DNA of 32,000 nt. It comes from Candidatus Thorarchaeota archaeon (GTDB taxonomy: Archaea; Asgardarchaeota; Thorarchaeia; Thorarchaeales; Thorarchaeaceae). The DNA lies in NCBI GenBank assembly GCA_003345555.1, contig PRDJ01000036.1:1-32000 (forward strand), written 5' to 3'. Positions 1 through 32,000 of the stretch are shown here, piece by piece; position 1 is the first letter of the stretch, and every line of letters begins with the position of its first letter. The notes under the pieces were generated by a model that was given only the letters and a program-made list of their open reading frames with translations, did not search any database and was not told the origin of the DNA. The position numbers and the translations under genes are program-made.

Positions 1-477
1 AATCTACAGGTGAGCGGATCTACAACGTTCTTGACGGCCGGACTCAAGTATCCTCTGAGAAACCTGATGGCGATTGTGCCGGATGTCCCGAAGGGCCGAA
101 CTATGTCCGATAACGTCAGGATCGCCATAGAGAGAGCGTTTCACAGATTCGACCTAGTGGAAGGTTCAGATGATGTCATCCTGGCCTTCAATGATGCGGT
201 GCGACCTTCGTACGAGAACTTGATTCAGTTTGCAGAAGGTGTATTGGCAGCTCTACCGAACACGATATCCCTAGGCAAGCCTATTCTAATGTGCTTTGAC
301 ACAGACGTAGGCAATAGCGTAGGGAATGTCATGAAAAGGGAGACTCGTATAGCGAACAACGTTCTGTCCATCGACGAGATATCACTTCAGGATGGCGATT
401 TCCTCGATATCGGAGAACCCTTGATTGAGGGCGTTGTCGTCCCAGTTGTGGTCAAAACACTGGTTTTCCAACGTTGA
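1..477 (+). CDS. eutA: Ethanolamine ammonia-lyase reactivating factor EutA, 3' part (5' end outside window)
   Basis: Frame is open from base 1. The C-terminus SIDEISLQDGDFLDIGEPLIEGVVVPVVVKTLVF matches the recalled EutA C-terminal signature (IDxI...GDYIDIGxPL...VVPVVxKTLvF). Confidence 0.8.
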   Translation, partial: NLQVSGSTTFLTAGLKYPLRNLMAIVPDVPKGRTMSDNVRIAIERAFHRFDLVEGSDDVILAFNDAVRPSYENLIQFAEGVLAALPNTISLGKPILMCFDTDVGNSVGNVMKRETRIANNVLSIDEISLQDGDFLDIGEPLIEGVVVPVVVKTLVFQR

Positions 478-562
478 AGCCTGGCTTTGAGCGACTATTG
501 GACCTAACACTCATTGCTCGATTCAGAAAGCTAGATTAGTTCTAGGCATCCATGCGCCCATT

Positions 563-1465
563 ATGGATTATCAAGTTCGAAGAGTGACCCAGTCGGATCG
601 TGAGGACGTGATGACGATAGCCCGACTGACGTGGGGCGGCTACGACTACTTGCCATTTGCGTTTGACGGATGGCTTCAGGATCCCAACTGCTATACCTTC
701 GGCATCGAGATTGACGGGCATCTTGTTGCTCTGAACAACCTTAGATTAATCGACGACAGGAGCACAGGGTGGATGGAAGGGCTTAGGGTGAACAGGTACC
801 ACAGAAAACGAGGTCTCGCAAGAGTGCTCACAAAACACATCGTTGAGTTTGCTGCAGAGACTGGCGTTAGCCGGGTCAGATATACAACTGACACCACGAA
901 TGCTGCTTCGCTCAAGCTTGGTCAAGAAGTGGGAATGCAGCGTATATTCGATATGGGTGTATTCTGGGCGGGGACCGACAAGATCGAACCATCCGGAAGA
1001 CCAGGTCGAAGACTGGTCAATGTGAATGCTGAGACGTTCTACGAGCAGTTCCTTTCCAGTCCTGATTTGGTTCCCAATGGCACACTTATCTTTGACTGGA
1101 AGGCGGTGCAGGTCACCAAATCCTCCGTTCTTGCACTAGAGGGGAAGTGTAGGTTCTGGACGAGCGTGCGCAGAGGAGTCCTCGAGTCCTTCTCATTAGG
1201 ACTTGACCGGAAGGAGATGAAAGGCATTGAATGGAGCTTTACAGTATACGCCAATGACGACGATGCGTTTCTATCACACCTTGGCTACCATCTCTCATAT
1301 GCGAAGAAGCACAAATACAATGCAGCGATGGGCACCTATCCGTTGGGTTTTAGGAAAGCACTGCTGTCAAGCCCAATGATTCCAAAAGAAAGCAGAAGAC
1401 GTTTTGCACTGACATTGCTTGAAAAGCAGTTCAGTTCCAAGTCGGCTCGTTCGTTGGTTTCCTGA
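563..1465 (+). CDS. GNAT family N-acetyltransferase
   Basis: 300-aa ORF with an N-terminal GNAT fold and the acetyl-CoA motif EGLRVNRYHRKRGLA followed by NAASLKL. The C-terminal half is unassigned. Confidence 0.85.
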   Translation: MDYQVRRVTQSDREDVMTIARLTWGGYDYLPFAFDGWLQDPNCYTFGIEIDGHLVALNNLRLIDDRSTGWMEGLRVNRYHRKRGLARVLTKHIVEFAAETGVSRVRYTTDTTNAASLKLGQEVGMQRIFDMGVFWAGTDKIEPSGRPGRRLVNVNAETFYEQFLSSPDLVPNGTLIFDWKAVQVTKSSVLALEGKCRFWTSVRRGVLESFSLGLDRKEMKGIEWSFTVYANDDDAFLSHLGYHLSYAKKHKYNAAMGTYPLGFRKALLSSPMIPKESRRRFALTLLEKQFSSKSARSLVS

Positions 1466-1641
1466 AACCAGCTCGAGAGTGTTCCACAATCAGTAGTCAG
1501 GGAATTAGCAAGAATCTCTGATGCAACTACTCCAATAGACAGCAAACCCGTGAATTTTCGGGGTATTCCCCATCCGTTTGCTTTTTATCGGCCAATACGC
1601 GTGCGGGTGACAGCTGCACCGATGCTTTTCGAGGTGAACAC

Positions 1642-2715
1642 GTGAGCGTCAGCCCTCCCAAGAGAAACAATGGATTTCCCGTGCCCGCAGAGAGGGTGCT
1701 GGTATCACAGACCGGGAGCGAAGCGACGAGCATACCCAAGATTACAGTCTTTGACTATAGCCAAAGTGAGTTCAACCAGTGGTCTACGACTTCTGTTGAT
1801 GTATGCGTACCCCCGCCCAAAGGGGTCACGGTTCGCTGGATCAACGTTGATGGTATCCGGAATCATGAGGTCGTAGAACATATCTGTCAGTGTTTCGGTC
1901 TTCACCCGCTTACCATTGAGGATATCACCACTCCGGATCAGCAGCCTAAGGTCGAGATCCTTCCAGAGTATGCATTAATCATTATAAAGATGATTCATCA
2001 TACTGGGCCCGATTCCAGAATGGTTTCAGAACAAGTCAGCATAGTCTTCGGCAAAGACTACGTCCTGTCCTTCCAAGAGATTCAAGGGGACGTGTTTGAC
2101 CCAATCAGAAGGTCCATTACGGAAGGGTCTGGACGAGTCAGAAGGGGCAAGGCGGACTATCTGGCTTACGGCTTGGTCGACATGATTGTGGACTTCTATT
2201 TCTCCATATTGACCGAGATAGGTGAAAAAATCGAAGATGCGCAGGAACAGCTCATTGCCAACCCGTCGACCGAGATACTGCGAGATGTCTACGACATAAA
2301 GCGGAAGGTTATCGAGCTTAGAAGAAGTACGTGGCCAGTGAGAGAGATTGTGCTAGCCCTCGAAAGAGACGGCGTTCAGATGTTCGAAAAGACGACGCTC
2401 CCATATCTACGGGACCTGTACGACCACGTAATACAGATAACAGATCATATCGAGATATACAGAGAATGGCTGGCAAGCATGCTTGATATCTACCTATCAA
2501 GCATCACAAATAGGTTGAATGAGGTTATCAAGTTCCTCACAGTCTTATCGACAATCGCTCTGCCTCCAACCGTAATCGGAAGCTGGTATGGAATGAACTT
2601 CGTGAATCAGATGCCAGAACTGAATTGGCCGTTCTTTTATCCTGCTCTCATGGCCGTGATGTTCTCCATGATGATTGTTCTATTCATAATATTCAAGCGG
2701 AGGCACTGGATCTAG
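1642..2715 (+). CDS. corA: Magnesium/cobalt transporter CorA
   Basis: 357 aa. Contains WINVDG, FGLHPLTIEDI, the GMN signature (YGMNF), MPEL and two C-terminal TM helices. Confidence 0.95.
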   Translation: MSVSPPKRNNGFPVPAERVLVSQTGSEATSIPKITVFDYSQSEFNQWSTTSVDVCVPPPKGVTVRWINVDGIRNHEVVEHICQCFGLHPLTIEDITTPDQQPKVEILPEYALIIIKMIHHTGPDSRMVSEQVSIVFGKDYVLSFQEIQGDVFDPIRRSITEGSGRVRRGKADYLAYGLVDMIVDFYFSILTEIGEKIEDAQEQLIANPSTEILRDVYDIKRKVIELRRSTWPVREIVLALERDGVQMFEKTTLPYLRDLYDHVIQITDHIEIYREWLASMLDIYLSSITNRLNEVIKFLTVLSTIALPPTVIGSWYGMNFVNQMPELNWPFFYPALMAVMFSMMIVLFIIFKRRHWI

Positions 2716-2924
2716 ACGCGTTTCCTCGAGGACAAGTCATGTTAGCTCAGGGAACCAAAGAATCGTAGGTGTCTCTCCTGTTCGGCACCGTCACTGAACA
2801 ACAAAGCATCCGGAGAAAGAAGAGTGAGCAGAAAAACAGGGACAGGGAACCAGATGGTTCCGAGTCCGTTGTACGGAACGCGTGCCTGAACTTGGGGTGC
2901 GGCCATGATTCGATATAATCTGAC

Positions 2925-3251
2925 CTAGAGTATCTTGTGATTCTCGACTCTGCGGCGCCAGAAGACCCCCCAAAGCAGGAGGACTACTGAGGCGATTAGA
3001 GCACCGAAGCCCACAAAGAACCCCAGGAAAGTGCCCAGAGCACTGATTTCGCTTCCGAAGAACCACATGCTGAGGAGACCATAGACAATGCCAATAAAGC
3101 CAATCACGACACCCCAGACAGATATCGTGATGAACTTCGAGGCATACCACTCGATTCGCAAATACAGGTTATTGCTGATTTCGTCCCAGCTGCTTGGGAG
3201 GTAATGCGCCTTCTCCTTCTTGGGGACATCCGAGTTAGACTTGCCACTCAT
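2925..3251 (-). CDS. Small two-TM membrane protein, paralog of 3259..3543
   Basis: 108 aa with two hydrophobic segments. Aligns without gaps to its neighbour over about 60 residues (ASK, IG, VYG, GFFVG, WGxxW). Confidence 0.75.
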   Translation of the reverse strand: MSGKSNSDVPKKEKAHYLPSSWDEISNNLYLRIEWYASKFITISVWGVVIGFIGIVYGLLSMWFFGSEISALGTFLGFFVGFGALIASVVLLLWGVFWRRRVENHKIL

Positions 3252-3258
3252 TCTCCGA

Positions 3259-3543
3259 TCATCCCCTCGACTCGAACATCCTCTTCAGGCGTTTGCCTTC
3301 GTTCCGCATCCAATACAGGCCCCAGAAGGCCAAGAAGACTCCAATAAGAACGAAAGCGACACCTACGAAGAACCCTGCAAAGATTGCGAATTGCATAGCA
3401 ACCAATCCGTAGGCCAGATACGCAAGGATCCCGTACACCATTGCCACGCAGCCAATAGCGACGGCGACCACGCTTACGATCATGTACTTTGAGGCCGTGT
3501 TCAGGATTCTTGAGCTAGTCTCTAGCTGAATCTCTCGTGACAT
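3259..3543 (-). CDS. Small two-TM membrane protein, paralog of 2925..3251
   Basis: 94 aa, separated from its paralog by 7 nt, with the same motif spacing. Confidence 0.75.
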   Translation of the reverse strand: MSREIQLETSSRILNTASKYMIVSVVAVAIGCVAMVYGILAYLAYGLVAMQFAIFAGFFVGVAFVLIGVFLAFWGLYWMRNEGKRLKRMFESRG

Positions 3544-3835
3544 AACAGCACCTTGGTTCGATGGCGTCAGATACTCGCTTAAGAAGAATACGAACTGTCA
3601 CAAAACGACCCTCGAAGTTCATTTGCGGCTGTCCCAATTCTGCTCGGAACGGGCGCTACGAAGGCGATGATTACGAATGGGTCCCCTGCGTTTGCCTGCG
3701 CAGTGGCAACAAGAATCGGTTCAGTGATGAAAAGCTAACAGAGAGAATCAGAGGACTGCTCCGGTAAAAGAGAAGCAGAGGGCGAAGGCCATCCCTCGCC
3801 CAGAGAATAGCAGCGCATCTTGTAGCCGCTGAAAC

Positions 3836-4369
3836 CTATTGCTCTCCCTCATCATCTATGTCCGAATCGTCTTGATCGGCGGGGGGGCTTTTACCACGTT
3901 GACCACTATCACTCTTCTCTTCTCCGCGAGAATCGGCGCGATAGCCACGGTCCCGCTCTGTACGTTGCCCCCTGTACCGACGTCTCGGTCTCTGGGGATA
4001 TGCAACAGAGGACACGTCCTGTTCCATGTTGACTTCAGGTATCTTGTCATCAGACGGGTTGACGACTCCATCGCGTCCGATGTTCAACCGGATGTTATTC
4101 ATGAACAGCTTCGTGTATCCGTTCTCCAGTTTGTAGACCGAGCCAACTTGAAAGCGGCCAATCGAATCATCCCACAAAGGTATGATTACAGTGCCGCTGC
4201 TATCGCCAACTTTCGCATCCGCAACTCGGTGAGTCGCACCATCGTCGCGAGAAGTGACTTCATGCGGCTCGGTTATGGACACAACTTTGAAGATGACCGT
4301 CAGCCCTCTCATTCGGGGCTTCAATTCAGAAACGGTAACTTGAACGGGCTGGACCGTGTTGTCGCTCAT
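3836..4369 (-). CDS. ssb: Single-OB-fold ssDNA-binding protein (crenarchaeal SSB/RPA type) with Arg-rich then acidic tail
   Basis: VSELKP...VGDSSGTVIIPLW...LENGYT...LNIG matches the Sulfolobus-type SSB OB fold. The tail ends DQDDSDIDDEGEQ. Confidence 0.88.
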   Translation of the reverse strand: MSDNTVQPVQVTVSELKPRMRGLTVIFKVVSITEPHEVTSRDDGATHRVADAKVGDSSGTVIIPLWDDSIGRFQVGSVYKLENGYTKLFMNNIRLNIGRDGVVNPSDDKIPEVNMEQDVSSVAYPQRPRRRYRGQRTERDRGYRADSRGEEKSDSGQRGKSPPADQDDSDIDDEGEQ

Positions 4370-4565
4370 GGTAAATCACACAGATGGTTAGACTGGTCTT
4401 AAACAAGAACATACTTCTCGAAAGGCATACTGCCACAGCGGGCGCCCAAGAGGAAGCCTTGCTCAAGTCAGTCTTACTGAGGCCCCGACCTAGTTCAAAC
4501 CCATATAAATCTGGCTGAATGTGAATGTGTTCTGCTCTATTCTCGTTTTTCAGAAAACGAGCATT

Positions 4566-4609
4566 AGAAAAAGAAACAAGGAAGTGCGAGAGATTAGGAT
4601 TCTCGCACT
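4566..4609 (-). terminator. Hairpin plus pyrimidine/U tract downstream of the 4650..5183 SSB gene
   Basis: 9-bp inverted repeat agtgcgaga (4583-4591)/tctcgcact (4601-4609), followed on the minus strand by ccttgtttcttttt. A second 8-bp hairpin ctcgtttt/aaaacgag lies at 4542-4561. Confidence 0.55.
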
Positions 4610-4649
4610 GTTCCTCAGTGGAAAAGCAATCTAGATTGGTCGACAGCTC

Positions 4650-5183
4650 CTAGTCGTAGCCTCTCCGGCCACGATCACCACGGCCACCGCGGCCACGGTC
4701 CCGGTCACGGCCACCGCCGTATCCGCCACCGCCACGGCCACCGTAGCCACCACGCTCAGACTCCTCACGTGGTGCTCCGTAACCCCGGCTAGGCCTTCCT
4801 CGATACACTCTCTCGTGCTCGACTGCAGATACATCGTTGGATGTATTCACATCAGCAATCTCTTCAGTAGCCTCACTGATTACGCCAAATCGGCCGATAT
4901 TCAGTCGGAGGTTGCTTCGGAACAGACCAGTGTATCCGTTCTCAAGCTTGTATGTCGAACCCACCTTGACGCGTTCTATCGCGTCATCCCAGAGAGGGAC
5001 AATGACTGTGCCGGTCTTATCACCGACCTTTGCATCAACGATTCGATGAGACTGGCCATCTTCCCGCGATGTAACTTCACGGGGTTCGGTCATCTCTAGG
5101 ACCTTGAAGACAATCGAGATGTTCCTCATTGAGGGCTTCAGTTCGGAAACAGTAGCCACAACAGGCTCTGATTCAGTGCTCAT
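4650..5183 (-). CDS. ssb: Single-OB-fold ssDNA-binding protein with RGG/GY-rich tail
   Basis: OB fold colinear with 3836..4369. The tail is RGGYGGRGGGGYGGGRDRDRGRGGRGDRGRRGYD. Confidence 0.88.
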   Translation of the reverse strand: MSTESEPVVATVSELKPSMRNISIVFKVLEMTEPREVTSREDGQSHRIVDAKVGDKTGTVIVPLWDDAIERVKVGSTYKLENGYTGLFRSNLRLNIGRFGVISEATEEIADVNTSNDVSAVEHERVYRGRPSRGYGAPREESERGGYGGRGGGGYGGGRDRDRGRGGRGDRGRRGYD

Positions 5184-5336
5184 AGCTAAATCACGTTTCA
5201 GATTAGACAGGTGCTTTCAAAACAAGTGCTTCAAGAGGAAATACCACAAGGGTACTCCAAGGACGAAGAATGCTTTGCTGAGCCCTGCTGGGTCTTGCTG
5301 CTCGGGACTTCCTTTTAAATTTGCTTAAGCGCATCG

Positions 5337-6533
5337 TCATTCTTGGAGGTACTTGCGAATAGTGCGGATTCGAGAAAGAACCACGTACATCAAAGGTACC
5401 TTCACTGAAGTCTGTTTCACGGTCTGAGCGCTCGTTGGTATGATACCCTCTTCCTCTAACGTCAAGGGCCACACGCCAGTCTCTCTGACCTCTTGTCTTG
5501 GTTTACTTATCAGTTCTCTTGACGTCAGACGGTCACGAAGCTTCACGAGCAGCACCCCGAGAATGAGAAGGAAGGGCAACGGCAGCGCGAGAGGCCCTAC
5601 CATGAAGTTCGACCAGAACAAGTAGAGATAGATATACGGCGAATTTGCAAGGAGTTCGCCGATTACTCCGATTACCAGCGTCCGATACGCTGATCCGATT
5701 CCCCGGTAGTATAGTATCAGCTTTCTAGCGAAGACAATTCGGATGGAGGACAGCATGAGCATCAGAGCGAAGGACGTGATAGGATAAGTGTAGTAGATTT
5801 GAGAGTAGTATAGGTATGCCGGTTCCAATGCGTACTTGAACTGGTACAATGATACCATCCCGATCGTACTAACGAAGTTTGACGTCGACGAATACCCATC
5901 GGAGTAGGCAAGGAGGGTAGTCGGTGCTATGAATACCACAACTCCAAGCACCAAACCAATAGTCTTTGCCACCCTTGAACTCGCAATCCTTGTCGGTCGG
6001 GCAAAGGGCTTCTGCGTTGGGGACTGCTCCTTCGTAGCATGCAAGAGGAAAGATGATTCACGTAAGAATAACGGAATGAGTATCAGGACGACAAGCGGCA
6101 ACGTCGGATAAGCGCTGGCTATGTCGAGGTATGTGCTATAATTCAGTGAAATAGGATCCACCTGAAAGGCCCAAAGATTCGGGAAAAACTCGGCGAATAG
6201 CAGGGCTGCAATCACAGACCCAAGAGTCAGCCGCCTGATTGACCTGAACTGACTTGCTCCACGGATCTTGGCAAAGAAAAAGATTCCCGGCAACGATTGG
6301 GCTACTGCTTGAAGAACTAGCCCTATTGGAGGAAAAACGAAAAGCAAAGGGGCGGGGCTGGGCGTAACGGCGAGATATTGTTCATGGCCTGCGACAAACA
6401 GGACACAGCAGTAATCAATGTCATTACTGCGTAATTGGACCATTATAGGTGATACCAACATGGCAAGAAGAAGGACGGCAATCTCAAGTGATGTCTTCAG
6501 ATTGGTGCGCCTTTTAGATTGCTCCGTTCCCAC
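5337..6533 (-). CDS. Polytopic membrane protein of unknown function
   Basis: 398-aa ORF (GTG start) with many hydrophobic segments and a TATA-like element about 25 nt upstream. No family recognised. Confidence 0.75.
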   Translation of the reverse strand: MGTEQSKRRTNLKTSLEIAVLLLAMLVSPIMVQLRSNDIDYCCVLFVAGHEQYLAVTPSPAPLLFVFPPIGLVLQAVAQSLPGIFFFAKIRGASQFRSIRRLTLGSVIAALLFAEFFPNLWAFQVDPISLNYSTYLDIASAYPTLPLVVLILIPLFLRESSFLLHATKEQSPTQKPFARPTRIASSRVAKTIGLVLGVVVFIAPTTLLAYSDGYSSTSNFVSTIGMVSLYQFKYALEPAYLYYSQIYYTYPITSFALMLMLSSIRIVFARKLILYYRGIGSAYRTLVIGVIGELLANSPYIYLYLFWSNFMVGPLALPLPFLLILGVLLVKLRDRLTSRELISKPRQEVRETGVWPLTLEEEGIIPTSAQTVKQTSVKVPLMYVVLSRIRTIRKYLQE

Positions 6534-6558
6534 AGCCTACTTTGTAGACTAGTATGCT

Positions 6559-6566
6559 AATAAAAG
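6559..6566 (-). promoter_or_regulatory. Putative TATA box for the 5337..6533 gene
   Basis: Minus strand reads gaaaaggccg-CTTTTATT about 25 nt before the GTG start, which fits a leaderless archaeal promoter. Confidence 0.4.
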
Positions 6567-6577
6567 CGGCCTTTTCA

Positions 6578-6609
6578 TTTCCTGGGCCGCAGTAAGGCGG
6601 CCGAGGAAA
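6578..6609 (-). terminator. GC-rich hairpin at the 3' end of the hdr/mvh operon
   Basis: Minus strand tttcct-c-ggccgc-(cttact)-gcggcc-c-aggaaa, a 6+6 bp stem just downstream of the SECIS. Terminator or 3'-stabilising role is inferred. Confidence 0.45.
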
Positions 6610-6617
6610 AGTGACCA

Positions 6618-6686
6618 GCGACCCTTGCGGGGTTGTCGAGCGCGGTACTGTTCTTTGCGACCACGCCTTCATTCTTCGCAGGTCAC
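6618..6686 (-). promoter_or_regulatory. Eukaryote-type SECIS element (selenocysteine insertion sequence)
   Basis: Minus strand: helix I gugaccugcg/cgca-ag-ggucgc; core AUGA (6672-6669) opposite GA (6637-6636); helix II AGGCGUGGU(C)GC/GUACCGCGCUC; apical loop AAAGAACA starting 12 nt after AUGA. It lies about 80 nt downstream of an in-frame UGA. Confidence 0.85.
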
Positions 6687-6821
6687 TATTTCCTTCTTGG
6701 CTATCTCGCGCCCCTCTTCATCAACAATGACGATATGAGCGGCGCAGGATAGTCAGCAGTCATAGCAGCGTACTACCATCTCAAGGAGATTGAGTACGCC
6801 TTCGGGTATCTCGTCTGTCAT
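6669..6821 (-). CDS. vhuU: Selenocysteine-containing [NiFe(Se)]-hydrogenase C-terminal subunit VhuU (50 aa; UGA at 6755-6753 read as Sec)
   Basis: Manual translation: MTDEIPEGVLNLLEMVVRCYDC-U-LSCAAHIVIVDEEGREIAKKEIVTCEE*. The UGA sits at the first ligand of the L2 motif (normally DPCxxCxxH) that is missing from the upstream large subunit. A GAGG SD lies at 6833-6830 and a SECIS follows. Confidence 0.9.
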
Positions 6822-6834
6822 CTTGATTTCCTCT

Positions 6835-8151
6835 CTAGGTCTTCACTAGTGGTTCAGGGAGTCTTAGTTTCTTGAGTCCATCCTGCTCAAAGATGAGTCT
6901 CGCGGCATCCATCAACGACTTCTCGATGCCGCCAACATTGTGGTTCGTGGCGACTATGATGTTTGCCTTAGTGACAATGCCCTCATCATCGCATTCGTAG
7001 TTGTGCAGACAGGTGCCGCGCGGCGCTTCGACGACCCCAACTCCTTCGCCAGCCCTCGGTGTGACATCCGAAAGCTTCACATCGGTGCACACGATGTCCG
7101 GGTCTTCGAGCAGCTTCTTGATCGACTCAGCAGCCTGCACCAACTCCACAATTCTGGCATAGTGGTAGGCGAATGTGTGGTGAGAGGGTCTTCCTACCAG
7201 GTCACGCATTTCCTTCAGTGCGGCCTGAGCGAGCGGCGTCGCCATCTTCTCAGCGATATTGCAGCGTGCCAACGTGTTAGCACGCCAAATACCGTCAGGG
7301 TAACCCGCAGGCTTGTAGTAGATATGGGTGGCATAGGAGTGGTCCGGCACGTGCTCACCCCAATACTTCGTGTAATCCTTCGGCTCGAAGTCGGCAACCA
7401 TGGTACCATTGGGATCCATCACATGAATGGTTCCGTCGTAGATATCCAATACGCCCTTGTTGCTCAGGCCCACGTAGTAAGTTGGAGTCACAGCCACTTT
7501 CGTAATCACGTCGATGTAGGCCTTCACCACAGTCTTCGCAAGATCAACCGTCTTCTGGACGTTCTCCAGAAGCTGGGGGACAGCCTTCAGCCACTTGTCC
7601 CGCTCCTCTTCGGTCAGCGAGTTCAACATGCCCCCCGGAATTGCAGTAACAGGATGAATCGCCTTGGCGCCCACATCTCTGCAAAGCTCCTGCCCAAACT
7701 CCATTATCTTGATAGCTTGCACGGCTACATCGGGCATATACTTCAGGACTGCCGCCACATTCCTCACAGACGGATCGGCAAAGGGTCCGAAAACGAAATC
7801 AGGAGCAGCAAGTGCGTAGAAATGAATGGCATGAGACGATAGCTGCTTCGATTCGATAAGCAGTCTTCTTAGCTTGATTGCAGCTGGAGGCGGCTTGACT
7901 CCCCATGCTGCTTCAACAGCTTTGACGGATGCCAAGTGGTGAGGCTCCGGGCAGATGCCACAGATTCTCGGTGCTATCCTAGGGACTTCCTCCATCGGAC
8001 GCCCGACTAAGAACCTCTCGAAGAAGCGAGTGCTCCCAATATTGAACTGAACATCTTTCACCTTGTTTCCTGCGCCCAGAGTAATAGTCAGTGCGCCGTG
8101 TCCTTCGAGGCGTGTGACTGGCTCAATGCGAATCGTCTTATCGTTAGTCAT
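6835..8151 (-). CDS. mvhA: F420-non-reducing [NiFe]-hydrogenase large subunit (MvhA/VhuA), lacking the C-terminal L2 motif
   Basis: Contains IEPVTRLEGHG, the L1 motif RICGIC, GVGVVEAPRGT and NIIVATNHN. It stops at 438 aa with no DPCxxC. Confidence 0.93.
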   Translation of the reverse strand: MTNDKTIRIEPVTRLEGHGALTITLGAGNKVKDVQFNIGSTRFFERFLVGRPMEEVPRIAPRICGICPEPHHLASVKAVEAAWGVKPPPAAIKLRRLLIESKQLSSHAIHFYALAAPDFVFGPFADPSVRNVAAVLKYMPDVAVQAIKIMEFGQELCRDVGAKAIHPVTAIPGGMLNSLTEEERDKWLKAVPQLLENVQKTVDLAKTVVKAYIDVITKVAVTPTYYVGLSNKGVLDIYDGTIHVMDPNGTMVADFEPKDYTKYWGEHVPDHSYATHIYYKPAGYPDGIWRANTLARCNIAEKMATPLAQAALKEMRDLVGRPSHHTFAYHYARIVELVQAAESIKKLLEDPDIVCTDVKLSDVTPRAGEGVGVVEAPRGTCLHNYECDDEGIVTKANIIVATNHNVGGIEKSLMDAARLIFEQDGLKKLRLPEPLVKT

Positions 8152-9079
8152 GGTGCTCTTCCTTCTTCATGTCTTCGCGCTTGATTCTGATTCGACCAAG
8201 GTGACTTGTTGCATAGTCGAATCGATAGAATGTGCCAAGGGGGTCTTTCACCTGAGCGACAAGCTTGTCAGGCTCCATTGGTGCATAAGTCCCGAGCATT
8301 GAGATTGATGCAGCACCGTGGTCTCTCATTATCGGTGGTACGGGGCCGAAACAGCCTCTGCACGTGGCACCCTTGTTTACACAGGGACCCTCACAAAGAC
8401 GCCATGTGCATGAACCCAAGCAGATGTATCCCTGTTCGAGCAGACACCTCTTGGGATCGGCCTGACCAACGTACGGCCGCAGGACTTCTGAAATTGGAGT
8501 CTCCTTCTTTTCCCGCTTGCAGTAGTGACACACAGCATGAGGAGGCAAGTCCATAGGCTTCCCCTCGAGCAACGACGTTACTGCGGTAAGAATTAGCTTT
8601 GAAGTGGGCGGACAACCCGGCAGGTACACATCGAATTCCACATAGTCCGTGTTAGGCTTGACAACCTCAGCGATTGGTGGAACATTCTTTGTTGGCACTT
8701 CCCCACCGTTGACAGTCTTGTTGTGCCTGAACTTCGCATCATAACACTCCTCAATTGTGGAGAAGTTCGCCATCCCCGGGATTCCTCCGAAGCATGAACA
8801 AGACCCGAAAGCTATCAACGTGCTGCACTTCTCGCGCATGACCTTGAGTAAGTGAATATCCTCCTCAGTCCTAGCCATTCCTTCGTAGAACCCGACAGCA
8901 ATCGATTTATCCGGGTAGCCTTCAAGATCCTTTAGCTTAAAGTCTACTACCGCCTGCCAATACTTGATGTCTAGCAGAGGCAGGACATCTGCAAGCTTAA
9001 GGTGCATGTCGACGAGACTCTGAAAGCACCCCCAACAGGAGCTTCCTTGAGCCATCGCTACCGGCACCGGCTTTCCCAC
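8144..9079 (-). CDS. mvhG: Hydrogenase small subunit MvhG
   Basis: Contains SCWGC, GFYEG, FGSCSCFGGIPG, YLPGCPP, VCHYC, CLLEQGYICLG and CRGCFG. Overlaps the mvhA start by 8 nt. Confidence 0.93.
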   Translation of the reverse strand: MGKPVPVAMAQGSSCWGCFQSLVDMHLKLADVLPLLDIKYWQAVVDFKLKDLEGYPDKSIAVGFYEGMARTEEDIHLLKVMREKCSTLIAFGSCSCFGGIPGMANFSTIEECYDAKFRHNKTVNGGEVPTKNVPPIAEVVKPNTDYVEFDVYLPGCPPTSKLILTAVTSLLEGKPMDLPPHAVCHYCKREKKETPISEVLRPYVGQADPKRCLLEQGYICLGSCTWRLCEGPCVNKGATCRGCFGPVPPIMRDHGAASISMLGTYAPMEPDKLVAQVKDPLGTFYRFDYATSHLGRIRIKREDMKKEEHHD

Positions 9080-9081
9080 TA

Positions 9082-9318
9082 CTATGATGCCTCCTTGAGT
9101 GAGTAAACCAGTTCCTTGTCTCGTTCACCAGTAACTTCCACATTGCCCCACTTCAGCATTCCAACCAGATTCCAGACAATCAGATCCTTGGCTAGACCTG
9201 TCTTCTCAGATATGATGCTGACTGTGGTGGCACCGGCCTTCATAGCCTCCTCGATAGCCTGACGCTGCTTTCGAACGTCTCCTCGCTTCTGACTGAAGAA
9301 CTTCACAAACGTGCTCAT
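9082..9318 (-). CDS. Small winged helix-turn-helix-like protein inside the mvh operon
   Basis: Pattern AIEEAMKAGATTVSIISEKTGLAKDLIVWNLVGMLKWGNVEV resembles a wHTH. The start at 9318 overlaps the mvhD stop (ATGA) with SD GGAGTGA; an alternative start is at 9324. Confidence 0.75.
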   Translation of the reverse strand: MSTFVKFFSQKRGDVRKQRQAIEEAMKAGATTVSIISEKTGLAKDLIVWNLVGMLKWGNVEVTGERDKELVYSLKEAS

Positions 9319-9758
9319 TTCCATTCACTCCTTATGGGACCGATCTTTCTAACTTGCTCAGTGAGCTCCTTGACGCCATCAGCGAAGATCTGTGCTTCAG
9401 AAGCACTTGCCCACTGTAATCGAACCCTTCGAGGGTCGACTCCAGATTGCTCGATAACTTTCTCTAAGAGCGCCCATCTAGCTCTGAGCTTTAGATTACC
9501 TGAGGTGTAGTGACAATCACCAGGGTGACATCCGGACACAAGCACGCCGTCTGCTCCCATCTCTAAGGCGGCAAGAATAAATTCCGGATCAATCCGTCCG
9601 GTGCAATTGACCCTCAAGATCCTCGCGTTAGGCGGATACTGAATCCTGCTAGTGCCAGCTAAGTCTGCTCCGGCATAAGAGCACCAGTTACAGCAATACG
9701 CGAGAATTCTTGGTTCCCAGTGCTCGGGGACCACCGTCTCATTTTGGGATTGTGACAT
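9315..9758 (-). CDS. mvhD: Hydrogenase iron-sulfur subunit MvhD ([2Fe-2S])
   Basis: Contains YCCNWCSYAGADLAG, RVNCTGR, GCHPGDCHY and WASASE. The ATG at 9758 overlaps the upstream stop (TAATG), so the ORF-track start at 9794 is probably too early. Confidence 0.95.
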   Translation of the reverse strand: MSQSQNETVVPEHWEPRILAYCCNWCSYAGADLAGTSRIQYPPNARILRVNCTGRIDPEFILAALEMGADGVLVSGCHPGDCHYTSGNLKLRARWALLEKVIEQSGVDPRRVRLQWASASEAQIFADGVKELTEQVRKIGPIRSEWK

Positions 9759-11509
9759 TAGGCAGTCCCTCCTTCCACTTGGGCTGGCGTACAAAGGAAT
9801 GCCTCAACCATTGCCATAATCTGATCATCTGTGCTGTGATACATGATGATTGCATTTGAGGGACAAGCTGCCGCACAGGTACCACATCCATGGCACTTAG
9901 CCTCTGTGACGAGTGCCACTGCCGGTTCTCTTGATTTGTCCATTGAGATTGCGCCGTACGGACATGCAGTCACGCATGTGCGGCAGGATGAACAGAGTTC
10001 GGGAATAACGTGAGAGACGGTGGACTCAATCTCTACCTGCCCCCTTGCCATCAGACTGACGGCCTTTGCTGCCGCGCCACTTGCGTCAACAACAGACTCG
10101 GACGCGTTCTTGGCGGCCTGAGCTGCTCCTGCAATCATGACTCCTGCAGTGTGCGTTGTAAGAGGCGCCAGCTTGATGTGCTCCGGGTTGAAGAACCCGT
10201 CTGCACTTCTGGTAAGACCAAACATCTTCGCTGTCTCTGCAATGTCCCCTGGAGGAACCATGGCAGAAGCCAACACCAACAGATCCGGTTCGAACTCAAG
10301 GTAGTCACCTGATAGCACATCATACCATCGCATTGTGATGCCATTAGCAGTAACCTGCACATCGGGTTTGCTATCCTTAGGGAACCGACTGTATATCACG
10401 AACTTCGACCTAGCCAACCGATATAGCTCCTCATGGCCGCGGCCATAGGTCCTGATGTCCTGATATAGGATCATAACCTCTCCAACTTTGTCCTTCAAGT
10501 CTGAAGCGGCTTTGGCTACTGCGGAACAACAGTGTCTGGAGCAATGCTCATGTCCCTGTTTTCCAGCTTCGCGTGACCCTACACACCCGATGAAAGCAAG
10601 CTTGTTCACTTTCTTGCCGTCACTAGGCCGCAAGAGGTCAGCCCTCGGCGGCAGTTCCTGAAGCTCTGCCAACGTGATGATATCAGGCGACTCGCCGTAT
10701 CCGTAGTAGCCGAACGGCCTGAAAGGTTCAAACCCCGTCGCCATAATAACCGCCCCGACATCCACAGACTTCGTACGGCCCGTTTCGTGATTCTTAATCT
10801 TCGCTGTGAAGTTGCCCACGTATCCTCCGAACTCCACAACTTCGCTGTTCTGCATGACCTTAATCGACCTGTGCTTCTCCACGTCTTTGACAAGGGGTCC
10901 AATAATCTGGGCCCCTGACTCGTCAGCGGGAAACAAATGAGTCCACTTCCTCACATGCCCTCCAAGCTCAGGAAGCCGTTCTACAAGCACGACTTCGAAC
11001 CCTCTCTCGGCTATGTCGAGAGAAGCTCTGAGCCCTGCTATTCCGCCGCCAACCACAAGCGTCCTTGGAGTAACATTCACAGACTTAATGGGGAGACTTT
11101 GAAGCTGTGCGGCACGGGCCACGGACATTCTCACCAAGTCCATCGCCTTCTCAGTTGCTTCTTTCGGCTGCCGCATGTGGCACCAAGAGACTTGCTCCCT
11201 CAGGTTGACTTGGTCGAAAAGATACCTATTCAGGCCGGACTCTTCGACAACACGGCGGAAGGTTGGCTCGTGCATCCGCGGACTGCAGCTCGCTACGACC
11301 ACACGATTAAGGTTGAGTTCCTTGATCTTGTCTCTTATCAGCTGTTGACCCGCATCAGCACACATGAACATGTAGTCCGTAGAAAACACCACATAGGGCA
11401 ATGACATTGCCATCTTTGCAACCGCAGCAACATCAACAACGCCTGCTATGTTGTGCCCGCAATGACAAACGAATACGCCGATTCTTGGTTCTACCTTGTC
11501 ACCCATCAT
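9758..11509 (-). CDS. hdrA: HdrA-family subunit: N-terminal Fe-S domain, FAD domain and C-terminal ferredoxin, without the inserted ferredoxin
   Basis: Contains RIGVFVCHCG, ASCSPRMH, GGGIAG, CVGSR...CSRHCC and two C-terminal ferredoxin motifs (CSSCRTCVTACP, CHGCGTCAAACP). Confidence 0.92.
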   Translation of the reverse strand: MMGDKVEPRIGVFVCHCGHNIAGVVDVAAVAKMAMSLPYVVFSTDYMFMCADAGQQLIRDKIKELNLNRVVVASCSPRMHEPTFRRVVEESGLNRYLFDQVNLREQVSWCHMRQPKEATEKAMDLVRMSVARAAQLQSLPIKSVNVTPRTLVVGGGIAGLRASLDIAERGFEVVLVERLPELGGHVRKWTHLFPADESGAQIIGPLVKDVEKHRSIKVMQNSEVVEFGGYVGNFTAKIKNHETGRTKSVDVGAVIMATGFEPFRPFGYYGYGESPDIITLAELQELPPRADLLRPSDGKKVNKLAFIGCVGSREAGKQGHEHCSRHCCSAVAKAASDLKDKVGEVMILYQDIRTYGRGHEELYRLARSKFVIYSRFPKDSKPDVQVTANGITMRWYDVLSGDYLEFEPDLLVLASAMVPPGDIAETAKMFGLTRSADGFFNPEHIKLAPLTTHTAGVMIAGAAQAAKNASESVVDASGAAAKAVSLMARGQVEIESTVSHVIPELCSSCRTCVTACPYGAISMDKSREPAVALVTEAKCHGCGTCAAACPSNAIIMYHSTDDQIMAMVEAFLCTPAQVEGGTA

Positions 11510-12852
11510 GCGGCACCTCCGCCCGACAGAATGATGGTTGCCTTCATGGCCGCCGCACTGCCCTCAGTGACTGAATCAGGGATATCCTTTGGACCGTCCG
11601 CGCAGCCGCACACGAATATCCCCGGCACCTTAGTGTCGACTGGTCCAAAGTAACGATTGGCAACATCAACATATCCGTCAGTTGTAACCGATATTCCCAT
11701 TTTTTCCACTATCTTGGCCAAGTCCTCAGGGGGCTGTATCCCGGGGCATATCACAATCATGTCGTGTTCGACATCCTGTGGCTGTGCTTTTTCGGTGTCC
11801 TCAACCCTGACAACAAGTTTGCCCGTTCTTGAGTCCCTTCTGACTTCAGCTGCTCGACCTCTGAAGAATTTCACGCCGAAACGACTCCGCGCCATCTCAT
11901 AGAATTCCTCAAAGCCCTTCCCGAATGCCCTGATGTCGGCGTAGTAGATTGTAGCATCTGCGTCGGGATTGTGTTCCTTTGCCATGACTGCATTCTTGAT
12001 TCCATACATGCAGCACACCCTGCTGCAATAGGGTACATCCTTAGTCACATCTCTCGCACCCACGCACTGGACAAAACCGATTGATTGTGGGATTCTTCCA
12101 TCACTAAGTCGGACGAGATGGCCATGCGTTGGTCCTGCGGCATTGATCAACCGCTCATATTCCATTGCATGGATAACGTCAGGTATCCGTCCGTATCCAA
12201 GACGATAATATCTTGCAACATCGAACAGCCGATAGCCAGTCGCAATGATGATTGCGCCGACATCGAACTCAAGGCGCTCATCCTCCATTTCTAGGTCGAT
12301 AGCCTTGCGTTCGCAGGCCCTTTCACATCTCTTGCATTTGATGCACGATTCCATATCGATCGTATACGTGCTAGGTGTTGACTGTGGAAACCCAACATAG
12401 ATGGCTTTTCTGAAACCGAGACCCCAGTCGAACTCGTTCGGAACCTCAACTGGGCACTCCTTGGAGCATTCTCCGCAACCAGCACACAATTCCTCCTTGA
12501 CATATCTAGCCCGCTTGATTACTCTGACTCTGAAGCTGCCAGCCTTGCCTGACACGCTTTCCAAGTCGGAGTATGTGAGCAGCTTGATACCAGGATGGCG
12601 AGCAACTTCGCTTAGTCGAGGAGTAAGGATGCATGCGGAACAATCCAGTGTTGGAAATGTCTTATCCAGCATTGCCATCCTGCCGCCAATTGAGGGCGAC
12701 TTCTCAACCAAGTAAACTTTGAAACCTTGGTTGGCAATGTCCAGCGCAGCCTGCATGCCGGCGACACCACCACCCACAACAAGTGCATTCTGAGATACTT
12801 TCTTTGTGGCAGTTGCCTGCTTCTGGGACTTCGTACGGGCGGGCATCATCAT
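11506..12852 (-). CDS. hdrA: HdrA-family subunit: FAD domain with inserted 2x[4Fe-4S] ferredoxin, without the N- and C-terminal domains
   Basis: Contains GGGVAG, DKTFPTLDCSAC, CAGCGECSKECP, CIKCKRCERAC, CVGAR...CSRVCC and GPKDIP. Confidence 0.92.
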   Translation of the reverse strand: MMMPARTKSQKQATATKKVSQNALVVGGGVAGMQAALDIANQGFKVYLVEKSPSIGGRMAMLDKTFPTLDCSACILTPRLSEVARHPGIKLLTYSDLESVSGKAGSFRVRVIKRARYVKEELCAGCGECSKECPVEVPNEFDWGLGFRKAIYVGFPQSTPSTYTIDMESCIKCKRCERACERKAIDLEMEDERLEFDVGAIIIATGYRLFDVARYYRLGYGRIPDVIHAMEYERLINAAGPTHGHLVRLSDGRIPQSIGFVQCVGARDVTKDVPYCSRVCCMYGIKNAVMAKEHNPDADATIYYADIRAFGKGFEEFYEMARSRFGVKFFRGRAAEVRRDSRTGKLVVRVEDTEKAQPQDVEHDMIVICPGIQPPEDLAKIVEKMGISVTTDGYVDVANRYFGPVDTKVPGIFVCGCADGPKDIPDSVTEGSAAAMKATIILSGGGAA

Positions 12853-13724
12853 ACCTCCACTACACTCGCAAAGACCCTACTTGGGCTGATCTTGTTGTAG
12901 CCAATCCCCAGTCTACTTGGTTCTATGCCCAGGGCCGGACCCAAGAACTGAGGAAGAGTGAGAACGGGAATACGTGATTCGTCTTGTGCACCCTCCCCAA
13001 ACTGAACCTGAGTTAGTTGAATGTCGCAGAACACACAGGCTGTGACGATTCCATCGACGTTCTCTGCTCTGATGTTGCGAATCTTGTCCATTCCAATCTT
13101 CGTGGCGACTTCCTGATCCATTGCTAGCATAGGACCACCACAACATCGTGTCTTGCCCGTGTAGTCTACGGCGGTGGCACCAGCGATCTCGATTAGATGA
13201 TCAATAATCGTCGGATTCTCGGGGTCGTCAACTCTGACGATATCATAGGGCCTAGTCACATGGCAGCCGTAATGGGCCGCAAGGCGAACTGCCGAGTAAG
13301 GTTTCACAATGGCTTCCTTAATAGCATCGTAGCCTATGTCTTCGTGAAAGACCTGGAGGAGATGCTTCACCTGTATCTTCCCCGTGTATTCCAAGCCTTC
13401 GTCCGCCAGAATGCGATTGACCTCATCCTTCAGTTTCCAGTCATTGTCAAGTGAATGTTTGATCCACTTCAACGAACCCGAACAAGCCCCACATATGGCA
13501 AGTATATCTCGGTCATAAGTTTCAGCAAGGGCTAAGATTCGTCCACTCATGGCTGCGAATGCGTGCCGGTTCACTGACTCAACATACTGAGCCCCGCAGC
13601 AGTTGGCACCTTTCATATCAACGATCTTGACTCCCAACTTATCTAGAACGACTTTGACGGATGCCTCGTATTGGGGTAACCTTACCGGGGCGGTACATCC
13701 GGTATAGAGGACGAATTCCTTCAC
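12849..13724 (-). CDS. hdrB: Heterodisulfide reductase subunit B (CCG domains)
   Basis: Contains YTGC, NCCG, ICGACS, HYGCHVTRP, RCCGG and TACVFC. Confidence 0.93.
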   Translation of the reverse strand: MKEFVLYTGCTAPVRLPQYEASVKVVLDKLGVKIVDMKGANCCGAQYVESVNRHAFAAMSGRILALAETYDRDILAICGACSGSLKWIKHSLDNDWKLKDEVNRILADEGLEYTGKIQVKHLLQVFHEDIGYDAIKEAIVKPYSAVRLAAHYGCHVTRPYDIVRVDDPENPTIIDHLIEIAGATAVDYTGKTRCCGGPMLAMDQEVATKIGMDKIRNIRAENVDGIVTACVFCDIQLTQVQFGEGAQDESRIPVLTLPQFLGPALGIEPSRLGIGYNKISPSRVFASVVEV

Positions 13725-14263
13725 TCATCCTTCACCTCCTCTTTGTCCCCTTGCTCGAAGTAGCGTTTCTTCACCTTCTTGACGAATTCCCCGTCGAAAT
13801 TCACTTCGGGATTCAAGCCTAAGTCTGTTCGGTCGTCTTGGATGAAGTCCGAGAAGGCATCCTTCAAGAGCCAACCATCTTTCAGTACTTGGTTAACTGT
13901 GTCTTTGAAAACCTTCGGAACGCGCCCTTCTCTGGCAGCTATGTCGCGCACCACATGGAATATCTCAGCCAAGCTGACGCCTTCTTGGCATCTTTCTTCA
14001 CACAGTCTACAAGTCATACATAGCCAAGGCAGCTCAGAAGCCAAGACCTGCTCTCTTTCCCCAAGCAATATCTTCTGGATGATTCTTCTGGGTCTGTACT
14101 TGTCTGTGTAGTTCGCCACCATGCAGCTTGCGGTGCACAGCCCACATTGGATGCATTTGCGAATGTACTCACCACCAGGCTCTGCAGCAATCTCTTGAGA
14201 GAATCTGGAGTTGGGGTGATACTCCACGTCTTTTTCCGGTCCATGCTCAGGTTCAGACATCAT
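13721..14263 (-). CDS. hdrC: Heterodisulfide reductase subunit C
   Basis: Contains CIQCGLCTASC and WLCMTCRLCEERC. Overlaps the hdrB start (ATGA). Confidence 0.92.
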   Translation of the reverse strand: MMSEPEHGPEKDVEYHPNSRFSQEIAAEPGGEYIRKCIQCGLCTASCMVANYTDKYRPRRIIQKILLGEREQVLASELPWLCMTCRLCEERCQEGVSLAEIFHVVRDIAAREGRVPKVFKDTVNQVLKDGWLLKDAFSDFIQDDRTDLGLNPEVNFDGEFVKKVKKRYFEQGDKEEVKDE

Positions 14264-14486
14264 CTTTCACGCTCGTTGTACATTGTTGTTGGAGAGGACG
14301 AAAGCCTCGGTGGCGGAACTATTCGAGTGGACACATAGAGAGGTCGTCTCAATGCTTCAATCAATGAGCGTTCGTCCACATTACTATTCGCGCCCCAGAC
14401 TCGGGCACCTGCGGCTCTGAAAGTTCCGTTATATCTATGCCGTTGGTGGCAGGAATTCATCGCGCAACTTGCTTTGGTTTCGGGTT

Positions 14487-14615
14487 TCATGAATCGTCCC
14501 AGTTCTTGAGCGCCTTTCGAGATTGCTCTGTCGCACCCGCCATATCTCCCTTGGTGCACTGGTCTGCTGCGGCTGCGGCATAGGAGAGGGCTTCCGCCGA
14601 GCAACATCCATCCAT
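14487..14615 (-). CDS. Possible 42-aa peptide translationally coupled to the large hdrA-like gene
   Basis: The ATG overlaps the upstream TAA (TAATG). Translation: MDGCCSAEALSYAAAAADQCTKGDMAGATEQSRKALKNWDDS. No homology recognised. Confidence 0.35.
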   Translation of the reverse strand: MDGCCSAEALSYAAAAADQCTKGDMAGATEQSRKALKNWDDS

Positions 14616-17365
14616 TAAGCTTTGTTCCTCATTTGATTCAGAATGATTGTAGCTCTCATCGCCGCAGCACTACCTGCGGACACGGAATCAGGGATGTCCT
14701 TCGGCGAGTCTGCACAGCCGCACACAAACACTCCTTTCACACTAGTATCAACAGGAGTGATGATCTCGTTGGTAACACCGACATAGCCGTCTGTACCCAA
14801 GTCCATTCCCAGTTCGACCGCAAGGTCGTCGAGGCCTTCCGGTGGCTGGATTCCCGGACTAATCACAAGAAGGTCGTGCTCCACATCCTGAATCTTGCTC
14901 GTTTCCGTGTCTTCGAACCTGACCACAAGGTTGTGAGTCTTCTTTTCCATAACCTCTGCTACTCTTCCCCGGACGAACCTGACACCAAAGCGAGTTCGGG
15001 CCATCTCGTAGAATTCCTCGAAACCCTTCCCGAATGCCCTGATGTCGGCATAGTAGATTGTAACATCTGCGTCAGGAATATGTTCCTTTGCCATAACTGC
15101 GTTCTTGATGCCGTACATGCAACAAACTCTGCTGCAGAAGGGCACATCTTTGCTGACATCTCTCGCGCCCACACATTGGATGAAGCCAATCGAATGTGGG
15201 ATCCTTCCATCACTCAACCGAATCAAATGACCCTTGGTGGGACCGGCGGCATTAATCAGGCGTTCGTATTGCATTGCATGAATAACATTGGGGAACTTCC
15301 CATACCCGAACTGCGGATAGGCCGTGATATCGAAAAGCTGATACCCCGTAGCAATGACTATGGCTCCCACTGACAGCTCAACTGACTCATCCGCCATTGA
15401 GTGATCAATTGCCTCGCGTTGGCATGCCTTCACACACAGACCGCATTCACAACACACGGCGCAGTTCAAGCATCGTTCGGCTTCAGCACGAGCGTGCTCC
15501 TCGGCGAAGCCTAGCTCAACCTCCGAAAAGTCGGCCCTGCCGCTGCTGGTACCCCGTTTCGGCATCACAGCTCGTTTGGCTTGAGGAATTGTCGATTTGT
15601 CGACTTCGTACGACTGCACTCTGTGTTTCGCAGGAGATATCCCCGAGTCGAGTGGTAGCCCTCTTAGGTATCTGTCAATCGATTCTGCGGCCTGCCTGCC
15701 ATGCCCGACTGCTTTCACAACAGTGAGCGGGCCCGTAACAACATCACCGCCAGCGAAGACACCCGGTATGCTGGTCTGAAGAGTGACTGGATCGGCTTTG
15801 ACTGTAGCAAATTCAGTGCACTCACACTCCTTCTGAACGCCAAGCGAGTCAGCGCTCTGTCCGACACCTAGAAGCATTGTGTCAATGGCCAAGGTGAACT
15901 CCGAACCAGCAATTGGAATAGGTCTCATTCTTCCCGAATGGTCCGGCTCGCCCAGTCTCATCCTTACACACCTGACGCCAGTTAGTACGCCTTTTGAGGA
16001 GAGGACCTCGATAGGGTTCGTGAGCATCATGAACTTGACACCTTCACGCTTCGCATCCTCAACTTGGCTAGGAATGGCAGGTATCTCGACATTCGAGCGT
16101 CTGTAGATGACAGTCACGTCCTTTGCGCCCAGTCTTGCTGCAACGCGGGCAGCATCAACGGCGGCATCTCCTCCTCCGATTACGGCGACTCTGCTGCCGA
16201 TTTCCACTTTCTGCCCAGTATTAATCTTCTCTAGGAACTCAACGGAACGGATCACTCCCTTGACATCCTCGCCAGGAGCACCAAGGCGGTTGCTGACACA
16301 CGCTCCGGAGCCGACGAAGACTGCCTTGAATCCCTTTTCGAGAAGGCCCCGTACTGACTTGATTGGGGTGTTCACTTTGATCTTCACACCGAAGTCAACA
16401 ATTCTCTGAATCTCTTCGTCCAGTATGTCACGAGGGAGCCTATACTCAGGAATCGCATATCTTAGAAGGCCACCAGGATGAGAGCTTCTCTCGAACACGG
16501 TGACAGGGTAGCCCTTTCTTGCCAATTGATAGGCACAGCTCAGTCCGGCTGGACCAGCACCAATCACCGCTACCTTGTCCTTCTTGTCTATTCTCGCTGT
16601 AATAGGTCTGGCAAGCTTGTTAGAGCGTTCGTAATCTGCCAAGAATCTGTGAAGGTTTCTAATACTTATGCTGTCATCAAGCGTTCCTCTTTCGCATTCT
16701 GCTTCGCAGAAGCCAATGCATACCCGACCAAGAACACCCGGAAATGGAATCGCCTCCCTCACGATCTCGAGGGCTTGGTCATACTTGCCTTGCTTCATCA
16801 GTGTAACGAAGCCCTGTGCGTTTACGTGGGCAGGGCACGTTGCTCTACAAGCGGGGTCACCCTTCTTGTCTATGGTATATGCAGCAGGCGTGGCCTGCGG
16901 GAATGGAGAGTAGATTGCTTTTCTGAACCCCAGACCTTGATCAAAGCTGTTGGGGACTTCGACAGGACAAACAGGTACACAATCTCCACACGCGGAACAC
17001 TTCTTCTCGTTCACATATCTTGCTTTTCGACGAACCTTCACTCTGAAGTTACCCACCTCACCACTGATGGATTTAATCTCAGAATATGAAAGCAGTTCAA
17101 TGTTCGGATGCCGAGAGGTTTCACTCAAGCGAGGAGTGAGTATACAGGCTGAACAATCAAGTGTAGGAAAGGTCTTGTCGATCATCGCCATACGTCCACC
17201 AATCGATGGCGACTGCTCTAGCAGATACACCTTGAAACCCTGATTGGCAATGTCCAAAGCGGCCTGCATTCCTGCTACGCCGCCCCCGACAACGAGTGCC
17301 GCTGGCACCTTCTGATCAGCAAGTGACTCCGTTGCAGTCGGTCGTGATGCACGTGTGGTTGTCAT
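14615..17365 (-). CDS. hdrA: Large HdrA-like flavoprotein with inserted GltD/NfnB-type NAD(P)H oxidoreductase module (HdrL-like)
   Basis: HdrA FAD-domain halves flank a ferredoxin motif (CSACGDCVPVCP), a GltD-like cluster (CRATCP...CIGFCEAEC), GAGPAG, GGGDAAVD, IYRRS and CLNCAVCCECGLC. Confidence 0.9.
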   Translation of the reverse strand: MTTTRASRPTATESLADQKVPAALVVGGGVAGMQAALDIANQGFKVYLLEQSPSIGGRMAMIDKTFPTLDCSACILTPRLSETSRHPNIELLSYSEIKSISGEVGNFRVKVRRKARYVNEKKCSACGDCVPVCPVEVPNSFDQGLGFRKAIYSPFPQATPAAYTIDKKGDPACRATCPAHVNAQGFVTLMKQGKYDQALEIVREAIPFPGVLGRVCIGFCEAECERGTLDDSISIRNLHRFLADYERSNKLARPITARIDKKDKVAVIGAGPAGLSCAYQLARKGYPVTVFERSSHPGGLLRYAIPEYRLPRDILDEEIQRIVDFGVKIKVNTPIKSVRGLLEKGFKAVFVGSGACVSNRLGAPGEDVKGVIRSVEFLEKINTGQKVEIGSRVAVIGGGDAAVDAARVAARLGAKDVTVIYRRSNVEIPAIPSQVEDAKREGVKFMMLTNPIEVLSSKGVLTGVRCVRMRLGEPDHSGRMRPIPIAGSEFTLAIDTMLLGVGQSADSLGVQKECECTEFATVKADPVTLQTSIPGVFAGGDVVTGPLTVVKAVGHGRQAAESIDRYLRGLPLDSGISPAKHRVQSYEVDKSTIPQAKRAVMPKRGTSSGRADFSEVELGFAEEHARAEAERCLNCAVCCECGLCVKACQREAIDHSMADESVELSVGAIVIATGYQLFDITAYPQFGYGKFPNVIHAMQYERLINAAGPTKGHLIRLSDGRIPHSIGFIQCVGARDVSKDVPFCSRVCCMYGIKNAVMAKEHIPDADVTIYYADIRAFGKGFEEFYEMARTRFGVRFVRGRVAEVMEKKTHNLVVRFEDTETSKIQDVEHDLLVISPGIQPPEGLDDLAVELGMDLGTDGYVGVTNEIITPVDTSVKGVFVCGCADSPKDIPDSVSAGSAAAMRATIILNQMRNKA

Positions 17366-17784
17366 AGGCTCAACTTCCGGTATACCTCGCTATAGTCCAT
17401 GAAACGAACTCATTAAGCGGGTTATTCGACTAGATGGCGCAGGCTGCAGAATCGGCAATAAACAATTCGTTATGTGCGAAGCTTTCGAGATCGCTTGGTC
17501 CAACATCAGTGAATACTCTCTCATTATGAAGCCTGCGTCAAGAGCCGCGTTCAGCCAGGTGCTATCTGGCATCACCGCATCGGGTGCTTCCTTTAACGAC
17601 TTGACCTCATTTTCGCAAGCCATCGACCCGCTGAAGGAGCTGTAGTGAATTGTGTGAGTTGTCTTGATACAGTCTGATGGCGTTCGATGCAGTACACTAG
17701 CCCTCCAACAACAGGAAAAAGAGCAAACAAGGATATGCAGAATATGCGTCCACTCAAACAAGCTATGAAGTTGAGGGGTATACC

Positions 17785-18015
17785 ATGGGGTGGGACTTGT
17801 TAACGGCATGGCTTTGTGTGGGTCTTCCTGGAGTCGTTCTCTATTATGTTGTGACGAGTCTGTCTAACCGCAAAGGATCCAAGAAGTGCTACAAGGACGC
17901 GTCGAGTGCGAAGATGATATACTGTTCAAAGACTGTTGACTCTGCCTTCTTCCCCATGGAGTCAGAAGACTGCACCGACGCATACGCAATGGGAAAGAGA
18001 TACTCGGGCGGCTAG
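17785..18015 (+). CDS. Possible small single-TM protein
   Basis: 76 aa with an N-terminal hydrophobic helix and a GAGGGG SD-like sequence about 7 nt before the ATG. No homology recognised. Confidence 0.4.
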   Translation: MGWDLLTAWLCVGLPGVVLYYVVTSLSNRKGSKKCYKDASSAKMIYCSKTVDSAFFPMESEDCTDAYAMGKRYSGG

Positions 18016-18138
18016 ACGTCTGCCACGTGAACTCTTGGGCGTGGACTGAGTGCGCGCCATTGACTGGGTTTGTCCATTCTTCTTCAGGAAATTTGCCGTA
18101 AGTCAGAGGAACGCGTTGTCTCTCTCAGACATCGCGTG

Positions 18139-19035
18139 CTATTCGTCAAACATCTTTCTGAGACTATCAAGCAATGCTCTTGCCGAACCATCGTCCCGCT
18201 TTGAGCCAAGGAGATGCTTCGCCTCATCATAATACCTCTCTGCCTCCGACCTCTTTCCTTGAGATACGAGAACCTGACAGACCGTGAGTAGATTCGTGAA
18301 ATGCCGAGATAGGTCTCCCGAAGCGATATCGTTCAAATCGGCGGCGTGGTCCCGAAAGCCCTTCACATAGGCAAGATTCCTCGTGAGAAGTGACCTGTCT
18401 GTTATAAGAGGATCATGGCCGGCGACTAGCGAGTTCCACTCAGTATTAGCGTAAGACGCGAGAGTCGATTCATAGCTGTCGAGGTTGGGTTCGTTGAGAT
18501 AGGGTATAGCCGATTCCACGTTGTCTCCAACGAAAAGGATCTTGTCGATTTCGTCAAAGCACGAAGAAGAGTCTGATGTGTGCCCAGGGCTATGAAAGAA
18601 CTCAACCTGCTCGTCGGAGAAGACTACCCTATCAGTGAACACAACATTGGGCAGGGCTACTGTAACTTGGCCCTGAGCATGCTGATTGAATTCCACAAGG
18701 TCCTTCTTGCCTGTCTGTTCCATCCTCTTTCTGCAGTCCATGTGAGCCAGAATCATTGAAGACGGAAAGTGCATGTTACCCCATACGTGATCGTAATGAT
18801 GATGCGAATTGAATACGACCACGGGTTTGTTGATGACATGGAGTTTCCTCAGTGATGATAGCAGGTTCTGCATCGGCTTTGGTCCAAGGAACGTATCACA
18901 CACAAACACGTGCTCTGAACCGTTGATGACGTAAACGTTAGTCAAATACGGCTTGTCGAATGTCGCGAGATACCCTCTGGTCCCGACTCTCTTGATGTTC
19001 ACTCGTTCTCCTCCATAGAATCTGGGGATGGTCAA
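18139..19035 (-). CDS. Metallo-beta-lactamase fold hydrolase
   Basis: Contains HxHxDH (SHHHYDHVWGN), PGHT, LFVGD and AGH motifs. Confidence 0.9.
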   Translation of the reverse strand: MTIPRFYGGERVNIKRVGTRGYLATFDKPYLTNVYVINGSEHVFVCDTFLGPKPMQNLLSSLRKLHVINKPVVVFNSHHHYDHVWGNMHFPSSMILAHMDCRKRMEQTGKKDLVEFNQHAQGQVTVALPNVVFTDRVVFSDEQVEFFHSPGHTSDSSSCFDEIDKILFVGDNVESAIPYLNEPNLDSYESTLASYANTEWNSLVAGHDPLITDRSLLTRNLAYVKGFRDHAADLNDIASGDLSRHFTNLLTVCQVLVSQGKRSEAERYYDEAKHLLGSKRDDGSARALLDSLRKMFDE

Positions 19036-19130
19036 TCGAGCAGACCGGACCTTCCAACTGCGCTGTTATCAAACCCCGGTCAGCGTCATATCAGGATGTG
19101 CATTCAGGCCATCAAGCAGCTCAGCGACGG

Positions 19131-22046
19131 CTAGGCACCCGAATCGGGCCCTCTGTATCTGGTTGCGACTATGACTGTGACAAATGCGGCAGCAGCCAAT
19201 ACGCCCAAGGCTATCACGACTTGGAAGAATAGTGTGCCGCCAGTCGTGGAAGAGGTGGTTGATGTAGTGCTTTCACCGACAAAGACGAGAACGATACTGG
19301 ATGCTCGGTTCCCGGCTAGGTCCTCTAGGATTAGCGTGAGATTGTAGACGCCGACATCGAAGCCGCCAAGCAGAATCACGAATGGCTCGGAAGAGGAATT
19401 CCAGAGGCCAGAGGACCATAGTGAGCCGTTCAACAGAACCTGATAGTGGGCCGGATTGACTTCTTCGGTTTTCCATGTCACATTCTGTCTTGTGTCGCCC
19501 TTCTGTATTACGACGTCACTCTGGGAATTAATGACTGGGGGCGTGTTATCAATCGTCCAGACGAATAATGTGCTCATGGTGTTCCCGGCGCTGTCATTGG
19601 CAGTGACCGACAGGAGATGCCAACCATCTGTGAGAGGAAGAGAAACCGAGAAGGAATACTCAAGGGGCTCAATGGGCCCGCTGTCCCACGCAATCCACGC
19701 GTGAGAGAAATGAAGGTCTGAGATGTTGAGCAAGACCCCCACTTCACTGCGCAACACGGTGCTGTTGGATGGTGTAATCAGGATTATGGCAGGAACTATA
19801 TTGTCAACCTCGAAAACAGCTTCGACGCTCCAAGAATTGCTCGCGGAATCAAACGCGTAGACTGCAAGGGTATGAAATCCGTCTGATGAAGGAAGGTTGG
19901 TGACGTATGGCGATGACCACGTCGAGTTCGAGACCGTATCGTCCCATCGCATCAACACACTTGCGAGATGCTCGTCAAAGATGTCAAGGGTCACCTCAGT
20001 ACCTCCGACACAAATCGAAAGATTCGCTGGGCGGACCAACGTAATCTGGGGTTGCAGATCGTCTACGATGAACTGGTAATGAGTCTCAGTGACCAATGCG
20101 CGACTGTTGTTCGCCCACACAAACAGAACCGGGTTCTCCTTGCCGCTAGGCACGAGAGTTTCAAAAGGTGCCGACCATCGAACATAGTCTGAGACGTTGT
20201 CCCAAGCATACAGGACAGTGTCCAATTCCTGATCCATTACGGTCACTGTTAATTCGAGCCCGCTTCTCACAAGACTGCCATTGGGTAGGCCTTGCAGGGT
20301 GATCATGGGCGCGCCATCGTTAGTATAGAAAACGTACACTCTCTCCGCGACGTTTCCAGCGCTGTCATATGCTTGGACGTGAATTGTGTGCTCTCCGTCA
20401 CCTGCAGGGAGAGTCGTCTCGTAGGGTGCAATCCAAGTTGTGTTCGTGGCTTCGTTGTCCCAACGGTATAAGATTTCATCAAGATGATCGTCACTGACAT
20501 TCACGGCAACTGTAACGCCCGAGTAGTGTACTGTGTCATTGGGAGGCGTGAATAGAGTTATGGATGGAGGCGAACTGTCTGATGTAAAGACGAAAACCGC
20601 ACTTGCCCAGTTGTTGTATGTATCATTCGCATAGACATACAGCCAGTGGGCAACCTCGCTCGTCCGAGCAGCAAGATCGTACGGCGGGGTGAGAGTGTCG
20701 TTGGCTATGGCGTCCCAGTGGTATAACACCACGTCGACGCCGCTTTCGTCGGTGATGTTCAGGTCGATGGACGTGAATGGCTTGACCACAGAGTCGTTCG
20801 CAGGACTATTGAGCACAATGTCTGGCGCTGTCAACTCATGAGGAATGTCCAATGACAAATGTGCAGACATTGCATCAAAGATGTCGGTGTTGTGGATTGT
20901 AGCACCATTGGTCCAGCCCTCAGGCAATTGCCCCTGCTGGAACAATGGCACATTAGCTGGGGTGTGGCCGGTACCCGCCCAAGAAGTGGTCACATTTAGA
21001 GATCTTTCAATCCGAAGCGACCTGTTGTATTCCTCGGTGTTCCCAATCAATGGGATTTCTGTCCCGAGACTATCGGCAGTTATCGAAAGACCGCCGGTTT
21101 CGTGATCTGCTACAACAATCAACATGGTTGTCGGATGCGTACGTACGTAGTTGAGAGCGATACTCACTGCCTTGTCAAAGGCTATGGTTTCAAGTGCGAC
21201 ATCGACTTTGCCGTTGACGTGCGCTGCTTTGTCGATGAGTCCGCCTTCTACAATGAGAAAGAACCCATCCGAATCGGCAGATAGGATGTCAATAGCCTTG
21301 CCTGCCATCTCTGCAAGAGACGGTATGCTCGTGTAGTTGCGATTCTGCTCATAAGGGAGATTACTGTTGTCGAAGAGACCTAGGATTCTTTCCGATGAGA
21401 CCGACAGGAGACTAGTCCTATTCGTAACGAAGGCATATCCATTTGACTGCATGGTTTGGAGCTGCTCAGCGCTGAAATCCGTCAAGCCGCCACCGAGGAT
21501 TACTTCCACTCTCGAATCTTCAACTATCTGCCTGATGATTTCACTGTAACTGGTCCTGCTGAGAACATGTGTCATGAAAGCGGCTGGTGTAGCATCTCGA
21601 ACCGCAGTCGTGGTCACTATACCTGTAGACTTGTTCATGCCCTGAGCGATCTCCAGAATCGTGTCGAGAACCAAACCGCCGGGGTCAATGGAGAGTCTAC
21701 CATTGTTTGTCTTGTGACCTGTGGCCATCGCAGTGGCGGCCGCGGCAGAATCGGTGATTGCAGAATCCGCACTATAGGTTGTTACTGAGAGAGAATGGCC
21801 CAGGGTTGCCATCGTCAGATTGGCTGCTTTCCCGACCTCAACCCATGACCCAAGTTGAACATGCCCAAAGCCCATTCCATCGCCAACCATCAGTATAACG
21901 CTGTGGGGCGGCCCGCTGTCTGAAGAATAGAAGACTAAGCCGTGGCTTGGCTCAGGCAGGACTGTGATTGGACCGAGCAGGGTGACCGCAGAAGCAGCAA
22001 GCAGTAGAATGACAACCGCCGTGGCCGCGTATTTCATGTCAGTCAC
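19131..22046 (-). CDS. Secreted, membrane-anchored alkaline phosphatase with an Ig-like repeat stalk
   Basis: Signal peptide (start may be the ATG at 22037). AP motifs GDGMG, TDSAAAAT, ATPAAF, EGGLIDKAAH, ADHE and GHT are present. About six ~85-aa repeats follow, then an S/T linker and a C-terminal TM. Confidence 0.9.
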   Translation of the reverse strand: MTDMKYAATAVVILLLAASAVTLLGPITVLPEPSHGLVFYSSDSGPPHSVILMVGDGMGFGHVQLGSWVEVGKAANLTMATLGHSLSVTTYSADSAITDSAAAATAMATGHKTNNGRLSIDPGGLVLDTILEIAQGMNKSTGIVTTTAVRDATPAAFMTHVLSRTSYSEIIRQIVEDSRVEVILGGGLTDFSAEQLQTMQSNGYAFVTNRTSLLSVSSERILGLFDNSNLPYEQNRNYTSIPSLAEMAGKAIDILSADSDGFFLIVEGGLIDKAAHVNGKVDVALETIAFDKAVSIALNYVRTHPTTMLIVVADHETGGLSITADSLGTEIPLIGNTEEYNRSLRIERSLNVTTSWAGTGHTPANVPLFQQGQLPEGWTNGATIHNTDIFDAMSAHLSLDIPHELTAPDIVLNSPANDSVVKPFTSIDLNITDESGVDVVLYHWDAIANDTLTPPYDLAARTSEVAHWLYVYANDTYNNWASAVFVFTSDSSPPSITLFTPPNDTVHYSGVTVAVNVSDDHLDEILYRWDNEATNTTWIAPYETTLPAGDGEHTIHVQAYDSAGNVAERVYVFYTNDGAPMITLQGLPNGSLVRSGLELTVTVMDQELDTVLYAWDNVSDYVRWSAPFETLVPSGKENPVLFVWANNSRALVTETHYQFIVDDLQPQITLVRPANLSICVGGTEVTLDIFDEHLASVLMRWDDTVSNSTWSSPYVTNLPSSDGFHTLAVYAFDSASNSWSVEAVFEVDNIVPAIILITPSNSTVLRSEVGVLLNISDLHFSHAWIAWDSGPIEPLEYSFSVSLPLTDGWHLLSVTANDSAGNTMSTLFVWTIDNTPPVINSQSDVVIQKGDTRQNVTWKTEEVNPAHYQVLLNGSLWSSGLWNSSSEPFVILLGGFDVGVYNLTLILEDLAGNRASSIVLVFVGESTTSTTSSTTGGTLFFQVVIALGVLAAAAFVTVIVATRYRGPDSGA

Positions 22047-22066
22047 CAGAAGACGTGGTTAAGGCC

Positions 22067-22072
22067 ATATAA
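22067..22072. promoter_or_regulatory. TATA-like element in the divergent intergenic region (AP gene / AOR gene)
   Basis: ATATAA on the plus strand, TTATAT on the minus strand. It lies about 30 nt from the AP ATG and about 180 nt from the AOR start. Confidence 0.35.
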
Positions 22073-22252
22073 GGAAACCTTCGCCGCCTCCGGTCGAAAA
22101 AAGAGAAGCAATCCCGCATTCAGCAGCTGCGAGCGTCTTGCTTGCTGAGCAAGGGGGCTAGGCGAAGACTCAAATGCGGGACCAAACTGAGTGAGTCCTC
22201 TAAGCGCGTACATTTGTGCGCCATCGTCGATCAAAGAAAGCGGTGAGCAAAC

Positions 22253-24439
22253 GTGGTGCTGAGAGAGTTCACCTACAAGCTTCCAGTCTTGAACAAGGGA
22301 TACGCAGGACAGACTCTGTACGTAGATTTGAGCGACAACGCCATATCAATCAAACCTGTAGACGAGAAGATGAAAGACACGTTTACTGGTGGCAAGGGCT
22401 TCGACCTATGGCTGATGTGGAACAGCCTGCCGATGGACAAGGTAGTAAAGTGGAACGACCCAGAGAATGAGATCTGCATTGCCTCAGGTCCCCTCGGGGG
22501 TGTGCCTCTTTACCCGGGGGCGGGAAAGTCGCTTGTGACGACTATATCGCCGCAGACGGGGCTAATCATGGATAGCAATGTCGGCGGGTACTTCGGGCCG
22601 ATGCTCAAGTTCGCCGGCTTTGACGCACTGGAAATACAGGGCAAGAGTCAGAAGGATGTCTATCTTTTCATCGATGGTGATGAAGGTAGAATACAGATAC
22701 TGGAAGCGGGCGACTTGCCCACGTACGCCCACGAGATAATGAAGATTCTTACTGAACGTCACACTGGCAAAACGGGTATGGACGTATCGGTTGTTACCAC
22801 GGGTCCAGCCGCAGAACATGTCATGATGAGCTGTCTGAACTTCTCTTGGTACGACACATGGCGGAAACAGCCCCATTACAAACAGGCGGGTAGAGGAGGC
22901 ACAGGGACAGTCTTCAGGGACAAGAAGATCAAGGCAATCGTTGTCAAGAAAGCTAGGATTACTCCGGACATGAATAACCCCGCAGACCTTGAGGCGTTGA
23001 AGGCCGTAGGAAGAGAACACAGTCAAGAAATCATCCAGCTCGACCCGAAGCAGAACCGAATGCGTGTCATCGGCACAGGTCATCTGCCTTCAATAATGAA
23101 TGAGTTTGATTTACTGCCGACACGAAACTTCAGAACTGGCAGCGACCCTGAAGCCAAAGGTCTCTCAGGCGAAGTCTGGGAGAAGATGTTCACCAACACG
23201 GGCAAAGGTTGGGACGGGTGCTGGATTTCATGCGCCATCAATTGCTCCCACTGCATAGAAGGCTTCGTGCCAACAACTGGTCCTTTCAAGGGCAAGACTG
23301 TCACAGTAGACGGACCTGAGTACGAAACGATCGCTGGCTGTGGGTCCAATCTTGCTATCTTCAATGCGAGAGATGTTGCAGAGATTAACTTCTACTGCGA
23401 TACTTATGGCATCGACACTATCAGCTTTGGCACAACAATGGGCTTTGTTATGGAGCTGTTTGAGGGAGGTCAAATAACGGACAAGGCAACGGGAGGACAC
23501 AAGCTCAAGTGGGGAGCGGTGCCTGAAGTCCTGTCTGTTCTTCACGAAATGGCGACGGGTAATGGTTTTGGCGGTCAGCATTTTGGAAAGGGGATTCGGT
23601 ACCTCAAAGGCTACTTTGCTGAGAAATTCAAGGTCGACAAGTCGCTCATGCAGGATATCGGCATGGAGCACAAAGGTCTCGAGTACAGTGAATACGTCAC
23701 GAAAGAAAGCCTTGCTCAGCAGGGAGGGTACGGTCTTACACTCAAGGGGCCGCAGCACGACGAGGCATGGCTCATATTCATGGATCAAGTCCACAAGTAT
23801 CTCCCAACCTTTGAGAAGAAGGCAGAAGCACTTCACTACTTCCCGATGTGGCGCACATGGTTCGGCATTAATGGGCTGTGCAAGTTGCCTTGGAATGATG
23901 TTGTCCCAGTAGACAACAAGCAGACCTCAGAGCCTGGAAAGGTTCCAGGTCACGTCACATTCTACGCTAGGTTCTTCGAGGCCATGACGGGAAAGAAAGT
24001 GACCGGTGCTGACTTGATTACTCAGTCGGAACGCGTATACAACTTCCAGAGAGTCTTCAACCTCCGTCAGGGTCACGGCCTGAGAGCGGATGACTCGGGG
24101 ACACCATACCGCAGCATGGGACCAGTGACTGACTGGGAATACGAGAGCAGACAGGAGAGGTATGACAAGCAGCTCAAGGAGCAAGTCGGAATTGACCCTT
24201 CAAGTATGAGCACCACTGACAAACGAAAGAGACTCAGAGAGTTCAGAGAGGAGCAGTACAAGCTTCTCACCGACGCCGCGTACAAGAGACGTGGTTGGAC
24301 TAGGAACGGGGTACCAACTCTGGAGAAGGTCAAAGCATTGGGAATTGACTTCCCGTCGGTCGTCAAGTTCGTTTCCAAGTTTGAAAGTACTGAGCCGCTG
24401 AAACAGAGTCTGCCCAAGAACGACTCAGCTTGGAAGTAA
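22253..24439 (+). CDS. aor: Tungsten-dependent aldehyde:ferredoxin oxidoreductase family protein
   Basis: 728 aa. Contains SNVGGYFG, GFDALEIQG, AGRGGTGTV, GCWISCAINC, DGPEYET and CDTYGIDTISFG. Subfamily and substrate cannot be assigned. Confidence 0.9.
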   Translation: MVLREFTYKLPVLNKGYAGQTLYVDLSDNAISIKPVDEKMKDTFTGGKGFDLWLMWNSLPMDKVVKWNDPENEICIASGPLGGVPLYPGAGKSLVTTISPQTGLIMDSNVGGYFGPMLKFAGFDALEIQGKSQKDVYLFIDGDEGRIQILEAGDLPTYAHEIMKILTERHTGKTGMDVSVVTTGPAAEHVMMSCLNFSWYDTWRKQPHYKQAGRGGTGTVFRDKKIKAIVVKKARITPDMNNPADLEALKAVGREHSQEIIQLDPKQNRMRVIGTGHLPSIMNEFDLLPTRNFRTGSDPEAKGLSGEVWEKMFTNTGKGWDGCWISCAINCSHCIEGFVPTTGPFKGKTVTVDGPEYETIAGCGSNLAIFNARDVAEINFYCDTYGIDTISFGTTMGFVMELFEGGQITDKATGGHKLKWGAVPEVLSVLHEMATGNGFGGQHFGKGIRYLKGYFAEKFKVDKSLMQDIGMEHKGLEYSEYVTKESLAQQGGYGLTLKGPQHDEAWLIFMDQVHKYLPTFEKKAEALHYFPMWRTWFGINGLCKLPWNDVVPVDNKQTSEPGKVPGHVTFYARFFEAMTGKKVTGADLITQSERVYNFQRVFNLRQGHGLRADDSGTPYRSMGPVTDWEYESRQERYDKQLKEQVGIDPSSMSTTDKRKRLREFREEQYKLLTDAAYKRRGWTRNGVPTLEKVKALGIDFPSVVKFVSKFESTEPLKQSLPKNDSAWK

Positions 24440-24525
24440 TTCTACTTGGTCAATTGGCCATAGGCCGACTCTCGCGGACGACTTCCTGAGTAGAGGAAAT
24501 CCGGTTTCTACAATGCGGTCTGTGC

Positions 24526-25953
24526 TTATTCAGATCGTCTTGTCCGAATCATGAGAAACACAGGTATGGCTATGACGATGATAGACCAAGAGAACCACAT
24601 GGCGAGTCCGAGGTCTTGAATTGGGAATCCATCGATAATCCCGTTTGTTGTGTTGGAATAGGCCCGAGGATAATGATCCACACTGCCAGCATCGCCTGGA
24701 ATCTGATAGACACCAAAAAGCGAATAGTCGCTCCATTGGTTGCCGGTATCTACGCCATTGTCCCAGCTATTTCCAGAACCATCGTCCCGTGCGTTCACGC
24801 CATTATAGTGAATCACGTTGCTGAACAAACGACAGCCCGACACACCGTATCCCAACGCGATTCCGTAGCCGGAGTTCTGCCATACGTTGTTTCCAGTTAC
24901 TAGCCCGTTGATTGTCTGGACGCCTCCCCATCCATCTATGAACCCGATGCCGCCTCCATTATTGTATATGCTGTTGTCAATTATGGTTGCATTCGGTCCG
25001 AGAATCATAATCCCGTCGAATGAATTCGAGTAGACAATGTTATTCTGAAGAACGCAGTTGTCCGACCGGTTTATCAGTACTCCAGAGTACATATTGCCGT
25101 AGAATTCACCCTCTGCAACCATGACACCGCCGCAGGTGAGGACGACGACACCATATTCTGAGCCGTTTACATTACAGGACAACAAATAACAATCATAACA
25201 CGCCATCAGCAGTATACCATATGGAACTCCCCATAGGTTGCCGCCAGATAGGGTGACGGATGTGCAATTGACCAGAATCAGCTGACCGAACGAACTAGCA
25301 TCGATGTTCTCGCCCCAAACGCCCGAGAAATAGCCAAGCGGGCGTCCCATGACTGTGTTATCGGAAAATGCATGCTGAAAACCGGCGTCATCCACCGAAT
25401 CTAGCAAGACCCCTCCGTTTGTCAAGATGTTCCTAGTAAAGGTGCAATTGTAGCTGTCTTTGACCACTACAACATCACGGGACCCCTCGATAAGATTCGA
25501 ATCAAGGATGCAATCGCGGGCGTAGTAGAATTCGACTCCTATGTATACCGATTGAACAACGCAACCTTCAATGCATCCATTCGAAGTGTTGCTGAGAATC
25601 ACGCATGGGCCGTAGGAGGTAGTAAGCAGACTGCAATTCCGAACTAGAAAACTGACCGACACTTGGCTGATGCTTAAGCAATAGGACGGGTCTTGAATAG
25701 TATAGTTCTCTATCAGATAGGGGTTTGAAGCAGATCCATTTCCCGACCAACCCTCGACAACCGACTGATTGGCAAAATCGTCGTTCCCGCATATGATTAT
25801 GTTGCTGTGAGGTTGTTGTGCTTGGTTGAAGAGGGGTGACAGATTCGCTGTTCGACGAATTGGAGGACGCCCTGAGATTGAAATCAGCATCATGAGAATC
25901 GATAGTAAGGCTATAGTACGCCCTTTCAATTGCTTCCTCCTCCGCAGCTTCAA
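24526..25953 (-). CDS. Cell-surface right-handed beta-helix (NosD/CASH-like) protein with C-terminal TM
   Basis: N-terminal hydrophobic segment, GWSGNGSASNPYLI, many NxIxxN repeats, NSWDNG...GNQWSDY and a C-terminal TM. The exact start is uncertain. Confidence 0.85.
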   Translation of the reverse strand: MKLRRRKQLKGRTIALLSILMMLISISGRPPIRRTANLSPLFNQAQQPHSNIIICGNDDFANQSVVEGWSGNGSASNPYLIENYTIQDPSYCLSISQVSVSFLVRNCSLLTTSYGPCVILSNTSNGCIEGCVVQSVYIGVEFYYARDCILDSNLIEGSRDVVVVKDSYNCTFTRNILTNGGVLLDSVDDAGFQHAFSDNTVMGRPLGYFSGVWGENIDASSFGQLILVNCTSVTLSGGNLWGVPYGILLMACYDCYLLSCNVNGSEYGVVVLTCGGVMVAEGEFYGNMYSGVLINRSDNCVLQNNIVYSNSFDGIMILGPNATIIDNSIYNNGGGIGFIDGWGGVQTINGLVTGNNVWQNSGYGIALGYGVSGCRLFSNVIHYNGVNARDDGSGNSWDNGVDTGNQWSDYSLFGVYQIPGDAGSVDHYPRAYSNTTNGIIDGFPIQDLGLAMWFSWSIIVIAIPVFLMIRTRRSE

Positions 25954-26110
25954 GAAGATATTCGTGTAAATGGCTCTTATCCGTTTCGTTCATTCGTGGG
26001 TCATTTCGGAAGATGGCGGTGGAAATGGGCCTTAACTAATCCAGTGACTACGTGAATTGTGACGAGTTCTCAGATACAGACAGCTCGTGCGAGAGGAGCA
26101 ACGGATACTT

Positions 26111-27529
26111 TCATGACTGACTTGTTCCCAGTCGAGTCCCCTTTGTTCGAATTATGAGAAGCGCGGCTATGCCGAGAAGCGCCGCCGACGAAAGACCCCA
26201 GAGGGCGAGGGTGATTTCACCGGGAATGAAATCGGAAGGATTTGTGAGGACTGTCCCGTTAGCGTAGTGATCTATACTTATCGCGGTTCCCCCTACTTGG
26301 TAGAATCCAACATCGTAGTAATAATCATCCCACGCGTTACCCATTCCTATGCCGTCATCCCATTGGTTTCCCGAGGCATCGTCCCAAGCATTTGGCGCAT
26401 TGGAATGGAACCAATTGCCGTACACTCGAAAGCCTGATACTCCATTCTGCAGCAAAATTCCATGCTTCGTATTACCGTGGATGTCGTTGTAGACCACCAA
26501 ACCTCCGTACGTTTGTACTTCTCCGTTTCCAGGAATGGCCAAAATACCGCCCTCGTTAGAGGAAATCAAGTTAGAGACGATACGCACGTTCGGACCGAGA
26601 ACATCAATGCCGAAACCCCGATTCGAGTAGATTGAGTTTGTAAAGATGAAGCAGTTGCTTGACCTGTTTATCGATAACCCCGAGTATAGATTAGAAGACA
26701 GGCTGCAGTTTGAAATCGTGACATTGCCAGAGGTCAGGATGACAACGCCATATCTCGATTGATAGGCAACACAAGACACCAACTCACAATCTTGACAGCC
26801 TACCAATAAAACGCCGTAGGGTACGTCCCGGAAGTTGCCAGTGGATACATAACAATGGTCGCTCCCGATGATGAATAGCTGACCGAATGAACTGGCATCG
26901 ATGTTCCACCCAGTGACATTGTAGAAATAGCCGAGCGGGCGGCTCACTACTGTGTTGTTAGAGAATGTGTGACGGAAGCCAGCCAAATCCGCAGAATCGA
27001 ACGATATTCCACCGTTTGGAAGTACGTTGTTGGTAAATGTGCAGCTGTAGGATTCTCTGAGTGATAGGCTTTCCCGACCTCCACCAATCCAGTTGGAATT
27101 GAGAGTGCAGTTTCTGACCAAATACAATCCGACGCCAATCGCGAACGAGTTTATGATACAAAGCTCGATTACAGCATTTGAAACGTTGTTGAGACTGACA
27201 CAAGGTCCATACAGGAAGACGCTAGTAAGCCTGCATCTTCGAATCACAAAACTGACTGATACTTGGCTTATGGACAGAGCGTACTCTAGACTACTGATGG
27301 TGTAATTGTCGATAACATAAGGACTAGAAGCCGTTCCGTTTCCCTGCCACCCCTCTGTGATCGACTGACTAGTGAAATCAGCATCGCCATTGATGATTAT
27401 ACTGCTGTGTGACTCTTGTGCCAAGTTGAGGAATGCTAGCGTGTCCGCAGTGGGGCATTGCGGCCTCCCCAGCTGAAGTGGAACGAAGACTATAACAAGC
27501 CACGCCACAAATAATGTTCGGGCCTTCAA
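26111..27529 (-). CDS. Cell-surface right-handed beta-helix protein, paralog of 24526..25953
   Basis: Colinear motifs GWQGNGTASSPYVI, DASSFGQL and NQWDDG...GNAWDDY, plus a C-terminal TM. Confidence 0.85.
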   Translation of the reverse strand: MKARTLFVAWLVIVFVPLQLGRPQCPTADTLAFLNLAQESHSSIIINGDADFTSQSITEGWQGNGTASSPYVIDNYTISSLEYALSISQVSVSFVIRRCRLTSVFLYGPCVSLNNVSNAVIELCIINSFAIGVGLYLVRNCTLNSNWIGGGRESLSLRESYSCTFTNNVLPNGGISFDSADLAGFRHTFSNNTVVSRPLGYFYNVTGWNIDASSFGQLFIIGSDHCYVSTGNFRDVPYGVLLVGCQDCELVSCVAYQSRYGVVILTSGNVTISNCSLSSNLYSGLSINRSSNCFIFTNSIYSNRGFGIDVLGPNVRIVSNLISSNEGGILAIPGNGEVQTYGGLVVYNDIHGNTKHGILLQNGVSGFRVYGNWFHSNAPNAWDDASGNQWDDGIGMGNAWDDYYYDVGFYQVGGTAISIDHYANGTVLTNPSDFIPGEITLALWGLSSAALLGIAALLIIRTKGTRLGTSQS

Positions 27530-27975
27530 GAATCTCCGCCTCCATTAGCTCAAGGTCACATACCATAACTCCGCTCTTAGGCGTTTCGTCGCGCCATCGG
27601 TCAGGCAAGAAGGTGCAACACAGAAGTATCTGATCCGAACACTATAGCTGGGAGCCGGAAATGACCGGACGGTCCTGTATGGAGCAGTCATGATAGTGCT
27701 CGTACTTGGTGGAACTATACTGGGGAGAATCAGTGCGATAACAGTATGGCTCATGTTGTTGCCCGCCGGGTTGGAAGCGATCAAGGGTCGAGCAAGTACG
27801 CGCGACAAAATAGGTCAGAGTCTGTCTACGACTAGCTTCATCCACCAGTGTTCCGAGGGAGAACCGCGGAAGTGCCCGCCAAGATGCAGACATATATCGC
27901 AATACTCCATAAATAAGACCACGGCGGATGGAGAGGCACGCATTCCAATCATCTGACTGCAGGTTGAGTGATACT

Positions 27976-28671
27976 ATGGCCTTCGGGATTGTCAACTATG
28001 CTTATGCAATTGCGGCCGCTCTTGCTTCTGTGTGCGTCATGGCTGTGCTAAGCAGATACATCCGACGACGGCAGGGCTTGGCCCTCTTCTTCGTGTTCTT
28101 CTTGGCCGCCTGTGTGGTGTTGTGCTTGACTTATGCGCTGAGGGGCTTCTATGAGGTCTATCAGGCTCCGGAGCTACTACTGTGGCTACTGCAAAACTAC
28201 ATGTATATCGTGATCACGGTGCCTCTCGCTCTCTTCCTGATCTATCCCCTGTTACAACAGACAAGAGGACAAAGGTCTTACTACATCCTGTGGGCGGTCA
28301 TTGCGGCTATTGGGTTGATTGCACTGTTCAATGCGTTGATGATTGCCGTTTCGCAGATTGAGTTTACCTTCACGGACAACTACGGATTGGCCCACTATAG
28401 GCTGGTGTATCTGCCAATTCCCAACGTGTACATCATCACACTGGGACTTGACGTGATGGTATCGAACGTATCACTCGTTCTGCTGGCAATCAGCTACAGA
28501 AAGGAATCGGATCCCTTCTACAAGCGCAGAGCCCTGTTTCTCTTTGTGGGTTGGACAATCGTGACGTATGCCCAGCTCCTTCACCTGGAGCCATCGCTTG
28601 TCATCCTCAATCCCTTTGCCCTAATCATTGGCACAATTCTTGTCTCGATCGCTGTTTACTTCGGTCCGTGA
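27976..28671 (+). CDS. Polytopic (about 6-7 TM) membrane protein of unknown function
   Basis: The ATG at 27976 is preceded by GAGTGAT (SD-like). The product is almost entirely hydrophobic helices. Confidence 0.75.
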   Translation: MAFGIVNYAYAIAAALASVCVMAVLSRYIRRRQGLALFFVFFLAACVVLCLTYALRGFYEVYQAPELLLWLLQNYMYIVITVPLALFLIYPLLQQTRGQRSYYILWAVIAAIGLIALFNALMIAVSQIEFTFTDNYGLAHYRLVYLPIPNVYIITLGLDVMVSNVSLVLLAISYRKESDPFYKRRALFLFVGWTIVTYAQLLHLEPSLVILNPFALIIGTILVSIAVYFGP

Positions 28672-28684
28672 TTATGCAGGACCG

Positions 28685-29404
28685 TCACGGTTTCAACCGC
28701 ACCATGACGACAACTGGTATAGCTATAACACTTACAGAAATCAAGAACCAAAGAATCGTGTTGAGAGGCGGTAAGTCTGGATCTTCAGACTTCTCGGACG
28801 ACATGAATGATTGAATGTTGCTCTGGCCAAGCACGGTTGTGGACCAACTCCAGTAAGCCTCAGGATAGGCATGAAGCGAGGGACCGTGGCTCTCTGATAC
28901 ACAGACAAGAACACCAAGAGCGGACTCGTAGTAGAAGTCTCTCTGCACATCGTAGTCACTCTGAGTCCAGATAGTCTGGCATCTCCAGCACGTGAAGGTA
29001 CCCACGGGAACATTCACCACAGCAGTTGCCGTGTCATACACAGGAGCCATTGGGTTTGCTGGCGGGATTCTTCCTTGGCCCTCGCCCAAAGTGGCAGTGT
29101 CCATCCATAACGGATCCATGAATGCGCCCGCTTCTGTACCGTTCGAGTCCACGATACTCCAGCTTGGGAGCTTCACGTACTGCACATTGTCATCTGAGTA
29201 TTCTATTTCTACAATCTCCTGCTCTTTCAGCCAGCTTAATACTTCGTACTTCACCTGTGAGCTGGCAGCACTAGTACCAGAGGCCGAATCAAAGACATCA
29301 TATTCCAACAGGAGGCCTATAGGAAAGTCTGCAGATGTCGGTTCTGCACTTGCTTGGGCCTGCACAGGTATGCCACCCATAAGAACGAAGAGGACTGAAA
29401 CCAA
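28685..29404 (-). CDS. Secreted, membrane-anchored protein of unknown function
   Basis: Signal-peptide-like N-terminus (…VQAQA) and a C-terminal TM followed by basic residues. The start is ambiguous (see findings). Confidence 0.75.
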   Translation of the reverse strand: MVSVLFVLMGGIPVQAQASAEPTSADFPIGLLLEYDVFDSASGTSAASSQVKYEVLSWLKEQEIVEIEYSDDNVQYVKLPSWSIVDSNGTEAGAFMDPLWMDTATLGEGQGRIPPANPMAPVYDTATAVVNVPVGTFTCWRCQTIWTQSDYDVQRDFYYESALGVLVCVSESHGPSLHAYPEAYWSWSTTVLGQSNIQSFMSSEKSEDPDLPPLNTILWFLISVSVIAIPVVVMVRLKP

Positions 29405-29668
29405 GATAGTGGCCTTTTAACACGCATGAACTACACGCACTACGACCGCCTCTCCCTTACCACAGCACAGGGCAACCAAGTCTTCTTGCGCATCAACTTG
29501 GTTTAGGTTTCTTGGTCCCTAATGACAGTACAATTCGAAGCGTGGCACTGGCATAGAAGCAAGACGTGCCTTCATACAATAGCGAGCCCTGCCGCGCTAG
29601 CCGGTGTTTCGCTTCGATAGTCACGCTTTAGAGCCGGATAATCACGCACTCATCCGAGGTTCCGACGT

Positions 29669-30877
29669 TTGAACGTACGACGAGCAACAGCAGACGACAT
29701 CGATGCGATAACAGAGTTGTCTCGATATGCCTACGGAGAACCTGAAAGTGAGTCCGCGATATCGCGGAAAAGGGCAGAATTCGGATATGAGCGGTCCTAT
29801 GTTGCTGAAGATGATGGTCGGATTACTGCTGCATTGCGGGTTTACCGCTTCGAGCAGAACATTCGAGGAACATGGAAGAGCATGGGGGGCATTGGGGACG
29901 TCGCCAGCGCTCCCGAGGTCCGACGGCAAGGGCAGATAAGAGACCTATTCACCCAAGTCATGGAATCGATGCGGAAGGAAGGTCTGGTCATTAGTACGCT
30001 ATGGCCCTTCAAGAACTCTTTCTATGCCCAATTTGGTTATGCGACGTTGCCCCCCAACCGTCGACTTGAGGCTGACCCGTCTATGTTCTCCCAGTGGCCG
30101 TTACCTCGCGGCTATCGCTTGGAGAGATTGCCATTTTCCACAGGCATCAAGCAGTACAGCAAAGTGCATGCAGCAGCCGTCGAGTCAATTCACGGAGCCG
30201 TTCGCAGAGATGAGGCACGTTGGACGGAACTGGGGATTGGAAACAAGGATGAGATAGCCATTGTGTACGGCCCGACTGGCGAACCCGAAGCAGGAATGTG
30301 GTACAAAGCACAGGGCTATGGAGACCCACCCGATGCCAGTGAGAAGCCTGGTACAATGAGGGTCATCGAGTGCTATTGGCTTAACCCTAGGGCACGGGCA
30401 GCATTGTTCAACTACATCTACCTGCATTCTGACCAGACAGTAAGTGTCCGTATCCCCGTCAGTCCGTCTGATGAAGACTCCTATCTTTGGATCGACAGCT
30501 TCAACCGCAAGGCGGTGCTGATTAGGACAACGGGCACTGCCATGGCCAGAATCATCGATGTGGTCGATTTCATCCGGGGTTTGCCTGCCAGCCAAAAGGA
30601 TCGCCTCGGAGTCAGAGTTAGAGACCGGCAGTGTACTTGGAACAATCAGACATTCCAGCTAGAGTGCGATGGTCGCCTGATGACCGTCTCACAGGCTGGT
30701 AATGCCGCAGCAAGGACTGAATTGACAATCGAAGGGTTGACTGCGCTCTGCTATGGCGCCCTGACGACGCGTGAGCTGAGGGAGTACGGATGGTTGAGTG
30801 CTCATTCCGAGGATGATTTGCGGCTACTGGATACTTGGTTCCCTACGAAATGCCCTTGGCTAAAAGAACCATTCTAG
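29669..30877 (+). CDS. Eis-like GNAT acetyltransferase
   Basis: 402 aa. Contains VASAPEVRRQG, LWPFKNSFYAQFGY, MARIIDV and a C-terminal SCP2-like region (VRDRQCTWNNQTF). Confidence 0.9.
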   Translation: MNVRRATADDIDAITELSRYAYGEPESESAISRKRAEFGYERSYVAEDDGRITAALRVYRFEQNIRGTWKSMGGIGDVASAPEVRRQGQIRDLFTQVMESMRKEGLVISTLWPFKNSFYAQFGYATLPPNRRLEADPSMFSQWPLPRGYRLERLPFSTGIKQYSKVHAAAVESIHGAVRRDEARWTELGIGNKDEIAIVYGPTGEPEAGMWYKAQGYGDPPDASEKPGTMRVIECYWLNPRARAALFNYIYLHSDQTVSVRIPVSPSDEDSYLWIDSFNRKAVLIRTTGTAMARIIDVVDFIRGLPASQKDRLGVRVRDRQCTWNNQTFQLECDGRLMTVSQAGNAAARTELTIEGLTALCYGALTTRELREYGWLSAHSEDDLRLLDTWFPTKCPWLKEPF

Positions 30878-30933
30878 GTCCTATGTTATCGAGGCGAATC
30901 GCGTTCTGGACAGATGGCAATTCCTCAGGCGGT

Positions 30934-31617
30934 CTAAACAAAGCCTCTTGGAGGAGCTCCAGTGAGCCTCAGCTGAGGAGCCCTAGAATCGCCGACCTCC
31001 TCTCTCGAAGATACCTCTCTCTTCAGCTTCTCGTACTCACGCTCACACGTGGCTGATAGCTGGAACTTGCTCCATTTCAGCTTGATTTCCTTTGGCGTGA
31101 TGCTCTTGATGAACTCGTCCGGAACGAGGAAGTCGATATTCGGCCGCGTCCCTATTCTCTCAAGGGTTTCTTCGACGAAGCCGCCACCTAATACAAGCCA
31201 GATCTTATTGGCTGTGTCAAACCAGATGTCGATCACGTTACCTATGTTTAGGCCATCCGAATCCAAGACCCGGAGCTTGGCAAGTTTGGTGAGCTTCATG
31301 TCCTCTGGTGTTATAGTCCCAGTGTCCAGTGTCGTCTGTAGTGAGTTACAGTTGGTCTTCAGATACACATGATCCGTGACTTTGTCGATACAGCCGAGTT
31401 GAAATACAGGGTCCTTGTCTCGAATGACGTGGACATCTTCCAACAACTCTTCCACGCGGCTGCCGCCGAGAACCACAGACTTCAATGCTATCTTGTTCTC
31501 AGTAAATCGGAATATGAAGTCGGTAACCCTACCGATCTTCTTGCCATCTGAACCGTATACAGACTTATGCTTTAGCTCGGAGAGCTTCAGATTGCAGCAT
31601 TCGAACACTGTTGACAC
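30934..31617 (-). CDS. Protein with two PRC-barrel domains
   Basis: Two repeats: LSELKHKSVYGSDGKKIGRVTDFIF and LTKLAKLRVLDSDGLNIGNVIDIWF, each followed by LGG. Confidence 0.85.
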   Translation of the reverse strand: MSTVFECCNLKLSELKHKSVYGSDGKKIGRVTDFIFRFTENKIALKSVVLGGSRVEELLEDVHVIRDKDPVFQLGCIDKVTDHVYLKTNCNSLQTTLDTGTITPEDMKLTKLAKLRVLDSDGLNIGNVIDIWFDTANKIWLVLGGGFVEETLERIGTRPNIDFLVPDEFIKSITPKEIKLKWSKFQLSATCEREYEKLKREVSSREEVGDSRAPQLRLTGAPPRGFV

Positions 31618-31729
31618 CTACTGTTAGCGTTGACCATTCAGTAACATGCGGGGCATTCAAAAGCTTTTGCCTTGAGCAGGCATTCGTGCAGGAGGTGTCC
31701 TTGCCAGAGATACTAGGGCGTATTGCCTT

Positions 31730-31999
31730 CTACTTAACAACGGTCCTTTTCAGAGTCTCATAGGAACCGTATCCGCCAGTTGTACCGTCCAGCTCAAACT
31801 GACCAAAAGACTGAACGAGTATTGATTTTGTGCCCTTTTCATCCAGAAAGGGGAGAGGTATCATCGACCCAGGCCTTGCCACAAGTCTGTGCTTCTTGCC
31901 TCTTGCATCGATGAGTTCGAGTTCTGTTCCGGCTGGAAGAAGGGCATCCTTTCTTAGCTCGTGCTTCACTAGGCGTATCTCCCGAAGCGGGATATTCTT
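31730..31999 (-). CDS. 3' part of a hypothetical protein (starts beyond window)
   Basis: Frame is open to the window edge: KNIPLREIRLVKHELRKDALL...TLKRTVVK*. Confidence 0.6.
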   Translation of the reverse strand, partial: KNIPLREIRLVKHELRKDALLPAGTELELIDARGKKHRLVARPGSMIPLPFLDEKGTKSILVQSFGQFELDGTTGGYGSYETLKRTVVK

Positions 32000-32000
32000 T

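Follow-up and report, generated by a model that had tools for sequence, protein, structure and literature searches.

The short hydrogenase gene vhuU in a 32,000-nucleotide stretch of Thorarchaeota DNA (the window) very probably ends in an Asgard-type, eukaryote-like SECIS which directs Sec insertion at a UGA 84 nt upstream and which holds the stop codon of the gene inside its core. We established the anatomy, conservation and covariation of this element and its association with Sec. The overlap of stop codon and SECIS is real but already known. The SECIS of Lokiarchaeota VhuU.1 was reported to overlap the end of the coding sequence, its AUGA doubling as the UGA stop (Mariotti et al. 2016, PMC4989117, Discussion), and the UGA stops of Lokiarchaeia selenoprotein genes were reported often to overlap the AUGA motif (Huang et al. 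2024, PMC11227280). The belief, expressed in a preliminary description of this DNA, that the overlap was undescribed is therefore mistaken, since these papers published it for Asgard archaea in 2016 and 2024. The locus is a clean, well-conserved Thorarchaeota example of the published arrangement and thus mainly confirms existing work, to which a phylum-wide count, natural controls (Cys-type genes and UAA lineages) and two structural extras are added here. Asgard SECIS elements are a proposed link between archaeal and eukaryotic Sec decoding.

The gene, its Sec codon and its upstream neighbour are located as follows.

6669..6821, minus strand: vhuU coding sequence, 50 codons plus stop, translated with TGA read as U
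6753..6755, minus strand: Sec codon UGA, codon 23, at the Ni-ligand position D-C-U-x-x-C-x-x-H
6835-8151, minus strand: vhuA, large hydrogenase subunit (Pfam NiFeSe_Hases)

vhuU lies 13 nt downstream of vhuA and starts with ATG at 6821-6819 on the minus strand. Its product is a small polypeptide with Sec that forms the C-terminal piece of the [NiFeSe] hydrogenase large subunit and reads ..RCYDCULSCAAH, followed by a 21-residue tail ending ..VTCEE. The preliminary description had proposed that this one short gene has two UGAs, and this was confirmed: Sec is encoded at 6755-6753 and the stop TGA lies at 6671-6669 (minus strand), the first bases of the two being separated by 84 nt. The base preceding the stop is A, so the stop supplies the last three bases of an AUGA at 6672-6669. 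Orthologs of vhuU were present in 250 of the 301 genomes of the phylum that were sampled, and in all Sec-type orthologs aligned an in-frame TGA occupied the position of codon 23. The vhuD/mvhD gene of the operon (9315-9794, minus strand) is of the Cys type, without an in-frame TGA, and all five FlpD-family matches of the MAG were likewise free of in-frame stops. The SECIS is situated at the 3' end of the operon and is followed by a pyrimidine/U-rich tract.

For the structural analysis, 24 distinct orthologous vhuU 3' ends from the window's family were aligned (alignment A1), and a covariance model (R1) was obtained from the 24-sequence family alignment. The parts of the element, all on the minus strand, are given below with the evidence for each.

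6604..6694, minus strand: complete SECIS, a three-way junction (MFE fold, RNAalifold consensus, pair counts, R1 match)
6676..6694, minus strand: helix I, 5' strand, within the codons K-E-I-V-T-C-E (MFE fold and pair counts)
6604..6621, minus strand: helix I, 3' strand, in the 3' UTR (MFE fold and pair counts)
6669..6672, minus strand: AUGA core, its UGA (6671-6669) being the vhuU stop; invariant in 24 of 24 family orthologs
6660..6667, minus strand: helix II, 5' strand; compensatory changes in 7 of 8 pairs in the family and in 8 of 8 across the phylum
6639..6646, minus strand: helix II, 3' strand (MFE fold, RNAalifold, pair counts)
6647..6659, minus strand: apical loop, 13 nt, with AAA at 6656-6654; columns A52 and A53 invariant in A1
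6636..6637, minus strand: 3' GA, core partner of the GA in AUGA; GAC invariant in A1
6621..6633, minus strand: mini-hairpin (helix III), CCC/GGG stem and GCAA-type loop (RNAalifold; 96.7-96.9% of cells pair)

The region 6600-6700 (minus strand) folded with an MFE of -40.2 kcal/mol (z = -3.85), and none of 200 shuffled sequences was as stable. In this fold the 5' internal loop ends in AUGA, helix I pairs GUGACC (6686-6681) with GGUCAC (6616-6611) and is extended outwards by GGAAA/UUUCC, and helix II consists of 8 Watson-Crick or GU pairs with an A.C at its base, the AAA starting 12 nt after the AUGA. The mini-hairpin, which follows the 3' GA and precedes helix I's 3' strand, adds a third arm and makes the element a three-way junction. 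With UGA opposite GA and a third hairpin on the 3' strand, its sequence is compatible with a kink-turn or k-junction.

This anatomy agrees with the preliminary description in that the stop UGA of vhuU doubles as the UGA of the AUGA core and that the 5' strand of helix I lies within the coding sequence, whose last codons are V-T-C-E-E by fold and translation; the covariation of helix II that had been named there as a check was also found. Three of its statements required adjustment. The extent 6686-6618 lies within the element but leaves out the 3' strand of helix I, the span by folding being 6694..6604. The "12-nt helix II arm" is correct as the distance from AUGA to AAA, but the helix itself has 8 pairs plus the A.C and is not a 12-bp helix. 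The eukaryotic SECIS geometry holds as far as AUGA, AAA and GA are present, but the third hairpin makes the element a three-way junction, and the Rfam SECIS families gave no match at the gathering threshold, nor at E <= 10 on 6450-6850. Standard SECIS tools were reported to fail on these elements (Mariotti 2016, PMC4989117).

Within the family, all 24 3' ends finished in NNA-UGA, and in each the UGA stood in the AUGA register. The final sense codon was GGA, GAA, GCA or GUA, so that the amino acid varied and the third base was always A, while the two Gly codons preceding it were GGC or GGU and were paired within helix I. Helices I, II and III were all recovered by RNAalifold on A1. When the full structure was applied to A1, 90.3% of cells could pair, compared with 25-47% when the partners were slid by 1-3 columns, and 15 of the 27 pairs showed compensatory change; the observed values were reached by 0 of 500 shuffles. 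Two of the covarying pairs, 27:96 and 28:95, link coding positions to 3'-UTR positions, which shows RNA-level selection inside the reading frame.

The preliminary description had also supposed that the tail, being cut off during maturation, might be free to encode RNA structure. Processing of the VhuU C-terminus is indeed documented in M. voltae (Sorgenfrei 1993, cited in PMC2933860). The peptide encoded by the tail is nevertheless conserved across Asgard families in sequence (..VVDEEG.EI..K.L..G.G) and in length, and is similar to the C-terminal extension found in Cys-type MvhA.

To extend the comparison to the phylum, 301 genomes were sampled and 60 further Sec-type vhuU ends were aligned to R1 together with the family set. 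The survey covered six Asgard families with 83 distinct 3' ends of Sec-type vhuU, in which the stop codon was compared with the aligned core; the loci are related, and the counts overstate their independence.

f1 (Thorarchaeota, the window's family), 42 distinct ends: stop is the core UGA in 42
f9 (low-GC, Loki-like), 30 ends: stop is the core UGA in 29, 2 of which are UUGA
f13, 3 distinct ends: stop is the core UGA in 3
f19, 6 distinct ends: stop is the core UGA in 6, the core being U/C-UGA
f7, 1 distinct end: stop is the core UGA in 0; UAA stop, core 22 nt downstream
f24, 1 distinct end: stop is the core UGA in 0; UAA stop, core 23 nt downstream

The stop was thus the core UGA in 80 of the 83 ends, and the expectation that it would always be UGA in the AUGA register was borne out in these (42 of 42 in the window's family) but not in three ends with UAA. 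Among open frames of the MAG with at least 300 codons, 45% end in TGA and A precedes 27% of those, so A-UGA is expected at ~12% of genes; the stop-in-core pattern is far from this background. The core motif was AUGA in 74 and YUGA in 9 of the 83 ends. The distance from the Sec codon to the core was 84 nt in 73 ends, 96 nt in 8 and 106 or 107 nt in 2, and was never below 84 or above 107 nt; the 96-nt spacing belongs to one clade with a four-codon (12-nt) insert. In the phylum-wide alignment 91.4% of cells paired against 35-47% when slid, and compensatory change was seen in 26 of 27 pairs, although this alignment was fitted to R1 and leans somewhat towards the structure.

In the three exceptional loci (L023, L073 and L024) the stop is UAA, the core lies 22, 23 or 45 nt downstream of it and Sec is kept. 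Since these lineages have a displaced SECIS, the overlap of stop and core is not obligatory. In L024 (G032:C49, family f9) a premature UAA occurs 39 nt after the Sec codon and the core lies 45 nt beyond the stop, while the SECIS is still 84 nt from the Sec codon and is identical to that of a normal neighbour with a full tail. Because of this identity the UAA looks like a recent nonsense change; it is either that or an assembly error, and the locus suggests that most of the vhuU tail is dispensable. A second, partial vhuU tail with SECIS was noticed about 1 kb downstream of the real one in two relatives (L019:3773-3873, plus strand; L009:1-101, minus strand). An ORF of the same nucleotidyltransferase-like family lies between the copies in both. 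These partial copies, which are absent from the window, have the appearance of an insertion in which the 3' end of vhuU was duplicated.

The same survey bears on whether the overlap is itself regulatory. In line with a suggestion of the preliminary description, termination on the core UGA might melt the SECIS and so couple or meter Sec recoding, for example to one event per refolding cycle; any ribosome completing the frame must, by the geometry of the fold, unwind helix I and the core, the arrangement is kept in all 42 ends of the family and in 80 of the 83 overall, and the A before UGA is retained across four different last codons. We consider this role unlikely, however, since the three UAA loci, with the core 22, 23 or 45 nt downstream, keep Sec, only 4 of 10 Sec-type vhuD genes stop within the core, and selection on the SECIS core together with the conserved tail length fully accounts for the conservation.

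The specificity of the element was examined in the whole MAG (2.28 Mb, 51% GC, 93% complete) using R1, which matched the window at 6592-6707 with 104.3 bits. Only two strong sites were found in the MAG, both behind a Sec-type vhuU. The second one (61.8 bits; contig C24:18572-20124, L043) follows a second vhuA/vhuU pair, whose VhuA is 62% identical and whose vhuU likewise has Sec, the 84-nt spacing and GAA-UGA in an AUGA core; the third-best match reached 11 bits (E = 9). The natural controls were three Cys-type vhuU-like paralogs from three families, with TGT at the Sec position. At E <= 1, R1 matched none of the three, no AUGA/helix II/GA fold was present in any of them, and their stops were UUGA, UAA and UAA.

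A further selenoprotein gene of the MAG, selD (contig C77:65691-66800, L110), has an in-frame TGA at the Sec position and ends CCA-UGA, this UGA opening a type-II-like SECIS (L110:2519-2620) that lies 990 nt from the Sec codon. The selenoprotein genes found in the MAG were the two copies of vhuU and selD only, and as both vhuU and selD end in the core, three of three stop on a core UGA. When the MAG was searched with a simple motif, AUGA followed by a stem of 7 bp or more, a loop with AAA, and GA or AA, 17 matches at 14 distinct sites were obtained; only those at vhuU and selD follow plausible selenoprotein genes, and the motif alone is therefore unspecific.

These controls also bear on the reading that the structure has nothing to do with Sec and serves instead as a terminator, as an mRNA-stability structure or, by way of a kink-turn, as the binding site for some unrelated function. 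The missing Rfam match and the place at the operon 3' end ahead of a pyrimidine/U-rich tract would suit it, but the element was found only behind Sec-type genes and not behind the Cys-type paralogs, the stems covary around unchanging AUGA, AAA and GA positions, and the same design stands behind selD and vhuD, which together make such a function scarcely credible. A scan for consensus terminators and promoters found nothing. The AUG within the AUGA also begins a frame of 52 codons (6514-6672, minus strand), but this is most likely no gene, because orthologs carry indels whose lengths are not multiples of three immediately behind the stop.

Of the Sec machinery, the MAG carries the Sec-type selD, and two further components were looked for. 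Aragorn found no tRNA-Sec in the whole MAG, where 15-17 tRNAs were detected at all, and no SepSecS (PF05889) was detected in the 93%-complete assembly. SepSecS was present in all three congeners, and for this reason its absence and that of tRNA-Sec are ascribed to incompleteness; the assembly is probably missing both loci. Two family genomes without a vhuA match were also without a strong SepSecS match.

The two structural extras are the third hairpin of the SECIS and a second hairpin at the Sec codon. The third hairpin was present in all six vhuU families sampled, in selD of the MAG and in 10 of 10 Sec-type vhuD 3' ends (L118-L127) of Loki-like genomes. The other hairpin is located as follows.

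6698..6755, minus strand: hairpin starting at the Sec codon, in an SRE-like position (dG -31.4 kcal/mol, z -3.26)

It is placed between the Sec UGA and the SECIS. In an alignment of 33 Thorarchaeota sequences (A3), 91.2% of its cells paired against 35-52% when slid, and four pairs were compensatory, one of them combining an Ala/Gly codon change with a synonymous Gly-codon change. The clade with 96-nt spacing re-forms the hairpin using its inserted codons. It was missing in the three Cys-type paralogs, and was weak in the low-GC family f9 and differently placed in f19.

It could be argued that this hairpin is the functional signal, of a bacterial-SECIS or SRE-like kind, and that the 3' element is accessory: it is strong (dG -31.4, z -3.3), kept in Thorarchaeota with some compensatory change, rebuilt in the clade with the 12-nt insert and missing from Cys-type paralogs. 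Its register and strength vary across the phylum, however (weak in f9, shifted in f19), whereas the 3' element is kept at every Sec-type locus, and the selD SECIS sits 990 nt from its Sec codon. The EFsec of archaea and eukaryotes is not known to possess the SelB domain with which in-frame SECIS hairpins are bound in bacteria. We therefore regard this division of roles as very improbable and retain the 3' element as the signal.

Both hairpins are leads rather than results. It is conceivable, though doubtful, that the Asgard Sec signal is more elaborate than a two-helix element and comprises a k-junction-like core (vhuU, selD and vhuD) together with a hairpin at the Sec UGA (Thorarchaeota vhuU). 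If so, both hairpins may be determinants for an archaeal SECIS-binding factor, and they could guide the search for the missing archaeal SECIS-binding protein. Neither hairpin is mentioned in the running text of the papers examined.

A mechanism for the preferred reading, an Asgard-type SECIS with the stop inside its core, can be proposed as follows. The core UGA and the GA may pair as tandem G.A within a kink-turn, and this would bring the Sec-specific elongation machinery to the UGA located 84 nt upstream. Since helix I starts 61 nt after the Sec codon, a ribosome decoding Sec would not yet cover it. The Sec codon is 28 codons from the gene end and the SECIS is 84-107 nt off, so the SECIS overlaps the last ~8 sense codons and the frame ends on the UGA of the AUGA core. 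Structural constraints and a minimal-distance rule were said to preclude recoding of SECIS-adjacent stops (Mariotti 2016, PMC4989117). When the core UGA enters the A site, helix I and the core would already have been unwound by the ribosome, and the UGA would terminate safely because no SECIS remains to recode it; it would also be nearer than any plausible minimal SECIS distance. The UAA lineages fit this termination argument, as the stop outside the core is not UGA.

Among known systems, the element resembles the eukaryotic type I SECIS (RF00031) in AUGA...AAR...GA, in the 12 nt from AUGA to AAA and in acting distantly on an upstream UGA. It differs in giving no match to the model, in a shorter helix II and in the three-way junction, and the two coaxial helices with a simple internal loop in the 3' UTR that characterize RF00031 were not found here: the coding sequence contains the 5' strand and the core, whereas the eukaryotic element lies wholly in the 3' UTR. 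We know of no SBP2 in Asgard archaea.

As with the bacterial SECIS and the eukaryotic SRE, the ribosome reads through and melts part of the signal, and the hairpin at 6755-6698 sits at the position of these elements. The AUGA/GA element, in contrast, lies 84 nt downstream rather than adjoining the Sec codon, and it has no evident SelB-type binding loop as in the bacterial SECIS. Like the SECIS of Methanococcales and Methanopyrus, it belongs to this gene family and is placed in the 3' UTR or close to it, and methanogen vhuD elements also carry AUGA...GAC (Mariotti 2016, PMC4989117); by inspection of the MFE and consensus folds, however, it is without the GAA_A bulge and the three consecutive S-S (G/C) pairs that those elements have below a small loop.

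The closest likenesses are with the Asgard elements. The lokiSECIS of VhuU.1 (PMC4989117) belongs to the same gene and shares the AUGA before a stem of ~9 bp, the A-rich loop and a purine-A after the stem. The window element differs from it in being GC-rich, in having GA rather than AA after the stem, in a loop of 13 nt containing GCAAA where the lokiSECIS has 11 nt with AAAAA, and in a much longer helix I that reaches ~8 codons into the coding sequence. Huang 2024 (PMC11227280) catalogues Type I eSECIS-like elements of Thorarchaeia frhA/vhuU that have an AUGA_GA core and G[U/G]AAA in the loop, and the window element resembles these in the core, the loop type, the upper stem of 7-15 bp and the lower-stem [U/C]GG_C[C/U][A/G] pairs; where the text of that paper has a 3' internal loop, a conserved third hairpin stands here. 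All sequence and structure features of Asgard eSECIS-like and lokiSECIS elements that were examined were present in the window element: AUGA directly 5' of the upper stem (6672-6669), GA directly 3' of it where GA or AA is typical (6637-6636), a covarying upper stem in the 7-15 bp range (8 bp plus A.C), unpaired adenines starting the apical loop (AAA, 6656-6654), and a position behind a Sec-type gene, with three of three Cys homologs lacking the element.
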